Sequence record: PZ347775.1 | Direction: 5' to 3' (one strand) | Length of the DNA stretch: 64,000 bases | Source of the DNA: a phage | In this document: positions 1-64,000 of the stretch, one piece after another | Numbering within the stretch: position 1 is the first letter of the stretch | Layout of the letters: the number at the start of each line of letters is the position of its first letter | Notes under the pieces: generated by a model | Told to the model about the DNA's origin: nothing | Databases searched by the model: none | What the model saw: only the letters and a program-made list of their open reading frames with translations | Made by a program: the position numbers and the translations under genes

Positions 1-845
1 AATTAGTAAATGCGAATTTCTTGTACAAATCTAAATAATCAAGAATAGATACGCCATCAATAGAATAAATTTCTTTGCTACCGTACATATTTTGAATTAG
101 TTTAGATTTTACTCGACCGATTGGAGAGAAGCGTTTCATACTGCGTTCGCCCAGAACCATTTTAACACGATTCATGATATACGGAACGTCAAATCCCTCA
201 ATATTCCAACCAGTAAAAATAGCAGGTCGTTTCTGTTCCCAGAGATTAATATATTCCATGAGCATATCACGCTCATTATCAAATGGCATATAAATTACTC
301 GGTCAAGAATTTCTTGAGGAACTTCATCACCACCTTCACAGTCAAGTTTAGCAGCTAACTTTGCATCCCATTTTGATACTGAACCGTACATTGAATTCAA
401 CAAATCAAAGACGTAAAAACGGTCGTCAATTGAATCATAATGAGTGATAGCATCAATTTCATATTCTGCTTTCATTGGGTCAGGAAATTTATCGCCAGTA
501 ACCTCAATGTCACAGTTAGCTACACGAACAAATTTTCGGTCATAAACAATTTCTGAACCATATGTATCACTGATATAAGCGAGTTTAAAATCGTTCATAC
601 CGAGAGCTTCGAGACCGATGTCTTCCATTCGTTTCATCCAATCTCGGGCATCTTTCATTGATGGAAATTTTTGAGGAGCACAGTTTTTACCATAAATGTC
701 TTTGTATTTTGACTCTTCCTTACAATGCCTAAACATAGTCGGAAGATATTCTACTTCGCGAGTACGTTCCTTTCCGTTTTCATCAATATAACGTTCAACA
801 ATGCTATTTCCGACTGTTTCAATAGAGATATAAAATTCTTTCATA
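1..845 (-). CDS. 43: DNA polymerase gp43, N-terminal ~281 codons (gene continues past window start)
   Basis: Hand translation of minus strand from ATG at 843-845 gives MKEFYISIETVGNSIVERYIDENGKERTREVEYLPTMF..., matching the T4 family-B polymerase N-terminus as I recall it; absent from ORF track because truncated at the edge. Confidence 0.9.
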
Positions 846-902
846 GATATTCCTTAGTTTATAGCCCGAGTTATTAGGCTCTTGATATATTATACTCCAA
901 AT

Positions 903-920
903 AAGGGGCCGAAGCCCCTT
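903..920 (-). terminator. UUCG-tetraloop hairpin (GGGGC-UUCG-GCCCC on minus-strand RNA)
   Basis: Perfect inverted repeat between regA-side ORF and gene 43. Confidence 0.5.
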
Positions 921-922
921 GC

Positions 923-1144
923 TTAAATTAATACCATTTGTCGGTGAAAAATTGTCAATCCATCTGCATTAATTGACTTAACCACTGCGGTAAAGTGTTT
1001 TTGTTCTGGGTGAACTAATTTTTGAAATTCTACCTGAAATTTTAGTTGGAGATTTTCTGGTAAATCAAAAAGTGTTTCTGTTGCAGAAAGATTATATTTT
1101 TCTTTAAGAGACGCCATGTATTCTTGCGGGGTTATAGCAGTCAT
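923..1144 (-). CDS. hypothetical small protein between regA and 43 (ORF track 923..1186; likely start at internal ATG 1142-1144)
   Basis: ATG sits directly after regA stop (TAATATG); no recognisable motif. Confidence 0.3.
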   Translation of the reverse strand: MTAITPQEYMASLKEKYNLSATETLFDLPENLQLKFQVEFQKLVHPEQKHFTAVVKSINADGLTIFHRQMVLI

Positions 1145-1145
1145 A

Positions 1146-1514
1146 TTAATTACCAATCGTATATTTTGGAACGAGTTTCCATTCATGTTTTTGTTTAAAA
1201 GAAATAACTCGGAAGTTATTGGTTAAATCTTTCATAAAAGTTCTTTGACCAGGAACGATTTCAATCAGCCCCCAATCTTCTAACAGCCATGCAATCGAAT
1301 CACGACGAACTTCATCTTCTTCTGTCATTTCAACCTGGCGACCATCCATACGAAGCATTTCTTTAAAATGAACGATATAGTATAGTCCTTTTTTCTGAAG
1401 AATATGACAGGACTGATACAGAACTTTATCTTTATTATTAGCAATTCCCATACGAGTCAGAGTTTCTTTAACTTTCAGAAAATCTTCAGGTTTTTTAAGA
1501 GTAATTTCAATCAT
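1146..1514 (-). CDS. regA: translational repressor RegA
   Basis: 122 aa, MIEITLKKPEDFLKVKETLTRMGIANN... matches T4 RegA from memory; conserved position upstream of 43. Confidence 0.9.
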   Translation of the reverse strand: MIEITLKKPEDFLKVKETLTRMGIANNKDKVLYQSCHILQKKGLYYIVHFKEMLRMDGRQVEMTEEDEVRRDSIAWLLEDWGLIEIVPGQRTFMKDLTNNFRVISFKQKHEWKLVPKYTIGN

Positions 1515-1515
1515 T

Positions 1516-2079
1516 TTACCATTCCAATGCTAGTTTTTTGAGTTGTTTCTGTTCTTTTACGTTCTTAGTCACTTCTTTCAAAAAATCATCCGTGACTAAA
1601 CCTTTTAGTTCTTTTAATACTAAAGGAAGTTTTCCATTTTTAGTAAGAATTGATTTATAGTTAATTGCATCATTTGTATTAACTTGATACCGCTTAGCAA
1701 GTAACTTAATAATCAATACTTCAGTAGAATCTTCGACCAGTTTTGCCCATTTACCATATCTTTTACCCCGAGGAACAGCAGCCATCAGGTAATTAAAATG
1801 GGCTTCATCGCTTAAACCTGATCCAATTAAATTCATAGCATATACAGCTGGCATGCATTCAGGAAATTGTGATAATGCATTCTCAACCATGTATTTTGAA
1901 TAATCTTTTTGAGCAATAGAGCATTTAGTTTTATTATTAATAGCTCCAATTATTTCAAAAAATTCATTTTCAGCTTTTTCTTTAAAAGAATCAGCAGCAG
2001 ATTGGACAGCTGTCCAATCTTTTGAATACCAAGCAACTTGATGCTCGTTTAATTGAATATCATCTTCAAATAAGCTCAT
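1516..2079 (-). CDS. 62: clamp loader small subunit gp62
   Basis: 187 aa, same length and position as T4 gp62, stop/start abuts gene 44. Confidence 0.88.
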
Positions 2080-2080
2080 A

Positions 2081-3040
2081 TCACTTCCACTGCATTTCGC
2101 ATGCTAATTGAATGAAAAGATATGCTAAATGTAATTCCGTATTAGCCGCAATTCCATGATACTGGTTATTTTCACCAACAATTTCATACATACGAATAAT
2201 ACTTTGCGGAGTTACGCGTGTATAGATTTCTTCGGCAAGTTTACCTACGAACCACGAATAATCAGCTGCATATTTTGGTGCTAAAGCTCTGAGTTGTTTA
2301 ACATCTTTATTTTTGAGAGACTCAAGAACATCATCAATAGCACCACGATCGTTAGTAACCAGTGATAAAATACCAGCATCCAAAACACCTTTAGATGAAT
2401 AACTATCGAGCTCACCAATAGTTTTACGAAAATCAGGAAAATTCTTTTTAACCAAAGCTGCTACAACTTTCATATCAGCTATAGCAATTCCTTCATGCTT
2501 ACAGATTTCAGTCAATCGACGAATCATCTGCTTCATCATTTCAATTTTATCTTCATCGGTCGGTTGACCGAACGTAATAACTCGGCAGCGTGACTGAAGC
2601 GGTTTAATAATACCATCAATATTGTTAGCAGTAATAATAATACTACAGTTTGAACTATAAGCTTCCATAAAGGAACGAAGATGTCGCTGAGACTCTGCTA
2701 ATCCTGAACGGTCAAATTCATCAATAACAATTACTTTTTGACGACCATCAAATGAAGCTGCACTAGCAAAATTAGTCAAAGGACCGCGAACGAAATCAAT
2801 TTTACAATCTGACCCATTCACAAACATCATATCAGCATTTACGTCATGACACAATGCTTTCGCTACGGTTGTTTTACCTGTTCCCGGAGAAGGAGAATGA
2901 AGAATAATATGTGGAATCTTACCTTTACTTGTAATAGATTTAAAGGTTTCTTTATCAAAGGCGGGAAGAATACATTCATCGATAGTAGATGGACGATATT
3001 TCTGTTCAAGAATGTGTTCTTTTTCATTTACAGTAATCAT
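2081..3040 (-). CDS. 44: clamp loader ATPase gp44 (ORF track extends to 3055; likely start MITVNEKEH at 3040)
   Basis: Walker [11 protein letters not shown], Walker [12 protein letters not shown] motif (LQSRCRV); matches T4 gp44. Confidence 0.92.
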
Positions 3041-3070
3041 AATTTCCTCATTCAAGTTTAGTGTAAATTA

Positions 3071-3090
3071 TAAAGGGCCGAAGCCCTTTA
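3071..3090 (-). terminator. UUCG-tetraloop hairpin after gene 45
   Basis: taaagggccgaagcccttta immediately 3' of the gene 45 stop. Confidence 0.5.
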
Positions 3091-3777
3091 TTAAAAGTCG
3101 TGGGTAGAATCAGCTTCAAGAGCTACTACATAATTCGCATGTTCACCTTCAAATTTAGCAGCGCCTTGTTTACCTTTTGCCCAGAGAAGAAGTTTATAAT
3201 TTCCTGGTTGCATTTTCATATTTGCCATATTGATAATGAAATTAAATGTATTTTCACCATCATAATCACCAAGAGTCAAAGAATATTTAACACGGGTCAA
3301 AGCAGAATCTTCTACTTTGTTAAAACCGTTAATTACAATTTTACCTTCTTTTACTGTGATAGCAATTGTATCAATCTGCAGACCGCGAGATACACGCAAC
3401 AGCTGTTGAAGGTCTTCAGCTTTAATTTCAGTAACAACAGATGCTACCGGGAATGGAATTGGTTTATTAGGAGCAACTACTGTACTCGGATCGGCTGCTG
3501 GCCAAAAAATTGTTGAACGAGCATCAGCAATTTTAATATTACCATCTTCTGACTGGGAAATTTCTGCATCATCATTAACTAGAGACAGAATACCGAGAAA
3601 ACCGTTCAAATCGTAAATCGCTACATCAAAATCAATAGTGTCAGAAATATTTGCTTCTGCATAAGTTGTACCATTAACCGCGCGAGTCATAATAAATTGA
3701 CCGGATTTAAGCATAATACCAGAGTTAATAGTAGCGAAATTTTTAAGCAGAGCAGTAGTATCTTTAGACAGTTTCAT
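3091..3777 (-). CDS. 45: sliding clamp gp45
   Basis: 228 aa, same length and position as T4 gp45. Confidence 0.92.
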   Translation of the reverse strand: MKLSKDTTALLKNFATINSGIMLKSGQFIMTRAVNGTTYAEANISDTIDFDVAIYDLNGFLGILSLVNDDAEISQSEDGNIKIADARSTIFWPAADPSTVVAPNKPIPFPVASVVTEIKAEDLQQLLRVSRGLQIDTIAITVKEGKIVINGFNKVEDSALTRVKYSLTLGDYDGENTFNFIINMANMKMQPGNYKLLLWAKGKQGAAKFEGEHANYVVALEADSTHDF

Positions 3778-3799
3778 GTAATTTCCTTCAATTCAAATG

Positions 3800-3835
3800 A
3801 GATTTAATTTTATAACTAATTTAATAAAGCAATTA
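3800..3835 (-). promoter_or_regulatory. putative MotA-dependent middle promoter for gene 45
   Basis: Minus-strand aTTGCTTTA (MotA-box-like) followed ~10 nt later by TATAAAAT. Confidence 0.4.
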
Positions 3836-4222
3836 ACGATTAAAATCAGCAGCAATTGTTTCCGCAACAATTTGAGCAGCAACAATTAGACGTTCATCTG
3901 CATTACCACAATAATCGTCTTCAAGGCGTTCACCACATGAAGTCATAATAAATTTGGCACCAGCGTTTAGAGATTCTGCCGTATGTTTGCGCATCAGTTC
4001 AATCCATTTATCACTCACTTCACGATCGATAGCTTCATAATACGCATGACGAGCAGGTGCAGATTTAATTTTATTCTGAATAACTTCCATTGCGTTATCA
4101 GAAAGAGACAAAACCCATGCTCGACGAATTTTATTTTGGTTTTGCGGATTTGATTCAGAACGCACGTGTTTTGGCTGAATATCTTTTACATCAACAGTAT
4201 AATTCACAGTAATTTTAGTCAT
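3833..4222 (-). CDS. rpbA: RNA polymerase-binding protein RpbA
   Basis: 129 aa, position between 45 and 46 as in T4. Confidence 0.75.
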
Positions 4223-4231
4223 AATACACCT

Positions 4232-4420
4232 TTAGTCATAATAATCAGTAACAGTCCAAGCTTCATTTCTGTTGGACATTATTTTCGTATATTCTGATTT
4301 AAATGCATTCTTAAGCATAGATTCAGTAACTATATGCTCTTCATTAGAAAAATTATTTCTCAGAATATATCGTTTTATTTCAGGAATAGTTAATAGATGC
4401 TGTCCAGTTGAATATTCCAT
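4232..4420 (-). CDS. hypothetical small protein (T4 45.2 position)
   Basis: 62 aa ORF, tightly packed in operon. Confidence 0.55.
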   Translation of the reverse strand: MEYSTGQHLLTIPEIKRYILRNNFSNEEHIVTESMLKNAFKSEYTKIMSNRNEAWTVTDYYD

Positions 4421-4475
4421 GTTTTTCCTCCATAGAGATTATACTCTAATAAATTAAAGCATAATCTCTTATAAA

Positions 4476-6158
4476 TTAAACCATTACAGTAAACCGACCA
4501 ACTTTCTTCATTTGAAGATGCTGACCATATTCTTGCGGGTCGTGGTCTTTATGCGAAATTATAAAAACATTAGTATTTTTCATTGAATTTATAATATTAG
4601 CTACACCTTTAATACCTTCAGCATCAAATGACCCATCAAACACTTCATCAAGAATTAATGTACTAATACTAACACCAGATACGATAGAAGCAATATCACG
4701 CCAAGTAAATAAAAGAGCAATATCGATTCGTGCTTTTTCACCTTCACTAAATGAAGCATAACTAAAATCTTCACGACCACGGGATTTAATTGTCTCATTA
4801 AATTCTTCATCTAATGTAAACACATAATCCGCTTCCATTATTTTAAGATAATGGTTAATTTGCTTATTAAATAATGGAATGTACTTTTTAATAATAGCAC
4901 CTTTAATACCAGAATCTTTGAGCATGTCAGTCAAAATTCCTCTGTGGTATTTTTCCATTACTAAATTAGTTTTTGTCTTAACAATTTTATCAAGTTCTTC
5001 TTGAAGCAGTGCTATTTCATCAGCATGGTCAATAAACTCGGATGATGCTTTTTCTATAGCTGCTTTAACTTTTTTAGCTTTATCTACAGTCGTGATTAGA
5101 GATTGCTTTTTATTGCGAATATCATTTGCCAACGTCTGCTGGGTTTTAATATTATCTCGGTATTCATCAACAAGAACTTTTAAATTATCACGATGTGTTG
5201 AAAGCTGTTCAAACGAATGCGTGCATTCAGAAACTTTATCTTTAATTTTAGAAACAACTTTATCACCGGAACTTAATTGTGACAAACAGGTTGGACATAA
5301 TCCACCTTCGTGATACATATTAATGACTTTATTATACGAGTCAATTTTTGATTTAATTAAAAATGCTTCTTGACCGATTTTATTAAATGCATCAGTCGGG
5401 TCTTCATCCAAAACAATATTAACTAATCTTTCATTAGCTTCTTCTATTTCCGATTTTAACGTTCTAGCTTCTTTTGCCAAATCATCATACATGTTCTGCA
5501 GACGAGTAAGGTTATCACCAGTTAATTTTTTCTGGCGTTCAACGTTATCATTATATATTTTAATTTGTTGGATAATACTATCTTTTTTAACATCAAGCAC
5601 TTGGTTTTGTGAATTTAATTCACGTATTAGTGCTTTATTAAGCTTATCCATTTCAGCTAATGTTCCTACCTCGAGCAGGTCTTCCACAAGCTTTCTTCGC
5701 GCAGGGGTCGACAAACCCATGAAAGGGGTATACCCTGCTGTACCAAGGACAACAATCTGCTTGAAACTGGCATATGACATTCCGATAAGCTGTTCAAATT
5801 CTGCTTGGAAATCTTTACTGCTGGCAGATTCATTAAGACGTGTACCGTTAACGGTGATTTCGAAAACGTTTGGTTTTTGTCCTCTTTTGATATAGTACTT
5901 TTTCTCATCATATTCCATCCACAGTTCAACTAAAAGTTCTTTCTTATTTGTGCTGTTTATTAATTGACCTTTCTTTACATCACGAAATGGCTTGCCAAAA
6001 AGCCCAAATGTGATGGCTTCTAACATAGTAGACTTACCGCCGCCATTTCGCCCAGTAATAAGAGTTTTTTGAACCTTATCTAGTTGAATGTCAATAGGAT
6101 TTCCACCTACTGACATTATATTTTGATACCTAACTCGGTTTAGTTTAAAATTCTTCAC
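4476..6158 (-). CDS. 46: recombination nuclease ATPase subunit gp46 (Rad50/SbcC-like)
   Basis: 560 aa; N-terminal Walker A GRNGGGKST, long central coiled coil with CPTC zinc hook, C-terminal signature/Walker B (LILDEVFDGS). Confidence 0.92.
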   Translation of the reverse strand: MKNFKLNRVRYQNIMSVGGNPIDIQLDKVQKTLITGRNGGGKSTMLEAITFGLFGKPFRDVKKGQLINSTNKKELLVELWMEYDEKKYYIKRGQKPNVFEITVNGTRLNESASSKDFQAEFEQLIGMSYASFKQIVVLGTAGYTPFMGLSTPARRKLVEDLLEVGTLAEMDKLNKALIRELNSQNQVLDVKKDSIIQQIKIYNDNVERQKKLTGDNLTRLQNMYDDLAKEARTLKSEIEEANERLVNIVLDEDPTDAFNKIGQEAFLIKSKIDSYNKVINMYHEGGLCPTCLSQLSSGDKVVSKIKDKVSECTHSFEQLSTHRDNLKVLVDEYRDNIKTQQTLANDIRNKKQSLITTVDKAKKVKAAIEKASSEFIDHADEIALLQEELDKIVKTKTNLVMEKYHRGILTDMLKDSGIKGAIIKKYIPLFNKQINHYLKIMEADYVFTLDEEFNETIKSRGREDFSYASFSEGEKARIDIALLFTWRDIASIVSGVSISTLILDEVFDGSFDAEGIKGVANIINSMKNTNVFIISHKDHDPQEYGQHLQMKKVGRFTVMV

Positions 6159-6370
6159 AAAAGATTCCTTTTAATGTATCTTTTAGACCATTCTATCATA
6201 TCATCATAATCTAAAAAGTATTCATCAAATTCAGCCATGCAAACAACACCTTGTGCTGCTTTTGATGTGATATAAATTATTCCAACATATCTAGAATCTT
6301 CTTCGGTGTATTCAATATTTGCTATGAATTCATCGTTAATGTCAAATGTCGAAAACTTCACAGTATGCAT
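6155..6370 (-). CDS. hypothetical small protein (46.1 position; likely starts at internal Met of ORF 6155..6418)
   Basis: ORF track; overlaps next ORF unless internal start is used. Confidence 0.45.
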   Translation of the reverse strand: MHTVKFSTFDINDEFIANIEYTEEDSRYVGIIYITSKAAQGVVCMAEFDEYFLDYDDMIEWSKRYIKRNLL

Positions 6371-6605
6371 CCTTAATACAAGATACAGCCATATCTTGTA
6401 ATGATTTAGGTGTGTCATTATCTAAAATGTTGAAGTTAAAAGATACTGCCCAGTCAGTGCAGACCGTGACCTTTTTAATACAATTATCTTCAACCTCTAG
6501 TGGTTCAAACCAATATTCAATAATTTCTTTATGCCCAATATCATCTTTTACTTCGCATTCAAAATGCTGACTCATCATAACATTTTTAAATTCATCAAAA
6601 GTCAT
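6342..6605 (-). CDS. hypothetical small protein (46.2 position)
   Basis: 87 aa ORF whose start overlaps gene 47 stop. Confidence 0.5.
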   Translation of the reverse strand: MTFDEFKNVMMSQHFECEVKDDIGHKEIIEYWFEPLEVEDNCIKKVTVCTDWAVSFNFNILDNDTPKSLQDMAVSCIKDAYCEVFDI

Positions 6606-7621
6606 TGTGTTGCCTCTACATATAACTGATTTGCATATTGAATAAGTGCTTCGCGGTCAGAATCAGTGATGTCTGGAATTGCATTAATGTATTCTTCCAT
6701 CAACGTCTGAAGAGATTGAACTTCAACTTCTTCACTATCATCTGACTCGACAGAGTTATCAATCTTTGACACAACTCGTAATGAATGCACAACTTTTTCT
6801 AGTTCAGATTCGAACTTCGTCAGATTTTTGTCTACCTCAGTTACTATAACACGTACTGATAGATTTGTAAAATCTTTATAGTCAATTTTTCCCTTAAATG
6901 GATATTGAATTCGACGATGCCAGGTAGTGTTGTTTGGAATAAATTCCATTCGTTCTGTTTCTGTATCAAACACCCAGAACCCACGAGGGTCATTCTCGTC
7001 ACCTGCAGTTAGTGTCCATGGTGTCCCAATATATCTGACGTTAGCAGCCTCAGAGATAGTATGGAAGTGACCAGACCACACTTCTTTATAAGTCTTAAGG
7101 AAATCAGGTTCAAGACCGTGAGATTTCATTCCTTTATAAAAATAAAATCCATTCAGTTCCCAGTGACCAACACAAAAAGAAGCAGATGAAGTTTTGATAT
7201 GTTCAAGAATTTCACCAGTATTTTCTTCGCACATCCAAGGAATTAAATCAATCAAACATCCGTCAAAATCTACTGTAGTAGGCTTATCATATACTTTAAC
7301 ATTAGGATATTTAGCCAAAAGCTCAGTAGAAGCATTTGGAGTTAAAGTATTTTTAAAGTGCATATCATGGTTTCCTACAACAGTATGCAGGGTAATACCA
7401 GCATCATCAAGCATTTGAACTATTTCACGAGCGAACTCCATAGTTTTATGCGTGATTGCTTTTCGCACATCAAAAATATCGCCGTATTGAATCCATGTAG
7501 TAATTCCATTTTTCTTAGAATATTCTATTGCTTGTTTAATTCCATCCAACTGAATGGATTGAATCCACTCATCATCGGCTTTAACACCTAAATGCCAATC
7601 ACCTAAATTTAAAATTTTCAT
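6602..7621 (-). CDS. 47: recombination nuclease subunit gp47 (Mre11/SbcD-like phosphoesterase)
   Basis: 339 aa; calcineurin-like motifs (LGDWHLG, GDIFD, GNHD, GHWE, GHFH). Confidence 0.92.
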   Translation of the reverse strand: MKILNLGDWHLGVKADDEWIQSIQLDGIKQAIEYSKKNGITTWIQYGDIFDVRKAITHKTMEFAREIVQMLDDAGITLHTVVGNHDMHFKNTLTPNASTELLAKYPNVKVYDKPTTVDFDGCLIDLIPWMCEENTGEILEHIKTSSASFCVGHWELNGFYFYKGMKSHGLEPDFLKTYKEVWSGHFHTISEAANVRYIGTPWTLTAGDENDPRGFWVFDTETERMEFIPNNTTWHRRIQYPFKGKIDYKDFTNLSVRVIVTEVDKNLTKFESELEKVVHSLRVVSKIDNSVESDDSEEVEVQSLQTLMEEYINAIPDITDSDREALIQYANQLYVEATQ

Positions 7622-7780
7622 ATATCAAGAACCGTCATTGAAATGCAAAATAAAATTATTGAAATAAATCCATCTGGAGTGCTAAAGAACCCAATCCAAC
7701 ACGCTCTAGTGAATAGATAAAACGCTAGAAAAAGTATCACATATCCAAGAAATATCATTATATCAAACTCCGTATAAAGC

Positions 7781-7800
7781 TAAAGGGCCGAAGCCCTTTA
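7781..7800 (-). terminator. UUCG-tetraloop hairpin at 3' end of a-gt
   Basis: Same 20-nt sequence as at 3071-3090. Confidence 0.5.
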
Positions 7801-9000
7801 TTTTGTAATAATGTCAAACTGTTCTTTAAAGCAGAAGCTTGAATCTTGATGCTGATACAAAAATTCATAAGCTTTTTCGCGTTCACGGTCATAAAGAGCT
7901 CGGTCAGATGACAGTTCTTTAATACGCTCAAATGTTGATTCCATGTCATTTTCATCAAACCAAACGATACCGCTATCATGAGAAATTAACGGAGTATTAT
8001 CAACACGGAATTTTAAATTTTCACCAGTAGATTTCCAAAATACTGGAATTGTTCCGCATGCACCAAGCTCGAGATGAGTGTATTCTAAAGAACGTTGTAG
8101 ATATTTTTTATCTAATTTACTCAGCTGATAACCAAATCCGGATTTACTCATACGTTCAAGCATTTCGCTATTTACATAACGGTCGAGAATTTGCGTTGGC
8201 AAATTAGGAGCAATTTTAATTTGGTCTACCTGATGAAGACGATAATACTCATATGGAATTCCTTTTTCTTTAATAGGAATGAACGCTGGAGAACGTTCCA
8301 GACCTTCCATAATAGTACTCAATCCCGCAGGTTTAAGATGTTTTTCATGAAAATCAAACATCTGATAAAAGCCTTTCCATGTAGTAGTACGACCAATCCA
8401 ACGGTTGATATTCATGTTAATTTCAGAAACATCTTTCCAGTAGGTTGATCGAACCTTCGCAATATCCATAGGAGGCTGAAAGTTATATACGGTCGGTGCT
8501 TCTTCAATATCATCAAACAGAGAAACTGTTTCTGGATACCATTCTTTCATCAGAACTTTATTAAAATCACCATTATCAGAATGACTAAAAATAACATCAG
8601 CTCGACGAACAGTTTCTTCTAATCCCAAATTTCGGCGCAAAGAAAGAGAAGAATGGTCATGTTGATAAACTACAACACGAACCGAAGGTTTAATGTTATC
8701 AATAATTTTTTTATAGTTATTAATAGTGTCTTCTTCGACTGAAGTAGCAGGAACTGAATTGATAACTAGAATATCACAATCATTTACCAGCTTAAGTGTT
8801 TTATCGTATTCTTTTGCCAATAAAACCGGAATTGAAAATGATTTATAATCATGCGCGCAATTACGGGTAAATGATTTATCTTTAGCATAAACCAAAGTTA
8901 CTTCATGACCATTTTTAATAAACCAATCACGCTGCTCAAGAGAAAATTTAGTTACACCACAACCTTCAAGACCTCGAGCCATAAAAATGCATACTTTCAT
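7798..9000 (-). CDS. a-gt: DNA alpha-glucosyltransferase
   Basis: 400 aa, same length and position (after 47) as T4 alpha-gt. Confidence 0.85.
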   Translation of the reverse strand: MKVCIFMARGLEGCGVTKFSLEQRDWFIKNGHEVTLVYAKDKSFTRNCAHDYKSFSIPVLLAKEYDKTLKLVNDCDILVINSVPATSVEEDTINNYKKIIDNIKPSVRVVVYQHDHSSLSLRRNLGLEETVRRADVIFSHSDNGDFNKVLMKEWYPETVSLFDDIEEAPTVYNFQPPMDIAKVRSTYWKDVSEINMNINRWIGRTTTWKGFYQMFDFHEKHLKPAGLSTIMEGLERSPAFIPIKEKGIPYEYYRLHQVDQIKIAPNLPTQILDRYVNSEMLERMSKSGFGYQLSKLDKKYLQRSLEYTHLELGACGTIPVFWKSTGENLKFRVDNTPLISHDSGIVWFDENDMESTFERIKELSSDRALYDREREKAYEFLYQHQDSSFCFKEQFDIITK

Positions 9001-9050
9001 TTAATATCCTCATTGTTTTGGTTTATTTTACCAAAAATTTATAAAGCAAT

Positions 9051-9070
9051 ATAGGAGCCGAAGCTCCTAT
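9051..9070 (-). terminator. UUCG-tetraloop hairpin
   Basis: ataggagccgaagctcctat. Confidence 0.45.
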
Positions 9071-9243
9071 CCGCATAATACACCATACAGAGGCTCATTA
9101 GAGCTTCTAAATTTTATACGTTTATGTGTTATAGTTCCTTCTGCTTTAGCTTTATCATGAGACTCTTTAAAGCGCCTCATCATTTCTACTTTAGAGGAAC
9201 GAATTTTATTATAATCTATTTCAGAAGTCTGGGTGTTCATCTT

Positions 9244-9450
9244 TCACAGTTGCCACCATTTTTTGACTTGATAAGAATCAACCCACACTTTCATATTAGG
9301 GTCTGCTCTTACAATAGGAGGATTAACTTCTTTAATTGAACTATCATGGTATTCTTTTTCAGAAATTTTCACACAAAGATGACCATTCAAAGATTCAGTA
9401 AATCCTGCATTAATTTTAAGACGCTTGAATTTTACGCGTGTAAGCATCAA
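9244..9450 (-). CDS. hypothetical small protein
   Basis: ORF track, same strand, tight packing. Confidence 0.4.
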   Translation of the reverse strand: MMLTRVKFKRLKINAGFTESLNGHLCVKISEKEYHDSSIKEVNPPIVRADPNMKVWVDSYQVKKWWQL

Positions 9451-9733
9451 TCATATCCTCAATCTGCGATCTAGTAGTCTTCCAAAGAATACTAATGAGT
9501 TCATCGTTATATGGCTGTTTTAGAATATCCCGACTTTTCTTGATAGCATATTCGTATTGAGCAAAATTATTGTTTTCAGCTGCAATCTGAGCGTGCTTAT
9601 AAAGACGGTTCAGTTCGCGTTTGTTTTTAGACAATAACTTATTTGCTTTTCTTTCTGCTTCAAGACGGTTCTTTTCTTCAATAGAAGAAATAAGCTTTTC
9701 CACTTCATCATTAATTTCGGGTTTATCAGTCAT
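9416..9733 (-). CDS. hypothetical protein, charged/helical
   Basis: 105 aa ORF. Confidence 0.5.
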   Translation of the reverse strand: MTDKPEINDEVEKLISSIEEKNRLEAERKANKLLSKNKRELNRLYKHAQIAAENNNFAQYEYAIKKSRDILKQPYNDELISILWKTTRSQIEDMIDAYTRKIQAS

Positions 9734-9734
9734 A

Positions 9735-9953
9735 TTATTTCTCTAATATAAAATAAAAATCATCATCTGTTAAATGATACCGATAGTTTAATTCTACACC
9801 ATTAGATTTAAAAGCGGTATCATACGGATTTTCTGGATCAATATCAATGTCAAGAGCTAAAACTTCCCTGAGATACATTTTAAGTAAATAGGGAATAGCT
9901 TCAACTTCAGGTATTTCTTCCAAGAATCCGGAGAGGTTAATCGTTAGCCTCAT
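9735..9953 (-). CDS. hypothetical small protein
   Basis: 72 aa ORF whose start overlaps gene 55 stop. Confidence 0.5.
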
Positions 9954-10494
9954 ATAAAAAATCCAAACTAGGAGAATCGTCTACAACACTTTTCTTTTCA
10001 GCCCCCGGTGTTCTATAGGTTGATTCTTCGTAATGCGTCATTTTATCGTAGATGTCTTGAATAAAAGTTTCATCTACTAACGCAACCATATCGTCGTCAC
10101 GACTGTCATAGACATTGTGAACGAAGTAACTGTATTTCTTTGCAACTTCCTTACGTTCTTTTTTAATACGTTGGACGAATGCATTAAAACAAGCTTGAGT
10201 TATATATGCATGTGGGTTTTTATATTTCGTTTCATCAAAATTATGAAGCCCCTTAATAGAAGCTTCTATACCATCTGCAATCATTTCTTGTTTCCAGGAT
10301 TGGGTGTATCCTGAAAAGTTGAAACGTTTAGATAAGCCTTCTGCGATAAGCATAATGGCTAATCCGATAGTATCATTCTGACGAACTACTTTATTTGGGT
10401 CTTTATTATTTGCTAATTCTGTTTTCCAATCAATAATAGCTTGTAAAAGCTCTTTATTGTTTACGTAATTATATTTAGGCTTAGTTTCTGACAT
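9937..10494 (-). CDS. 55: late-transcription sigma factor gp55 (ORF track to 10500; likely start [11 protein letters not shown])
   Basis: Sequence matches T4 gp55 from memory. Confidence 0.88.
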
Positions 10495-10572
10495 TTTCAC
10501 CTCTTAGCTCAATTCATAGATCTATTATATCATAATATTTGAAGATCTATCTTAAAGCATAGAGGATATCAG

Positions 10573-10842
10573 TTATCTAAGTAAGCAGTATGCTTGGAAC
10601 ACTTTTTCCATCATCTTTTTAAATTCATGAATATCTATATAATGACTAGTTAAATCAGCATGATATAAAAAGTCTAAAAACTTTTCATGTGTGCTAGCAT
10701 ATTCACTTTCATTTAATTCAGAAACATGGCTTTCCCAATATCCAACACCAGTCTTATTTGGGAAAAATGAAATTTTCATGTATTGATCAACATAGAAAAT
10801 GCCATAATTTTCAATAGTGATAGAAATATTAATAAATTTCAT
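10573..10842 (-). CDS. hypothetical protein
   Basis: 89 aa ORF. Confidence 0.45.
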   Translation of the reverse strand: MKFINISITIENYGIFYVDQYMKISFFPNKTGVGYWESHVSELNESEYASTHEKFLDFLYHADLTSHYIDIHEFKKMMEKVFQAYCLLR

Positions 10843-11060
10843 GCATTCATCAACTTAGCCGCTTCAAGAGCTGCATCTAGTGAATCAAACTGGTCAACGT
10901 ATTCAATCAATTCGCCATAATTAGCGTATAACCACCATTGGCTAAATTCATACTCAAGGATGAATCCATTTCCTTCAATTTGAGTTAAACCAATGCCATT
11001 TGTATTTACTTCATATCCGGCAAGACGCAAATCGTTAATAAGAGCTTCGTTCATATTCAT
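10839..11060 (-). CDS. hypothetical protein
   Basis: 73 aa ORF, overlapping stop/start with neighbours. Confidence 0.45.
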   Translation of the reverse strand: MNMNEALINDLRLAGYEVNTNGIGLTQIEGNGFILEYEFSQWWLYANYGELIEYVDQFDSLDAALEAAKLMNA

Positions 11061-11383
11061 ACCTTAGCAATTTTCAGGTCAGCAAATTTTTTCTTGCGTT
11101 GATTTTTCATACGACGAATAGTTTTATCAGAAATTTCATGCTTTTGATAAGCTTTAGATTCTACACCAAAAGCTTTAACATCAAATTCTGACAAGATATA
11201 TTGAACCAACAATTCACGGATAGTATTTCGTCCAATTTTTTGATCATTCTGTTTCATCGTCTGATGAAGCTCTTTTTCCCATTTATCCAAAATTTGAGGA
11301 GTAACAATATCGCCTTTTTCTAGCAGAGAAACTACTTTATCATATGCGTAAGAATTGATGGCGTTTTTAATTTGAATAGTCAT
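11057..11383 (-). CDS. hypothetical protein
   Basis: 108 aa ORF. Confidence 0.5.
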   Translation of the reverse strand: MTIQIKNAINSYAYDKVVSLLEKGDIVTPQILDKWEKELHQTMKQNDQKIGRNTIRELLVQYILSEFDVKAFGVESKAYQKHEISDKTIRRMKNQRKKKFADLKIAKV

Positions 11384-11421
11384 ACATTATCCTCAATTAC
11401 ATTAAAATTTTATTATCCAAA

Positions 11422-11437
11422 AAGGGCCGAAGCCCTT
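11422..11437 (-). terminator. UUCG-tetraloop hairpin
   Basis: aagggccgaagccctt 3' of ORF 11436..11636. Confidence 0.45.
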
Positions 11438-11636
11438 AGCTAAACTGTTTGGCACCCTTCCAGCCTTCGTACATCATTGCAGCTGATATTAATATTGCTC
11501 CTGAGCAACTTGAATATTTGTGATTCCAAAACCAGTTTAGAAAAACTTCGTCATCAATACCTTGAGCTATCATATTTTCAAAGAACTGACGACGAGCTTC
11601 GGCAATTCGTTGTGATAATTTAGATTCAGGATTCAT
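11436..11636 (-). CDS. hypothetical small protein
   Basis: 66 aa ORF followed by UUCG hairpin. Confidence 0.4.
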   Translation of the reverse strand: MNPESKLSQRIAEARRQFFENMIAQGIDDEVFLNWFWNHKYSSCSGAILISAAMMYEGWKGAKQFS

Positions 11637-11775
11637 TTAAATTTTCCAGTTACCGTTTTCATCAATGAATTTAATCCAGTCATTTACTGACCACTTGGTC
11701 GTATCGCCTTTTGGAGCAATATTTAAAGTGTATAATCCTTGTTTAAAAAGCATGCGTTTGATATTCATATTTTCC

Positions 11776-12069
11776 TCAGCTGTAACGATAGCACTCGTTT
11801 GATTTGCGCTTAGCAACTCGTTGAGAAGTATTATAATCAAAATCATCATCAATGTAAACTGATTTTTTCAACTTTCTTACTTCACCACGTAATTGGCGAT
11901 TTAGCTCATCTTTAACTTCTGAGTCAATGCCTTTCATTCTACGCCATTTATCTGAGCGAAAAATGTTTTCAACCATATCTTTATGACTTACACCATCAGG
12001 AGCTTTACGCTTTCCGAAATAGTCATAATCACGAACTTTTAAGTCTTTACGACGATACGTTTTACCCAT
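11776..12069 (-). CDS. hypothetical basic protein (ORF track 11776..12114; internal start likely)
   Basis: Lys/Arg-rich ORF. Confidence 0.4.
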   Translation of the reverse strand: MGKTYRRKDLKVRDYDYFGKRKAPDGVSHKDMVENIFRSDKWRRMKGIDSEVKDELNRQLRGEVRKLKKSVYIDDDFDYNTSQRVAKRKSNECYRYS

Positions 12070-12384
12070 TGAGTTTAATTTCCTTAGCAACTGAACTAAA
12101 TACAGCACGATCACAAATCATCTGTTTATGTAACTTGAGTATAAGATAATAAACTTCAAAACCGTTTACATAAGTAACACGAACAACATTACCATTAATA
12201 AAATAATATTGTCCCTTTTTAATTTCTTTATCAACCACAATCATATCAAATCCTCAAAGGCAATTCATATGTTAATAATACCACAGTTTGAACTTCTTGT
12301 AAACAACTTTGTGAAATTATTTTAGGGAATGATAAGAAGGGAACGATAGCTTAGAATGGTAATATACAGAATGTGTGAAAGAAA

Positions 12385-12397
12385 GGCCCAGAGGGCC
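12385..12397 (-). terminator. hairpin plus U-run terminator after nrdH
   Basis: GGCCC-UCU-GGGCC followed by UUUCUUUC on minus-strand RNA. Confidence 0.5.
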
Positions 12398-12401
12398 CGT
12401 C

Positions 12402-12710
12402 TTAGTCTTCTATGATATCTCTATCATATCCAAGTGAAATGAGAGTTTCTTTGAAGTGTTTAATGTTCTTTTGTCTAGAATCATTGATGAAAATGACTGG
12501 ATAACGAATGTTAAGAGATGTGAATCCAGCGCGTTTAGCAAGAGATACAATCAGTGGACGATCATACTCAATCTTACCATTATTTGTAAGAACTTTATAG
12601 AAAGTAAAAGGAGCATTGAGCTCCTTTAGAAGTTTTGTAACTGATTGACATCCAGGACAACGACCTACTTCATCTGGAATTCCATAGACTTCAATCTTGT
12701 TTTGTTTCAC
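12402..12710 (-). CDS. nrdH: glutaredoxin-like protein NrdH
   Basis: 102 aa with CPGCQ redox motif, directly upstream of nrdG/nrdD. Confidence 0.8.
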   Translation of the reverse strand: MKQNKIEVYGIPDEVGRCPGCQSVTKLLKELNAPFTFYKVLTNNGKIEYDRPLIVSLAKRAGFTSLNIRYPVIFINDSRQKNIKHFKETLISLGYDRDIIED

Positions 12711-12712
12711 AA

Positions 12713-12949
12713 CTATTCCTTACTAAGAGCAGCATTCAGCTTATTAGTAATTTTATCCAGACGCTCATTGAACTCACTAGAAGATAGTCCTTTTTCTGGA
12801 GAAATCAAACTAATCACGAAAAATATAGCAATAAAAGGAATAAGGAAAATAGCTCCAACTGCCATAAACAAAAAGAATGTTACGGTTGTAAGAAAATCAG
12901 CTAAACCTTTACGAAATTTATACATATTTACCCTTAATTGATTAACCAA
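12713..12949 (-). CDS. small membrane protein
   Basis: 78 aa with hydrophobic segment VTFFLFMAVGAIFLIPFIAIFFVISLI. Confidence 0.5.
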   Translation of the reverse strand: MVNQLRVNMYKFRKGLADFLTTVTFFLFMAVGAIFLIPFIAIFFVISLISPEKGLSSSEFNERLDKITNKLNAALSKE

Positions 12950-13039
12950 GCATTGATAAGCACTAAACTATATTGCGAATAAAATTCTGGACCAAAATGA
13001 AAAATCATATCATTTATAGTGTCCATAATATAATTCAAT

Positions 13040-13510
13040 TTAATCATGTTTCCACACCCCATCGGTATTTGACCAAAGTCGCTGATTATCTGAACCTCGC
13101 CACAGCTTTTTGGTCGGAAGATTTTTCTCATACTTCCCATCAATAATAACATCAACATATTTAAGCATTTCTAGTTGTTTAATATCTTCAAACTTATATC
13201 CTGTCCACAACCAAATGCTTTTATTCGGATAAAGATTTTTTACTGTTTGAACAATGCAATGAACAACATCTCGGTTATCTGGATAGAGAGGGTCTCCTCC
13301 AGTTATAGTTAATCCTTCTATATAATCATTATTCAAACATTTAATTAATTGTTCTAGTGTTTCACCAGTGAATGGAACGCCATTTCTAGCATTCCATGTT
13401 GATTTATTATAACACCCTTCACATTTATGCAAACAACCTGTAACGAAAAGAACGACCCTGCATCCAGGGCCATTCACAAAATCACAGGGATAAAATCTAT
13501 CGTAATTCAT
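13040..13510 (-). CDS. nrdG: anaerobic ribonucleotide reductase activase NrdG (radical SAM)
   Basis: 156 aa with cysteine cluster (CLHKCEGC); start overlaps nrdD stop. Confidence 0.88.
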   Translation of the reverse strand: MNYDRFYPCDFVNGPGCRVVLFVTGCLHKCEGCYNKSTWNARNGVPFTGETLEQLIKCLNNDYIEGLTITGGDPLYPDNRDVVHCIVQTVKNLYPNKSIWLWTGYKFEDIKQLEMLKYVDVIIDGKYEKNLPTKKLWRGSDNQRLWSNTDGVWKHD

Positions 13511-15324
13511 TGGTGTTTAACCCTATGCATGATTTCTTTATTTTTGCCGAGATTAAATCCGCGTTCATTCGGATTTCCCAAATAACCACAAGTTCTTCTT
13601 ATTGTGTTCATCTTTTTAGGATCAGTTTCTCCACAAATAGAACAAACAAATCCGTTTTCAGTAGGAGTCATTTCATGGGTACTTCCACACGTAAAACATT
13701 TATCTACTGGCATGTTAACACCAAAATAATCTAAATGTTGTGCAGCATAATCCCATACAGCCTCAAGACCTTTTAGGTTATTTTTCATATCAGGAAGTTC
13801 AACATAAGAAATGTGACCGCCTGTCGCAATGAAATGATATGGGGCTTCGCGAGAAATCTTTTCAAACGGAGTAATATTTTCTTCTACTGAAACGTGGAAA
13901 CTATTAGTGTACCAGCCTTTATCAGTAACATCTTTTACACTTCCATATTTCTCAGTATCAAGTTTACAGAAGCGATAGCACAGGTTTTCAGCAGGAGTAG
14001 AATACAAGCTAAAAGCAAAACCAGTTCTTTCAGTCCACTGCTTAAGACGAGCATTCATTTTAGTTAAAATTTCCTGTCCAATATCACGCCCGACAAGAAT
14101 ATTCAATTCGTGAATACCAATGTATCCTAAGGACACTGAACTTCTACCGTTTTTAAATAACTCAATTATATCGTCATCAGGTTTAAGACGAACCCCGAAT
14201 GCACCTTCTTGGTAAAGAATAGGAGCAACAGTAGCTTTAACTCCTTTTAAGGAACTAATTCTACACATCAATGCTTCAAAACATAAATCCATTCTCTCAT
14301 TGAACAATTCGGCAAATTTCTGTTCATTGAACTGTGTTCCAATATAAGAATCTAGTGCAATGCGAGGAAGATTCAGTGTTACAACACCAAGATTATTACG
14401 TCCATCAAGAATTTCATTACCAGTCGAATCTTTCCATACACCCAAGAAACTACGACAACCCATTGGAGAAACAGGAATAGATGAACCGGTGATAGCTTTA
14501 TTGTTCTTAGCCGAAATGATGTCAGGATACATTCTTTTACTTGCACACTCTAGAGCAAGCTGCTTAATATCATAGTTCGGATCGTCTTTATAAAGATTAA
14601 CACCTTCTTCAACGAACATAACAAGTTTAGGGAAAATAGGAGTTATCCCATCACGACCAAGGCCTTTAATACGATTTTTCAGAATTGCTTTCTGAATCAT
14701 TCGTTCAGTCCAGTCAGTTCCCGTACCAAATGTAATTGTTACAAAAGGCGTTTGTCCGTTTGAACTAAAGAGAGTATTTACTTCATATTCATAAGCTTGG
14801 AATGCATCGTATACGTCTTTTTCTGTTTTAGATTGGGCATAATTCAACGCATCAGCGATTTGCCATTTTTCTGCATCCTCAATATGTTTTGCATAGGTGC
14901 GTTTAACATAAGGAGAAAGGACTTTATCTACATTCGCAAAAGTCGTTCCACCATATTGATGGGAAGCAACCTGTGCAGTAATTTGTGCCATAATTGCAGT
15001 AGCAACACCGATTGATTTAGGAGTTTCAATCTGTGCATTACCGAGCTTAAATCCGTTCTCAAGCATTCCTTTTAAATCTACTAAACAGCAATTAGTAAAT
15101 GGAAGAGCAGGGGAATAATCAATATCATGGAAATGAATAATTCCGCTTTCATGCGCTTTCATAATAAAAGACGGGACCATATTTTTGGCAATGTGTTTAG
15201 ACACAATACCAGCCATAAGGTCCCGTTGAGTTGGAAAAACACGAGAATCTTTATTAGCATTCTCGTTTAAAAGGTCTTTATTAGTTTTATGAATCAATCC
15301 TTCAATTTCTTTTTCAATTGTCAT
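13507..15324 (-). CDS. nrdD: anaerobic ribonucleotide reductase NrdD, uninterrupted
   Basis: 605 aa; C-terminal zinc ribbon and glycyl-radical motif RRTCGYLG; one continuous ORF. Confidence 0.92.
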   Translation of the reverse strand: MTIEKEIEGLIHKTNKDLLNENANKDSRVFPTQRDLMAGIVSKHIAKNMVPSFIMKAHESGIIHFHDIDYSPALPFTNCCLVDLKGMLENGFKLGNAQIETPKSIGVATAIMAQITAQVASHQYGGTTFANVDKVLSPYVKRTYAKHIEDAEKWQIADALNYAQSKTEKDVYDAFQAYEYEVNTLFSSNGQTPFVTITFGTGTDWTERMIQKAILKNRIKGLGRDGITPIFPKLVMFVEEGVNLYKDDPNYDIKQLALECASKRMYPDIISAKNNKAITGSSIPVSPMGCRSFLGVWKDSTGNEILDGRNNLGVVTLNLPRIALDSYIGTQFNEQKFAELFNERMDLCFEALMCRISSLKGVKATVAPILYQEGAFGVRLKPDDDIIELFKNGRSSVSLGYIGIHELNILVGRDIGQEILTKMNARLKQWTERTGFAFSLYSTPAENLCYRFCKLDTEKYGSVKDVTDKGWYTNSFHVSVEENITPFEKISREAPYHFIATGGHISYVELPDMKNNLKGLEAVWDYAAQHLDYFGVNMPVDKCFTCGSTHEMTPTENGFVCSICGETDPKKMNTIRRTCGYLGNPNERGFNLGKNKEIMHRVKHQ

Positions 15325-15794
15325 TTTAAACTCTTTCTAAGCTGCTTCTTAAATGAAGCTATTAATTGTGTTTTAGTGTCAGATTCATTATATTCAAATC
15401 CTCTTTGAAGCATCTCAGCCATCATTTCCTCTTTTCCTAAACGAGAAAATTCCTTTGATTTATCTCCAACGAAGTTAGGGTGAATATTATTTTGGGTGTA
15501 ATCGGATTTTAAATAAGTAAGTAAATTTTCTAGCCATTCAAGATAATCAACACCTTGTCCCTTTAAGCCAGAACGATTGAATTTATGCTTCATTTGACCT
15601 TCTGCAGCATTACAGAGATTACATAGCAACCCACGTACCTTTCCTGCTTTTGGTCCATTTAATTCATGGTCATGGTCAAGGTGATTAGCTTGAACATCAG
15701 GATTTAGTTCTCGTTGGCAAATTAAGCATTTACCGTTTTGTGCATCATAAAATTTTTGTTTTTCTTCTTTGTATAATTTGCCAGTCAATAACAT
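15321..15794 (-). CDS. 49: endonuclease VII (Holliday junction resolvase) gp49
   Basis: 157 aa, MLLTGKLYKEEKQKFYDAQNGKCLICQ... with HLDHDHEL motif, matches T4 endo VII. Confidence 0.92.
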   Translation of the reverse strand: MLLTGKLYKEEKQKFYDAQNGKCLICQRELNPDVQANHLDHDHELNGPKAGKVRGLLCNLCNAAEGQMKHKFNRSGLKGQGVDYLEWLENLLTYLKSDYTQNNIHPNFVGDKSKEFSRLGKEEMMAEMLQRGFEYNESDTKTQLIASFKKQLRKSLK

Positions 15795-15843
15795 AATAAA
15801 ACCCTTACCTTGAATAGATAAGGGTATTTATTATTTTCAAGTA

Positions 15844-16308
15844 TTAAAACGCTCGGTCAGAAAAAGAAATTTGAGTTTCAAGCCATTCAATATATTCTGC
15901 CGCAGCTTGCATCAAATTTCCTTCGTAATCATCAATTTCTTTTTTCAACGCCGATTTAGATAATGCATATGAAATGCGTTCACCTTGAAAAGCGGCTTTA
16001 GGTTTATGAATAGCTTGATCAACTCGTTCTACGACTTCTTCAATTTCGCCGTTTTCTGCGGATTCAGTATTCCACAAGCACCAATATGTAATTGGCTTAT
16101 CGTAAATGTTAATAATCTTTCCATCAGAAAGTTCAATTTCAATAATTCCAGTATCAGGTTCTATATCATCTTCGCATTCTTTTGTAAGTTCACGAACTTT
16201 AAAGACAGTACCTGCACTAAGTTCCGGCCAGTAATTACACAGCCCTGTATCAGCACGATTAATTCTAAACCACTTATCTACTGTAATCATGTCCCATCTC
16301 CATATCAA
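15844..16308 (-). CDS. hypothetical protein (occupies the position of T4 pin; identity not verified)
   Basis: 154 aa ORF between 49 and nrdC. Confidence 0.45.
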   Translation of the reverse strand: MIWRWDMITVDKWFRINRADTGLCNYWPELSAGTVFKVRELTKECEDDIEPDTGIIEIELSDGKIINIYDKPITYWCLWNTESAENGEIEEVVERVDQAIHKPKAAFQGERISYALSKSALKKEIDDYEGNLMQAAAEYIEWLETQISFSDRAF

Positions 16309-16413
16309 TTAAGTCATTTATCGTTGGTTCATTATATACTGTTTCTTCATCAGTGTAAACCGGTTCTTCCGGCTCTGGCTCTACTGTTTCCCATCTAGCC
16401 GCCCACCAAGGTT

Positions 16414-16734
16414 TTATAGCGTAATCCATTCTCGTATTGTCTGAGTTACTACACGTTCATGGGGCTCGACTAGTTCAACAGTTGGAACTGCATAATACCA
16501 GTCAGAATGGTAAGAACCTGAGCGAGATTCATTTACGGAAACATGTACATTATGTTTTGGACTAAAATAAACGCACTGCCGATATTGGCATTTGCCATCT
16601 TGTACCCAATCTTCTATTTCGACAGGTTTAAGATAATCCGAAAAATCGAAATCATAATTTTCTGAAAATGCATCATGGTCTTCGATGATTTCACTCAGAA
16701 CTGCATCAACATCTAATTTATTTTCAATAGTCAT
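16414..16734 (-). CDS. hypothetical protein
   Basis: 106 aa ORF. Confidence 0.45.
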   Translation of the reverse strand: MTIENKLDVDAVLSEIIEDHDAFSENYDFDFSDYLKPVEIEDWVQDGKCQYRQCVYFSPKHNVHVSVNESRSGSYHSDWYYAVPTVELVEPHERVVTQTIREWITL

Positions 16735-16744
16735 TTGTCACCAA

Positions 16745-16954
16745 TTAATTTCGCAATTTATTAAGTTCTTCATAATCAATCCAGGATTCTAATCCTGATG
16801 GCAAATCAGATTCAATTTCCCAAAGAAGCTCTTCAATTTTCTGAAGACGATCTAATTCTTCGGCTGGAATAGTAACCATTGACGGAGTTCTTGATACACT
16901 AATATCGTAAATCATATTTACCCCAGTTTGACCATGCAATCGCCATATTTCCAT
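16745..16954 (-). CDS. hypothetical small protein
   Basis: 69 aa ORF. Confidence 0.4.
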   Translation of the reverse strand: MEIWRLHGQTGVNMIYDISVSRTPSMVTIPAEELDRLQKIEELLWEIESDLPSGLESWIDYEELNKLRN

Positions 16955-17133
16955 TTAGAAATAGACTTTTCACCGTTAGAATAATAAACTTCGAGTTTAG
17001 CACGATTATTTTTAATTTGAATAACCTTTGCTGTCATCAAAGTTCCATACCCGTAATAAACTGCAACCTCATCACCTACATATACCGCGCTTCCGCGGTA
17101 GTCATGGATATAATCAGTTCCTTCGAGCATCAT
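16918..17133 (-). CDS. hypothetical small protein
   Basis: 71 aa ORF, start overlaps nrdC stop. Confidence 0.4.
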   Translation of the reverse strand: MMLEGTDYIHDYRGSAVYVGDEVAVYYGYGTLMTAKVIQIKNNRAKLEVYYSNGEKSISKWKYGDCMVKLG

Positions 17134-17393
17134 TTAAAGTATTCCCGCAATTGGTCAAATCCACCAATATGACTTCCATCAGGAGCAAATACTTGTGGCA
17201 TTGTCAAACCAATTTGAGTATCACGACCCAGTTTAGTTAGAAGCTCAGCGATTTTCTCATCATCAAAAACACCTTTTTCCGGCATAATATTGATAAATTC
17301 AAACGGCTGTTTCTTCACAGTCAAAAGACGTTTTGCATTATCGCAATACACACATTTATGGATGCTGCTATCATAACCATATACTTTAAACAT
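17130..17393 (-). CDS. nrdC: glutaredoxin/thioredoxin NrdC
   Basis: 87 aa with CVYC active site, matches T4 NrdC. Confidence 0.9.
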   Translation of the reverse strand: MFKVYGYDSSIHKCVYCDNAKRLLTVKKQPFEFINIMPEKGVFDDEKIAELLTKLGRDTQIGLTMPQVFAPDGSHIGGFDQLREYFK

Positions 17394-17394
17394 A

Positions 17395-17637
17395 TTATTC
17401 CTTAATTCCTAGTACTTGTTTAAAAGTCTCGTCGTAATCAAGACTTTGACCTGTTTGTTCTTTATGTTTGTATATAATATCACTTACTTCTGATAGCATA
17501 TTTTTATATGAACGAGTTAAAGCAGATTTAAGCACGCTGTATCTATCAGGAAATTTACCATGTTCATTATAATACGCTATTGCTAATTCACGGACTGCCT
17601 TTTCAGCAATCTCCATATATTCTTTACGCTTTGTCAT
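17395..17637 (-). CDS. hypothetical small protein (ORF track 17395..17772; likely starts MTKRKEYME)
   Basis: Internal ATG resolves the overlap with the upstream ORF. Confidence 0.4.
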
Positions 17638-17638
17638 T

Positions 17639-18028
17639 TTAATCCAAAATATTATTAGGCATTGGTTGAACACTCGCAAGTTCTTTAAAGAACTCAGTAG
17701 AGTCAGGTAATTTAACCATTTCCGGAGCATGCTTGCTAAATTTGTGTTTACAATGACGGCATTTATATTCAAGTTCCGGTTTACGCCAGTTAATCAATTG
17801 AACCTGTTCAGTACCGCATTCAGGACAATTAGGAACGTTTTTAGAAGCCCTTTCGCGACGTTCAACCATAGCCATAATAGCATCCCAGGCTGGAGGTTTA
17901 AAATCTAAATCGTCACAACCATGAATCTTTCCACGCATTTCTAAATCGTCTTCTTCACCAGCCATAATAATTTTAATTAGACTGGAATTACTTGAAGCTG
18001 CAATATCTTCTAATAGACGCTTTTTCAT
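17639..18028 (-). CDS. hypothetical protein with putative zinc ribbon (CPEC...CRHC)
   Basis: 129 aa; two CxxC pairs ~20 aa apart. Confidence 0.5.
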
Positions 18029-18954
18029 TTCAGTACCTCAATAGCATTACGTAAACCATTTGCTTTTGCATTAAGAGCTTTTAACAATTTAGTGTGTTCG
18101 GCAATTTGGGCTTCAACTTCAATCAAACGAGCATTGAGATATTCGCGTTCTTCGCTCAAGCTATCAACCTTTTCTACTTTAGGTTCTTTTACAACTGGCT
18201 TATATGTATTAGGGTTCTTCAGTTTAATTAGAATACGTGAACTGTATAACATTGAACCATTATTTTCGATTTCGTCATACATTTCTACTACGTCCATGAT
18301 TTTTAACATCATGCGGAGTTTATAAGATAACGAACGAATAGTTTTGTTGTGCTTATTAATTTCTCTAGCTGTCATGGTGCCGAGATTACGTGAGTAATAA
18401 TAAGGAACCTGGATATTAATTAATACTGATGAACCACCTGGCTTGTGTGTTACTTCATCAGCAATAACCCAGTCCTTAACATGAACTGTATTTGTACGGT
18501 CATCGCCCGCGGTAAATAGTTTACGAGCATGCTTAAAAAGCATATTCACTTGGTCATTGAAATGACAAGCAAATTTATCAGCAAATTTAGTTTCAGGAAT
18601 GGTAGATAACCAATCAGCCAAATGGGTCTTTTTAACATCGTTAACAATAGTAAATTCAACCAAATCAGTTATAGATGTCTCAGATTTAATAAAGCTCGGC
18701 TTCATAAAGTTTTTAATGTTATCGCGAGCTACAGTAGAAGATAACATACGAGAACGTTTAAACCATTCAAGCAAATTGCCTAACGAATAAGAATAAGCGT
18801 TTTGAGTATCTTTACAGATATGATTTTCCTGGCCAACATATTGAAGGAAATCACGAAGAATATTATTAATTACTGCTCTGTGTCCGATCTGATAATTACG
18901 GTGTTTAGTAATAAGACTGTCAAAATAATCAATATAATGTTTACGAGTTTTCAT
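18025..18954 (-). CDS. hypothetical protein, paralog family A member 1 (C-terminal coiled coil)
   Basis: 309 aa; shares basic/Leu-rich central motif and C-terminal heptad tail with the next three genes. Confidence 0.6.
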   Translation of the reverse strand: MKTRKHYIDYFDSLITKHRNYQIGHRAVINNILRDFLQYVGQENHICKDTQNAYSYSLGNLLEWFKRSRMLSSTVARDNIKNFMKPSFIKSETSITDLVEFTIVNDVKKTHLADWLSTIPETKFADKFACHFNDQVNMLFKHARKLFTAGDDRTNTVHVKDWVIADEVTHKPGGSSVLINIQVPYYYSRNLGTMTAREINKHNKTIRSLSYKLRMMLKIMDVVEMYDEIENNGSMLYSSRILIKLKNPNTYKPVVKEPKVEKVDSLSEEREYLNARLIEVEAQIAEHTKLLKALNAKANGLRNAIEVLK

Positions 18955-19006
18955 GTTCTTCTCACTTGGTTAATGATTTATACTCCGAGCCATCCTTGGC
19001 TTTAAA

Positions 19007-20059
19007 TTACTTAATTAACTGTAAAGCTTGTTCAAGACGATTCAGGCGATTAACAGATTCTTCCCAAATACTTTTAGCCTGCTCATATTCTTTCTGCGCT
19101 TTATTAGAAATTTCTAGAACTTCTTTATAAGCTTTTTCTAGTGCAATAACTTCTGGACGAATTTCTACCGGTTCAGGCGAATCGTCAAGATTATCCATTA
19201 GTTCCTCAAGGGTAGTTTCTTCTTTAGGAGTATTCACAATTTCTTCACATTTTTGTTGGTAAATTTCTTTATCAGTCGGTAAATAAGCACATTTCACTTC
19301 ACGAAGACTAACTACAATTTTATATCCTTCCCAACCGCATATATTCTTAAAAGGATACGTATGAATATTTTCTACTGTTTCCATACAAAGTAATGCGGTT
19401 TCTAATTGACGAGTTATAGTGCTAGCAATTGAGAAAAATTTATTAATGTTCTTTTGGTTAGTTTCTGGTGTAAAAAATCCATAATTCACAAAAATAGATA
19501 CTTTATTTTTATCAAGTTCATATTCTTTTACGATAATCATATCAGAAGCCAAAGGATGAATTTGACGATAATCGCCATAACATAATTTAGAAGCTGATTT
19601 TAGAATTTGCTTTTTGAAAAGTCTGAAATTACTAATCCAACGACGAGTAAAAATATTCTCAGGGTCTTCTTTATTATTAAGATGATAAGAATTAACATCA
19701 CCGAACCAATTATATCCTACTACATCTTTGGTTCGTTTAATTTCTTTCCCAAAATTACCAAGAATATCCCGATTAACCAAATATGAAAGAAGACGAGACT
19801 CTTTAAAGGTTTTCTTGATAACATCTTTATCTACACGACTAGAAATTTTACGAATTTCATGAATAAATTTAGTAGAAGAAACAATACCTGCATCAACACT
19901 ATTGAGCCATTGATTGATAATAGAAATAACGCTATTTTGACCAAACATCGGTATAGCTTTATCATCAATAACACTATTGAATGATTTGATATATTCGTTA
20001 CGAGTCATATTAATCTCCTCAGTAGAAAGTAAGAACATTATACCACATCCTTGTGGCAA
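19007..20059 (-). CDS. hypothetical protein, paralog family A member 2
   Basis: 350 aa; RRWISNFRLFKKQILKSASKL aligns with member 3. Confidence 0.6.
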   Translation of the reverse strand: MPQGCGIMFLLSTEEINMTRNEYIKSFNSVIDDKAIPMFGQNSVISIINQWLNSVDAGIVSSTKFIHEIRKISSRVDKDVIKKTFKESRLLSYLVNRDILGNFGKEIKRTKDVVGYNWFGDVNSYHLNNKEDPENIFTRRWISNFRLFKKQILKSASKLCYGDYRQIHPLASDMIIVKEYELDKNKVSIFVNYGFFTPETNQKNINKFFSIASTITRQLETALLCMETVENIHTYPFKNICGWEGYKIVVSLREVKCAYLPTDKEIYQQKCEEIVNTPKEETTLEELMDNLDDSPEPVEIRPEVIALEKAYKEVLEISNKAQKEYEQAKSIWEESVNRLNRLEQALQLIK

Positions 20060-20065
20060 AGTAAA

Positions 20066-21094
20066 CTAGTTCAGTGCATTTAGTGCATTGTTCAGTTTAG
20101 AACGTTGCTTCGTAAGATTTTTGACTTTTTCTTGAGCTTTTTCTAGTATCTTTTCAGCTTCTAGCACTTCATTAGTTGCTTTAACGAGTTCATCATCTAC
20201 TGCCTTGATAGACTTCTCAATCGCATCGGCATGCCATTTTTCAACAGGTTTAAGACTCGGATTTTCAACAGGAAGAAAATTCACTTTATTGAATTTCCAT
20301 GCATCCTTATTACCTGAACTATACATCCAAAATTTAGGATCGTTTGATGAGTAATTGGATAAATTTAAATTTAAGTTATCTTGTACTTCTTGCTTTTTCT
20401 CTTGTGGGACTTCGTCCTTTCTCAAAAAATCGTATTTAAATGAAACGATCATATCAAGTTCATATGTTGTTGTGTCTAATTTAAATCGCTCAAAACGAGG
20501 TAAAATCTTAGACTGAACTGCAGCAACAACGTCCATATACTTAAATGCTTCTGTCAACTGCGATTTAAGGCATTCGCAAATTGAAAGAGAATTTTTTGTA
20601 TTAGGTTTAAAGCTAATTCGTGCAGTTCTGTTATTTTCTTTTAATGGTCTTACTTCCATCTGAAGAGTATAACCATCAAATTTCAGGTTCTTTAAGTTAA
20701 TATCAGAACCTTTTAATCGACTCGCAGTTGATAAAATTTGCTTTAATTGTCTACGGAACAGAGCAATAAATCTCCATTCAATACGATAATGATTTGGATT
20801 GAAAAATCCAGATGATAAATCGACCTTACTTTGACCAACGCCTTGAACAAATAAAGGATTTTTATAATCAATAGTTTTACAGAAATCGGTGAGTTGCTCA
20901 CGAGCAGTCATTTGTGTAATATAACCCGCTTTACTAAAATTACGCACCCATTCACTGCTATTCGTATACTTAAAGTGATGAATAACACGATTAACTTTAT
21001 CAGGGTCTAAATTATTTTCACACAAAAATGTCATAACATCACGAGTATAGCTGGCGTTACGAACCATATCTTCAATTTGAGAACGAGTTTTCAT
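20066..21094 (-). CDS. hypothetical protein, paralog family A member 3
   Basis: 342 aa; IEWRFIALFRRQLKQILSTASRL. Confidence 0.6.
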   Translation of the reverse strand: MKTRSQIEDMVRNASYTRDVMTFLCENNLDPDKVNRVIHHFKYTNSSEWVRNFSKAGYITQMTAREQLTDFCKTIDYKNPLFVQGVGQSKVDLSSGFFNPNHYRIEWRFIALFRRQLKQILSTASRLKGSDINLKNLKFDGYTLQMEVRPLKENNRTARISFKPNTKNSLSICECLKSQLTEAFKYMDVVAAVQSKILPRFERFKLDTTTYELDMIVSFKYDFLRKDEVPQEKKQEVQDNLNLNLSNYSSNDPKFWMYSSGNKDAWKFNKVNFLPVENPSLKPVEKWHADAIEKSIKAVDDELVKATNEVLEAEKILEKAQEKVKNLTKQRSKLNNALNALN

Positions 21095-21102
21095 GGTGTT
21101 CC

Positions 21103-22014
21103 TTAAGATTTAAGTAAATCGACAATTTTAATTAACTTTTCACGCTCAGATTTAGCTTTACTACTCAGTCCAGATAGTCTGAAAATTTCATCATCATATT
21201 GTTGAATAGAAATATTCAGCTCTTCAATCTGCTTATTAAAATAATCAATTTGTTCAGAATGTTTTTCGTTACTACGAACTGGTACAGGTTTTGTAGGCAA
21301 TGTAGTTGAACTGGATTCATCCGGGCGATAAATTAAAATACAACTTGAACCAATAGGGCATTTTGCACCAGATGAATATTCTAATGTTCCAGCTTCTTTT
21401 AAAACTTCAAAAGCTAAACAGAGATGATGTCCCATATTAACATAATCTGTAGAGTGAGCTCTGATGTAATAATCATCTCCACGAATACTAAATTTAAAGC
21501 ATTTAAGGTCTTCTGTATTATTGGTCTTAAAAATCATTTGTTTATCTAGACCTTTAGCTAATCGAGCGCCCAATGCTAATAATCGTCGTTGATTTTCCCA
21601 CAAATCCGCAATCATTTGATCGAATGATAATTTCGGCATTAGTCGACCATAAAGGTCATATCCTTTATTATAATTACGAAGAATTTCACTCGCATTAATA
21701 CGAGACAACGCTCCAATTTTATTAAGGGCTTTCATAATGCGATTAGATAAACTCATTCCAGACCCATTTGTTCGCTGTAAATGTTTTTCTAATCCAAAGC
21801 CAATATCAACTTTAAACTTATCTAAAATTTCGGCATGAACATCTCTGTCAATAACATTCAAATCCAAAGTTGGGTTAAATCTATGAAAAAATTTATCTGG
21901 CTCTCCACGACGAAATACAGTCCATTCATTCATCATTTTTTTATTAACTAAAGATTTAATTACTGCATTGACATTATTAATTGCTACTGACATATTTTCC
22001 TCACTCAATTTCAA
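21103..22014 (-). CDS. hypothetical protein, paralog family A member 4
   Basis: 303 aa; NQRRLLALGARLAKGL and C-terminal coiled coil. Confidence 0.6.
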   Translation of the reverse strand: MKLSEENMSVAINNVNAVIKSLVNKKMMNEWTVFRRGEPDKFFHRFNPTLDLNVIDRDVHAEILDKFKVDIGFGLEKHLQRTNGSGMSLSNRIMKALNKIGALSRINASEILRNYNKGYDLYGRLMPKLSFDQMIADLWENQRRLLALGARLAKGLDKQMIFKTNNTEDLKCFKFSIRGDDYYIRAHSTDYVNMGHHLCLAFEVLKEAGTLEYSSGAKCPIGSSCILIYRPDESSSTTLPTKPVPVRSNEKHSEQIDYFNKQIEELNISIQQYDDEIFRLSGLSSKAKSEREKLIKIVDLLKS

Positions 22015-22408
22015 TTTTACTAAATATACAGAATAAGATGGAACAGACTACATAAGCACCACACACAGATTGAACTAATACCATCCCAAAGAACCAAACA
22101 ATATTATCAAACAGTGTCTGTTTTACGTCGAAAGGACGTAAACTTACAGTAATATTATCACCTTTTTCTATTGAAGAATACATCTCTGGGGAAATATATT
22201 CACTAAATCTATAACCGTCTTTGAGTTCATATACGGCAATAAACGATAAACTAGACCCTTTTCCTTGTGTTCCTGTAATGGTATTAACTACAGTAACATC
22301 ATAATCTTTATAATGCATATAATCATTAATTGCGTAATAACCGTATGCAACTACTACACATAAACAGCATATCAATAAATTCAATCTTTTAATTATCAAC
22401 CGTTTCAT
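22001..22408 (-). CDS. membrane protein (two hydrophobic helices)
   Basis: 135 aa with N- and C-terminal hydrophobic segments. Confidence 0.5.
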   Translation of the reverse strand: MKRLIIKRLNLLICCLCVVVAYGYYAINDYMHYKDYDVTVVNTITGTQGKGSSLSFIAVYELKDGYRFSEYISPEMYSSIEKGDNITVSLRPFDVKQTLFDNIVWFFGMVLVQSVCGAYVVCSILFCIFSKIEIE

Positions 22409-22463
22409 AATAATCTCAATTAAAATGGCTTAGAACCATTATACCATCCTTGGTATAAAGCGG

Positions 22464-22991
22464 TTATGCGAGTACCGTCTTTAACCGTTCTTCAAACTTC
22501 CGAAGAGTATTTTGGCGTTCAGCTCTTTGCTTTTTGTAAGTTTCAATACGCTCTGAAATGAGAGTGTATCGTTCATTTACTGATTCTTTCATAAAATCAG
22601 GAATTTCACGAGAAGCTTTAATCTCGTCAAATTTATCAATAACAGCTTGCTCTTCAGCAATTAAGTTATCATACATTAAAATATCTTTCTTGATAAACTC
22701 AATATCTTCTTGAGTTACACGAGATAACTTAGATGCTTTATCCTTTTTGTACTGTTCATTAGTATCACGAGACCAATGTAATGTACGATTTTTATTCGTA
22801 TTTTTGTAAATTTCGACAATACCAATCTCATCAATAATAACGATCCAATTCCAACGGGATTTGTAAATTTGTCCTCCATCAACAGTGATTTCACCTCCGA
22901 TTGAGATGTCGTTAAAGAACTTGCTTTGTGCTTCAGATTTAAATTTACCATCATTGTAATTTACCAAGTTGAAAATATCTTTAGCGTTCAT
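22464..22991 (-). CDS. hypothetical protein
   Basis: 175 aa ORF. Confidence 0.5.
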   Translation of the reverse strand: MNAKDIFNLVNYNDGKFKSEAQSKFFNDISIGGEITVDGGQIYKSRWNWIVIIDEIGIVEIYKNTNKNRTLHWSRDTNEQYKKDKASKLSRVTQEDIEFIKKDILMYDNLIAEEQAVIDKFDEIKASREIPDFMKESVNERYTLISERIETYKKQRAERQNTLRKFEERLKTVLA

Positions 22992-23051
22992 TTTCTGTTC
23001 CTCCGTAGTTGATAGTTGTATAGTACCACAGAGGAACAGTCTTGTAAACCA

Positions 23052-23366
23052 CTAAAAGAAACTTCTTTCGCAATTTTTTCCACTGAACCATGCGCTCACT
23101 GCTTTCTTAGTCTCAGGAGCAGTGTTATCCATAAACCATTCAAAGGCAGCCTTTTTATGATTCTGGAGGGCTTCTCGGGCTTTAATCTGCTCACGGTCTA
23201 TTAACACTAACATATGAGCCTTTCTTGTCACCATGGGCTTCTTATGATTTTTTGAATACTCCCAGTCATTTGTCCATCGCATTGTCGTTGCGAACTGAAA
23301 TACAGCTTCTTTAATCTTAGTTTCGTAAATTTCACGAGCCTTTGAGTATAACATCACTACCTCCAT
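23052..23366 (-). CDS. hypothetical protein
   Basis: 104 aa ORF. Confidence 0.45.
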   Translation of the reverse strand: MEVVMLYSKAREIYETKIKEAVFQFATTMRWTNDWEYSKNHKKPMVTRKAHMLVLIDREQIKAREALQNHKKAAFEWFMDNTAPETKKAVSAWFSGKNCERSFF

Positions 23367-23436
23367 TCACCAGTTTAATTCTAGTCATCTTTTTGATGGC
23401 AGTCCATATAATCTATTTCTGAACTGTCTTTTTGTC

Positions 23437-24156
23437 TTAGGATTCTTCTAAATGTCTTTTCTGAAAAGTTGATACCATACTACGATACGGTTCATTTGGA
23501 TACCCGTGTTTTATAGCTTCCTTTGTAAATTTTCTCCATCCATATTTAGTTTCTTTCCAAAGCTCGAATAATTCATCTTCATATTGCCATATAGTTAAAT
23601 GAGAACGCTTTGCAGCTTTAATTCCATTAATATGCTTTTCTTTTACTACAGGATTACTTAGTTTCTTTTTAATAATATTACTAACTTTTCTAACAAAAAC
23701 TGGGTCCTTATATCGTTGCGAAGTTTTTATTGAAGTGTTTAATTTAGCTTCCGGTGTGGATGTGACCTCTTTCATCTTTTTCTTCATATGCTGTATATGA
23801 TTAGGATTTTTCCATAAATTTATAGAATGCTTTTTGCATTTTATCCTAGTTTCATCTGCAACCTTTCCTCCTTCACCTCCGTATGACAGGTTAACACAGT
23901 TTTTTCCATATTTCAATTTACCTGCCATGATATATAATATTTCAGCTTGTACCATTTTATCATAATTATCAAAAACTTCTAAAACCGTTTTTGTTAATAT
24001 GTGGTCATTTGACACTTTTACACGTTCTATATAATTTCCACTACCAACATACGAATCATTGATGTTATTAGTTATATGTCGACCATAATAGTATTTCTTA
24101 ATACCTGTCTTTAAATTTAATATTTCAGTTTTATAGATAGTAAAATATTTTTTCAT
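23437..24156 (-). CDS. putative free-standing homing endonuclease, GIY-YIG/Seg-like (occupies the T4 mobD position)
   Basis: N-terminal TIYKTEILNLKTGIKKYYYGRH...SYVGSG resembles a divergent GIY-x10-YIG module; Lys-rich C-terminal half resembles the DNA-binding repeats of Seg/I-TevI-type enzymes. Confidence 0.45.
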   Translation of the reverse strand: MKKYFTIYKTEILNLKTGIKKYYYGRHITNNINDSYVGSGNYIERVKVSNDHILTKTVLEVFDNYDKMVQAEILYIMAGKLKYGKNCVNLSYGGEGGKVADETRIKCKKHSINLWKNPNHIQHMKKKMKEVTSTPEAKLNTSIKTSQRYKDPVFVRKVSNIIKKKLSNPVVKEKHINGIKAAKRSHLTIWQYEDELFELWKETKYGWRKFTKEAIKHGYPNEPYRSMVSTFQKRHLEES

Positions 24157-25133
24157 TTTAATAATACCGTTTCAGCAATTTCTTCCCAACCGTTTTTGTC
24201 GGTCATAATAAAGTCAGCAAGATAAAGAGCAGTACGCAGTGAAACATTGCGTAAACGATTAACATTAACTTTCATCCATGATAATGCTTTATAAGTTTCT
24301 TCATCAGAAAGACCGCGCTTTTGCATCATGTCAGTTGAAAGAATAACATCTTCAACCCTGACCATAATTTCTTCATTAGTGTGAACACCCAAATCCAAAT
24401 AAACTGAGCGGGACACCAATGCTTGTAAGTGTGGAGCAAGTTTAGTACCACGGTCTAATTCGCGGTCAATGTCAACGTTTGTGATAAAAACAATCGTTCC
24501 TTTAAATTCAAACTCACGGTCAATGCCTTTTTCTTCTAAGTAAGAAGATGCAGTGCTCCAGCAGACTTTACGGGTCTCTCCAGTGTCCAGAGCAGCTTTT
24601 AGAAGATTAAGAATGTCCATATCAGAGAAAACATCCACATCATCAATCAAAAGGACAGAATTCTCTTCACGATTATTCCAAAGCTGTTCATAAAGACCAA
24701 TACCAGAGATTTTACCATTAATGCTTTTATATTCAATGTATCCATTATCATTTGCTTTATTTAAAGCTTTATCTAAAGAATACGTTTTACCAATACCTGC
24801 TGCGCCAGAGATAATTAATGAACGAATATTTCCATTAATAATACCATTCGTCATCATTCCCATAACATTAAATCTTTTATTAATGCGGGTTTTCATATCT
24901 TCATATGATTCTTTAACTTCTTCAACTTTTACACCATCATATGAAATATCTGATTTGTAAACCCAAACACCGCGACGTTTACCGTCAATTTCAACAAAAA
25001 CTTTACCATCTCCTTGTGCATCTACCGGAGCATTATCTGGGAACCATTCGCCTAAGAGCTCAAAAGTTCCAGAGATTTCTTTACCGAAGTAGATACCCTT
25101 ATTGATAGTTACAGTTTTCATTTTATTCTCCAA
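24153..25133 (-). CDS. P-loop ATPase, AAA+-like
   Basis: Walker A ISGAAGIGKT, Walker B VLLIDDVD, candidate sensor-1 IVFITNVD. Confidence 0.6.
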   Translation of the reverse strand: MENKMKTVTINKGIYFGKEISGTFELLGEWFPDNAPVDAQGDGKVFVEIDGKRRGVWVYKSDISYDGVKVEEVKESYEDMKTRINKRFNVMGMMTNGIINGNIRSLIISGAAGIGKTYSLDKALNKANDNGYIEYKSINGKISGIGLYEQLWNNREENSVLLIDDVDVFSDMDILNLLKAALDTGETRKVCWSTASSYLEEKGIDREFEFKGTIVFITNVDIDRELDRGTKLAPHLQALVSRSVYLDLGVHTNEEIMVRVEDVILSTDMMQKRGLSDEETYKALSWMKVNVNRLRNVSLRTALYLADFIMTDKNGWEEIAETVLLK

Positions 25134-25182
25134 ATCCGTATCAGTTGATAGTTGTATAGTACCATACCCCCTTTGTGTTGAT

Positions 25183-25668
25183 TTATTCCATTTCTACTAT
25201 ATGCATGTTCTTTTTGCTATCAAAATATATGTTTTTAACTATTAACTCAGAATTAATTGGCAGTAAAAACTCTCTTTCATAATCTACCATACAAAGATTA
25301 TCATAAAGCTTGTTAAGCTTATCATCGTCAGTTTGGCCAGATTCTTCAATTGCGATTAAATTTTCTAAAATGTCAATCATAGCAGTCGAATAGTCAAAAA
25401 CGTTTGCATTTTTTAACACTACTAAAACATTAGTCATATAGCGTTCTGCCGCAAACGTTTCAGCTATATGAGACTCACTGCTAAAGGAAGTTATTCTTTT
25501 AAATTTGATTCTCCTATTAACTTCAAACTTATAAGATAACACTTCCTCTATTGTAAGTCCTCTAAAAAGTGTGTCTTTAATCTCAAGTTTGTCTTTAATG
25601 TAATCATTAACACGCTTATGATTAAAATCATTAATTTTGTTGCCAAGGCATTGCATTAAAATATGCAT
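25183..25668 (-). CDS. hypothetical protein
   Basis: 161 aa ORF. Confidence 0.45.
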   Translation of the reverse strand: MHILMQCLGNKINDFNHKRVNDYIKDKLEIKDTLFRGLTIEEVLSYKFEVNRRIKFKRITSFSSESHIAETFAAERYMTNVLVVLKNANVFDYSTAMIDILENLIAIEESGQTDDDKLNKLYDNLCMVDYEREFLLPINSELIVKNIYFDSKKNMHIVEME

Positions 25669-25773
25669 TGTATTCTCCTCAATTTTTAAAGAGCAATTAA
25701 TTAACTACACATATATTATAATATGCTTTGCGATAGAAGTAAACAACTTTGTGACGTCATTTTAAACAAAAAA

Positions 25774-25791
25774 GGGAGCCCGAAGGCTCCC
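25774..25791 (-). terminator. intrinsic terminator after nucleotidyltransferase gene
   Basis: GGGAGCC-UUCG-GGCUCCC followed by UUUUUUG on minus-strand RNA. Confidence 0.6.
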
Positions 25792-25793
25792 TA

Positions 25794-26807
25794 TCATTTA
25801 TAATAACTTCGGTGGTTTTCAAGATAAACCCTCTCAAGGAAGTCATCCCAGAAACCCATGTCTACTTTTTGCTGCATACCGTTCTTAGAAGCTTCAATGG
25901 ATGCTGCTTCTACTTGATCGACCACATCTTCCAAAAACTCTTGAACAGTTTTAAATGGATGCTTACCCAACTTCACGTCGAGAATAAACGGAGCATCTTG
26001 GAGTGGATAAACCAAGTCACCAGTTTTGTAAATTTCCAATAGTTGGAGTCCACCACGACAAGCATGGCTCAAAGCTTTCCAGTCAATGCCCTCATTCGCT
26101 TCAGCTTTACGAGCGCGTTCACCGTATTCGGCATCAAGTTTATTCAAAGACTGCTTAAGCTCAATAAGAGAAAGTGTTGTCTGATATTTACGACCCAACA
26201 CGGTATAGAACGTTTGAGGGCCTGTTTTCTCATGATTATGGAATACCCATTCGCAGAATTCGTTCTCTGGAAGACGATGCTTAATATCTTCAACTTTAGT
26301 GCGACGTTGCTTAATAGAACCATCTTCTTGGTAATCAACCCACTGGTCAGGGATTTGATTAACTACTTTCAATACATCACGTAATGCGGCCAAACGAGAA
26401 CCCTTAACACCATATTTAGAAGCTTGCTTGCGAACATATCCTAAATAGGATTTCATGTTAGTTGTATAAAACCGTGAACGATTGTCTTGAATAAACTTCC
26501 ATACATCAGGCAAATCAGATTTAACTACCAGTTCAGGTGGAGTGTGGAGCATATCCAATGCTACGGTTTCACCATCTGCTGCTAATTTAAAGAAATACTT
26601 AAGACTGTATAGTTCATGGTCAATATCATTTTTAGTGTTTTTAGATGATGTGTTGTTAGTGTTTTTACTCATATGCTCTTTAACATTTCCGATAAGAATA
26701 TCGCGAGCAGGAGGAACAAAGATTTCTTTAAAATCTACATCAGATTCTGGTGTAGAAGTTCCATAAAGATGACTACCAAAATAGCTTTTCATTACTGTTT
26801 TCATCAT
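25794..26807 (-). CDS. putative nucleotidyltransferase (Pol-beta superfamily fold)
   Basis: N-terminal YFGSHLYGTSTPESDVDF (GS-x9-DxD) plus downstream TVALDML third acidic residue; ~200 aa helical C-terminal region. Confidence 0.55.
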   Translation of the reverse strand: MMKTVMKSYFGSHLYGTSTPESDVDFKEIFVPPARDILIGNVKEHMSKNTNNTSSKNTKNDIDHELYSLKYFFKLAADGETVALDMLHTPPELVVKSDLPDVWKFIQDNRSRFYTTNMKSYLGYVRKQASKYGVKGSRLAALRDVLKVVNQIPDQWVDYQEDGSIKQRRTKVEDIKHRLPENEFCEWVFHNHEKTGPQTFYTVLGRKYQTTLSLIELKQSLNKLDAEYGERARKAEANEGIDWKALSHACRGGLQLLEIYKTGDLVYPLQDAPFILDVKLGKHPFKTVQEFLEDVVDQVEAASIEASKNGMQQKVDMGFWDDFLERVYLENHRSYYK

Positions 26808-27265
26808 TCAGCCTTATATTCAATAACAGGACATACTTTAGCTTTACGCGCTTTTAAAAATTCGACGATAATAGATTTCTTTGGTTGAATAGGAGGTAAA
26901 CCTTTATACGCCCTATCAATATTTTCTACATGTAAAGCATAATCCTTTTTCCATTTATAATCTTTATATTTTTCATGCAGTTGTGCAGGAATAACAAATG
27001 AACCGATAATAAGTAAAACAAGCAAAATGGCAAGTATAAATGCCGATGGAATAAGAGTCCATAAACTACCAAAAATAAGCCATTTCTGCATGATTTCTGC
27101 GCAGATGATAGTTAGACCTGCGAGTATAGTACATCCGAAAAAAGAAACAAAAAATGTAGGAATAACAATAGACCAAAAGTATGCACACAGTGTCTTAGGT
27201 CGTTTCCATTCATCATTAAACATTTTGAATAATTTATAGTGCCAAGAGCTTTCATTAATAATCAT
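26804..27265 (-). CDS. membrane protein
   Basis: 153 aa with three or more hydrophobic helices. Confidence 0.5.
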   Translation of the reverse strand: MIINESSWHYKLFKMFNDEWKRPKTLCAYFWSIVIPTFFVSFFGCTILAGLTIICAEIMQKWLIFGSLWTLIPSAFILAILLVLLIIGSFVIPAQLHEKYKDYKWKKDYALHVENIDRAYKGLPPIQPKKSIIVEFLKARKAKVCPVIEYKAE

Positions 27266-27267
27266 AA

Positions 27268-27789
27268 TTATCCTTTCATTGAAGGTGTAACGGTTGTTAA
27301 ATACTTAATCATGGCTTCAGCTTCTGATTTTGATAATGAAATTTCTCCATTGTTTTGACGAATAGAAATAAAATCCGGATGACGGTCACCACCAGCTTTT
27401 AAAACACACATATAAGTATCAGTTTCATCTTCAATATTTGAAATGATTGAAGCAGTTCCGCATGAATGTGGTTTTTGATAAATCAATACAGCTTTTCTTC
27501 CACCGTTTGACTGTTCATAAACTTTTAACACATCAAACAAATCGCTTCTTTTATCAATAGCTAAGATGTTGTTTTCATCTTCAATGTTAAATCCTTCGGA
27601 TACTTCATAAAGTGTCACCCATAAATCGCCAATATCGATAGTAGTATTTTCCTTTCCATGACTTTCAAGAGCGTGACAAATTTTCTTAATTTCGTCATAA
27701 CTCATTTTAACAATATCATCTCCTTGAATAAGGAAGATGTCATTTTTAAATTCAACACGAATTAAACCGCTTTCACTTGAAATAAACAT
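27268..27789 (-). CDS. hypothetical protein, paralog family B member 1
   Basis: 173 aa; GFNIEDE motif and C-terminal SLSKSEAEAMIKYLTTVTPSM shared with next gene. Confidence 0.55.
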   Translation of the reverse strand: MFISSESGLIRVEFKNDIFLIQGDDIVKMSYDEIKKICHALESHGKENTTIDIGDLWVTLYEVSEGFNIEDENNILAIDKRSDLFDVLKVYEQSNGGRKAVLIYQKPHSCGTASIISNIEDETDTYMCVLKAGGDRHPDFISIRQNNGEISLSKSEAEAMIKYLTTVTPSMKG

Positions 27790-27795
27790 ATTTCC

Positions 27796-28362
27796 TCACT
27801 TTGAAATCATAGTTGGAATGACAGAATCAAGATAAGTCTTTAGCGCAATAGCTTCATCTTTGGTAAATGTGACAATATGCGCTCGAAAATCATCAATTTG
27901 ACGAATAGTTAAGACATCTCCTTCTTCATAACATTTTGATACATTTAAAACAGTTTCATCATTCTGATCGCACTGATCGCAAGCGTTAGTAATAATAGCA
28001 TTGCAATTTTTAAGCCATTTTAAACTATGTTTTCTTTCATTAGAATAATAAAAATATTTAATGTAAGTTATAAAATTATCCCAATTATTAATTGATAAGC
28101 ATATTGACTCGCTTTCAATATTAAATCCTGGGCATAAAGAATAAAAATGAATTTTATGCTCATCATTAATGCTTACAATTTTATCGGTGTAAGGTTTTTC
28201 AATTTGGGTTAAATGAATAATTTCGCTAGGCGTAAAATATAGCATATCGTCTTCTTGCGTCAAACGATACATATTATTTACTTTTTCTATAGCCAATTCA
28301 CCAAAAAGTGAACTAACTTCTAGTACTAATCGTTTCATATTGATTCTCTTCGACTCACTCAC
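27796..28362 (-). CDS. hypothetical protein, paralog family B member 2
   Basis: 188 aa; GFNIESE and C-terminal TFTKDEAIALKTYLDSVIPTM. Confidence 0.55.
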   Translation of the reverse strand: MSESKRINMKRLVLEVSSLFGELAIEKVNNMYRLTQEDDMLYFTPSEIIHLTQIEKPYTDKIVSINDEHKIHFYSLCPGFNIESESICLSINNWDNFITYIKYFYYSNERKHSLKWLKNCNAIITNACDQCDQNDETVLNVSKCYEEGDVLTIRQIDDFRAHIVTFTKDEAIALKTYLDSVIPTMISK

Positions 28363-28692
28363 AATTACATACTCCTTTGAATAATATCAATAATATTGTT
28401 CACCAGATTATAAGTAAACATCGGGTGATTATATTGAATCATCACATACACAACAAACAAAACTTTCATTCTCTTCTCCTTGGCAGTTGACAAGATTACT
28501 ATACCATAACCTTGCCAACTTGTAAACTGTTAAATGACGTTTTCAATAAAATTCTGGAGTTTTGTGTGAGCATCAACCATGATTTTCATTTCTTCCTTTG
28601 CGAAAGCTATACCTCTTTCCCGAGAAGAACACTCATAGTCAGAAACTGCATTAGCATATTCTTCAATTAGCTTCATTAAAAACATCTGCTTT

Positions 28693-28923
28693 TCAGTTTT
28701 CATTATTCCACCTAATCATTTCAAGATATTGAACTAACTTAGCTTTGGATTTATCTAAATCCTTTTTAGCTGCTTCTATACCGTCGTATGAATATCCTTC
28801 ACAATGCTCAACTGCTAATTGATATGAATCTATTTCAATATCACGTGCTAATTTAATGATTTTTTCAAACTGTTCGCCTGTCAGCATACTAAACTCTCGT
28901 ATTGTGATCGATAATTTCATCAA
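28693..28923 (-). CDS. hypothetical small protein
   Basis: 76 aa ORF. Confidence 0.4.
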   Translation of the reverse strand: MMKLSITIREFSMLTGEQFEKIIKLARDIEIDSYQLAVEHCEGYSYDGIEAAKKDLDKSKAKLVQYLEMIRWNNEN

Positions 28924-29107
28924 GAAACATATCTAAAGCTTCTAAAGCATTATCAACTTTAGCTTCAAATTCTTCAATACCTGATAAGGCAAAGTTAATG
29001 CGTTCCTCATCTGCTTTGCGAATTAAAGCTACCAATTCTTTAATTTTATCTGCTTGTTCGATACTAATCATTATTCCACCACATATGAAAGAGAGAATAT
29101 TGCACAC
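28889..29107 (-). CDS. hypothetical small acidic protein
   Basis: 72 aa ORF. Confidence 0.4.
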
Positions 29108-29304
29108 GCCATATGAGTTGCAGCTTCATCACACATACTATAGCGTTTCTTAAGAAGTTCTACAAGTTCTTCACTAGTAACTTCATCCATGTCGACGAAA
29201 AAATCACCATTAATGATGACGTAGATATTTCCTTCTTGATTAAGTGCTTCAATTTTCATGATGTTCTCCTCTTTATCCGATGGTTGTATAGTATCACAGC
29301 TCAA
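29071..29304 (-). CDS. hypothetical small acidic protein
   Basis: 77 aa ORF. Confidence 0.4.
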
Positions 29305-29332
29305 ATGGAAAGTAAACCGGTAAAATGAAAAA

Positions 29333-29350
29333 AGTCTCCCGAAGGAGACT
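29333..29350 (-). terminator. intrinsic terminator after rI operon
   Basis: AGUCUCC-UUCG-GGAGACU followed by U-run. Confidence 0.6.
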
Positions 29351-29354
29351 AATG

Positions 29355-29741
29355 TTATTCGAGGGAAAGAAGATACTTACTCTGGTAAAACATTCCAGTA
29401 ATATCATCTATCGTGCTTTGAATGGCTGGAGGCATTTCTTTATAAATGCTGTTAGATTGGTCTAGTATACGATCAATCATTTTAATTGTGTCGGTAGGAA
29501 GTTTACTAGCATCTGGAATTGAAGGCGTGTATTTTCTACCAGAATACCCCAAATACTGCTCACCAAATTTGTCAATCAAATCTGGCAACTCAGAGAAAAT
29601 AAAATCGTATGCTTTGTGTCTAGCATAACTTTTAGTTTCAAAATGCGCAGAATGAAAATAAGCTTGTGCAGCCATTAATAAACCTAAGTATTCATCTGCC
29701 TTTGAAGGTTTTCCACTTTGTGAAAAGTCGCTGAATTTCAT
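29355..29741 (-). CDS. hypothetical protein (rI.-1 position)
   Basis: 128 aa ORF immediately upstream of rI, followed by hairpin terminator. Confidence 0.5.
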
Positions 29742-30031
29742 TCAGTCTCCAATTTAATGTTCATAATTCTAGCGTATGATTGTGCCATCTCCGCGCCTCG
29801 CTCTATACATTCAAAATCAGAAGAGCACGGGTCATTTTTATAGGTCGTTCTCATAAAACTATAAAATCGTTCAGACGATTCTACGCTTTTATTTTCAAAA
29901 AGTGTATAAACGTGCCTAATACCAGATTCCATAAATTTATCAAAATGAGGATCGACGTTCGCTTCAATCGGCGGAGATAAAACAAACGCTAATCCTAGCA
30001 TGGCGAATAATGCCGCTGCTTTTAAGGCCAT
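29738..30031 (-). CDS. rI: lysis-inhibition regulator RI
   Basis: 97 aa with N-terminal signal-anchor MALKAAALFAMLGLAFVLSPPIEA and periplasmic domain; matches T4 RI in length and position. Confidence 0.8.
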   Translation of the reverse strand: MALKAAALFAMLGLAFVLSPPIEANVDPHFDKFMESGIRHVYTLFENKSVESSERFYSFMRTTYKNDPCSSDFECIERGAEMAQSYARIMNIKLETE

Positions 30032-30043
30032 AAAGGCCTCCTA

Positions 30044-30256
30044 TCATTTTTGTCCTGTATTTACTTTATGCCGATGCACGGCCTTAACTTTATCAAGGTA
30101 TTTTTCAAAATTTCGCAATCTAGTATAGTCTGCCGGAGATTGGTTGAGTGATACTTCTCGACGCAAAGCTGAAATGATATTTCCAACTTCCCTACGAATT
30201 TCATCTAATTGAAGAACAGTAAGATTGCGAAGTTGCTTTTCAGTTAATTGTAGCAT
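30044..30256 (-). CDS. hypothetical small protein (rI.1 position)
   Basis: 70 aa ORF. Confidence 0.45.
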
Positions 30257-30298
30257 ATATACCCCTTTAGTTAGATAAACCTATTTATAACTTTTGTA

Positions 30299-30880
30299 CT
30301 AACCAAGCTTTTTAGTTAATTCATTCCAATGTTTTCTACACAAAGAAACATAAATTTCATCACCAATACAGATTTGATTACCTTCTTTAACTGGTGTTCC
30401 ATCTTCCATTAATCGAGCTGTCATAATCGCTTTTTTACCACAATGACAAACTGCTTTTAGTTCAATAAGTTTATCTGCAATCGCCAAAAGTTCTTTAGAA
30501 CCTTCAAATAATTTTCCAGCGAAATCAGTCCTTAGACCATAAGCCATAACAGGAACATTATATGTATCGACAATTCGGCTTAATTGATGTACCTGTTCAG
30601 TTTTTAAAAACTGGGCTTCATCTACAAATACGCAATGAATATCTTTTTGTGCTTCAGCCCATTTATAGAACTCAAAAATATCCATATCATCCGTAATAAT
30701 ATTCGCTTCCTGCTTAATTCCAATGCGAGAAACGACTTCACAGACAGAATCGCGAGTATCAATAGCAGGCTTAAGAACTAATACACTCATTCCACGTTCT
30801 TTATAATTATGTGCAGCAGTCAAAAGAGAAGCAGATTTTCCAGCATTCATTGCTGCATAAGTAAAAATTAAACTCGCCAT
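30299..30880 (-). CDS. tk: thymidine kinase
   Basis: 193 aa; P-loop AAMNAGKS, zinc-ribbon cysteines (CHCG...CRKH) typical of type II TK. Confidence 0.9.
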   Translation of the reverse strand: MASLIFTYAAMNAGKSASLLTAAHNYKERGMSVLVLKPAIDTRDSVCEVVSRIGIKQEANIITDDMDIFEFYKWAEAQKDIHCVFVDEAQFLKTEQVHQLSRIVDTYNVPVMAYGLRTDFAGKLFEGSKELLAIADKLIELKAVCHCGKKAIMTARLMEDGTPVKEGNQICIGDEIYVSLCRKHWNELTKKLG

Positions 30881-30881
30881 C

Positions 30882-31070
30882 TTAGTCCTTAGTTAAATTT
30901 TCTAAATATGTTTCTAAATCATTTTCAGCTTTATCGATAGATTTTACTAATTCGTAGTATGTTTCAGCATCTCCATAATCCGAAGCCAATTCAAAAGATA
31001 AATCTCGTTCTAAACTAATAATTTCGCTGATTAAAAATCGTATTTCATTCTTTTGTTCGCGAGTAATCAT
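30882..31070 (-). CDS. hypothetical small protein (tk.1 position)
   Basis: 62 aa ORF. Confidence 0.4.
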   Translation of the reverse strand: MITREQKNEIRFLISEIISLERDLSFELASDYGDAETYYELVKSIDKAENDLETYLENLTKD

Positions 31071-31273
31071 AAGGAATTTATATAATCAATAAGTTCTTGT
31101 TCTTTATCGTCGAAATCTTTACACAGTTCTTCGTATTCGTCGGTATTAAAAGGACCGCATTCATCGCAAACTTTTTCCAATTCACTATTTTTATCAATAA
31201 CTTCGTGAATAAGAGAAAACAGTCTGTCTTTTTGTTCTTTACTTAAACTCATAACCATGTAACCTTTAAGCAA
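31067..31273 (-). CDS. hypothetical small protein (tk.2 position)
   Basis: 68 aa ORF. Confidence 0.4.
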   Translation of the reverse strand: MLKGYMVMSLSKEQKDRLFSLIHEVIDKNSELEKVCDECGPFNTDEYEELCKDFDDKEQELIDYINSL

Positions 31274-31461
31274 TATTCTTCTACATGTTGTTTACGACCT
31301 TTCTTATCAATAAAGGTATATTCAACGAATGTTCCGATGTAGTCTTTATCTACATCATGTAGACTATTAATTGGGCATTTAGTACGGCAAATGCGTTCCC
31401 ATTGACGAATAATTTCCACTTTATTTTTAGGGTCAAACGGATGTGGGTAATGTGCTTTCAT
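31249..31461 (-). CDS. hypothetical small protein (tk.3 position)
   Basis: 70 aa ORF. Confidence 0.4.
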   Translation of the reverse strand: MKAHYPHPFDPKNKVEIIRQWERICRTKCPINSLHDVDKDYIGTFVEYTFIDKKGRKQHVEEYCLKVTWL

Positions 31462-31912
31462 AATCCACCACTATTAAATCAATATCAGGAGTAAACATGT
31501 CGATTAATTTAGAAACCTTATCCCAATCACCGCCAGCAATACCACAACCTATGCGTGGAATGTAAATTACTGGTTTAAACAAAAGGGTTTCTGCCTGTAG
31601 ATTTAATTCTATCATGCAATTTACTAAAGCACCATAATCAAGATTAGGACCCGGTTCGTATTGCGTATACAGGTTATAGCATATACCAAATCCCGTAGGA
31701 CTATGCTTAAAAACAATAGACATATCGCCTAATTTATCACGAGAACCGTATTCGGTAGTGGTTTTATCTATTTCTAAAATTTTGGGATAGGCTCTTGCTA
31801 ATTGACCCGCTACGCCAGAGCCCATTGTGTGGAAGCAATTGCATCCGTGCGCAATAATATTACCTTGAAGAAATAGGGCGACAATATCGCCCTTGATATA
31901 TTTTACAATCAT
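31433..31912 (-). CDS. macro-domain-like protein (putative ADP-ribose binding/hydrolysing)
   Basis: HGCNCFHTMGSGVAGQLARAYP and PRIGCGIAGGDW resemble the two glycine-rich ADP-ribose-binding loops of macro domains. Confidence 0.55.
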   Translation of the reverse strand: MIVKYIKGDIVALFLQGNIIAHGCNCFHTMGSGVAGQLARAYPKILEIDKTTTEYGSRDKLGDMSIVFKHSPTGFGICYNLYTQYEPGPNLDYGALVNCMIELNLQAETLLFKPVIYIPRIGCGIAGGDWDKVSKLIDMFTPDIDLIVVDYESTLPTSV

Positions 31913-32250
31913 CTAGTACTCAATCCTCGATTATAAGAATCTACCAAACGGTCAACCATTGAATGACAAGCGGCTTTATCTTTCTCCTCCGCAACTGAAC
32001 ATTCTAAGGTATTCCACTTTTTAGCATATCGTTTTAATAAAGTATCATTTTTGTATCTGCTTGATTTATCTCTTTCTCCGTCTTTATATGCATATATTAA
32101 TTTCTGCGCAAATTCAGCTTGGCATGCTTTATTTTTCCCACAATAATCCGCGGCAGTACGGTTTACATACTCTCTAATTTCAGTGTATGATGTATTTGCT
32201 AACGCAGAAAATGAAATTAATCCTACACATAAAACCAAAATTTTAGTCAT
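31909..32250 (-). CDS. small secreted protein with signal peptide (vs position)
   Basis: 113 aa, N-terminal MTKILVLCVGLISFSALA signal-like sequence. Confidence 0.45.
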   Translation of the reverse strand: MTKILVLCVGLISFSALANTSYTEIREYVNRTAADYCGKNKACQAEFAQKLIYAYKDGERDKSSRYKNDTLLKRYAKKWNTLECSVAEEKDKAACHSMVDRLVDSYNRGLSTR

Positions 32251-32788
32251 TTACTATTTCCAACAGTTTATTATTTTTAAGGTAGTTAGCCTTTTCTAGG
32301 ACTTCAGAAGCATATTTAGAACCTGCTTTAACATTCCATCCCGAATTATAAGAGGATATTGCTTTTCTTATATCGCCCTTATGTATATTTAACCAATAAG
32401 AAAGTTCAATGTACGCCCAGGAAGCTGAATTGGACCGTTTATTCAACATTCTTTTTATTTCGGCATCGGTCATATTATAACCAAGTTCCTTAACTCTTGC
32501 ACGCATGGTTGGCAAATAATTTTGGAACATTCCGTAGGCATGATGTTTTGGTTTAGATTTTAAATTAACTCCGGCAGAGCTTTCTTGCCATAAAATGGCA
32601 GCCATTATATGACCTAATCCGCTCTTGTGGATATTTTTGTGTGTTTTATATTTTCCATCCTTAGAAAATTGTTCCCCGAATTGATACGCGTAACGCATGT
32701 TATCGAGTTGGACATTACTGAAAGTATGCTCGGAGCTATGTGCCATCATAGAAATGGCCAATAGACCAGCGAGTAGTGCTTTTCTCAT
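32243..32788 (-). CDS. secreted lytic-transglycosylase-like protein (vs.1 position)
   Basis: 181 aa, signal peptide MRKALLAGLLAISMMAHS, then ILWQESS...YGMFQ resembling the SLT catalytic Glu-Ser motif. Confidence 0.55.
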   Translation of the reverse strand: MRKALLAGLLAISMMAHSSEHTFSNVQLDNMRYAYQFGEQFSKDGKYKTHKNIHKSGLGHIMAAILWQESSAGVNLKSKPKHHAYGMFQNYLPTMRARVKELGYNMTDAEIKRMLNKRSNSASWAYIELSYWLNIHKGDIRKAISSYNSGWNVKAGSKYASEVLEKANYLKNNKLLEIVND

Positions 32789-32795
32789 GCTTACC

Positions 32796-33257
32796 TCATT
32801 GAGTTTTAATTACTGCTTTAGAAGCCTTTCCTGGTAAACGACGACTGTTGATAATTGCCATCCTGCATTGAAGCGACGGGTCTTTGAACTTCGCATTAGG
32901 TTTACAAACTGTAAATCCAAGCCAAAGATTTCCATCTGTGATTTCTAAACGCCCAGGACGATATTCAACACCATCAATAAAATCTTCGTCAATATCAGGG
33001 CGTGGAGGCATACTCAGGAATTCATTAACTTCTAAAACATGGTCTTTTATTTTATGGAATAATTCAAAAACATATGTCTCATCAATCTCCCGTTGAATTG
33101 CACGATCAAGAAGATGTTGAGAATATTTTAGATGAAACGATGAGACCCCTGCTGCTTTTGATGCCTCACGAATCTCATTGTTAATTTGACGAAACTCCGA
33201 CTCAAAGTGACGACGGAGCTTATTTCGACGGATAAAAACTTCTGTGTTGATAGTCAT
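32796..33257 (-). CDS. regB: endoribonuclease RegB
   Basis: 153 aa, MTINTEVFIRRNKLRRHFESEFRQINNE... matches T4 RegB. Confidence 0.85.
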   Translation of the reverse strand: MTINTEVFIRRNKLRRHFESEFRQINNEIREASKAAGVSSFHLKYSQHLLDRAIQREIDETYVFELFHKIKDHVLEVNEFLSMPPRPDIDEDFIDGVEYRPGRLEITDGNLWLGFTVCKPNAKFKDPSLQCRMAIINSRRLPGKASKAVIKTQ

Positions 33258-33316
33258 GTTATTCTCCTCTTAACTGATAGAAAAATTATACCACAGTCAA
33301 GAGGAAAAGTAAACAG

Positions 33317-33637
33317 TTATTCTTTAAATCTAATCAATTTATTCATAGACTTTGAAACTTCTGCACGAACCTCATGTAGGTTTTTAAGCTGTTCAAGACG
33401 TTGCTCATAGTAAGCAATTTCATCTTCTTCGAGACAGTCCTGTGAATCTTCTTTAAGATAACGTGCATAATCCTGGAAAGCTTTACGGACTACTTCCTGG
33501 AAGTCATCAAGACTTTGAATTTTCTTAGGAGCAACAGATACACGACGAGGGGCAGTATAATACTCATAACCAAACCCTGCGCTTAATTGAGCCATTAATA
33601 TTTTTCCTCTGGTTGAAACACAGCACGACAAGCCCAC
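33317..33637 (-). CDS. hypothetical protein (vs.3 position)
   Basis: 106 aa ORF. Confidence 0.45.
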
Positions 33638-33861
33638 ATACTAGCTTCTTTGAGTTTCGTTTTAGCAATAGTTAACTGATCGATGCTTTCAGCATAATTC
33701 TTCGCGAATTCATAGTCTTCACAATTATTTAGCACTTCCCAGAATTCGTCGTATAAAGCATCAAAGATAAGTCCTAAACGAACTTCAGCGTCTTTGATTG
33801 CATTCACTTTACCGATTTTCTCTTCAGTATGGGGCTTATAACCTTTAATGTCTTCAATCAT
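33595..33861 (-). CDS. vs.4: probable Acb2, anti-CBASS cyclic-oligonucleotide sponge (vs.4 position)
   Basis: 88 aa ORF at the vs.4 position downstream of regB; from memory T4 vs.4 encodes Acb2; sequence recall is approximate. Confidence 0.6.
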
Positions 33862-34075
33862 ATTCTACTTCCTCACCAGTACATAAATCATATTCAACTA
33901 AACGAATAGGTTCATGAATGCCATATCCTTGAACAGAAATTTCTGTCGTAGGATAAATTCCACTAATATCACCCATATTCCACGCTTCATTAAATTGCTG
34001 TTCGCCTGAATTACTAAACCACTCGGCGAAAGCATTTAGCACATCTTTAGAACCTTCAATAATTATCTTTGCCAT
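33854..34075 (-). CDS. hypothetical small protein (vs.5 position)
   Basis: 73 aa ORF. Confidence 0.4.
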   Translation of the reverse strand: MAKIIIEGSKDVLNAFAEWFSNSGEQQFNEAWNMGDISGIYPTTEISVQGYGIHEPIRLVEYDLCTGEEVEYD

Positions 34076-34449
34076 TACAGACTCTCGGTAAAGGTACGAG
34101 CAATAACGTCGCGCTGCTGTTCCGGAGTCAGAGAGTTAAAGCGAACTGCATATCCGGATACACGGATGGTCAGCTGCGGATATTTTTCCGGATGCTTAAC
34201 TGCATCTTCCAGAGTTTCGCGACGCAGAACGTTAACGTTCAGGTGTTGACCACCTTCAATTTTAACTGTAGGTTGTGGTTCAATTTCAATTTCACGGGCA
34301 TGCAAACCGTAGAAAATTTCCGGGTCTACAAAAGAGTCCTCTTTAAAAGTTTTAGAGACAATAATTCTTGCTTGAATACCGTCTTCAAAATAAATAGTAC
34401 CTTTATGCGTGCCTTCAAGAATTTGATATGCTTTCATATAACCTCTCAA
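34075..34449 (-). CDS. autonomous glycyl-radical cofactor, GrcA/YfiD-like (T4 Y06I-type)
   Basis: C-terminal [61 protein letters not shown] is essentially the E. coli GrcA glycyl-radical domain (RVSGYAV loop). Confidence 0.85.
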
Positions 34450-34826
34450 TTAGAAAATAAATTTATCCAAGATTGCTCTTTAATTAAAAATGGCTCAGAA
34501 TCATATGCCATTAAACTTTGGGTGATTAGTCCTTTAAAAGGCCCATCAATAAATTCCATGGTAAAATATGGAATTTTATTCATTAATCTTGCATTAGGAG
34601 CAGTGCACAAAACTCTGCATCCTTTGAATACGCCTTTTTGTAATTTGTATTGCTTAGGGTAAAATTCGCTCAAGACGTTGTTATTTGCCAAAATTTCAAA
34701 ATGATTCACCAATTTATTTTTAATAGTTTTTGGCGAAAAATAAAGATATTCGAAAAGTTGCGTGTCTGTCATCATTGCATTCCGATTACGAAAAACTGTG
34801 GACGAGTAATACCACCAATGCAACAT
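34446..34826 (-). CDS. hypothetical protein
   Basis: 126 aa ORF, start overlaps neighbour. Confidence 0.4.
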
Positions 34827-35359
34827 TTACTATTGCAGCAGTAATGTACAGTGTCAATATGGACACTATAAATTTTATCCATATCGGGAGCTTTAACAGG
34901 CTCATCGATTATATACAAAATCCGCGAAAGCGATAAACCTCTGAACTTGCTTCCTTTATTACCGATAAAACTACGGACAGAATCGGTAAATAAGCGGAAT
35001 CGAATATCATCGCCAGAATAACGAGAAAATTCTTTTTTAATGTGGCCTGCAGAAATTTTAGCGTAAGCTGAAGTATTAGAAAGAACAATAACTGTTCCAC
35101 CATCATACAGCCAATTAGCAGCAAAGTTAGTCACAGCAGTTGATTTACCGGATTGTCTGCCACCATCTAATCGAAGTGTGCAATACTGCTTGAGTAAGTC
35201 TTCAAATGGTGGGATATAATCGTTTTTACAAATTTCTTCTACTCTAGCATCAGAATGGTGTGTAAAAGCATTCATCAGGGATAGATAAGGACCAGTTAAA
35301 AATGTTCTCATTTTATTCTCTCTAAATTTGGGCCATTCCATGGCGCATGAATTGTCCAT
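34772..35359 (-). CDS. hypothetical protein with P-loop-like motifs
   Basis: GGRQSGKST (Walker A-like) and ILYIIDEP (Walker B-like); true start uncertain. Confidence 0.45.
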   Translation of the reverse strand: MDNSCAMEWPKFRENKMRTFLTGPYLSLMNAFTHHSDARVEEICKNDYIPPFEDLLKQYCTLRLDGGRQSGKSTAVTNFAANWLYDGGTVIVLSNTSAYAKISAGHIKKEFSRYSGDDIRFRLFTDSVRSFIGNKGSKFRGLSLSRILYIIDEPVKAPDMDKIYSVHIDTVHYCCNSKCCIGGITRPQFFVIGMQ

Positions 35360-35464
35360 TTCTGTATTTACCCATTACCGCACTTGGGCTCGACCTTATT
35401 ACAGGTTGGCGGGAATCCCTCATAGAACCATGAGGTCCAGCTTGTTCCCATATTTCTTATTTGC

Positions 35465-35938
35465 TTATTTGAATGATTTGACGTACTGAATAGAGCCTTT
35501 GCTATTCACGAAAGCGATTTTACCATTTTTATTATACATGGTAGCAGTACGCTGATAGCCATAAGTTTGCTTACCAGATTGATAACCAACTAATGCAAAA
35601 TTATCTTCACCCATTTTATTCTGTTTAGCACGAATGCGTTCATGCCCATGCGCCATAAGAACCTTAGCATCACCAGTTGCAATGGATCTACGAGTTTTTT
35701 CATCTTCAACTGTATTAACAAAGTCGTCAAATGAATCAAATTTAGCATGGGATTTATTATACAGTTTTCCATCTACTGCATAATTGTATCCTTGTACATC
35801 CATCTCAACTTCTGTACCATCATCTAATACAGCAGTGATTTTTTGACCTTTTTTAAATTTCAAAAGATCAGTAAAAGATTCAGCAATAATTTGAGAATTA
35901 ATAGCTGCTTCAGTAATAAATTCTTGATATGTTTTCAT
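35465..35938 (-). CDS. internal-protein-like capsid-targeted protein (N-terminal CTS MKTYQEFITEA)
   Basis: 157 aa beginning with the conserved capsid targeting sequence of T4 internal proteins. Confidence 0.65.
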   Translation of the reverse strand: MKTYQEFITEAAINSQIIAESFTDLLKFKKGQKITAVLDDGTEVEMDVQGYNYAVDGKLYNKSHAKFDSFDDFVNTVEDEKTRRSIATGDAKVLMAHGHERIRAKQNKMGEDNFALVGYQSGKQTYGYQRTATMYNKNGKIAFVNSKGSIQYVKSFK

Positions 35939-35954
35939 GTGTATCCTTTAATTT

Positions 35955-36272
35955 TTATTCTTTAGGGAAGTTTTTAGAATATGCATCATAAAGCTTATTT
36001 CCAATACGGCGGAAAACTCTAGCCGCAAAACGATTTTCTGGGTTTTTAATCATGATTTGCATCATATAAGTACCCGCGTCAGAAAGAGCTTCTTCATAGT
36101 ACCCGTTAATTTCTTTAAGAGTCCTACGTTTACCACCAGGACCATCAACAGTGATTTTCCATTTACCTGTAGAAGTGCGACTTGGCGGCTCAACTTGTTC
36201 AATCCAGATATAACCGCCTTCTACACGTTGTCCTTGGGCAGATTCTGCAATAAATTCTTTAAACGTTTTCAT
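35955..36272 (-). CDS. internal-protein-like capsid-targeted protein (CTS MKTFKEFIAES)
   Basis: 105 aa with CTS-like N-terminus, adjacent to e as are T4 ipII/ipIII. Confidence 0.65.
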   Translation of the reverse strand: MKTFKEFIAESAQGQRVEGGYIWIEQVEPPSRTSTGKWKITVDGPGGKRRTLKEINGYYEEALSDAGTYMMQIMIKNPENRFAARVFRRIGNKLYDAYSKNFPKE

Positions 36273-36343
36273 ATGGTTCCTTTAAATATTTTAATTAGTA
36301 ACTATGAATATACTATCACAGTTCTAGGAGAAAGTAAACAACT

Positions 36344-36874
<531 letters not shown>

Positions 36875-37330
36875 TTAAAAGAGGCTGTTCATTATTCGGT
36901 AAAGTGAAGGACCCATCACATATTGCCACTGAGTACGAGGAATAAGAGCAAAAGCATCCATCTCTGGAATCATAACACCATCTTTATTTTCAAAATAAGA
37001 CTCGCAATGGCAATTTCTAAACATCTCATGCTCTACTGGAATCGTATAATAAAATAACTGTAAGTCTTTATTACTAGAATATTTAAATACACCTAGGTCT
37101 TCTAGAAGGTCTGGATTATAATTATTAAAACCAGTCTCTTCTAAGCATTCTCTTCGTGCTGCATCTAGTGCGTTTAAATCAGAATTTTCTACGCGGCCCT
37201 TTGGAATATCCCAGCGATGTGCCATCATTCCAGGCTTACGAGAACCAGTAACTCGTCCCATAAATAAATCTTTATCTTCTGTCATAAAGATAATACCAGC
37301 TGATAATGTTTTCATTTTAATTTCCTGCAT
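36875..37330 (-). CDS. nudE: Nudix hydrolase
   Basis: 151 aa with Nudix box GRV...AARRECLEETGF. Confidence 0.8.
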   Translation of the reverse strand: MQEIKMKTLSAGIIFMTEDKDLFMGRVTGSRKPGMMAHRWDIPKGRVENSDLNALDAARRECLEETGFNNYNPDLLEDLGVFKYSSNKDLQLFYYTIPVEHEMFRNCHCESYFENKDGVMIPEMDAFALIPRTQWQYVMGPSLYRIMNSLF

Positions 37331-37800
37331 TCAGTGATAAAGTTATTTAAATTTTGAGTATATTTCTTTTCATCAAAAATCTTTTGCTGCCTACGTAACC
37401 GCCATGGCATTTCAATGAACACGCACCATATTCCTGATAGTACTGCTGCTGTAAAAATATTAACAAGTATGATTAAAAGAATCCAATCTCCCGTTCTGCC
37501 TACTGGACTTTCTCCAAAGAAGCAAAATACAAATGATGTCACAGGAAAACTAATGATATACCACAGAATAACCTTCTTATCTGTGAACCAATCAGCGTTC
37601 GTTAATTTAGCGCGACCATTATGAATACACACGAATTTATCATCTGTTGCAGTAGATGGCTTAACTGGTTGATATCCCATTCTAAACTCCCTAATCAGCA
37701 AATTTTTCATATCTTCGGAACAGCCGCTCCAGTCAACTCTATCGACTGAAATGCCATCGTCCCCATCATCTAAATCATACCAGCGAGTTTTTAAAATCAT
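37312..37800 (-). CDS. membrane protein
   Basis: 162 aa with hydrophobic helices. Confidence 0.5.
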   Translation of the reverse strand: MILKTRWYDLDDGDDGISVDRVDWSGCSEDMKNLLIREFRMGYQPVKPSTATDDKFVCIHNGRAKLTNADWFTDKKVILWYIISFPVTSFVFCFFGESPVGRTGDWILLIILVNIFTAAVLSGIWCVFIEMPWRLRRQQKIFDEKKYTQNLNNFITECRKLK

Positions 37801-38159
37801 TTGATTTTCCTACAATCACTCACAAACTCTTTCATTGATTCATTTTCAATATAAGACATGTAGCTATTATATTCTTTTAATTGTATTTTGTAATCCTTTT
37901 TTCTTTGCCAATTTATTTTAAAATTATCATAATGAAAATATAGCATGGTACCAAAGAATGAAAATAATGAAATAATTTTAGTATAGTGAAGTTCACTCCA
38001 AACTTCTGTTATATTTACTGTGCCGTCGATGTTTAAAATAAGACAGTCAATTAACAATCCAAAAAGACTACCCGCAAGAGCTGCAGCCAACGCCACAGCA
38101 AAAATTAAAAATGACTCAGGAAGCGAATATTTGACTTTATTTAGTTTTGGCTTTTGCAT
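37797..38159 (-). CDS. membrane protein
   Basis: 120 aa, two hydrophobic helices. Confidence 0.5.
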   Translation of the reverse strand: MQKPKLNKVKYSLPESFLIFAVALAAALAGSLFGLLIDCLILNIDGTVNITEVWSELHYTKIISLFSFFGTMLYFHYDNFKINWQRKKDYKIQLKEYNSYMSYIENESMKEFVSDCRKIK

Positions 38160-38554
38160 CGTGATTCCTTAACAAATTTCATAATTTCATCAAATTCATA
38201 CGCAGCAAGTTTAAGCTGATGTTCCTTTTTAATCTTTTTACACTGTGCTTTCCAATCACGTACGCGTTTACGATAATGCCTTCCTTGATACCAGTATCCT
38301 ACCCAATTTACAGGTACTAATAAAAGTGGAACTATTAATGGAAGAATTAGCATTAACACAAGTATTTCGCCAGAATCAATATCAGTCATAACATCTAAAA
38401 CACCTCCAATAATCAATAGAATTACAAATGATATGAGTATAACAGGACCTATTAATACATCAGTAGGAATTAGCTGGCGCTTTAATTCATACTTCAACGG
38501 TTTACTTGGAAGGTATAGTGATGGTTTTGACATATTCTCTACATTCCTTAACAA
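38141..38554 (-). CDS. membrane protein
   Basis: 137 aa, two hydrophobic helices, basic C-terminus. Confidence 0.5.
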   Translation of the reverse strand: MLRNVENMSKPSLYLPSKPLKYELKRQLIPTDVLIGPVILISFVILLIIGGVLDVMTDIDSGEILVLMLILPLIVPLLLVPVNWVGYWYQGRHYRKRVRDWKAQCKKIKKEHQLKLAAYEFDEIMKFVKESRCKSQN

Positions 38555-39110
38555 ATTTTTCTAGTAATAAATCACTTTCAAAATTAGGATTTTCCACTAA
38601 TTTATCAAAAAGATCATCAACAATATTCAAGATATTTCTTTTACTAAGAATACGTTTATTTTCATGTTTCGTTTCAGAATCAACTATAAGAGTAAAGAAA
38701 TATTTCTTTCCCTGAAATTTTACTGTAGTATCAATATAGAATAAATTTGACTTTTGTAAGTTACGTTTAAACCATGCGTCACTTAAACTATAAACACCGA
38801 GATAATCAAAATCGTCGTTTAAATAACATACTGTCCATTCAGGAGAAATGAAATCAGTAAATTCAACATCAAAATCACACGTCAATGAATGAATTGATTC
38901 AATACTGTTAATAAGTATTCCAGGGCGTATTAAAGACTTTTTACCTCTAGAAAATCTTCCAGAAAGACTTTCATCAGTTTCATATGAAGACCCCCAATAG
39001 TAATTACGTCCTTCTGCCATACGTTTAAGAGCATTTAGTAATTGGTCTGGAACATCAACCTGTCTTTGGAACTCTTCAAACATTGAATTGAAATCACTTT
39101 GCATTTTCAT
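38502..39110 (-). CDS. hypothetical protein
   Basis: 202 aa ORF. Confidence 0.5.
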   Translation of the reverse strand: MKMQSDFNSMFEEFQRQVDVPDQLLNALKRMAEGRNYYWGSSYETDESLSGRFSRGKKSLIRPGILINSIESIHSLTCDFDVEFTDFISPEWTVCYLNDDFDYLGVYSLSDAWFKRNLQKSNLFYIDTTVKFQGKKYFFTLIVDSETKHENKRILSKRNILNIVDDLFDKLVENPNFESDLLLEKFVKECREYVKTITIPSK

Positions 39111-39128
39111 TCCTATTTACTCCAAGTA

Positions 39129-39148
39129 ATAGGGGCCGAAGCCCCTTA
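39129..39148 (-). terminator. UUCG-tetraloop hairpin after PspA-like gene
   Basis: aaggggccgaagcccctta. Confidence 0.5.
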
Positions 39149-39151
39149 TCA

Positions 39152-39745
39152 TTATTTCAGAGAATTAATGTATTCCTGAACATCGGCAGAGGTAGTTTCA
39201 ACCCCAGAAATATTACCATTAAAGGTTTCAACTCGAGCAAGGGTATCTTCAATATCAACCTTAGTCAGTGCTGCAATTTCAACTACATCATCAGCAGTAC
39301 TAATTCCAAGGGCATTTGCCGCACGAGTTTCACGGATATATTCCAATTTAACTGCAAGTTCTTGGCGAGCATCATCTAACTCAACTACTTTCTTGGCGAT
39401 TTCAATTCGCATTTCAGCATAACCGTCAGCTTTAGTAGTCAACTGTTCAGCTGTTCGACGATATAGTAAACCGAGTTTAGCATGCATTGTTACATCTTGA
39501 CCTTCGGAAAGAAGTTTTCGAATTTCACGCTCTTTTGATTCAGCCTGTCGATTCTTTTCGATAACAAGTTCACGAATACGTTTTTCTTCATTAATAGATT
39601 TAACAGAAGCAGTTTTTAGATCTTTAATTTTATCAAGCAGTTTTGCTGCTGCAGCAGTATACTGTTCTTCAACAGATAGATTTTTAGCCATAGCAGAACC
39701 AAGTTTAGTGCGAATAAACTCAACAATTTTCTTCAGTGTGTTCAT
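39152..39745 (-). CDS. coiled-coil protein, PspA/IM30-like
   Basis: 197 aa, almost entirely helical with charged heptad repeats; N-terminal pattern loosely resembles PspA. Confidence 0.4.
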
Positions 39746-39792
39746 AGTATTTCCTTAGGTTAATTGAGATTTAAAATCCGTGGGAGTATTAT

Positions 39793-39966
39793 ACTCCAAA
39801 GAGTTTATAAACTATTTCGACATCGCCTTTTGCTGCTTTATAACCTTCAGCCCAGGATACAACCGAATTTTTATCTGAAGATTCAAACTCTGGCATTGGG
39901 CTTTCACCAATATTCACGCAGTATGTTTCTTCATTCTCGTCGAACCAAATAATTAAAGTAGTCATT
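39793..39966 (-). CDS. hypothetical small protein (57 aa; below ORF-track cutoff)
   Basis: Hand translation from ATG at 39964-39966: MTTLIIWFDENEETYCVNIGESPMPEF...; fills an otherwise empty interval. Confidence 0.3.
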
Positions 39967-40039
39967 TATTTCTCCGTTTCTGTATTTGTTTTGATAAGTC
40001 TATAATAACACCATCCTTGGTGTTTGTACATCATTATTT

Positions 40040-40372
40040 TTAATTTTTCCAACTTAACAACTTGTAGTGTCCTTCATTCATACGTGGTTTATCCCAAGAA
40101 ATACTAATATATGATTCACTGTCAATAGAAGTCGCCGGGTTTTTCTCTACCGTAAGACCTTCACTTTCCAGCCATTCAATAGTATTTGCGCATAAATCTG
40201 AAGAACACCTCATCGGAAACCGGCAAGATTTTTCACCTTTAGCTGCAGTGTTATACATCTTTTCTAAAATACGCTTTTGCACGTTTTTAAAAATAGTTTC
40301 AGCAGATTCTTCAGATTTTTTATTCAGTTCAATATAAAGACTCATAACATTCTTCTCATTAATAGGGCTCAT
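40040..40372 (-). CDS. hypothetical protein
   Basis: 110 aa ORF. Confidence 0.45.
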   Translation of the reverse strand: MSPINEKNVMSLYIELNKKSEESAETIFKNVQKRILEKMYNTAAKGEKSCRFPMRCSSDLCANTIEWLESEGLTVEKNPATSIDSESYISISWDKPRMNEGHYKLLSWKN

Positions 40373-40400
40373 AATATCTCAATCATGAGCCTGTGTAAAC

Positions 40401-40727
40401 TTATTTCATATTATTGAAATATTCTTCTGCGATTTCGTCGTTATCATGGTAAACTTTAGAAGACAGTTTAACATAACCTTCAGCAGTGAACATGTTAATC
40501 ACAACCTTTACAGTATACCACTGACCATCTTCATTACCCATTACTGCATAGGTTTCAAACATCGGATGGTCAGGACCGATAACTTTAATATCATTCACTG
40601 TACGACCGAAATCTTCTGAAACGCATTTCATAAAGAAGTTGAACAGTTCGCCGTAATTATCCATTTTATTCTCCAAGTTGTTTTCTGTATCAGTAGTTGA
40701 TAGTTGTATAGTACCACGGAAAAACAT
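40401..40727 (-). CDS. hypothetical protein
   Basis: 108 aa ORF. Confidence 0.45.
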   Translation of the reverse strand: MFFRGTIQLSTTDTENNLENKMDNYGELFNFFMKCVSEDFGRTVNDIKVIGPDHPMFETYAVMGNEDGQWYTVKVVINMFTAEGYVKLSSKVYHDNDEIAEEYFNNMK

Positions 40728-40874
40728 GGATGTAAACAGTTTTGTGAAAAAATTTTAAAAAGTTTTAGGGAATTCTAGGGAAGGGATGGGCAATTAAAGG
40801 ATAGGATAATATATTATAAAGGGTATAAACTAAATGATGCCTAGAGAGGCGCGGAAAGGCCTAGATACCAAAAA

Positions 40875-40896
40875 GCCCCAACCTTTTGGTCGGGGT
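40875..40896 (-). terminator. hairpin plus U-run terminator (repeat copy A)
   Basis: CCCCGACC-AAAA-GGUUGGGG then CUUUU on minus-strand RNA, 3' of the IP-like gene. Confidence 0.5.
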
Positions 40897-40904
40897 TAAG
40901 AATG

Positions 40905-41378
40905 TTATTTGATTTGTTTAGCAGACCAAATGCGGTCTTTAATAATTTTTTGGATGTCTTCAACATACTCAAGAGAGTGAACATGTGGATTATCTTTGAA
41001 ACTATAGGCACGGGCTAACTTTTGGCCTTCGGTTTTGATTACTAAAAGCTCTTTAAGGATAGCTTCATACTTAGCGATAATTCCTTTAACAATATTTTTT
41101 TCTTGTGTAGCTTTAGGATCTGCTTTAGGAGCAGGTTTACCCGAAGCCTTTGCAAAAGCAGCACCAGTAGCAACTAAACTTTTCCAGGCCATACTAACCG
41201 CATTTCCCGTAAATCCTTCGGCTTTCATATCACGAGCAAATTGGAATCGTGATTCATCGGAAGCATCTTTATAGGAATATTTACCCGCGGCAATGGCAGC
41301 TTTTGCAACAGCTTGAATTTCAGTGCTAGATGCTTCATTTAACACCGCTTCATTTAAAAATTGAGCATATGATTTCAT
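40905..41378 (-). CDS. internal-protein-like capsid-targeted protein (CTS-like MKSYAQFLNEA)
   Basis: 157 aa, Ala/Lys-rich, CTS-like N-terminus; flanked by two near-identical hairpins. Confidence 0.55.
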   Translation of the reverse strand: MKSYAQFLNEAVLNEASSTEIQAVAKAAIAAGKYSYKDASDESRFQFARDMKAEGFTGNAVSMAWKSLVATGAAFAKASGKPAPKADPKATQEKNIVKGIIAKYEAILKELLVIKTEGQKLARAYSFKDNPHVHSLEYVEDIQKIIKDRIWSAKQIK

Positions 41379-41429
41379 CTTATTTCCTGTTTTAATTCGT
41401 GGTTTTAATATACTTATTTATACTAAAAA

Positions 41430-41451
41430 GCCCCAACCTTTCGGTCGGGGC
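41430..41451 (-). terminator. hairpin plus U-run terminator (repeat copy B)
   Basis: Near-identical to copy A (two transitions). Confidence 0.5.
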
Positions 41452-41459
41452 TAAGCCTT

Positions 41460-41760
41460 GCGGCAACCTTGTCGGGGTTCCACCTGCTAAGGCAAGTGTT
41501 TGTACGAAACGCCGGGATTCGAACCCGGTTATTAAGCAGTTGACGCTACTTAATATTTTTAAAAGGCCATATCTCGACCATATCCGAACGTTCCGTCAAA
41601 AACGCTACTCGGCTTACGGCAAAGATATTTCCTCGAATCGATAATTCTGTGCGCCGTTTCTGCTGTGATGTAAGGGGATATTAATAAATCATAAAGATTT
41701 ATTAAGACCAGTCCTTACACAGGGAACATCAGTCCGACGACTTACCGGTAGCGACCCGGT
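41460..41760 (-). ncRNA. candidate stable RNA region with tRNA-like T-arm (possible counterpart of T4 species 1/2 RNAs); boundaries uncertain
   Basis: No ORF of 60 aa or more; contains ccgggttcgaatcccgg (perfect T-stem-loop consensus on minus strand) and further hairpins; T4 has small stable RNAs in its tRNA region. Confidence 0.3.
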
Positions 41761-41763
41761 TTC

Positions 41764-42114
41764 TTAATATTCTTTTAAAGCATCAATCTGTTCACGACGT
41801 TTACGCCATAAATCAATTGCTTCATACGCAGATTCAGCATTTCGAATTGGACGGCATTTATATAAAGACTCGTGATTTTGATATTGCGTAGATAACGTAA
41901 TTTTATCTAAAAGGTCTTTACGTTCAAAGTATTCGTAACCATCTAAGCCAAATGAACGATTTTTGAGAAATTGCCAATGACCATATTCGTTTTCGACATA
42001 AACATAATCCGCGTGTTGATAAAGCAAATTAATTACACGTTCAGAAATAACAGTGTCATTGTGATTAAAATAAAATGTTAAATCATGAACTACTAAATAA
42101 ACATTACCTTTCAT
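41764..42114 (-). CDS. hypothetical protein
   Basis: 116 aa ORF immediately downstream of the tRNA cluster. Confidence 0.45.
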   Translation of the reverse strand: MKGNVYLVVHDLTFYFNHNDTVISERVINLLYQHADYVYVENEYGHWQFLKNRSFGLDGYEYFERKDLLDKITLSTQYQNHESLYKCRPIRNAESAYEAIDLWRKRREQIDALKEY

Positions 42115-42130
42115 ATTTTCCTCACTTAAT

Positions 42131-42206
42131 TGGTCGAGGCAGTAGGGATCGAACCTACGACCTAGGACTTAGAAGGTCCTTGCTCTTCCTTCTGAGCTAT
42201 GCCCCG
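42131..42206 (-). tRNA. tRNA-Arg (anticodon UCU)
   Basis: Hand-folded cloverleaf on minus strand: acceptor CGGGGCA/TGCCTCG, anticodon loop CTTCTAA, T-loop GGTTCGATCC, encoded CCA. Confidence 0.8.
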
Positions 42207-42210
42207 TAAT

Positions 42211-42286
42211 TGGGGTGACCGATGGGAGTCGAACCCATGACTACGAGAATCACAATCTCGAGTTCTACCAACTGAACTACGGCCAC
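42211..42286 (-). tRNA. tRNA-His (anticodon GUG), no encoded G-1
   Basis: Acceptor GTGGCCG/CGGTCAC, anticodon loop TTGTGAT, discriminator C, CCA; resembles E. coli tRNA-His. Confidence 0.7.
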
Positions 42287-42400
42287 ATTAATACCTACTC
42301 CAACAATCAAGATGTCTTCACACGAAATTAAGAGAAGAGTGATCAGTTCAACCCCGATAATCGCGTCAAGTAGATATTAATGTGACAGTTGTCACAAATT

Positions 42401-42475
42401 TGGCGGACGTGATAGGATTCGAACCTATAACCAATCGCTTAACAGGCGATCGCTCTGCCATTGAGCTACACATCC
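42401..42475 (-). tRNA. tRNA-Asn (anticodon GUU)
   Basis: Acceptor GGATGTG/CACGTCC, anticodon loop CTGTTAA, T-loop GGTTCGAATCC, CCA. Confidence 0.75.
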
Positions 42476-42479
42476 AAAT

Positions 42480-42566
42480 TGGTGGGGAGTGATGGAGTCG
42501 AACCACCCGAGTCGCAATGACAATGGATTTACAGTCCACACCGCTACCTCTACGGGATAACTCCCC
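42480..42566 (-). tRNA. tRNA-Tyr (anticodon GUA), class II with long variable arm
   Basis: Acceptor GGGGAGT/ACTCCCC, anticodon loop CTGTAAA, long variable arm TGTCATTGCGACTCG, CCA. Confidence 0.75.
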
Positions 42567-42579
42567 TTAATTCTTAATT

Positions 42580-42654
42580 TGGTGGCCCTGGGTGGAATTG
42601 AACCACCATCTGGCGATTATGAGTCGCTTGCTTGAACCTTCCAGCTACAGGGCC
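42580..42654 (-). tRNA. tRNA with anticodon CAU (Met, or Ile if C34 is modified as reported for T4 tRNA-Ile)
   Basis: Acceptor GGCCCTG/CAGGGCC, anticodon loop CTCATAA, T-loop GGTTCAATTCC, CCA. Confidence 0.7.
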
Positions 42655-42655
42655 T

Positions 42656-42732
42656 TGGTGCTGATTGACGGAATCGAACCGCCGACCTTCTCATTACAAG
42701 TGAGTTGCTCTACCTACTGAGCTAAATCAGCA
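42656..42732 (-). tRNA. tRNA-Thr (anticodon UGU)
   Basis: Acceptor TGCTGAT/ATCAGCA, anticodon loop CTTGTAA, T-loop GGTTCGATTCC, CCA. Confidence 0.8.
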
Positions 42733-42736
42733 AAAC

Positions 42737-42826
42737 TGGCGGAGGCGATAGGATTTGAACCTATGAGTCGCCGGAGCGACTGCCGGTTTTCAAGACCGGT
42801 GCATTAAACCACTCTGCCACGCCTCC
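42737..42826 (-). tRNA. tRNA-Ser (anticodon UGA), class II
   Basis: Acceptor GGAGGCG/CGCCTCC, anticodon stem CCGGT/ACCGG with loop CTTGAAA, long variable arm, CCA. Confidence 0.8.
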
Positions 42827-42828
42827 AG

Positions 42829-42902
42829 TCTCCATACAAGGATTTGAACCTTGGACCTCCTGATCCCAAATCAGGCGCTCTACCAAACTGAGCTACACGG
42901 AG
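42829..42902 (-). tRNA. tRNA-Pro (anticodon UGG), CCA not encoded
   Basis: Acceptor CTCCGTG/TATGGAG, anticodon loop TTTGGGA, T-loop GGTTCAAATCC; 3' end is A-CU not CCA. Confidence 0.75.
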
Positions 42903-42912
42903 TAAATTAAAT

Positions 42913-42986
<74 letters not shown>

Positions 42987-42991
42987 AAATT

Positions 42992-43078
42992 TGGTGCGAG
43001 AAGTGGGACTCGAACCCACAAGGAAATCATTCCGCAGCATTTTAAGTGCTGTGCCTTTACCAATTTGACCATTCTCGC
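42992..43078 (-). tRNA. tRNA-Leu (anticodon UAA), class II
   Basis: Acceptor GCGAGAA/TTCTCGC, anticodon stem CAGCA/TGCTG with loop CTTAAAA, long variable arm, CCA. Confidence 0.8.
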
Positions 43079-43079
43079 G

Positions 43080-43152
43080 CTGGGAATAAAGGACTCGAAC
43101 CTTTGCATCCTGGAATCAAAATCCAGTGCCTTACCAACTTGGCTAATTCCCA
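43080..43152 (-). tRNA. tRNA-Gln (anticodon UUG), CCA not encoded
   Basis: Acceptor TGGGAAT/ATTCCCA, anticodon loop TTTTGAT, T-loop GGTTCGAGTCC; first gene of the cluster. Confidence 0.8.
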
Positions 43153-43153
43153 A

Positions 43154-43190
43154 TTATTAACAAAGGCTCTCAAGCAAGAACCCTTGATGA
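43154..43190 (-). promoter_or_regulatory. putative middle promoter for the tRNA cluster
   Basis: Minus-strand cTTGCTTGA then ~11 nt then TAATAAT ending a few nt upstream of tRNA-Gln. Confidence 0.35.
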
Positions 43191-43249
43191 TAGAGGGTAT
43201 TAATCAGTGCGATATGAGTTAATAATAACAAATAATTCTTAAAGCATAT

Positions 43250-43537
43250 TTACCATTTATGATAATACATATTTATGATGCATTCAAGACCCAAAGGATT
43301 CTTGAAAATATCATATTCAAGAGGACCTTTTTCTGTTTCAATAAAGAAATCAAAGTTAACTGTATTAAATTTACGATCTTCCTTTACTAATTTAACCTGC
43401 GAAGATGAACGATCAATGTAAACCTTTTCAACTTCAAAACATGTTAAAATGCCATAATCATTAATCAAGGCTTTAGCTGCTTCTTGATCATATTTATATC
43501 CATTTTCAACAGACGATACTTTTGCATAAAGAATCAT
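43250..43537 (-). CDS. hypothetical protein
   Basis: 95 aa ORF upstream of tRNA cluster. Confidence 0.45.
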   Translation of the reverse strand: MILYAKVSSVENGYKYDQEAAKALINDYGILTCFEVEKVYIDRSSSQVKLVKEDRKFNTVNFDFFIETEKGPLEYDIFKNPLGLECIINMYYHKW

Positions 43538-43539
43538 TA

Positions 43540-43944
43540 TTAACCTTTATCAACAATAGTGTGAGTATGGACATTTACAATTTGCCACCAATCGAAACTA
43601 TCGCCAAATCGTTTTGATTTATTGTCTTCAATAATTTGACGTAATTCATCTTCTGTTTCAGCATACGCAATCAAATCATCATATCCACCGCAAGGATAAT
43701 AATTATCGCCTGCAAACAAAAGAAAATTTACTTTAGATGGGTCTACATAATAATGCTCTTTAGGATATTTAGTTCCTTTCCAATCAGTTACTTCAACATA
43801 ACGGTAAGAAAATCCATTTTTACTTTCAACCCAACTCCACGCTTCAAAAGGAGTATTAAAAACTCTATCAGGTATTAAATTACCTTCAAAATGAGAAGGA
43901 TTTGCATAATCCCCAGCATAAACATAATATTCGTTAATATTCAT
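43540..43944 (-). CDS. hypothetical protein
   Basis: 134 aa ORF. Confidence 0.5.
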   Translation of the reverse strand: MNINEYYVYAGDYANPSHFEGNLIPDRVFNTPFEAWSWVESKNGFSYRYVEVTDWKGTKYPKEHYYVDPSKVNFLLFAGDNYYPCGGYDDLIAYAETEDELRQIIEDNKSKRFGDSFDWWQIVNVHTHTIVDKG

Positions 43945-44130
43945 TTATTCACCTTTAGAAATTTTATCCATAACGATAGCAATTAAACCAATTAAAAATG
44001 CTACTACAAGTGAAAATACATTTTCTGCTGTAGTTAATAATCCGCATATAAATCCAACAAACATTGAAAAACTAAAAGCGGAAGCAGAAATTGCAATAGC
44101 AACATTTCGAATTAATTCACAACGTTTCAT
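43945..44130 (-). CDS. small membrane protein
   Basis: 61 aa, largely hydrophobic. Confidence 0.45.
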   Translation of the reverse strand: MKRCELIRNVAIAISASAFSFSMFVGFICGLLTTAENVFSLVVAFLIGLIAIVMDKISKGE

Positions 44131-44198
44131 TTTATTCTCCTCAGTAGTTGATAGGGTAATAATATCACTACCCCATCTAAAAGTAAACGGTTTATAAA

Positions 44199-44507
44199 CT
44201 ATTTTATTCCGCGTGATGCAATTGTGTTCTGCCGTTTAACACCAGTTTGTTTAAAGTCATGATTGTCGATTTGATCGGTACGAGCAACACCGAATGATGA
44301 TTTAATCTTAGCTTTAGATCCTTTAGTTATAGAAATAAACATCTCGGAAGCCCCTTTCTTAAAGTCCGAGGCGATTACTTCAACGCCGTTCTTAGCAAGT
44401 GACCTCAGAATTGCCTCCGCGTACTCATCATCAAGACTCGCCTGAGTATTAATAACGAATGTCTTTGGTGCAGTCGCTTCATTGATAAATTCTTGATATG
44501 TTTTCAT
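44199..44507 (-). CDS. internal-protein-like capsid-targeted protein (ipI locus; ORF track to 44519; CTS MKTYQEFINEA from internal Met)
   Basis: CTS motif 4 codons into the ORF; position upstream of 57B matches the T4 ipI locus. Confidence 0.6.
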   Translation of the reverse strand: MKTYQEFINEATAPKTFVINTQASLDDEYAEAILRSLAKNGVEVIASDFKKGASEMFISITKGSKAKIKSSFGVARTDQIDNHDFKQTGVKRQNTIASRGIK

Positions 44508-44574
44508 TTTGATTTCCATTTAGTTTTGTTTTGATAGGGTAATAGTATCACAACTAAACCACCGTGTAAACAAT

Positions 44575-44847
44575 TTATTTTAAATAAATTGCATATTTTT
44601 TATAACCAGCCGTCTCGTGACGCAGACCTTTTTCATTAGCAAAGCGTTCAATATTATTAATTTGATTCTGATCAAGTTCTGAAATATCAAATACAAAAAA
44701 GTTTCGTTTATTTCCTAACGTTACATGATTCGTCAAATCAATGTTATAAAGATGATTTATATTATCAATCATAGTCTTAACAGATTTGCTAATTTTTACT
44801 TCTTCATTAAGAGCAGATTCAACGATAAACTCTTTGAAAGTTTTCAT
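44575..44847 (-). CDS. internal-protein-like capsid-targeted protein (CTS MKTFKEFIVES)
   Basis: 90 aa with CTS N-terminus. Confidence 0.6.
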   Translation of the reverse strand: MKTFKEFIVESALNEEVKISKSVKTMIDNINHLYNIDLTNHVTLGNKRNFFVFDISELDQNQINNIERFANEKGLRHETAGYKKYAIYLK

Positions 44848-44919
44848 TTTATTTTCCTAATTAATTTTGATGAGGTAATAGTATCACTACCTCATCAACG
44901 TGTAAACAACTTTGTGAAA

Positions 44920-45616
<697 letters not shown>

Positions 45617-45617
<1 letters not shown>

Positions 45618-46330
45618 TATAGTACCTTTAGTGTATTTTTAATTTTAGAAAAAAGTTCTTCAAGAGAACCATCGTTTGTAATTACTAAATCGCCATCACG
45701 AATTGGCAATCCAGCTTCTGTAATATGAGTATCATTGGATTTTTGACCAGGACGAACTACATGAATTACTGTAGCACCCATCGCCCTAGCCGCATCCATT
45801 TCATGATCTTGACGAGTATCAGGAACGATATAATAATCATAACCTGAGTTAAATTTATCAAGATAATCTAAAGCAAATAATTTTACCCAATACATGCGGT
45901 CGAAGTTATTAACAATCAAATCCGTACCTAGGGCTTGCATCAGACGACGGACTGACCATTGATCTTCAATATTATTTATAACGTCAGTAATCTTGTTAAA
46001 TGCTACGAAATTAACTGCGTCATCAAAAACAAACACACCTTTAATTGGGCTTTTACTATTAAGATAGCAAAATGCTTGTTCCATAATCGTAATTACTTCT
46101 AATTTAGTCAGATTTAAATTAGTTTCACGATCATAGTCAATTCCTTCAAACTCTTTACGAGTTAAACAAGGATAGCCAGTGTTTGCTGCAAATACGCCCC
46201 ATGCATAAGCCAATGCATCTTTAATAGGACCAGCAAGTTGATATTTAACTGCAGAATAATTATTCATGATAAAATCTGCAGTAGTATCTTTTCCACTACG
46301 CTTTACACCACTTAAAAAGATTAGTTTCAT
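45617..46330 (-). CDS. 1: deoxynucleoside monophosphate kinase gp1
   Basis: 237 aa, N-terminal P-loop FLSGVKRSGKDT; T4 position. Confidence 0.85.
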
Positions 46331-46379
46331 ATGTTTCTCCTCAAATTTAGTTAAGATTATAACACATGAAACTGAAGCA

Positions 46380-46910
46380 TTAAACTTCTGCTATAATTTT
46401 GCCATCTTTTTCTACTTGAAAATACGTATAAGGAATCGTTGCTGTGCATACTAAGGCTGGGTCTGAATCTTCTGTGTAGCTAAATTCTACTTCAGACAGG
46501 TCAGAAACCCAGGGCTTATAAAAATTTATTGACATCACGATTTCAGTTTTACTATTATCTAAAATGTAAAGCGTAATGTATTCAGGACCTGTTTTTTGGG
46601 CAGTATTTTCGCCTGTAAGATAGTTGCTAGTTCCTAGCATCCATTCATACATTCCTATCCACGACTTAAGTTCTTCATCAACTATAAATCTCACAATGAG
46701 TGGGTCGTACTCAAATGTAACACCTGGACGTTGTGCTCGGCCTAGTCCAAACGGCCCAGTCACGGTATCAGTAACAGGTATCCTAATTCCCGGAATAGGA
46801 ACTGACTGAGCATTTAAAGTAAAAGCAGATGTAGTATTACTATGCGGTATTGATACTACAAAGTTAGTTGTATTTGCTTGGTTAAAAATTTGTTGTAGTG
46901 CTTGCGACAT
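46380..46910 (-). CDS. 3: tail completion/sheath stabiliser gp3 (ORF track to 46991; likely start MSQALQQIF)
   Basis: Internal start gives 176 aa as in T4 gp3; gene order 3-2-4. Confidence 0.8.
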   Translation of the reverse strand: MSQALQQIFNQANTTNFVVSIPHSNTTSAFTLNAQSVPIPGIRIPVTDTVTGPFGLGRAQRPGVTFEYDPLIVRFIVDEELKSWIGMYEWMLGTSNYLTGENTAQKTGPEYITLYILDNSKTEIVMSINFYKPWVSDLSEVEFSYTEDSDPALVCTATIPYTYFQVEKDGKIIAEV

Positions 46911-47016
46911 ATATTCCTCATAATGCTTCATAGATGTTAGTGGTATAATGGGTCTAAGTCTCTTCCATTCAATTCCAATTAGAACAAACAATAGAAAAGA
47001 ATGGAAGATAATAGAA

Positions 47017-47841
47017 TTAGATATTTGACCAGACTTTGTTTGCAGAGAAACGTTTTCCTTTTGAAACGAACTGCTGAAGTGGCATTAACACAACGTTCGC
47101 CCAGTCTTTCGGGGCGATTTCAACAAGGCTACCCATAATATTACCAGGTATATATGCCTTAATCATTTGGTCTGCACCCCTAAATCCTTTCACTTGACTC
47201 CAATCAATTTTTAATTTCGTTTTATTAGTAATAGTAGGTGTATTCGAATATTGCTTTAAAAGCTCTTCTAGAAATTGCTGACGAGCTTTAGGTGGAATAT
47301 AGTGCAAGTTCAATCCGTACATTAAATTATGTTTACCTAAACCAAGGTAAATTATCAAAGGAAATTTATCCCAGTAAGGAAGAGTTTCCTTGTGTTTAGC
47401 ATCATAAGCAAAAGCATATATTCGTCCCGGCTGCGGGCGAACAACTTTATGTCCTTTTACCTGCTTAATAGTTTCAGCAAACCACTTTCTGGTTTTATTA
47501 TTAATTGCTGCACCTTCATTACGAATTTTATCACGCAATGTTTGCCTGAATGAATTTATCATAAGCAGTTGTCTTTCTTGCTTATTGAGTTTATTCATTG
47601 GTTTTGATTCAAGCTTTTGAATCTTTTCAGCCGTTTTAATTCCTGAAGCATATTTTGACATTGCCGAAGTAAACGTAGAGTATTTGATTCCTCTTTCTTC
47701 AGCAAATTGCTTTCCTGTCATTCCTTTTGCTTTGGCCTTTCTGTATTCAAGACCTATCTGAATCCATTTCTTTTCATTTAATGATTGCTTAACCTTTGGA
47801 ACTTGGGGAGTGCTTTCATTAATTATTTGAAAAATAGCCAT
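47017..47841 (-). CDS. 2: DNA end-protector gp2
   Basis: 274 aa, same length and position as T4 gp2. Confidence 0.85.
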
Positions 47842-48293
47842 TATGCCCCCTTAAAGCCAAGAGCTCTTAATCCATCTTCTGTTAGAATTCTAAATTTTAT
47901 TCCACGCTTTTCAGCTAAAGCTTGAGCTGCTTTCCATTTGTCAGTATTAACGGAATATGTATAAATTTCATTCATAAATCTTTTCTTCGCTGCAGTTGTT
48001 AGATGTGCTGGTTTAACTGGTGGTTGTGTTTCTTTTTTAGGCTTTATTTCAATAAAAAATTCTTGTCCAGAAGAATCTTTCATCCAAATATCCATGAAGT
48101 ATCTACGTTTTTTCCCTTCTGCATTACAAAAATAAGGAATTACTGCTGTTTCACTACCCCATGCAATAATTTCTGGATTTTTATCTAACCATTCAAAAAA
48201 GAATTTTTCCCAATTTGATCTATACGTAATTTTTTTAGGGTCACCTCTATATTTTGATATATTTTTAGGAACCCATTTTCCAGAATATGCCAT
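47841..48293 (-). CDS. 4: head completion protein gp4
   Basis: 150 aa, same length and position as T4 gp4; start overlaps gp2 stop. Confidence 0.85.
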
Positions 48294-48304
48294 TGGATTC
48301 TCCT

Positions 48305-48312
48305 TATAAATA
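48305..48312 (+). promoter_or_regulatory. late promoter TATAAATA for gene 53 operon
   Basis: Exact T4 late -10 consensus ~30 nt upstream of gp53 ATG. Confidence 0.65.
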
Positions 48313-48319
48313 GATAATA

Positions 48320-48327
48320 TATTTATA
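48320..48327 (-). promoter_or_regulatory. late promoter TATAAATA (minus strand) for gene 4/2/3 operon
   Basis: Reverse-complement TATAAATA ~27 nt upstream of gp4 start; divergent with the gp53 promoter. Confidence 0.55.
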
Positions 48328-48340
48328 AACAGGAGGGCCC

Positions 48341-48931
48341 ATGCTCTTTACATTTTTTGATCCGATTGAATATGCGGCCAAAACGGTGAATAAAAACGCG
48401 CCGACTATTCCTATGACAGATATTTTTAGAAACTATAAAGACTATTTCAAACGTGCTCTTGCAGGATACCGCTTACGTACTTATTATATTAAAGGTTCAC
48501 CACGCCCGGAAGAATTAGCAAATGCTATATATGGAAATCCGCAGTTGTATTGGGTTTTATTGATGTGTAATGATAATTATGATCCGTATTATGGATGGAT
48601 TACTTCGCAAGAAGCTGCTTATCAAGCATCTATACAAAAATACAAAAACGTAGGTGGAGACCAAATAGTATATCATGTGAATGAGAACGGTGAAAAATTT
48701 TATAATTTAATATCATACGATGATAATCCATATGTTTGGTATGACAAAGGCGATAAAGCTAGAAAATATCCTCAATATGAAGGAGCACTTGCTGCGGTCG
48801 ATACGTATGAAGCTGCTGTTCTTGAAAATGAAAAACTTCGTCAAATAAAAATAATAGCAAAATCAGACATCAATTCATTTATGAACGACCTTATACGTAT
48901 AATGGAGAAATCTTATGGAAATGATAAGTAA
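48341..48931 (+). CDS. 53: baseplate wedge protein gp53
   Basis: 196 aa, first plus-strand late gene, preceded by TATAAATA and AGGAGG. Confidence 0.88.
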   Translation: MLFTFFDPIEYAAKTVNKNAPTIPMTDIFRNYKDYFKRALAGYRLRTYYIKGSPRPEELANAIYGNPQLYWVLLMCNDNYDPYYGWITSQEAAYQASIQKYKNVGGDQIVYHVNENGEKFYNLISYDDNPYVWYDKGDKARKYPQYEGALAAVDTYEAAVLENEKLRQIKIIAKSDINSFMNDLIRIMEKSYGNDK

Positions 48932-50642
48932 TAACCTTAATTGGTTTGTTGGTGTTGTTGAAGATAGAATGGACCCATTAAAATTAGGTCGTGTTCGTGT
49001 TCGTGTAGTTGGTCTGCATCCACCTCAAAGAGCACAAGGCGACGTAATGGGTATTCCAACTGATAAATTACCATGGATGTCGGTTATTCAACCTATAACT
49101 TCTGCAGCAATGTCTGGAATTGGAGGCTCCGTTACTGGTCCGGTAGAAGGAACTAGAGTTTATGGTCATTTTTTAGACAAATGGAAAACTAACGGAATTG
49201 TCCTTGGCACATATGGCGGAATAGTTCGCGAAAAACCTAATAGACTTGAAGGATTTTCTGACCCAACTGGACAGTATCCTAGACGTCTAGGAAATGATAC
49301 TAACGTATTAAACCAAGGCGGAGAAGTAGGATATGATTCGTCTTCTAATATTATCCAAGATAGCAATCTAGACACTGCGATAAATCCTGATGATAGACCA
49401 CTATCAGAAATTCCAACTGATGATAATCCAAATATGTCAATGGCTGAAATGCTTCGCCGTGATGAAGGATTAAGACTAAAAGTTTATTGGGATACTGAAG
49501 GATATCCGACAATTGGCATTGGTCATCTTATCATGAAGCAACCAGTTCGTGATATGGCCCAAATTAATAAAGTTTTATCAAAACAAGTTGGTCGTGAAAT
49601 TACCGGAAATCCAGGTTCTATTACAATGGAAGAAGCGGTAGCTTTATTTGAACGTGATTTGGCTGATATGCAACGTGACATTAAATCGCATTCTAAAGTT
49701 GGCCCAGTTTGGCAAGCAGTTAATCGTTCTCGTCAAATGGCATTAGAAAATATGGCATTTCAGATGGGTGTTGGCGGTGTAGCTAAATTTAACACAATGT
49801 TAACTGCTATGTTAGCCGGAGATTGGGAAAAAGCATATAAAGCTGGTCGTGATTCATTGTGGTATCAACAAACAAAAGGCCGTGCATCCCGTGTTACCAT
49901 GATTATTCTTACAGGGAATTTGGAATCATACGGTATTGAAGTGAAAACACCGGCTAGGTCTTTGTCAGCAATGGCTGCTACTGTAGCAAAGTCTTCTGAT
50001 CCAGCTGACCCTCCTATTCCGAATGATTCGAGAATTTTATTTAAAGAACCTGTTTCTTCATATAAAGGTGAATATCCGTATGTTCACACAATGGAAACTG
50101 AAAGCGGTCATATTCAGGAATTTGACGATACCCCGGGACAAGAACGATACAGATTAGTTCATCCGACTGGAACATATGAGGAAGTATCACCGTCAGGAAG
50201 AAGAACAAGAAAAACTGTTGATAATTTGTATGATATAACAAATGCTGATGGTAATTTTTTGGTAGCTGGCGATAAAAAGACTAACGTCGGTGGGTCAGAA
50301 ATTTATTACAACATGGATAATCGTCTCCACCAAATAGATGGAAGCAATACAATATTTGTACGTGGCGATGAAACTAAGACAGTTGAAGGTAATGGAACTA
50401 TCCTAGTTAAAGGTAATGTTACTATTGTAGTTGAAGGTAATGCTGACATTACAGTTAAAGGGGATGCTACTACTTTAGTTGAAGGAAATCAAACTAATAC
50501 AGTAAATGGAAATCTTTCTTGGAAAGTTGCTGGGACAGTTGATTGGGACGTTGGTGGTGATTGGACAGAAAAAATGGCATCTATGAGTTCTATTTCATCT
50601 GGTCAATACACAATTGATGGATCGAGGGTTGACATTGGCTAA
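48915..50642 (+). CDS. 5: baseplate hub/cell-puncturing protein gp5 with lysozyme domain
   Basis: 575 aa; OB-fold N-terminus, central lysozyme domain (MAEMLRRDEGLRLKVYWDTEGYPTIGIGHLI, paralogous to e), C-terminal VxGxxxxx beta-helix repeats. Confidence 0.92.
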   Translation: MEMISNNLNWFVGVVEDRMDPLKLGRVRVRVVGLHPPQRAQGDVMGIPTDKLPWMSVIQPITSAAMSGIGGSVTGPVEGTRVYGHFLDKWKTNGIVLGTYGGIVREKPNRLEGFSDPTGQYPRRLGNDTNVLNQGGEVGYDSSSNIIQDSNLDTAINPDDRPLSEIPTDDNPNMSMAEMLRRDEGLRLKVYWDTEGYPTIGIGHLIMKQPVRDMAQINKVLSKQVGREITGNPGSITMEEAVALFERDLADMQRDIKSHSKVGPVWQAVNRSRQMALENMAFQMGVGGVAKFNTMLTAMLAGDWEKAYKAGRDSLWYQQTKGRASRVTMIILTGNLESYGIEVKTPARSLSAMAATVAKSSDPADPPIPNDSRILFKEPVSSYKGEYPYVHTMETESGHIQEFDDTPGQERYRLVHPTGTYEEVSPSGRRTRKTVDNLYDITNADGNFLVAGDKKTNVGGSEIYYNMDNRLHQIDGSNTIFVRGDETKTVEGNGTILVKGNVTIVVEGNADITVKGDATTLVEGNQTNTVNGNLSWKVAGTVDWDVGGDWTEKMASMSSISSGQYTIDGSRVDIG

Positions 50643-51171
50643 TATACTTCCAATGAGCGCTGATTTAGGAGAATCCATGGAAGGTTCTTCTATCGACGTC
50701 ACCTTTACCGCTCAATTAGAAACAGGTGAAACGTTAGTATCTATAAATATAACTAGTTACGAAGAAACTCCTGGGGTTTTAGTAGAAGAAAATCGTTTAT
50801 ATGGAACGTATGAATCTGTATTTGGATTTGGAAATGATGCGTTGAAATATCGTTTAGATAATGAATTTAAAACCGCTGCTTCATGGGAAGACCTTCCAAC
50901 TGATTCTAATACTCAGTTATATTTATGGAAAGCTCCTCAAAACCTCCAGAAGACATTCACTTACGAAGTAACATTAATATATGACTACCAAGAACAAGGT
51001 GAATCTGGAGGTTCTGGCAGTAATTCTAGGTCATCTTCTGATACTACTGAACCAACGAATCCTCCAGCTCCAATAAGAAAAACTCTTGTTAAAAATTACA
51101 CAAAAACTATAGTTGGAAATTGGAGTCGTTGGGCTAATAAATTGAGAAGCTATGTGTATGAGAGGCCATAA
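50614..51171 (+). CDS. gp5.1-like baseplate-associated protein
   Basis: 185 aa ORF between 5 and 5.4. Confidence 0.6.
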
Positions 51172-51465
51172 ATGTCAGGATTAAGTTATGATAAGTGTGT
51201 TACTGCCGGCCATGAAGCATGGCCTCCAACAGTTGTGAATGCTACGCAAAGTAAAGTATTCACTGGAGGAATTGCTGTTCTCGTAGCAGGTGATCCAATT
51301 ACAGAACATACAGAAATTAAAAAGCCATATGAAACACATGGCGGAGTGACACAACCTAGAACTTCTAAGGTATATGTCACTGGAAAGAAAGCTGTTCAAA
51401 TGGCTGATCCAATATCATGCGGTGATACTGTGGCTCAGGCATCATCTAAAGTATTCATTAAATAG
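51172..51465 (+). CDS. 5.4: PAAR-repeat spike tip protein gp5.4
   Basis: 97 aa with PAAR-like repeats, position after gp5. Confidence 0.8.
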
Positions 51466-51473
51466 GATTTAAA

Positions 51474-53456
51474 ATGGCAAATACCCCTGTAAATTATCAA
51501 TTAACAAGAACAGCAAATGCTATTCCCGAGATATTCGTCGGGGGCACATTTGCTGAAATAAAACAAAACCTCATTGAATGGCTTAATGGTCAAAATGAAT
51601 TTTTGGATTATGATTTTGAAGGCTCAAGATTAAACGTTCTGTGTGACCTTTTGGCTTATAATACATTGTACATTCAGCAGTTTGGTAATGCTGCCGTGTA
51701 TGAAAGCTTTATGCGTACTGCTAACTTACGTAGTTCAGTAGTTCAAGCGGCACAAGATAATGGATATTTACCTACTTCAAAATCAGCTGCTCAAACTGAA
51801 ATTATGCTAACTTGTACAGACGCATTGAATAGAAATTACATTACTATTCCTCGTGGTACTCGCTTTTTAGCATATGCAAAAGATACTTCAGTTAATCCTT
51901 ACAACTTTGTATCTACTGAAGATGTTATTGCTATTCGTGATAAAAATAACCAATATTTTCCACGTTTAAAATTGGCCCAGGGACGTATAGTAAGAACTGA
52001 AATCATTTATGATAAATTAACACCTATTATCATTTATGACAAAAATATTGATAGAAACCAGGTTAAATTATATGTTGATGGAGCGGAATGGATTAACTGG
52101 ACAAGAAAGTCAATGGTTCATGCTGGTTCTACATCAACAATTTACTACATGCGTGAAACTATTGATGGAAATACTGAGTTTTATTTTGGTGAAGGTGAGA
52201 TTTCTGTTAATGCGGCAGAAGGAGCATTGACTGCTAATTATATTGGGGGTCTTAAACCTACCCAGAACTCTACGATTGTTATTGAGTACATCAGTACTAA
52301 CGGCGCAGATGCGAATGGCGCAGTCGGATTTTCATATGCAGATACATTGACAAATATAACTGTCATCAACATTAATGAAAATCCAAACGATGACCCAGAT
52401 TTTGTTGGGGCAGATGGCGGCGGCGATCCAGAAGATATTGAACGTATTCGTGAATTGGGTACTATTAAACGCGAAACCCAGCAACGCTGCGTAACTGCGA
52501 CTGACTATGATACATTCGTTTCAGAGAGATTTGGTTCTATTATTCAAGCCGTTCAGACTTTCACTGATTCTACTAAACCTGGTTATGCATTTATTGCTGC
52601 TAAACCTAAATCAGGATTGTATTTAACTACTGTGCAGCGTGAAGATATTAAAAATTATCTCAAAGATTATAATTTAGCACCTATTACACCATCAATTATT
52701 TCTCCTAATTATCTTTTCATTAAGACTAATTTAAAAGTCACATATGCTTTAAATAAGCTGCAAGAATCTGAACAGTGGCTTGAAGGTCAAATAATTGATA
52801 AAATTGACCGCTATTATACTGAAGATGTAGAAATTTTTAACTCGTCTTTTGCCAAGTCTAAGATGTTAACTTATGTAGATGATGCAGATCATTCTATCAT
52901 TGGTTCATCAGCGACTATTCAAATGGTTCGTGAAGTACAAAACTTCTATAAAACGCCTGAAGCAGGTATTAAATACAATAATCAAATAAAAGATCGTTCT
53001 ATGGAATCTAATACGTTTTCATTTAATTCTGGACGAAAAGTTGTGAATCCTGATACTGGTTTAGAAGAAGATGTATTATATGACGTTCGCATAGTATCAA
53101 CAGACCGAGATTCTAAAGGAATTGGTAAAGTTATTATTGGTCCATTTGCTTCTGGCGATGTTACAGAAAATGAAAACATTCAGCCGTATACAGGCAACGA
53201 TTTTAACAAATTAGCAAATTCTGATGGACGCGACAAATACTATGTTATCGGTGAAATAAATTATCCAGCTGATGTGATTTACTGGAATATCGCTAAAATT
53301 AATTTAACATCTGAAAAATTTGAAGTTCAGACCATTGAATTATATTCTGACCCAACAGATGATGTTATTTTTACTCGCGACGGTTCACTGATTGTATTTG
53401 AAAATGACTTACGTCCACAATACTTAACTATCGATTTGGAGCCTATATCACAATGA
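51474..53456 (+). CDS. 6: baseplate wedge protein gp6
   Basis: 660 aa, T4 length and order. Confidence 0.9.
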   Translation: MANTPVNYQLTRTANAIPEIFVGGTFAEIKQNLIEWLNGQNEFLDYDFEGSRLNVLCDLLAYNTLYIQQFGNAAVYESFMRTANLRSSVVQAAQDNGYLPTSKSAAQTEIMLTCTDALNRNYITIPRGTRFLAYAKDTSVNPYNFVSTEDVIAIRDKNNQYFPRLKLAQGRIVRTEIIYDKLTPIIIYDKNIDRNQVKLYVDGAEWINWTRKSMVHAGSTSTIYYMRETIDGNTEFYFGEGEISVNAAEGALTANYIGGLKPTQNSTIVIEYISTNGADANGAVGFSYADTLTNITVININENPNDDPDFVGADGGGDPEDIERIRELGTIKRETQQRCVTATDYDTFVSERFGSIIQAVQTFTDSTKPGYAFIAAKPKSGLYLTTVQREDIKNYLKDYNLAPITPSIISPNYLFIKTNLKVTYALNKLQESEQWLEGQIIDKIDRYYTEDVEIFNSSFAKSKMLTYVDDADHSIIGSSATIQMVREVQNFYKTPEAGIKYNNQIKDRSMESNTFSFNSGRKVVNPDTGLEEDVLYDVRIVSTDRDSKGIGKVIIGPFASGDVTENENIQPYTGNDFNKLANSDGRDKYYVIGEINYPADVIYWNIAKINLTSEKFEVQTIELYSDPTDDVIFTRDGSLIVFENDLRPQYLTIDLEPISQ

Positions 53457-56400
53457 CAGTAAAAGCACCTTCAGTCACTAGTCTCAGAATTTCCAAGTTA
53501 TCCGCAAATCAGGTGCAAGTACGCTGGGATGACGTTGGTGCTAATTTCTACTATTTTGTAGAAATCGCTGAGACAAAAACAAACTCGGGGGAAAATCTCC
53601 CGAGTAATCAATACAGATGGATTAACTTAGGATATACTGCAAATAACAGCTTCTTTTTTGATGATGCTGACCCGTTGACATCATACGTTATTAGAGTAGC
53701 TACAGCTGCGCAAGATTTTGAGCAGTCTGATTGGATTTATACCGAAGAGTTTGAAACTTTTGCTACAAATGCTTATACATTTCAAAACATGATTGAAATG
53801 CAATTAGCTAATAAATTCATTCAGGAAAAATTTACTCTTAATAATTCTGATTATGTCAATTTTAATAATGACACTATAATGGCTGCATTAATGAATGAAT
53901 CATTTCAGTTCAGCCCATCATATGTTGACGTTTCATCAATAAGCAATTTTATTATTGGTGAAAATGAGTATCATGAAATACAGGGTTCTATTCAGCAAGT
54001 ATGTAAGGATATTAACCGAGTTTATTTGATGGAATCAGAAGGGATTCTATACCTTTTTGAGCGTTATCAACCTGTAGTTAAAGTATCCAATGATAAAGGA
54101 CAAACTTGGAAAGCTGTAAAGCTCTTCAATGACCGCGTAGGATATCCTTTATCTAAGACAGTATATTACCAATCTGCGAACACAACATACGTTCTAGGAT
54201 ACGACAAGATTTTCTATGGCCGCAAATCGACTGATGTTAGATGGTCAGCTGACGATGTCAGATTTAGTTCTCAGGATATAACATTCGCTAAACTTGGCGA
54301 CCAATTACATTTAGGATTTGATGTAGAAATTTTTGCTACTTACGCAACTTTGCCAGCGAATGTATATCGCATTGCAGAAGCTATTACTTGCACCGATGAT
54401 TACATTTATGTTGTCGCCAGAGACAAAGTTAGATACATAAAAACAAGCAATGCACCCATAGATTCTGATCCATTATCTCCAACATATTCGGAAAGGCTTT
54501 TTGAACCTGATACAATGACTATAACCGGAAATCCTAAAGCAGTATGCTATAAAATGGATTCTATCGGTGATAAAGTTTTTGCTCTTATTATTGGTGAAGT
54601 TGAAACATTAAATGCTAATCCTAGAACATCAAAAATAATTGATTCTGCTGATAAAGGAATATATGTTTTAAATCATGACACAAAAACATGGAAAAGAGTT
54701 TTTGGCAACACTGAAGAAGAAAGAAGACGTATTCAACCAGGGTATGCGAATATGTCAACTGATGGTAAATTAGTTTCTCTATCATCGAGCAATTTTAAAT
54801 TTTTAAGTGATAATGTTGTTAATGACCCTGAAACTGCAGTAAAATATCAGTTAATCGGTGCTGTTAAATATGAATTTCCTCGTGAATGGTTAGCTGATAA
54901 GCATTATCATATGATGGCATTTATAGCAGATGAAAAGTCTGATTGGGAAACTTTTACTCCTCAGCCGATGAAATACTATGCAGAACCATTCTTTAACTGG
55001 TCTAAAAAATCTAACACACGTTGTTGGATAAACAACTCTGATAGGGTTGTAGTAGTTTATGCTGATTTAAAATACACTAAAGTTATAGAAAATATTCCGG
55101 AAACATCACCAGATAGATTAGTTCATGAATATTGGGATGATGGCGATTGTACTATAGTAATGCCAAATGTTAAATTCACTGGATTTAAAAAATATGCATC
55201 TGGGATGCTTTTCTATAAAGCCTCTGGCGAAATAATTTCTTACTATGATTTTAACTATCGTGTTAGAGACACTGTCGAAATTATTTGGAAGCCAACTGAA
55301 GTATTTTTAAAAGCATTTTTACAAAACCAAGAGCATGAAACTCCTTGGTCGCCCGAAGAAGAGCGTGGATTAGCTGACCCTGATTTAAGACCATTGATTG
55401 GCACAATGATGCCTGATTCTTATTTGTTACAGGATTCGAATTTTGAGGCATTTTGCGAAGCATATATTCAGTATCTTTCTGATGGATATGGAACCCAGTA
55501 TAATAATTTACGAAATTTAATTCGTAACAAATATCCACGAGAAGAGCATGCATGGGAATATTTGTGGTCAGAGATATATAAAAGAAACATTTATTTAAAT
55601 GCTGACAAACGCGATGCTGTTGCAAGATTTTTCGAATCACGTAGCTATGATTTTTATTCTACTAAAGGAATTGAAGCATCATACAAATTTCTTTTTAAAG
55701 TTCTTTATAATGAAGAGGTTGAAATTGAAATTGAATCTGGGGCTGGTACTGAATATGATATAATCGTTCAATCTGATTCTTTGACTGAAGACTTAGTAGG
55801 ACAAACGATTTATACAGCCACAGGAAGATGTAATGTTACTTATATAGAAAGAAGCTATTCTAATGGTAAATTGCAATGGACCGTAACTATTCATAATCTT
55901 TTGGGAAGATTGATTGCCGGTCAAGAAGTTAAAGCAGAAAGACTTCCTAGTTTTGAAGGCGAAATTATTCGTGGCGTTAAAGGAAAGGATTTGCTTCAAA
56001 ACAATATAGACTATATTAATAGAAGTAGATCATACTATGTAATGAAAATTAAATCCAATTTACCTTCTTCCCGCTGGAAATCTGACGTTATTCGTTTTGT
56101 TCATCCAGTAGGATTTGGATTTATAGCAATTACCCTTTTAACAATGTTTATTAATGTTGGTTTAACTCTTAAACATACAGAGACTATAATTAATAAATAC
56201 AAAAACTATAAATGGGATTCTGGATTGCCTACTGAATACGCTGATAGAGTAGCTAAATTGACTCCAACTGGAGAAATTGAGCATGATTCAGTAACAGGCG
56301 AAGCAATTTATGAGCCTGGCCCAATGGCTGGCGTAAAATATCCTCTTCCTGGTGACTATAATGCTGAAAATAATAATTCAATATTTCAAGGTCAATTGCC

Positions 56401-56551
56401 GTCTGAACGACGTAAATTAATGAGTCCTTTATTTGATGCATCTGGAACAACATTTGCACAATTTAGGGATTTAGTTAATAAACGTCTAAAAGATAATATA
56501 GGAAATCCAAGAGACCCTGAAAATCCAACACAGGTTAAAATAGATGAATGA
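53453..56551 (+). CDS. 7: baseplate wedge protein gp7
   Basis: 1032 aa, T4 length and order. Confidence 0.9.
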   Translation: MTVKAPSVTSLRISKLSANQVQVRWDDVGANFYYFVEIAETKTNSGENLPSNQYRWINLGYTANNSFFFDDADPLTSYVIRVATAAQDFEQSDWIYTEEFETFATNAYTFQNMIEMQLANKFIQEKFTLNNSDYVNFNNDTIMAALMNESFQFSPSYVDVSSISNFIIGENEYHEIQGSIQQVCKDINRVYLMESEGILYLFERYQPVVKVSNDKGQTWKAVKLFNDRVGYPLSKTVYYQSANTTYVLGYDKIFYGRKSTDVRWSADDVRFSSQDITFAKLGDQLHLGFDVEIFATYATLPANVYRIAEAITCTDDYIYVVARDKVRYIKTSNAPIDSDPLSPTYSERLFEPDTMTITGNPKAVCYKMDSIGDKVFALIIGEVETLNANPRTSKIIDSADKGIYVLNHDTKTWKRVFGNTEEERRRIQPGYANMSTDGKLVSLSSSNFKFLSDNVVNDPETAVKYQLIGAVKYEFPREWLADKHYHMMAFIADEKSDWETFTPQPMKYYAEPFFNWSKKSNTRCWINNSDRVVVVYADLKYTKVIENIPETSPDRLVHEYWDDGDCTIVMPNVKFTGFKKYASGMLFYKASGEIISYYDFNYRVRDTVEIIWKPTEVFLKAFLQNQEHETPWSPEEERGLADPDLRPLIGTMMPDSYLLQDSNFEAFCEAYIQYLSDGYGTQYNNLRNLIRNKYPREEHAWEYLWSEIYKRNIYLNADKRDAVARFFESRSYDFYSTKGIEASYKFLFKVLYNEEVEIEIESGAGTEYDIIVQSDSLTEDLVGQTIYTATGRCNVTYIERSYSNGKLQWTVTIHNLLGRLIAGQEVKAERLPSFEGEIIRGVKGKDLLQNNIDYINRSRSYYVMKIKSNLPSSRWKSDVIRFVHPVGFGFIAITLLTMFINVGLTLKHTETIINKYKNYKWDSGLPTEYADRVAKLTPTGEIEHDSVTGEAIYEPGPMAGVKYPLPGDYNAENNNSIFQGQLPSERRKLMSPLFDASGTTFAQFRDLVNKRLKDNIGNPRDPENPTQVKIDE

Positions 56552-57548
56552 TTCAAGTGTTATCTATCGTGCGATAGTTACTTCAAAATTTAGAACAGAA
56601 AAAATGTTGAATTTTTATAATTCAATTGGAAGTGGTCCGGATAAAAACACTATCTTTATCACATTTGGAAGATCAGAACCATGGTCATCAAATGAAAATG
56701 AGGCGGGCTTTGCCCCGCCTTATCCCACTGATTCTGTATTAGGTGTAACTGATATGTGGACACATATGATGGGAACAGTAAAGGTTCTTCCATCAATGCT
56801 TGATGCTGTTATTCCTCGCAGAGATTGGGGAGATACTAGATATCCGGATCCATACACATTTAGAATTAACGATATTGTAGTGTGTAACTCAGCTCCTTAC
56901 AATGCTACTGAATCAGGCGCAGGCTGGCTAGTATATCGTTGTTTAGATGTTCCTGATACTGGAATGTGTTCAATAACATCTTTAACTGATAAGGATGAAT
57001 GCCTCAAATTAGGTGGAAAATGGACTCCTTCTGCTAGGTCAATGACTCCTCCTGAAGGTCGAGGAGACGCGGAAGGAACAATCGAACCCGGCGACGGATA
57101 TGTTTGGGAATATCTTTTTGAGATTCCGCCTGATGTATCTATAAATAGATGCACGAATGAATATATCGTGGTTCCTTGGCCTGAGGAATTAAAAGAAGAC
57201 CCGGCTAGATGGGGGTATGAAGATAATCTCACTTGGCAACAAGATGATTTTGGATTAATTTACCGTGTTAAGGCAAATACTATCCGTTTTAAAGCATATT
57301 TAGATTCAGTTTATTTTCCTGAAGCTGCACTGCCGGGAAATAAAGGATTTAGACAAATATCAATAATCACGAATCCTCTTGAAGCTAAAGCTAATCCAAA
57401 TGACCCAAACGTTAAAGCTGAAAAGGATTATTATGATCCGGAAGATTTAATGAGGCATTCGGGCGAAATGATTTATATGGAAAATAGGCCACCTATTATC
57501 ATGGCAATGGATCAAACAGAAGAAATCAATATTCTGTTTACATTTTAA
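56544..57548 (+). CDS. 8: baseplate wedge protein gp8
   Basis: 334 aa, T4 length and order; followed by hairpin terminator. Confidence 0.9.
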   Translation: MNDSSVIYRAIVTSKFRTEKMLNFYNSIGSGPDKNTIFITFGRSEPWSSNENEAGFAPPYPTDSVLGVTDMWTHMMGTVKVLPSMLDAVIPRRDWGDTRYPDPYTFRINDIVVCNSAPYNATESGAGWLVYRCLDVPDTGMCSITSLTDKDECLKLGGKWTPSARSMTPPEGRGDAEGTIEPGDGYVWEYLFEIPPDVSINRCTNEYIVVPWPEELKEDPARWGYEDNLTWQQDDFGLIYRVKANTIRFKAYLDSVYFPEAALPGNKGFRQISIITNPLEAKANPNDPNVKAEKDYYDPEDLMRHSGEMIYMENRPPIIMAMDQTEEINILFTF

Positions 57549-57553
57549 CTTAA

Positions 57554-57576
57554 GGGAGCCCATGGGCTCCCTTTTT
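57554..57576 (+). terminator. intrinsic terminator after gp8
   Basis: gggagcccatgggctccc followed by tttttc on plus strand. Confidence 0.6.
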
Positions 57577-57579
57577 CTT

Positions 57580-57587
57580 TATAAATA
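57580..57587 (+). promoter_or_regulatory. late promoter TATAAATA for gene 9 operon
   Basis: Consensus ~25 nt upstream of gp9 ATG, directly after the gp8 terminator. Confidence 0.65.
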
Positions 57588-57611
57588 CTATAAACTCATA
57601 AGGAAACCGCT

Positions 57612-58478
57612 ATGTTCATTCAAGAACCAAAGAAATTGATTGATACCGGCGAAATTGGTAACGCTTCTACTGGTGATATCTTATTCGACGGTGGTAATAA
57701 AATTAATAGTGATTTTAACGCAATTTATAACGCGTTTGGCGATCAACGCAAAATGGCAGTAGCAAATGGCACTGGAGCAGATGGCCAAATTATCCATGCT
57801 ACTGGATATTATCAAAAACACTCTATTACAGAGTACGCAACTCCAGTAAAAGTTGGCACTAGGCATGATATTGATACCTCTACTGTAGGTGTTAAAGTTA
57901 TCATTGAAAGAGGCGAACTCGGCGATTGTGTTGAATTCATTAACTCAAATGGATCAATATCAGTTACTAATCCTTTAACAATTCAAGCTATTGATTCAAT
58001 TAAAGGTGTTTCGGGTAATTTAGTAGTAACTAGTCCATATAGTAAAGTTACTTTACGCTGTATTTCATCTGATAATTCTACATCGGTTTGGAACTATTCT
58101 ATTGAAAGTATGTTTGGGCAAAAGGAATCACCAGCTGAAGGTACATGGAATATTTCTACAACCGGATCAGTTGATATTCCACTATTTCATCGCACTGAAT
58201 ACAATATGGCTAAATTGTTAGTTACATGCCAATCAGTAGATGGAAGAAAAATTAAAACAGCAGAAATAAATATTCTTGTGGATACTGTTAATTCAGAGGT
58301 AATTTCTTCTGAATATGCTGTCATGCGAGTTGGTAATGAAACCGAAGAAGACGAAATCGCTAATATTGCATTTAGTATTAAAGAAAATTATGTAACGGCG
58401 ACTATAAGTTCTTCAACTGTCGGTATGAGAGCAGCAGTTAAAGTTATCGCTACGCAGAAAATCGGGGTGGCTCAATAA
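57612..58478 (+). CDS. 9: baseplate protein gp9 (long tail fibre socket)
   Basis: 288 aa, preceded by late promoter TATAAATA. Confidence 0.9.
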   Translation: MFIQEPKKLIDTGEIGNASTGDILFDGGNKINSDFNAIYNAFGDQRKMAVANGTGADGQIIHATGYYQKHSITEYATPVKVGTRHDIDTSTVGVKVIIERGELGDCVEFINSNGSISVTNPLTIQAIDSIKGVSGNLVVTSPYSKVTLRCISSDNSTSVWNYSIESMFGQKESPAEGTWNISTTGSVDIPLFHRTEYNMAKLLVTCQSVDGRKIKTAEINILVDTVNSEVISSEYAVMRVGNETEEDEIANIAFSIKENYVTATISSSTVGMRAAVKVIATQKIGVAQ

Positions 58479-60286
58479 TGAAACAAAATATTAATATCGG
58501 TAATGTTGTAGATGATGGTACCGGTGACTACCTGCGTAAAGGTGGTATAAAAATAAATGAAAACTTTGATGAGCTTTATTATGAACTCGGTGATGGTGAT
58601 GTTCCATATTCAGCCGGTGCCTGGAAAACTTATGATGCTTCATCAGGACAAACATTAACAGCAGAATGGGGAAAATCATACGCTATTAATACATCTTCTG
58701 GAAGAGTGACTATAAATCTTCCAAAGGGTACAGTTAATGATTACAACAAGGTAATTAGAGCCAGAGACGTATTTGCTACATGGAACGTTAATCCAGTTAC
58801 ACTAGTAGCTGCTTCCGGTGATACGATTAAAGGGTCTGCAGTACCAGTTGAAATTAATGTTCAATTCAGTGATTTAGAACTAGTGTATTGTGCCCCAGGA
58901 CGTTGGGAATATGTCAAAAATAAACAAATTGACAAAATTACCAGTTCAGACATTAGTAATGTAGCTCGTAAAGAATTTTTAGTCGAAGTCCAAGGACAAA
59001 CGGACTTTTTAGATGTTTTCCGTGGAACTAGTTATAATGTAAATAACATCAGAGTAAAACATCGCGGTAACGAATTGTATTACGGTGATGTATTTAGCGA
59101 AAACAGCGATTTTGGCTCTCCGGGCGAAAATGAAGGTGAATTAGTTCCTCTTGATGGATTTAATATTCGATTAAGACAGCCTTGTAATATTGGTGACACT
59201 GTTCAAATCGAAACATTTATGGATGGTGTATCGCAGTGGAGAAGTTCATATACAAGACGTCAAATTAGATTGTTAGATTCAAAATTAACGTCAAAAACTT
59301 CTCTAGAAGGAAGTATTTACGTTACTGATTTATCAACAATGAAATCAATTCCATTTTCTGCTTTTGGATTAATTCCAGGAGAACCTATTAATCCTAACTC
59401 TCTTGAAGTTCGTTTTAATGGAATTTTGCAGGAATTGGCTGGCACAGCTGGAATGCCATTATTTCATTGTGTTGGTGCCGATTCAGACGATGAAGTAGAA
59501 TGCTCTGTTTTAGGTGGAACTTGGGAACAATCTCATACCGATTATTCAGTTGAAACTGATGAAAACGGCATACCGGAAATTTTACATTTCGATAGAGTAT
59601 TTGAGCATGGTGACATTATCAATATCACCTGGTTTAATAATGATTTGGGTACATTATTAACAAAAGATGAGATTATTGATGAAACCGATAATCTCTATGT
59701 ATCGCAAGGGCCGGGAGTAGATATTTCTGGTGATGTAAATTTAACAGACTTCGATAAAATTGGTTGGCCAAATGTAGAAGCAGTTCAATCTTATCAACGC
59801 GAATTTAATGCTGTTTCAAATATCTTTGATACGATTTATCCTATTGGAACTATATATGAAAACGCTGTTAATCCAAACAACCCTGTTACATATATGGGAT
59901 TCGGCTCATGGAAATTATTTGGGCAAGGAAAAGTTTTAGTTGGATGGAATGAAGATATTTCGGACCCTAACTTTGCTCTAAATAACAATGATTTAGATTC
60001 TGATGGAAATCCTTCGCATACTGCAGGTGGAACAGGTGGTTCTACTTCTGTTACATTGGAAAATGCTAATCTTCCTGCAACTGAAACAGATGAAGAAGTT
60101 CTAATAGTTGATGAAAATGGATCAGTCATTGTTGGTGGGTGTCAATACGATCCAGATGAATCCGGTCCAATTTACACTAAATACCGTGAAGCTAAAGCAT
60201 CTACTAACTCTACTCATACTCCGCCAACATCAATAACTAACATTCAACCATATATTACAGTTTATCGTTGGATAAGGATTGCATAA
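58478..60286 (+). CDS. 10: baseplate protein gp10
   Basis: 602 aa, T4 length and order. Confidence 0.9.
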
Positions 60287-60945
60287 TGAGTTTACTTAAT
60301 AATAAAGCGGGAGTTATTTCCCGCTTAGCAGATTTTCTTGGTTTTAGACCTAAAGCTGGTAATATAGACGTAATGAATCGTCAATCAGTTGGGTCAGTGA
60401 CAATTTCTCAATTAGCGAAAGGATTTTATGAACCTAACGTAGAATCAGCTATTAATGATGTTCATAATTTTTCTATAAAAGACGTTGGTACAATTATTAC
60501 TAATAAAACTGGTGTTTCTCCTGAGGGTGTTTCTCAAACTGATTATTGGGCATTTTCAGGAACTGTGACAGATGATTCGCTTCCTCCTGGTTCTCCTGTT
60601 ACTGTATTAGTATTTGGTCTTCCAGTTTCAGCAACAACCGGAATGACAGCTATCGAGTTTGTTGCCAAAGTTCGCGTTGCACTGCAAGAAGCTATTGCGT
60701 CATTTACTGCTATCAACTCATATAAAGACCATCCAACAGATGGTAGTAAATTAGAAGTTACTTATTTAGATAATCAAAAACATGTATTAAGCACATATTC
60801 TACATATGGAATAACTATTTCGCAGGAAATTATTTCTGAGTCTAAACCTGGCTATGGTACATGGAATTTATTAGGCGCACAAACTGTAACTTTAGATAAT
60901 CAGCAGACTCCTACAGTATTTTATCATTTTGAGAGAACAGCATGA
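60286..60945 (+). CDS. 11: baseplate protein gp11 (ORF track from 60268; start MSLLNNKAG overlaps gp10 stop)
   Basis: 219 aa from ATG at 60286, T4 length. Confidence 0.88.
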
Positions 60946-62525
60946 GTAATAATACATATCAACACGTTTCTAATGAATCTCGTTATGTAAAATTTGATCC
61001 TACCGATACAAATTTTCCACCAGAGATTACTGATGTTCAGGCTGCTATAGCAGCCATTTCTCCTGCTGGCGTAAATGGAGTTCCTGATGCATCGTCAACA
61101 ACAAAGGGAATTTTATTTCTTGCCACTGAACAGGAAGTTATAGATGGAACTAATAATACCAAAGCAGTTACACCAGCAACGTTGGCAACAAGATTATCAT
61201 ATCCAAACGCAACTGAAACTGTTTACGGATTAACAAGATATTCAACCGATGATGAAGCCATTGCTGGAGTTAATAATGAATCTTCTATAACTCCTGCTAA
61301 ATTTACTGTCGCCCTTAATAATGCCTTTGAAACTCGTGTTTCAACTGAATCATCAAATGGGGTTATTAAAATTTCATCTCTACCACAAGCATTAGCTGGT
61401 GCAGATGATACTACTGCAATGACTCCATTAAAAACACAACAGTTAGCTGTTAAATTGATTGCGCAAATTGCTCCTTCTAAAAATGCTGCTACAGAATCTG
61501 AACAAGGCATAATTCAGTTAGCTACAGTAGCACAGGCTCGTCAGGGAACTTTAAGAGAAGGATACGCAATTTCTCCTTATACGTTTATGAATTCTACTGC
61601 TACTGAAGAATATAAAGGCGTAATTAAATTAGGAACACAGTCAGAAGTTAACTCGAATAATGCTTCTGTTGCGGTTACTGGCGCAACTCTGAATGGTCGT
61701 GGTTCTACGACGTCAATGAGAGGCGTAGTTAAATTAACTACAACCGCCGGTTCACAGAGTGGAGGCGATGCTTCATCAGCCTTAGCTTGGAATGCTGACG
61801 TTATCCACCAAAGAGGCGGTCAAACTATTAATGGAACACTTCGCATTAATAACACACTTACAATAGCTTCAGGTGGAGCAAATATTACCGGAACAGTTAA
61901 CATGACTGGCGGTTATATTCAAGGTAAGCGTGTCGTAACACAAAATGAAATTGATAGAACTATTCCTGTCGGAGCTATTATGATGTGGGCCGCTGATAGT
62001 CTTCCTAGTGATGCTTGGCGTTTTTGCCATGGTGGAACTGTTTCAGCGTCAGATTGTCCATTATATGCTTCTAGAATTGGAACAAGATATGGCGGAAGCT
62101 CATCAAATCCCGGATTACCTGACATGCGTGGTCTTTTTGTTCGTGGTTCTGGTCGTGGCTCTCACTTAACAAATCCAAATGTTAATGGTAATGACCAATT
62201 TGGTAAGCCTAGATTAGGTGTAGGTTGTACCGGCGGATATGTTGGCGAAGTACAAAAACAGCAGATGTCTTATCATAAACATGCTGGCGGATTTGGTGAA
62301 TGGGATGATGCTGGAGCATTTGGTAATACCCGCAGATCAAATTTTGTCGGTACACGCAAAGGACTTGACTGGGATAACCGTTCATACTTCACTAATGACG
62401 GATATGAAATTGACCCAGCATCACAACGAAATTCCAGATATACATTAAATCGTCCCGAATTAATTGGAAATGAAACACGTCCATGGAACATTTCTTTAAA
62501 CTACATAATTAAGGTAAAAGAATGA
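60942..62525 (+). CDS. 12: short tail fibre gp12
   Basis: 527 aa, T4 length and order. Confidence 0.9.
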
Positions 62526-63985
62526 CAGATATTGTACTGAATGACTTACCATTCGTTGACGGCCCTCCTGCAGAGGGCCAGAGCCGCATTTCCTGGATTA
62601 AAAACGGCGAAGAAATATTAGGAGCTGACACACAATATGGAAGTGAAGGCTCAATGAATAGACCTACAGTTTCTGTACTAAGAAATGTTGAAGTTCTTGA
62701 TAAAAACATTGGAATACTTAAAACATCTTTAGAAACCGCAAATAGTGATATTAAAACAATTCAGGGCATCTTAGATGTATCTGGTGATATTGAAGCTTTG
62801 GCCCAAATAAGTATCAATAAAAAGGATATTTCTGACCTCAAAACGCTAACCAGTGAACACACAGAAATATTAAATGGAACTAATAATACGGTTGACAGTA
62901 TTCTTGCCGATATTGGTCCATTTAACTCCGAGGCCAACTCTGTATACAGAACAATCAGAAATGATTTACTGTGGATAAAGCGTGAACTTGGACAATACAC
63001 TGGTCAAGATATTAATGGTCTTCCTGTTGTAGGAAATCCTAGTAGTGGAATGAAGCATCGTATTATTAATAATACCGATGTCATTACTTCACAGGGAATA
63101 CGTTTAAGCGAATTAGAAACAAAATTTATTGAATCTGATGTAGGTTCTTTGACTATTGAAGTTGGTAATCTCCGTGAAGAGCTTGGACCTAAACCACCAT
63201 CATTTTCACAAAACGTTTATAGCCGCTTAAATGAAATTGACACTAAACAGACAACAGTTGAGTCTGACATTAGCGCTATTAAGACCTCAATAGGATATCC
63301 AGGAAATAATTCGATTATCACGAGTGTTAATACAAACACTGATAATATTGCATCTATTAATTTAGAGCTAAATCAAAGTGGAGGTATTAAACAGCGTTTA
63401 ACCGTTATTGAAACTTCTATTGGTTCAGATGATATTCCTTCGAGTATTAAAGGTCAAATCAAAGATAATACGACTTCAATTGAAGCTCTAAATGGAATCG
63501 TCGGTGAAAACACTTCATCCGGTTTAAGAGCGAATGTTTCGTGGTTAAACCAAATTGTTGGAACTGATTCTAGCGGTGGACAACCTTCTCCTCCTGGGTC
63601 TCTTTTAAACCGAGTTTCTACAATTGAAACTTCTGTTTCAAGCTTGAACAACGATGTTCAGAACCTACAAGTAGAGATTGGTAATAACAGCACAGGAATT
63701 AAAGGGCAAGTTGTAGCATTAAATACTTTAGTAAATGGAACTAATCCAAACGGTTCAACTGTCGAAGAACGTGGATTAACCAATTCAATAAAAGCTAACG
63801 AAACCAACATCGCATCAGTTACACAAGAAGTGAATACAGCCAAAGGTAGTATATCTTCTCTGCAAGGTGATGTTCAAGCTCTACAAGAAGCAGGTTATAT
63901 TCCTGAAGCTCCAAAAGATGGTCAAGCTTACGTTCGTAAAGACGGCGAATGGGTATTACTTTCTACCTTTTTATCACCAGCATAA
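62522..63985 (+). CDS. wac: fibritin (whisker) Wac
   Basis: 487 aa; heptad coiled coil and C-terminal foldon [27 protein letters not shown]. Confidence 0.92.
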
Positions 63986-64000
63986 CATGGGGCCGCAAGG

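Follow-up and report, generated by a model that had tools for sequence, protein, structure and literature searches.

What is encoded in an apparently non-coding interval that lies downstream of a phage tRNA cluster and carries part of a tRNA-like shape? The stretch of DNA analyzed here (the window, 64,000 nucleotides of sequence record PZ347775.1) contains such an interval at 41460-41760, for which the initial annotation proposed either small stable RNAs akin to species 1 and 2 of T4 or a degenerate tRNA remnant. The rnaC and rnaD RNAs of T4 were described and sequenced in the 1970s and are annotated in T4 GenBank records; one of the two is tRNA-like. We conclude, with a probability of about 0.9, that the interval consists of the phage's own rnaD and rnaC, which are orthologous to the species 2 and species 1 RNAs of T4, respectively. 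Both RNAs are already known, and the locus is categorically nothing new. Its features actually span 41768 to 41425, so that the interval as first drawn was slightly tight; they are listed in Table 1.

Table 1. Coordinates of the rnaD-rnaC locus and its surroundings in the window
Feature	Position	Strand	Evidence
11 tRNA genes (upstream context)	42131..43152	-	ARAGORN, Rfam
116-aa ORF, phrog_3355	41764..42114	-	ORF call, PHROG match
rnaD orthologue (T4 species 2)	41647..41768	-	alignment to RB59/T4T rnaD, covariance model R2, covariation
A/U-rich spacer AAUUA between rnaD and rnaC	41642..41646	-	sequence
rnaC orthologue (T4 species 1), tRNA-like	41503..41641	-	T4T identity, covariance model R1, covariation
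T-arm of rnaC, CCGGG/UUCGAAU/CCCGG	41512..41528	-	motif scan, stem covariation
3' trailer with three small hairpins	41453..41502	-	z = -3.7 jointly with terminator
Intrinsic terminator	41424..41452	-	sequence; terminator annotated in GiZh and fPS-65

The source of the window is a Tequatrovirus, a T4-like phage. The 421 bp of 41380-41800 show a 100% match to Escherichia phage ECO07P3, and by nucleotide comparison of the same segment the region is carried by 807 phage records. The interval aligns end to end with rnaD and rnaC as annotated in T4T, RB59 and GiZh; in the annotations of relatives, rnaD is called 'species 2 RNA' and rnaC 'small, stable RNA; species 1 RNA'. The proposal of RNAs analogous to those of T4 was therefore right but too cautious, since these are the same genes. 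Over its whole length, rnaC is identical to T4T rnaC at 136 of 139 positions (97.8%), and rnaD is identical to its T4T counterpart at 104 of 120 positions, with both conserved core strands unchanged. We also built covariance models of rnaC (R1) and rnaD (R2) and ran them over the 64-kb window. The sole strong match of R1 is rnaC, with 167.5 bits and an E value of about 1e-39, and the sole match of R2 is rnaD, with 137.8 bits. Both RNAs are encoded on the minus strand, 3' of the tRNA cluster, and precede a shared terminator; rnaC is located on the strand of the tRNA cluster, 3' of rnaD and 5' of the terminator on the e.8 side. The further hairpins noted in the initial annotation are borne out by MFE z-scores, relative to shuffled sequences, of -4.1 (41503-41641), -4.3 (41647-41766) and -3.7 (41425-41502). 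The Rfam scan named there as a check (E<=10, 40000-44000) yields no family that covers rnaC or rnaD; the only matches in the interval, isrK (E 3.3), anti-hemB (E 8.8) and Rev39_5p_UTR (E 4.6), are at chance level.

A direct comparison with T4 gives the same picture for both RNAs. T4 rnaC, also known as 'band C', is orthologous to that of the window, with the same strand, the same place between rnaD and the terminator and the same predicted fold. The two differ by three substitutions. Two of these are in the 10-bp hairpin and keep its pairing (G.U to A-U and U-A to U.G), and the third, in the long arm, changes a U in T4 to a C in the window (GGUUGAG to GGUCGAG). The rnaD RNAs ('band D' in T4) are likewise orthologous, with an identical 5' hairpin and the common order tRNA-Arg, rnaD, rnaC; however, about a dozen positions of the distal hairpin differ, and the encoded ACCA of T4 is replaced by ACAG. 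The T4 arrangement of rnaD, which begins only 1 nt after tRNA-Arg and has an encoded ACCA end, is thus not found in the window. Since other Tequatrovirus relatives share both the ORF insertion between tRNA-Arg and rnaD and the ACAG end, we regard these states as variation within the family and not as grounds for exclusion.

The perfect T-arm noted in the initial annotation, CCGGGTTCGAATCCCGG on the minus strand, was found and forms the 3' domain of rnaC. Allowing at most one mismatch, GGTTCGAATCC has nine matches in the window, every one of them on the minus strand; eight are T-arms of tRNAs called by ARAGORN, and the ninth is located at 41515-41525. Shuffling gives an expectation of 0.54 sites, and none of 100 shuffles reaches nine. 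By RNAalifold and pair counting, the predicted fold of rnaC is a covariation-supported four-way junction. Its 7-bp acceptor stem pairs CGAUUCG (41640..41634) with CGUUUCG (41511..41505). A long arm (41633..41564) takes the place where a D-arm would be and exists in two unrelated sequence types among the homologues. An A/U-rich linker separates the long arm from a 10-bp hairpin (41555..41530) with the loop CGUCAA (41545..41540). The discriminator U at 41504 is followed by ACA in the T4-type RNAs, including that of the window; Klebsiella phages (HMGUkp2-type and Jiaodavirus) encode CCA there instead.

The fold was evaluated in two alignments, A3 and A7, of 21 and 17 distinct rnaC sequences, respectively. 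The sequences are from Tequatro-, Karam-, Teguna- and Jiaodavirus, from Citrobacter phage Ursula and Klebsiella phage HMGUkp2 (other straboviruses) and from IMG/VR contigs; the divergent Jiaodavirus rnaC was found afterwards by the covariance model, beyond the first 21 homologues. In A3, 98.4% of cells are paired and 22 of 35 pairs show compensatory change, and the corresponding values in A7 are 93.0% and 25 of 37. In neither alignment does any of 500 shuffles attain these values, and slid controls yield no more than seven (A3) or nine (A7) pairs. The acceptor stem covaries through the variants CGAUUCG/CGUUUCG, CGGUUCG/CGUUCCG, CGGUCCG/CGGACUG and CGGUAUG/CAUACCG. Its two central positions, 4 and 5, form tandem U.U in 15 of the 17 distinct sequences and are Watson-Crick in Tegunavirus (CGGUCCG/CGGACUG) and Jiaodavirus (CGGUAUG/CAUACCG). 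The T-stem also covaries (CCGGG/CCCGG, CCUGG/CCAGG, CUUGG/CCAAG and CUCGG/CCGGG). In the 10-bp hairpin, compensatory change is seen at 9-10 of the 10 pairs while the loop pattern C-N-N-C-A-A is kept; CGUCAA of the window is replaced elsewhere by CAUCAA, CGCCAA or CUGCAA.

Compared with a canonical tRNA, rnaC has the same 7-bp acceptor stem, the same 5-bp T-stem closed by a UUCGAAU loop and a discriminator base; some genera also encode the CCA, and within tRNA arrays rnaC is spaced as a tRNA would be. However, it is about 140 nt long, carries a long extra arm and a 10-bp hairpin, and has neither a D-arm nor a 7-nt anticodon loop, so that the acceptor stem and T-arm are the only tRNA parts. ARAGORN makes no tRNA call here, and Rfam RF00005 gives no match at E<=10 over 41460-41770. 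Because neither scores rnaC, we limit the term tRNA-like to its acceptor/T domain. The tRNA-like domain of tmRNA, the bacterial Y-RNA-like YrlA and the viral 3' tRNA-like structures are also RNAs other than tRNAs in which an acceptor/T module serves as a substrate or ligand of tRNA enzymes, and their likeness to rnaC is one of concept. Regarding tmRNA, ARAGORN and Rfam find none on the interval, position 3:70 of rnaC is A-U or G-C, and rnaC is without the tag ORF of tmRNA. Regarding YrlA (RF02553), weak matches (E 0.019-4) fall on true tRNAs and none on 41460-41770. YrlA also differs from rnaC in that the ends of rnaC sit at the acceptor stem.

The second RNA, rnaD, starts with an A-rich leader and a 5' hairpin (41760..41744; ACCGG/CCGGU stem, GUCGCUA loop), followed by AA and a long irregular hairpin. 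The basal stem of the latter pairs 41741..41735 with 41656..41651, and its middle helix is UGUU/AGCA. In the alignment of 23 rnaD sequences (A4), 98.3% of cells are paired, compensatory change affects 11 of the 21 pairs, and the covariation score is reached by none of 500 shuffles. For example, the 5' hairpin stem is ACCGG/CCGGU in the T4 type, UCGGG/CCCGA in phage W70 and AUCAGAA/UUCUGAU in Karamvirus. A terminator-like site on the plus strand (41744-41760), picked up by the consensus scan, is this same hairpin read from the opposite strand. The middle helix was assigned as UGUU/AGCA because the exchange of U40/A111 for A40/U111 (UA in 13 and AU in 9 sequences) fits this register only; the register CUG/CAG plus UGU/ACA of the single-sequence MFE structure was accordingly rejected, and a local anticodon-like hairpin (GGA-CUGAUGU-UCC) was dropped on the same covariation evidence. 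The closing basal pair is G27-C121 with a bulged U28, which is favored by the A-U pair in Jiaodavirus; the 3' tail that follows is therefore A-C-C-A in T4. The tail is ACAG in the window (41650..41647) and ACCG, ACCC or ACCU in many relatives.

Two further structural candidates were set aside. The internal loop GACUGA/GAAA of rnaD fits neither the K-turn nor the loop-E consensus cleanly, and it is not conserved in Karamvirus and Jiaodavirus. Intermolecular pairing of rnaD with rnaC (GAAACG/CGUUUC) was dropped because it shows no covariation and each RNA occurs independently of the other. The distal hairpin of rnaD (about 41662-41718 on the minus strand) is the variable part of the molecule, with at least four unrelated versions exchanged among homologues (loci L005, L007, L010, L004 and L037). 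Three distal versions contain a pyrimidine-rich motif, AGUUCCUC or GAGUUCYCUCAACGAUAAC, which is absent from the version of T4 and the window.

The surroundings of the two RNAs are also conserved in part. The 5-nt spacer AAUUA between rnaD and rnaC is identical to the one that separates tRNA-Trp from rnaC in Karamvirus, and it fits RAUUW, which we take to be the preference of RNase E. Downstream of rnaC, the 3' trailer forms the hairpins CACUUGC/GCAGGUG, AACC/GGUU and GCC-GCAA-GGC; it is conserved and stands directly 3' of rnaD in Dhakavirus, which is without rnaC. The terminator noted in the initial annotation is present at 41452..41429 on the minus strand as a 10-bp stem with a GAAA loop, AGCCCCGACC-GAAA-GGUUGGGGCU, and a U-run, and ends the tRNA/rnaD/rnaC transcription unit. 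A near-identical terminator, with which it shares the form CCCCGACC-GAAA/AAAA-GGUUGGGG, is located at 40895..40876 on the same strand, and the two enclose the next gene (40905..41378, phrog_2280). After the upstream terminator comes TATAAATA (41422..41415). Yersinia phage fPS-65 (L056 302-347, 861-906) has an extra ORF between two annotated terminators, the upstream one of which overlaps a predicted late promoter; this arrangement suggests that gene cassettes are shuffled via repeated regulatory modules.

On the 5' side, eleven tRNA genes are found on the same strand (Gln, Leu, Gly, Pro, Ser, Thr, Met/Ile-CAU, Tyr, Asn, His and Arg), and the 116-aa ORF is situated between tRNA-Arg and rnaD, with its TAA stop (41766..41764) inside the rnaD leader. 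Consequently, rnaD and rnaC also form the 3' UTR of this ORF, and 3' processing of tRNA-Arg cannot create the rnaD 5' end, unlike in T4. With the ORF intervening and the encoded CCA replaced by CAG, the ends of rnaD in the window may be made differently from those in T4. The same family, phrog_3355, adjoins a tRNA-Met in Karamvirus (L004 143-517), and in GenBank record PP526941 the 421-bp match overlaps an 'endonuclease' feature, which may be the 116-aa ORF or another gene. Within the otherwise tightly packed tRNA array, a tRNA-free spacer of 114 nt (42287-42400, minus strand) separates tRNA-Asn from tRNA-His and contains a hairpin (UGUGACA/UGUCACA) and a TTGACG hexamer. As tRNA-His is absent from T4 and GiZh, this spacer may be the scar or the promoter of an inserted tRNA cassette. 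The tRNA at 42580-42654 (minus strand) is called tRNA-Met (CAU) by ARAGORN; it is probably a lysidine-dependent tRNA-Ile2 and not a Met tRNA, since the syntenic gene is annotated as tRNA-Ile in T4T and as tRNA-Ile (CAU) in GiZh.

The distribution of the two RNAs shows that they are independent modules, and each is found alone in some phages. Of the two, only rnaD is present in Dhakavirus dhabil and phage pEC-M719. In Karamvirus, rnaC exactly fills the gap between tRNA-Trp and tRNA-Gly, after the AAUUA spacer, and is not adjacent to rnaD; a rnaD-like element has a place of its own between tRNA-Asn and tRNA-Asp. The Jiaodavirus rnaC lies 5 nt past the last tRNA, and there too a rnaD-like element is found between tRNA-Asn and tRNA-Asp. 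Overall, rnaC is kept across at least four genera.

Outside this group, rnaD is present in the Vequintavirinae phages W70 and A73. In Escherichia phage W70 (L006 1447-1547, minus strand), it directly follows two tRNA-like genes, which we read by eye since the record annotates no tRNAs there; the core strands are identical to those of T4, the 5' hairpin has covaried and the distal hairpin is different. A73 matches with 100% identity over 128 nt, the locus context being known from W70. Only six records cover at least 80% of the W70 query, and the Vequintavirinae seen are W70 and A73 only; judged from these sequences, the presence of rnaD in them therefore looks like a case of horizontal transfer between families of phages with a common host. 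In some T4-like contigs, tRNA-Arg and rnaD are separated by a miniature rnaD-like element (L013 about 1040-1110, minus strand; L014 about 320-390 and L023 about 240-310, plus strand). Its layout, a 5' hairpin GACUAU/AUAGUC, then AA, then GCCGUCG...CCGGCGCAAC, makes it appear to be a tandem paralogue of rnaD. In bacteria, exact-pattern scans of 185,579 species genomes give no match to the rnaD core and 17 matches to a composite rnaC pattern, all attributable to chance (GC-rich coding DNA or ordinary tRNAs); such scans detect exact matches only, so that distant homologues could be missed. In addition, blastn against 5,426 complete E. coli genomes detects no homologue.

Several other explanations of the locus have to be weighed against these data. 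The perfect T-arm and 7-bp acceptor-like stem beside a tRNA cluster, in a sequence that neither ARAGORN nor the Rfam tRNA model calls, could be those of a decayed tRNA gene, a pseudogene with no function of its own, as the initial annotation had allowed. We reject this reading as very improbable because the arms that are foreign to tRNA covary. The non-tRNA parts of rnaC are in fact its most constrained ones (the 10-bp hairpin with its compensatory pairs, and the C-N-N-C-A-A loop), and the long arm covaries too. Moreover, rnaC is nearly identical to that of T4 while the flanking DNA varies, it is retained in several genera, where it takes a regular tRNA slot, and in T4 both RNAC and RNAD were detected by Northern blot as discrete late RNAs, which shows that a stable RNA accumulates (PMC9697503). 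An idea that deserves scarcely any credence is that the conserved feature is a protein gene on the plus strand. The claim that the interval holds no ORF of at least 60 aa is correct for the minus strand only; on the plus strand, an 81-aa ORF with a GTG start (41399..41644) overlaps it. This ORF exists mechanically, and many GenBank records show a 'hypothetical protein' under the match, either this ORF or a flanking gene. Yet it has no Pfam or PHROG family match, and in T4T and GiZh its frame stays open for no more than 47 codons, which argues that it is not a gene; in addition, its start lies within the terminator stem and the substitutions are compensatory in the RNA helices. It also seems improbable that rnaC is an aminoacylated, adaptor-like RNA that joins or disturbs translation in the way of tmRNA or a plant-virus tRNA-like structure. 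The acceptor stem with its discriminator and CCA or ACA, the canonical T-loop UUCGAAU and the occupation of a tRNA slot would all suit such a role, whereas the missing anticodon loop and D-arm, the tandem U.U mismatches in the acceptor stem, the lack of G3.U70 and the negative tmRNA searches with ARAGORN and Rfam speak against it, and rnaC is not known to be charged.

A more serious contender, though still an unlikely one, is that rnaD and rnaC are a purely cis-acting 3' trailer or UTR, whose hairpins only guide the processing of the upstream tRNA and ORF transcript or shield it from 3' exonucleases, the released fragments having no function in trans. The two RNAs are the last structures ahead of the terminator, they form the 3' UTR of the 116-aa ORF in the window, and wherever they occur, it is inside a tRNA array or at its end. 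T4 that lacks its entire tRNA region still grows on laboratory strains, and this dispensability would agree with a cis-acting role. However, stability would suffice for protection, yet 20-nt sequence blocks are common to Tevenvirinae and a Vequintavirinae phage; the conserved hairpin loop of rnaC is not needed for protection, and rnaC also occurs inside tRNA arrays, where 3' protection is unneeded. Further evidence comes from the T4-like phage BW1, in which evolution on E. coli ECOR34 gave a single rnaD SNP in all three independent lines, and virulence (RBG) on this host rose from 0.17 to 0.98 (PMC12685909). A point mutation in rnaD thus altered host-specific virulence. The sequence blocks shared by phage families with the same hosts, the conserved rnaC hairpin loop and the convergent BW1 mutation (PMC12685909) lead us to prefer a trans-acting role over mere protection of 3' ends.

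The roles of rnaC and rnaD have been called unknown in a review (PMC3014915). On a trans-acting role, the two RNAs would act on a host component that recognizes tRNA-like shapes. We favor, as a speculation to which we give clearly less than even odds, that rnaC and rnaD are tRNA-mimic decoys or modulators of host tRNA-directed enzymes or defense nucleases. A narrower version, in which the target is a strain-specific host factor such as a tRNA-directed defense nuclease or a tRNA-processing/repair enzyme, and the recognition surfaces are the conserved C-N-N-C-A-A loop of rnaC and the conserved internal loops of rnaD, is offered as a doubtful but specific possibility.

Regarding biogenesis, both RNAs end in a helix followed by an N-CCA-like tail and have a tRNA-like placement in the arrays. 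According to classical T4 work of the 1970s-80s, the maturation of species 1 involves RNase P, RNase III and RNase E. In the mechanism that we propose, rnaD and rnaC would be cut from a long transcript of the tRNA cluster by host tRNA-maturation enzymes. RNase P may act at the base of the rnaC acceptor stem, where the acceptor and T-arm would present a minihelix, and the A/U-rich leader (AAGAAA) and spacer (AAUUA) may be sites for an endonuclease such as RNase E. The ACA and ACAG ends could then be repaired by exonucleolytic 3' trimming and the CCA-adding enzyme, after which the processed RNAs would persist as stable species. These enzyme assignments draw on the anatomy of the two RNAs and on the older T4 literature.

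If the decoy reading is true, it accounts for the way in which rnaC and rnaD travel with phage tRNA arrays, for their dispensability on laboratory strains and the occurrence of each RNA without the other, and for the repeated unlocking of a semi-permissive E. coli host by a point mutation in rnaD (PMC12685909). In many deposited T4-like genomes rnaC and rnaD lack an annotation, and in some a 'hypothetical protein' feature is found under the match. The function of these RNAs is a question about 50 years old that is now easier to test. Covariation-backed structures of both RNAs and a short list of conserved unpaired nucleotides are at hand, and natural 'knock-out' lineages exist, with rnaD without rnaC in Dhakavirus and rnaC away from rnaD in Karamvirus. 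Finally, ECOR34 is a published host in which the effect of an rnaD mutation is large.

Follow-up and report, generated by a model that had tools for sequence, protein, structure and literature searches.

A phage tRNA-His that keeps the bacterial acceptor end and C73 but encodes no G-1

In tRNA-His, the guanosine at position -1 is regarded as the main identity element, and as a nearly universal one. The G-1:C73 pair of bacteria, aided by U-2 and G-1, shifts RNase P cleavage from the -1/+1 to the -2/-1 bond (PMC5499578, PMC3064791), and loss of G-1 cuts the kcat/Km of E. coli HisRS more than 100-fold (PMC3064791, PMC5499578). C73 and the anticodon also belong to the bacterial His identity elements (PMC9976931). 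The known exceptions, which comprise some Alphaproteobacteria, a few protists and nematode mitochondria, always have an altered HisRS or an altered discriminator. Histidylation can nevertheless proceed without the residue: C. elegans mt-tRNAHis is charged although it lacks position -1 (PMC9976931), and yeast is viable without G-1 when the tRNA and HisRS are overexpressed, according to work cited in PMC3064791. Among phages, T5 is listed as encoding a His-accepting tRNA in a table of PMC4810235. The T5 tRNA-His has U at -1 and C73, and the RNA that abuts it is annotated in GenBank as "RNA III, stable RNA with unknown functions".

The sequence analysed here (the window) is a stretch of 64,000 nucleotides of phage DNA, which belongs to a Tequatrovirus, a T4-like coliphage. 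In the tRNA region it shares 98.8% identity with Escherichia phage ECO07P3 and matches hundreds of Tequatrovirus genomes, and the rest of the window carries T4 core genes recognized by Pfam (clamp and clamp loader, alpha-glucosyltransferase, NrdD, thymidine kinase, lysozyme, dNMP kinase, gp53 and Acb1). The ORF of Acb1, an anti-CBASS phosphodiesterase, lies at 44920-45375 on the minus strand (PF23474, E = 2.6e-60); its T4 homologue is 57B, still labelled 'RNA ligase' in the T4 RefSeq record. Where the window has Met…Arg, T4 has Ile-segB-Arg, and T4 contains neither tRNA-His nor the spacer between tRNA-Asn and tRNA-His. Relative to T4, the additional tRNAs include those for Tyr, Asn and His, which make up three of the four with a GUN anticodon (42401-42566 and 42211-42286, minus strand). 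The CAU-anticodon tRNA of the window is called as Met and could be a lysidine-type Ile. The Asn-His spacer measures 114 nt, and tRNA-Arg begins 4 nt past the CCA of tRNA-His. The features of the region are as follows.

42131-43152, minus strand: cluster of 11 tRNA genes in the order Gln, Leu, Gly, Pro, Ser, Thr, Met, Tyr, Asn, (leader), His, Arg (ARAGORN, Rfam)
42211-42286, minus strand: tRNA-His(GUG), with G1 at 42286, the anticodon at 42253-42251, C73 at 42214 and the encoded CCA at 42213-42211
42287, minus strand: position -1, occupied by U in place of the G-1 of bacterial tRNA-His genes; final base of leader helix P1
42287-42381, minus strand: predicted structured leader RNA of about 95 nt, closed by P1 and containing P2 (MFE and consensus folds)
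42368-42381, minus strand: 5' strand of P1 (AUUAAUAUCUACUU), pairing with 42300-42287
42287-42300, minus strand: 3' strand of P1 (GAGUAGGUAUUAAU), ending at U-1
42303-42315, minus strand: hairpin P2, which covaries
42382-42395, minus strand: small hairpin GUGACAACUGUCAC, just 5' of P1
41429-41452, minus strand: terminator-like hairpin with a T-run, downstream of the rnaC/rnaD homologues

The hairpin and T-run at 41429-41452 mark the probable end of the tRNA operon. The minus-strand stretch 41420-41764 is 93% identical to the T4 region of rnaC and rnaD (species 1 and 2 stable RNA), and a 116-aa ORF at 41764-42114 (phrog_3355) lies between it and tRNA-Arg. We considered the flanking ORFs (41764-42114, 40905-41378 and others) as possible tRNA-His factors; they displayed no Pfam domain and matched only PHROGs of unknown function.

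The gene at 42211-42286 is a genuine tRNA-His of the bacterial type and, judged by its conservation, a functional one. ARAGORN calls a tRNA-His (gtg) on the minus strand with ends exactly at 42211-42286, and the Rfam model RF00005 matches 42214-42286 with 65.1 bits (E = 6.9e-12, gathering score 29). Read along the coding strand, the gene is GUGGCCG-UA-GUUC-AGUUGGUA-GAAC-U-CGAGA-UUGUGAU-UCUCG-UAGUC-AUGGG-UUCGACU-CCCAU-CGGUCAC-C-CCA, with the acceptor stem GUGGCCG/CGGUCAC and canonical D- and T-loops. ARAGORN, Rfam and direct reading thereby agree with the earlier note on this DNA, which had described a cloverleaf with a GUG anticodon and C73. A non-His isotype is not borne out: the only feature of E. 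coli genomes matched by the phage sequence is tRNA-His, with 80.3% identity in 5426 of 5426 genomes, which supports the His assignment. The gapless alignment with E. coli hisR has 61 identical positions out of 76, and G1-C5, C70-C73 and CCA are common to the two genes. We discarded an 8/4 acceptor/T structure of the kind seen in alphaproteobacterial phage tRNA-His (PMC5389517), where the eighth pair would be U8·U65. As a gene it is no novelty, with annotations in hundreds of genomes.

In E. coli hisR, G1 is preceded by T(-2) G(-1), and the 5' acceptor strand runs G1 U2 G3 G4 C5 U6 A7. In the window, position 42287 reads T, as the earlier note had it, and the bases encountered from G1 in the 5' direction are T (42287), A, A, T and T, the closest upstream G being at -8. 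U-1 is unable to pair with C73, and the genome encodes no G-1 that could do so and extend the acceptor stem to 8 bp. No other register or fold gives a G at -1; taking G42286 itself as G-1 would leave 1 nt between the acceptor and D stems and a 3' tail of 4 nt. The argument that a lost G-1 implies either an unusual identity or an unusual formation of the 5' end stands for a tRNA-His of bacterial type. A mini-ORF overlapping the junction (ATG-TGG-CCG-TAG, 42288-42277, with GGAG 9 nt upstream) was rejected as a chance occurrence, with -2 being A in only 9 of 16 relatives.

The T at -1 is a trait of the lineage and no local accident. It is present in every relative examined, namely in eight Straboviridae genera, rV5-like phages, the mycobacteriophage genus Bixzunavirus and phage T5. 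The comparison covers 12 GenBank phages, all with T at -1: Straboviridae of the genera Tequatro-, Gelderland-, Jiaoda-, Winkler-, Gualtar-, Chryson- and Schizotequatrovirus and an unclassified 261-kb strabovirus, together with Mydovirus and Certrevirus (Vequintavirinae) and Bixzunavirus. T likewise precedes G1 in nine T4-like loci of IMG/VR. The hosts of the relatives range over Enterobacteria, Aeromonas and Mycobacterium. Counted over distinct leaders, the relatives have T at -1 of tRNA-His in 16 of 16 cases, against 53% for the other tRNAs of the same loci, in which G occupies the position in 2%. If the cases were independent, the chance of 16 T out of 16 would be 0.53^16 = 4e-5, and the invariance of U-1 exceeds what a simple RNase P preference would require.

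The cloverleaf itself is maintained under mutation. Across 18 distinct sequences of the family, 98.9% of the cloverleaf cells are paired, and compensatory double changes occur in 13 of the 21 cloverleaf pairs, in all four stems, far above shuffled and slid controls. This covariation rules out a pseudogene. The pairs G1:C72, U2:A71 and G3:C70, the anticodon and C73 (18/18) are invariant, a pattern that looks like selection on the parts touched by HisRS. The gene is kept in hundreds of phage genomes (634 records).

We compared the phage genes with their cellular counterparts by searching IMG/VR, and one genome for each of 185,579 bacterial and archaeal species, with a 24-nt pattern that represents the 5' half of the family. 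T lies directly ahead of G1 in all 15 IMG/VR matches. The cellular matches are 33 tRNA-His genes from Glycomyces, Clostridia, Phycisphaerales and others, and every one of them (33/33) has T(-2) G(-1) before G1. The difference in the frequency of T directly before G1, 15 of 15 against 0 of 33, has a Fisher p of 9e-13, uncorrected for phylogeny. The phage form therefore equals the cellular form minus G-1, and U-1 of the phages is the counterpart of U-2 in the cellular genes, which lies immediately 5' of the RNase P cut, on its leader side. The trait is thus both clade-wide and phage-specific, which points beyond the single locus of the earlier note. Not all phage tRNA-His genes omit G-1: of 49 such genes from tRNA clusters, sampled in IMG/VR and unrelated to this family, 40 encode it, and the remaining nine have T (five), C (two) or A (two) in its place. 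These nine loci carry unrelated genes (T in L018, L041, L080, L094 and L113; C in L056 and L057; A in L090 and L114). The tRNA-His genes of L090 and L114 combine A at -1 with A73, again with no pair possible.

The Asn-His spacer (42287-42400, minus strand) folds, according to the predicted structures, as a conserved structured RNA. In the window, P1 is a helix of 14 bp (14-16 bp is the range given), and its final pair, A:U(-1), stands flush against G1. A set of 14 distinct sequences keeps P1 96.4% paired, with compensatory change in 6 of its 14 pairs. The centre of the leader is variable: the insert enclosed by P1 spans from a 4-nt loop to about 76 nt among the relatives, and the shortest spacer is a 31-nt hairpin. 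The GUCAC arm of the small hairpin (42382-42386) has an alternative pairing with G1-C5 of tRNA-His (42282-42286). This pairing lengthens P1 by 5 bp and, in the precursor's MFE fold, is in competition with the acceptor stem. The GUCAC motif occurs in 5 of 13 long-form leaders (the window, L121, L124, L126 and L132) and is missing where P1 begins right after the upstream tRNA. The leader may accumulate as a small RNA. We found no homology between the spacer and T4 rnaC/rnaD or Rfam families, and no sigma-70-like promoter within the spacer on the coding strand. A promoter that starts transcription at or near G1 was rejected in view of the missing sigma-70-like site and of the relatives in which the spacer is merely a 31-nt hairpin.

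The leader is not tied to the absence of G-1. Helix-closed leaders also precede phage tRNA-His genes with an encoded G-1, and in these the helix is followed by U-2 G-1. Such genes are found in another phage group (IMG/VR loci L001, L017, L036, L062 and L101), where the long closing helix UAUAAAAACAC…GUGUUUCUAUA ends at -3, followed by U-2 G-1; a similar helix motif stands ahead of tRNA-Met in L101. The idea that the leader hairpin is a His-specific substitute for G-1 is weakened further by the long spacers of other tRNAs, which are helix-closed as well, some of them ending at -2. Helix-closed spacers seem to be a general design of phage tRNA operons.

The explanation we favour, with about as much belief as doubt, is a canonical RNase P cut, after which an abundantly expressed tRNA-His is histidylated sub-optimally but to a sufficient extent. 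The tRNA would be co-transcribed with the ten other tRNAs of the cluster. With U-1 unpaired to C73, the host RNase P would not be diverted to the -2/-1 bond and would cut between U-1 and G1, separating the helix-closed leader RNA from a tRNA-His that has the usual acceptor stem of 7 bp and lacks position -1. E. coli HisRS should use such a product more than 100-fold less well. The host enzyme would then histidylate it with reduced efficiency through C73, the acceptor end and the GUG anticodon, and strong phage expression would offset the poor charging. The sequences demonstrate the gene and its structure, the missing G-1, the conservation of that lack over the clade, the difference between phages and cells and the selection acting on the cloverleaf; we infer the cleavage site, the level of charging and the way in which low efficiency is offset. 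Several observations run against this account. So widely conserved a tRNA should not be so poor a substrate of HisRS unless something compensates. C73 has been reported to act as a negative determinant when RNase P cleaves canonically (PMC5499578), and a mixture of cut sites may result. The GenBank annotation of T5, which includes U-1 in tRNA-His and ends RNA III at -2, implies a cut at -2/-1, and the invariance of U-1 goes beyond RNase P preference.

The T5 annotation and the invariance of U-1 are what would be expected if mature tRNA-His retained U-1, cut at -2/-1 by RNase P or at the base of P1 by RNase III, so that a 5' pU stands opposite C73. We regard this, the chief rival, as the less probable course, though one with a serious chance. 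The extra nucleotide would position the 5' phosphate read by HisRS, and charging would be reasonably efficient without a G. The constancy of U-1 in 16 leaders, against 53% T at other tRNAs, would be accounted for. The T5 GenBank records give tRNA-His as 78 nt starting from U-1 and a 106-nt stable RNA III ending at -2, whose 5' end is set such that a 2-nt 3' overhang of RNase III-like geometry results. If the T5 ends were mapped experimentally, mature T5 tRNA-His carries pU-1; the annotation has no experimental note and may merely copy the 8-bp convention. A helix of 14-16 bp, such as P1, is a short substrate for the E. coli RNase III. HisRS reads the 5' end mainly through backbone and phosphate, so that an extra U could restore much of the activity (PMC4357726, PMC9976931), and A. 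pernix HisRS takes A-1 and C-1 (PMC9976931). The shift of RNase P, on the other hand, needs both the G-1:C73 pair and U-2/G-1 (PMC5499578, PMC3064791), whereas U-1 and C73 cannot pair, and in the 33 cellular homologues the corresponding U occupies -2 and so falls to the leader side of the cut. As for the options of the earlier note, identity through other elements, or else through a retained U-1, is the best-supported direction, and the remodelling of the 5' end, which it had also raised, is disfavoured in the form of a Thg1-type addition.

Such post-transcriptional addition of G-1, by a Thg1-like 3'-5' nucleotidyltransferase with C73 as the template, would be very surprising. To our knowledge, E. 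coli has no Thg1, and Pfam detected no Thg1 domain in 40 ORFs of the window (64 kb of the genome of about 167 kb). The trait is, moreover, common to T5, rV5-like phages and mycobacteriophages, which share little gene content. A 337-aa ORF of the window (25794-26807, minus strand) contains an RlaP domain (PF10127, E = 1.1e-10), an RNA-repair-associated Pol-beta nucleotidyltransferase. RlaP-type enzymes add nucleotides at 3' and not at 5' ends, and the ORF is therefore an unlikely source of G-1. What speaks for a Thg1-like activity is the sporadic presence of homologues in some jumbo and Bacillus phages (PMC7824862, PMC6292376) and the capacity of bacterial Thg1-like proteins to put G opposite C73 (PMC3061083). 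Less improbable, yet still unlikely, is a tRNA for which efficient charging is not intended, serving as a decoy or replacement for host nucleases that target tRNA, or as an escape from a factor that reads G-1:C73. We know of no defence system that reads G-1, and uncharged tRNA tends to harm translation. The phage-specific loss of G-1 across unrelated families, in hosts from Enterobacteria to Mycobacterium, suggests a benefit, and the addition of Tyr, Asn and His to the T4 set draws three members from the four GUN-anticodon tRNAs. It is known that phages use tRNAs against defences that cleave tRNA (PMC11464382, PMC11555353, PMC10264068), and tRNA-His is among the minor cleavage products of AriB (bioRxiv 10.1101/2025.02.04.636281). 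Against such a role stand the invariant C73, anticodon and first three acceptor pairs, as if selected for recognition by HisRS, and the His-accepting T5 tRNA tabulated in PMC4810235. A decaying, non-functional copy, which the missing main identity element could suggest, has a negligible chance: the compensatory changes in all four stems with 98.9% pairing over 18 distinct sequences effectively refute it, as do the retention of the gene in 634 records, the canonical T- and D-loops and the tRNA score of 65 bits.

The phage-specific tRNA-His that has lost G-1 throughout the clade and retained C73 appears to be a variant that has so far gone unremarked. A full-text search, to which the older T5 and HisRS literature is external, returned no paper on coliphage or mycobacteriophage tRNA-His genes that have lost G-1. 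T4-like, T5-like, rV5-like and mycobacterial phages keep C73 together with the entire bacterial acceptor end and never encode G-1, whereas near-identical cellular genes always encode it. On a bolder reading, to which we attach a tentative and rather low probability, the phage lineage deliberately dropped G-1 and yet works with a G-1-dependent HisRS. Either a retained pU-1 or the conserved G4·U69 could then permit G-1-independent histidylation by the canonical enzyme, or the lack of G-1 could itself be selected, for example as an escape from, or a decoy of, a factor that reads the G-1:C73 end. If these tRNAs are charged well, the identity rules of E. coli are incomplete; if they are not, the purpose of such abundant phage tRNAs needs rethinking. 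The consequence can be tested directly in standard coliphage systems, and it has implications for how phage tRNA genes and their 5' ends are annotated and for designing orthogonal tRNA-His/HisRS pairs. The grouping of Tyr, Asn and His might reflect a shared threat, such as nucleases that target the GUN-anticodon family.

Among known systems, E. coli hisR has in common with the phage gene the GUG anticodon, C73, the G1-U2-G3-G4-C5 start, the encoded CCA and the 7/5 cloverleaf, and both meet the same host HisRS and RNase P. The phage gene differs in that hisR has U-2 G-1 and an 8-bp stem made by G-1:C73, while the phage U at that position prevents the extra pair, and in having G4·U69 in place of G4:C69. 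The absence of an encoded G-1 is a feature shared with the alphaproteobacterial delta-G-1 tRNA-His of the Caulobacter type and with phage (8/4) forms (PMC5389517, PMC3064791). The alphaproteobacterial type has A73 (or U73), U72 and a co-evolved G-1-independent HisRS, and is in some cases 8/4 (PMC3064791, PMC9976931). The window tRNA, unlike that type, has C73, G1:C72 and a 7/5 structure, and the hosts (E. coli, Klebsiella, Aeromonas and Mycobacterium) have the canonical G-1 system; neither A73 nor U72 (G1·U72) occurs in the family, where C73 and C72 are invariant. By its sequence, the window tRNA-His thus lacks the defining features of the alphaproteobacterial types as well as the encoded G-1:C73 pair that defines the bacterial one. 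Eukaryotic and some archaeal tRNA-His genes likewise have no G-1, and RNase P makes the canonical cut at +1, as predicted for the phage, but there Thg1 adds the residue, and no Thg1 was found among 40 ORFs of the window. C. elegans mt-tRNAHis and the yeast thg1 bypass also confront a G-1-preferring enzyme with a tRNA-His that has no -1 residue, and charging in vivo relies in these cases, as the sources have it, on a bigger role of the anticodon or on overexpression (PMC9976931, PMC3064791); unlike those organellar and laboratory cases, the phage trait is natural, conserved, virus-encoded and found in bacteria. The tRNA-His of T5 shares U-1, C73, the GUGGC acceptor start and the encoded CCA, and differs in its D-arm and in belonging to the Demerecviridae. 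T5 RNA III is likewise a helix-closed leader abutting tRNA-His, of 106 nt with a helix of about 12-15 bp and an end at -1/-2, and its likeness to the leader of the window lies in architecture and position alone, with no similarity detected between the leader sequences.

Follow-up and report, generated by a model that had tools for sequence, protein, structure and literature searches.

Two cassettes of the Tequatrovirus internal-protein array, ip9 and ip7, at the ipI position

Between genes 57B and trna.4, phage T4 carries the internal protein gene ipI. In the phage studied here the same interval holds two small open reading frames (ORFs) that both begin with codons for a capsid targeting leader. 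What are these two genes, how does their arrangement relate to that of other T4-like phages, and what may their products do in the infected cell? We addressed these questions in a window of 64,000 nucleotides, i.e. the whole analysed stretch of sequence record PZ347775.1. The window is Tequatrovirus DNA. Over the 901 bases surrounding the two ORFs it shares 99.7% identity with Escherichia phage ECO07P2 (OP172785), and matches to all or part of this 901-base stretch occur in 777 phage records.

On the minus strand, the genes are arranged in the order tRNA cluster, trna.2, trna.3, trna.4, ip7, ip9, 57B, 57A, 1, 3, 2, 4. The synteny with trna.2/.3/.4 - ipI - 57B - 57A - 1 - 3 - 2 - 4 of T4 is exact, with ip9 and ip7 replacing ipI. 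Hence, both genes lie in the polymorphic internal protein (IP) locus between 57B and trna.4. Coordinates of the genes, their leaders and the intergenic elements are given in Table 1.

Table 1. Features of the ip9-ip7 array and its flanks (positions refer to the window).
Feature	Coordinates	Strand	Description and evidence
57B / Acb1	44920..45375	-	Conserved flank, upstream side of array; Pfam PF23474, E 2.6e-60; synteny
Repeat copy upstream of ip9	44865..44912	-	Repeat family D1; promoter 44906..44878, 14-bp stem-loop 44867-44898
ip9, 90-aa internal head protein precursor	44575..44847	-	Leader, short linker and alpha/beta body of ~70 aa
ip9 codons 1-10, leader MKTFKEFIVE	44818..44847	-	Predicted gp21 cut after E10 (IVE, then S); motif scan
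Repeat copy upstream of ip7	44529..44576	-	Promoter kept (44570..44542); 5' stem arm decayed
ip7, 102-aa internal head protein precursor	44199..44507	-	Leader, beta-alpha-beta-beta-alpha core and disordered basic tail (residues 74-102)
ip7 codons 1-10, leader MKTYQEFINE	44478..44507	-	Predicted gp21 cut after E10 (INE, then A); motif scan
Repeat copy upstream of trna.4	44146..44193	-	Closes array; promoter 44187..44159, stem-loop 44150-44177
trna.4, small membrane protein	43945..44130	-	Conserved flank, downstream side of array; phrog_1692, E 6e-35; T4 synteny

Judged by its profile and tblastn matches, the 90-aa ORF is a member of the already named Ip9 family. Its product, which starts with MKTFKEFIVES, matches the PHROG family phrog_7673 ('internal head protein') over positions 1-90 of 90 with an E-value of 9.4e-56. 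In tblastn searches it matched 175 phage records, some of which use the gene name ip9, with identities of 100% to ECO07P2, 93% to ip9 of VR5, 80% to Ip9 of RB32 and 79% to Ip9 of RB15 (Q38376). By the same comparisons, the 102-aa ORF is a member of the Ip7 family, which is also already named. Its product starts with MKTYQEFINEA and matches phrog_2667 ('internal head protein') over positions 1-102 with an E-value of 3.2e-42. It matched 284 phage records in tblastn, including genes named ip7 in T2, CC31, VR20 and VR25, with 96% identity to ip7 of CC31 and 94% to ip7 of T2.

There is no substantive difference between this Ip7 and those of T2, RB15, K3, RB32 and CC31, which belong to the same family, share the length of 102 aa and are 94-96% identical; the gene is the immediate upstream neighbour of trna.4, which is also the case in T2 and RB32. 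A longer mechanical ORF that extends to 44519 (MEIKMKTYQ...) was rejected: it has no ribosome-binding site, and the annotation of ECO07P2 gives the 102-aa form. More distant relatives of Ip7, with ~47-54% identity, occur at another genome position in VR20/VR25 and in T4-like phages of Klebsiella and Salmonella; in VR20, for example, the relative is found at ~57 kb and ip9 at ~72 kb. The relative in ESCO10 is annotated as 'RNA polymerase-ADP-ribosyltransferase', which looks like a mis-annotation. The 'ip7 protein' of phage OLB35 (P0031) is a leaderless chimera of 77 aa that joins Ip7 residues ~29-72 to Ip9 residues ~56-90. It is probably either a product of recombination or deletion within the array, or an artefact of assembly or gene calling.

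The leaders of Ip7 and Ip9 match those of the T4 RefSeq internal proteins, which read MKTYQEFIAEA in IPII and IPIII and MKTFKEF in IPI. We scanned all six frames of the whole window with the pattern M-[KE]-[STA]-[YFW]-x-x-[FL]-[ILVTM]-x-[EQ], using 100 shuffles as control. The pattern occurred five times, each time at the start of a real minus-strand ORF (35465-35938, 35955-36272, 40905-41378, ip7 and ip9), against a mean of 0.02 and a maximum of 1 in the shuffles. Both proteins thus have the N-terminal leader of ~11 residues, of the type MKTYQEFIAEA, that defines the IP class, and both have L/I-x-E plus a small residue at its end.

The sequence I-x-E followed by a small residue is the motif of the prohead protease gp21, and cleavage is predicted at this site in both precursors. 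Applied to IPI, the L/I-x-E rule puts the cut after residue 19, in agreement with the mature IPI* in PDB entry 2jub (residues 20-95). A listing of L/I-x-E sites also gave a second predicted site in Ip9, L-N-E followed by E, after residue 15. The predicted mature Ip7 would have 92 aa, a pI of 9.7 and a disordered Lys/Arg-rich tail, and the predicted mature Ip9 would have 75-80 aa and a near-neutral pI of about 8. The near-identical phage ECO07P2 encodes both the prohead protease gp21 and the scaffold protein gp22. Furthermore, the leader and the I-x-E site are kept in Ip9 relatives of which the bodies are only 36-40% identical (P0036, P0037, P0039), which indicates selection on the leader itself.

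The three other leader-bearing ORFs of the window lie elsewhere on the minus strand. Two of them are located just downstream of an ORF of the size of T4 lysozyme (36344-36838). ORF 35465-35938 encodes 157 aa starting with MKTYQEFITEA and belongs to phrog_3155 ('internal virion protein') and to Pfam DUF7412 (E 5.7e-96). ORF 35955-36272 encodes 105 aa starting with MKTFKEFIAES and belongs to phrog_3966, a family without assigned function. This pair presumably occupies the ipII/ipIII position, i.e. the second IP locus, where the gene content differs from that of T4. The third, ORF 40905-41378, encodes 157 aa with the degenerate leader MKSYAQFLNE, followed by A at the predicted cut. It lies at a third locus, between e.8-like genes and the tRNA cluster, and a late-promoter motif TATAAATA is found ~37 nt upstream, at 41415-41422 on the same strand. 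Its family, phrog_2280 (RB32ORF132c), has members in 512 phage records and is called 'hypothetical protein' in all those listed. This ORF may code for an internal protein that has gone unrecognised, at a site apart from the two classical IP loci. The adjoining tRNA cluster (42131-43152, minus strand) comprises 11 genes, compared with 8 in T4, for Arg, His, Asn, Tyr, Met, Thr, Ser, Pro, Gly, Leu and Gln, and the homing-endonuclease gene segB is absent from it.

Each gene of the array and trna.4 is preceded by a copy of a repeated element that combines a T4 early promoter with an inverted repeat, as is characteristic of IP loci. The three copies are 69-81% identical to the reference copy, and all contain TTTAC[A/T]-N17-TA[C/T]TAT with a TG extension. 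A strong stem-loop overlaps the -10 region in two of the three copies, those upstream of ip9 and of trna.4. In the copy upstream of ip9, which is nearly identical to the element before T4 ipI, the promoter scan identified a TG-extended promoter of the T4 early type (TTTACA-N17-TACTAT) overlapped by the stem-loop, and the predicted fold has -18.1 kcal/mol (z -4.0). The corresponding values upstream of trna.4 are -16.1 kcal/mol and z -2.15, and the copy upstream of ip7 folds no better than its shuffles (z -0.08). The three copies can be aligned with the elements that precede ipI and trna.4 in T4 and ip5, ip9, ip7 and trna.4 in RB32.

Such elements have a history in the literature. According to Arbiol et al. 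(2010), elements of this kind (~70 nt) had been observed by Repoila et al. at two IP loci of high variability; Arbiol et al. also put the known IP variants at more than 30 and suggest that the flanking elements may drive their plasticity. The array resembles the mobile regulatory cassettes of the PeSL type (Arbiol et al. 2010; Comeau et al. 2014) in that a repeated intergenic early promoter with a stem-loop flanks variable small genes, and the hexamers found here fit TTTACW-N17-TAYWAT, the consensus published for the PST/T4 phage pair. For Arbiol et al. (2010), however, the IP-locus elements are analogues and not homologues of the PeSLs of RB49/phi1. They have AT-rich stems and T4 early promoters, whereas the PeSLs of RB49/phi1 have a sigma-70 consensus.

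A motif search for the T4 late promoter TATAAATA found none directly upstream of ip9 or ip7; the nearest copy on the same strand (45973-45980) lies inside gene 1. Since no late promoter adjoins the genes and the visible promoters are of the early type, late synthesis of Ip9 and Ip7 would probably depend on read-through. Because T4 ipI has the same upstream element, read-through must then hold for T4 ipI as well.

The number and identity of the cassettes vary strongly among T4-like phages. RB15 has the array ip5-ip9-ip7-ip8 (GenBank entry tied to Repoila et al. 1994), of which the order 57B-ip9-ip7-trna.4 found here is a subset. RB32 has ip5-ip9-ip7, for which the annotator's note gives flanking direct repeats of 43 bp, T2 has ip5-ip7, and G4498 has ip9-ip7 plus an ip8-like gene. 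We surveyed the span of the locus in 819 records with trna.4 through 57B as query, at least 80% of which was covered by 61 of the 819 records. The span ranged from ~711 bp in slur02, which apparently has no cassette, through ~1079 bp in T4, with ipI only, to ~1726 bp in G4498. This directly confirms the hypervariability of the locus. Recombination would reshape the array, with the repeated promoter/stem-loop elements as the sites of exchange and possibly the conserved leader codons as well. We propose that, as a result of such recombination between repeats, related phages carry zero to four different ip cassettes at this position.

In comparison with RB15 and RB32, ip9 has the same family, length (90 aa) and leader, and the same place downstream of 57B and upstream of ip7, at 79-80% identity. 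It differs in that the allele is nearer (93%) to the ip9 of the VR5 type, and in that it follows directly after 57B because ip5 is absent. The allele is 92-93% identical to those of VR5, IME341 and Enterobacter phage CIP9, compared with 79-80% for RB32 and RB15, and the surrounding 57B and trna.4 are typical of Tequatrovirus. This combination is consistent with an exchange of cassettes between T4-like lineages.

An earlier note on this DNA, made from the sequence alone, had described two further leader-bearing genes at the hypervariable ipI locus, which together with Acb1 would form a compact anti-defence neighbourhood. It had placed both ORFs correctly; they lie on the minus strand, and leader and locus bear out its description. 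Acb1 indeed adjoins the array, but this is merely the conserved gene order of T4 and not special to the present phage. Nor are the genes 'further' ones, as both belong to families named from 1994 onward. The internal protein genes of T-even phages, including ip9 and ip7, were reportedly first described by Repoila and colleagues in 1994. The two genes, the leader, the plasticity of the locus and the flanking recombination elements have all been known in the literature and in GenBank since that year.

The same note had held the two proteins to be distinct from T4 IPI, and had named sequence identity to IPI as the result that would contradict it. No such identity was found: in BLASTP comparisons with T4 IPI, IPII and IPIII, similarity did not extend beyond residues 11-20 (E 0.004-0.03, database of 9 sequences). 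Membership of the IPI (Ip1) family by homology of the mature body was not recovered, and profile searches of the PDB did not return 2jub. We also considered an origin of ip9 and ip7 by duplication, from one another or from IPI, followed by divergence, and rejected it, as similarity is limited to residues 1-11. What they share with IPI/IPI* (Ip1, the inhibitor of the type IV enzyme GmrS-GmrD; 2jub) is the locus, the upstream promoter/stem-loop element, a similar size, and the logic of a leader with gp21 processing, predicted in the case of Ip7 and Ip9. With IPII and IPIII (Ip2, Ip3) they share small size, a near-identical leader of 10-11 residues and a cut site at I-x-E followed by A (S in Ip9). 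In contrast to ip9 and ip7, the genes for IPII and IPIII are sited in the other IP locus, beside gene e and denV, and the bodies are unrelated.

Domain and structure searches added little. Scans of Pfam and NCBIfam returned no family for Ip7 or Ip9, with only DUF7412 (covering the leader alone) and AHD as sub-threshold Pfam matches. PDB sequence and profile searches with the two proteins gave nothing below an E-value of 0.6. The AlphaFold2 models (pLDDT 68 for Ip7, with 74-86 in its core, and 78 for Ip9) predict small, generic ferredoxin-like domains without an informative match. A Foldseek search of BFVD gave one significant match, a viral protein of 535 aa with 29% identity, which is probably a large protein with an Ip9-like domain.

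Relatives of the Ip9 body also occur outside the T4-like phages. A deep protein search with Ip9 among 1.84 billion representatives returned only 11 clusters at 50% identity and brought up no annotated relative; the family is small. Taken together with the tblastn matches, the relatives are of three kinds: leader-bearing proteins, leaderless stand-alone proteins of 66-74 aa, and copies embedded in larger proteins. Leaderless bodies are encoded in early regions of the Guernseyvirinae phage M01 (L005, 2504-2722) and the Seuratvirus KS_A3 (L006, 2492-2716). Embedded bodies lie near the C-terminus of Ackermannviridae proteins of 683-861 aa (phrog_3867), for instance in gp130 of ChubbyThor (L007, 692-2743); entry P0038 is another of the leaderless or embedded Ip9-body proteins. 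The KS_A3 copy is annotated as 'internal head protein', a label that probably stems from annotation transfer and not from biology.

In the alignment, the leaderless proteins start where the Ip9 body starts, at about residue 17-20. The leader therefore behaves like a module added to an already existing domain, a comparative and only mildly new point. To our knowledge, M01, KS_A3 and the Ackermannviridae do not have DNA of the T-even type (glucosyl-hmC), so the presence of Ip9 homologues in these phages speaks against a target that is tied to this modification alone. A tentative reading, which we would sooner doubt than accept, sees in the Ip9 body a portable anti-host domain of ~70 residues, which would be injected in T4-like phages, expressed as a leaderless early gene in Guernseyvirinae and Seuratvirus, and embedded in larger proteins in Ackermannviridae.

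We consider it likely that ip9 and ip7 are two cassettes of the polymorphic Tequatrovirus internal-protein array, at the ipI position, of which the products are packaged, injected and directed against host nucleases. The capsid-targeting leader of ~10 residues would take each precursor into the scaffolding core of the prohead, where gp21 would cut after the Glu of I-x-E and remove the leader. Two products, the near-neutral Ip9* of about 75-80 aa and the basic Ip7* of 92 aa with its disordered tail, would stay inside the head and be ejected with the DNA, so that they would be present in the cell ahead of any phage gene expression. There, each would most likely bind and block one particular host nuclease that cuts incoming modified DNA. 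Ip1, Ip2 and Ip3 each inhibit one GmrSD variant, without cross-protection (Silas et al. 2025), and inhibition of a specific host nuclease is therefore our best guess for Ip7 and Ip9.

The earlier note had spoken of unknown targets, which is borne out. When ip4-10 were assayed against GmrSD variants that represented only a small part of this enzyme family, no target was reproducible, and an apparent signal for ip7 with CLS_011 failed on repetition (Silas et al. 2025). Our literature searches found no functional paper on phage Ip7 or Ip9. The targets need not be GmrSD enzymes. It is conceivable, though in our judgement rather unlikely, that both proteins are packaged and injected but have their targets outside the GmrSD family of type IV enzymes. 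They might instead counter another defence that acts early (modification-dependent nucleases of other kinds, hmC glycosylases, RecBCD-like or abortive-infection sensors) or interfere with a host process shared by many coliphages. The outcome of the ip4-10 screen would fit this alternative, as would the leaderless Ip9 bodies in early regions of M01 and KS_A3 and those embedded in Ackermannviridae proteins. Conversely, all three T-even internal proteins with known targets inhibit GmrSD enzymes, and the sample assayed was small for so diverse a family.

It is improbable that the main role of Ip7 and Ip9 in the head is structural or physico-chemical, i.e. that they are basic proteins which accompany or neutralise the packed DNA and have no specific host target. 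The basic mature Ip7 with its Lys/Arg-rich tail would suit such a role, no target has been found to date, and the locus is apparently empty in some phages, hence the genes are dispensable. However, the mature Ip9 is near neutral (pI 8.0), and its leaderless homologues in other phages cannot be head contents. Moreover, the fast turnover of cassettes, the many unrelated bodies behind one leader and the strict specificity of Ip1-3, one inhibitor for one enzyme, point to an arms race and not to a bulk neutralisation of charge. Least of all do we expect the leader to be vestigial and the proteins to be made early from the cassette promoters and to stay unpackaged in the cytoplasm: the promoters immediately upstream are all of the early type and the leaderless homologues are presumably ordinary early genes, but leader and cut site are conserved even where Ip9 bodies have diverged, and the product of T4 ipI, which has the same upstream element, is packaged and processed to the mature form in 2jub.

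As a discovery, the presence of ip9 and ip7 in this phage carries small weight, since hundreds of phage records already contain these genes. Known targets are limited to Ip1-3. The window opens no new way to those of Ip7 and Ip9, with one exception: the Ip9 homologues that lack a leader, in unrelated phages, allow the target to be approached by comparison. If the Ip9 body is indeed a portable domain, its target would be a host factor relevant across different DNA chemistries, and not a nuclease specific for glucosyl-hmC. In that case, the pairs of leader-bearing and leaderless proteins would directly illustrate the conversion of counter-defence genes that act in the cytoplasm into genes for injected proteins.
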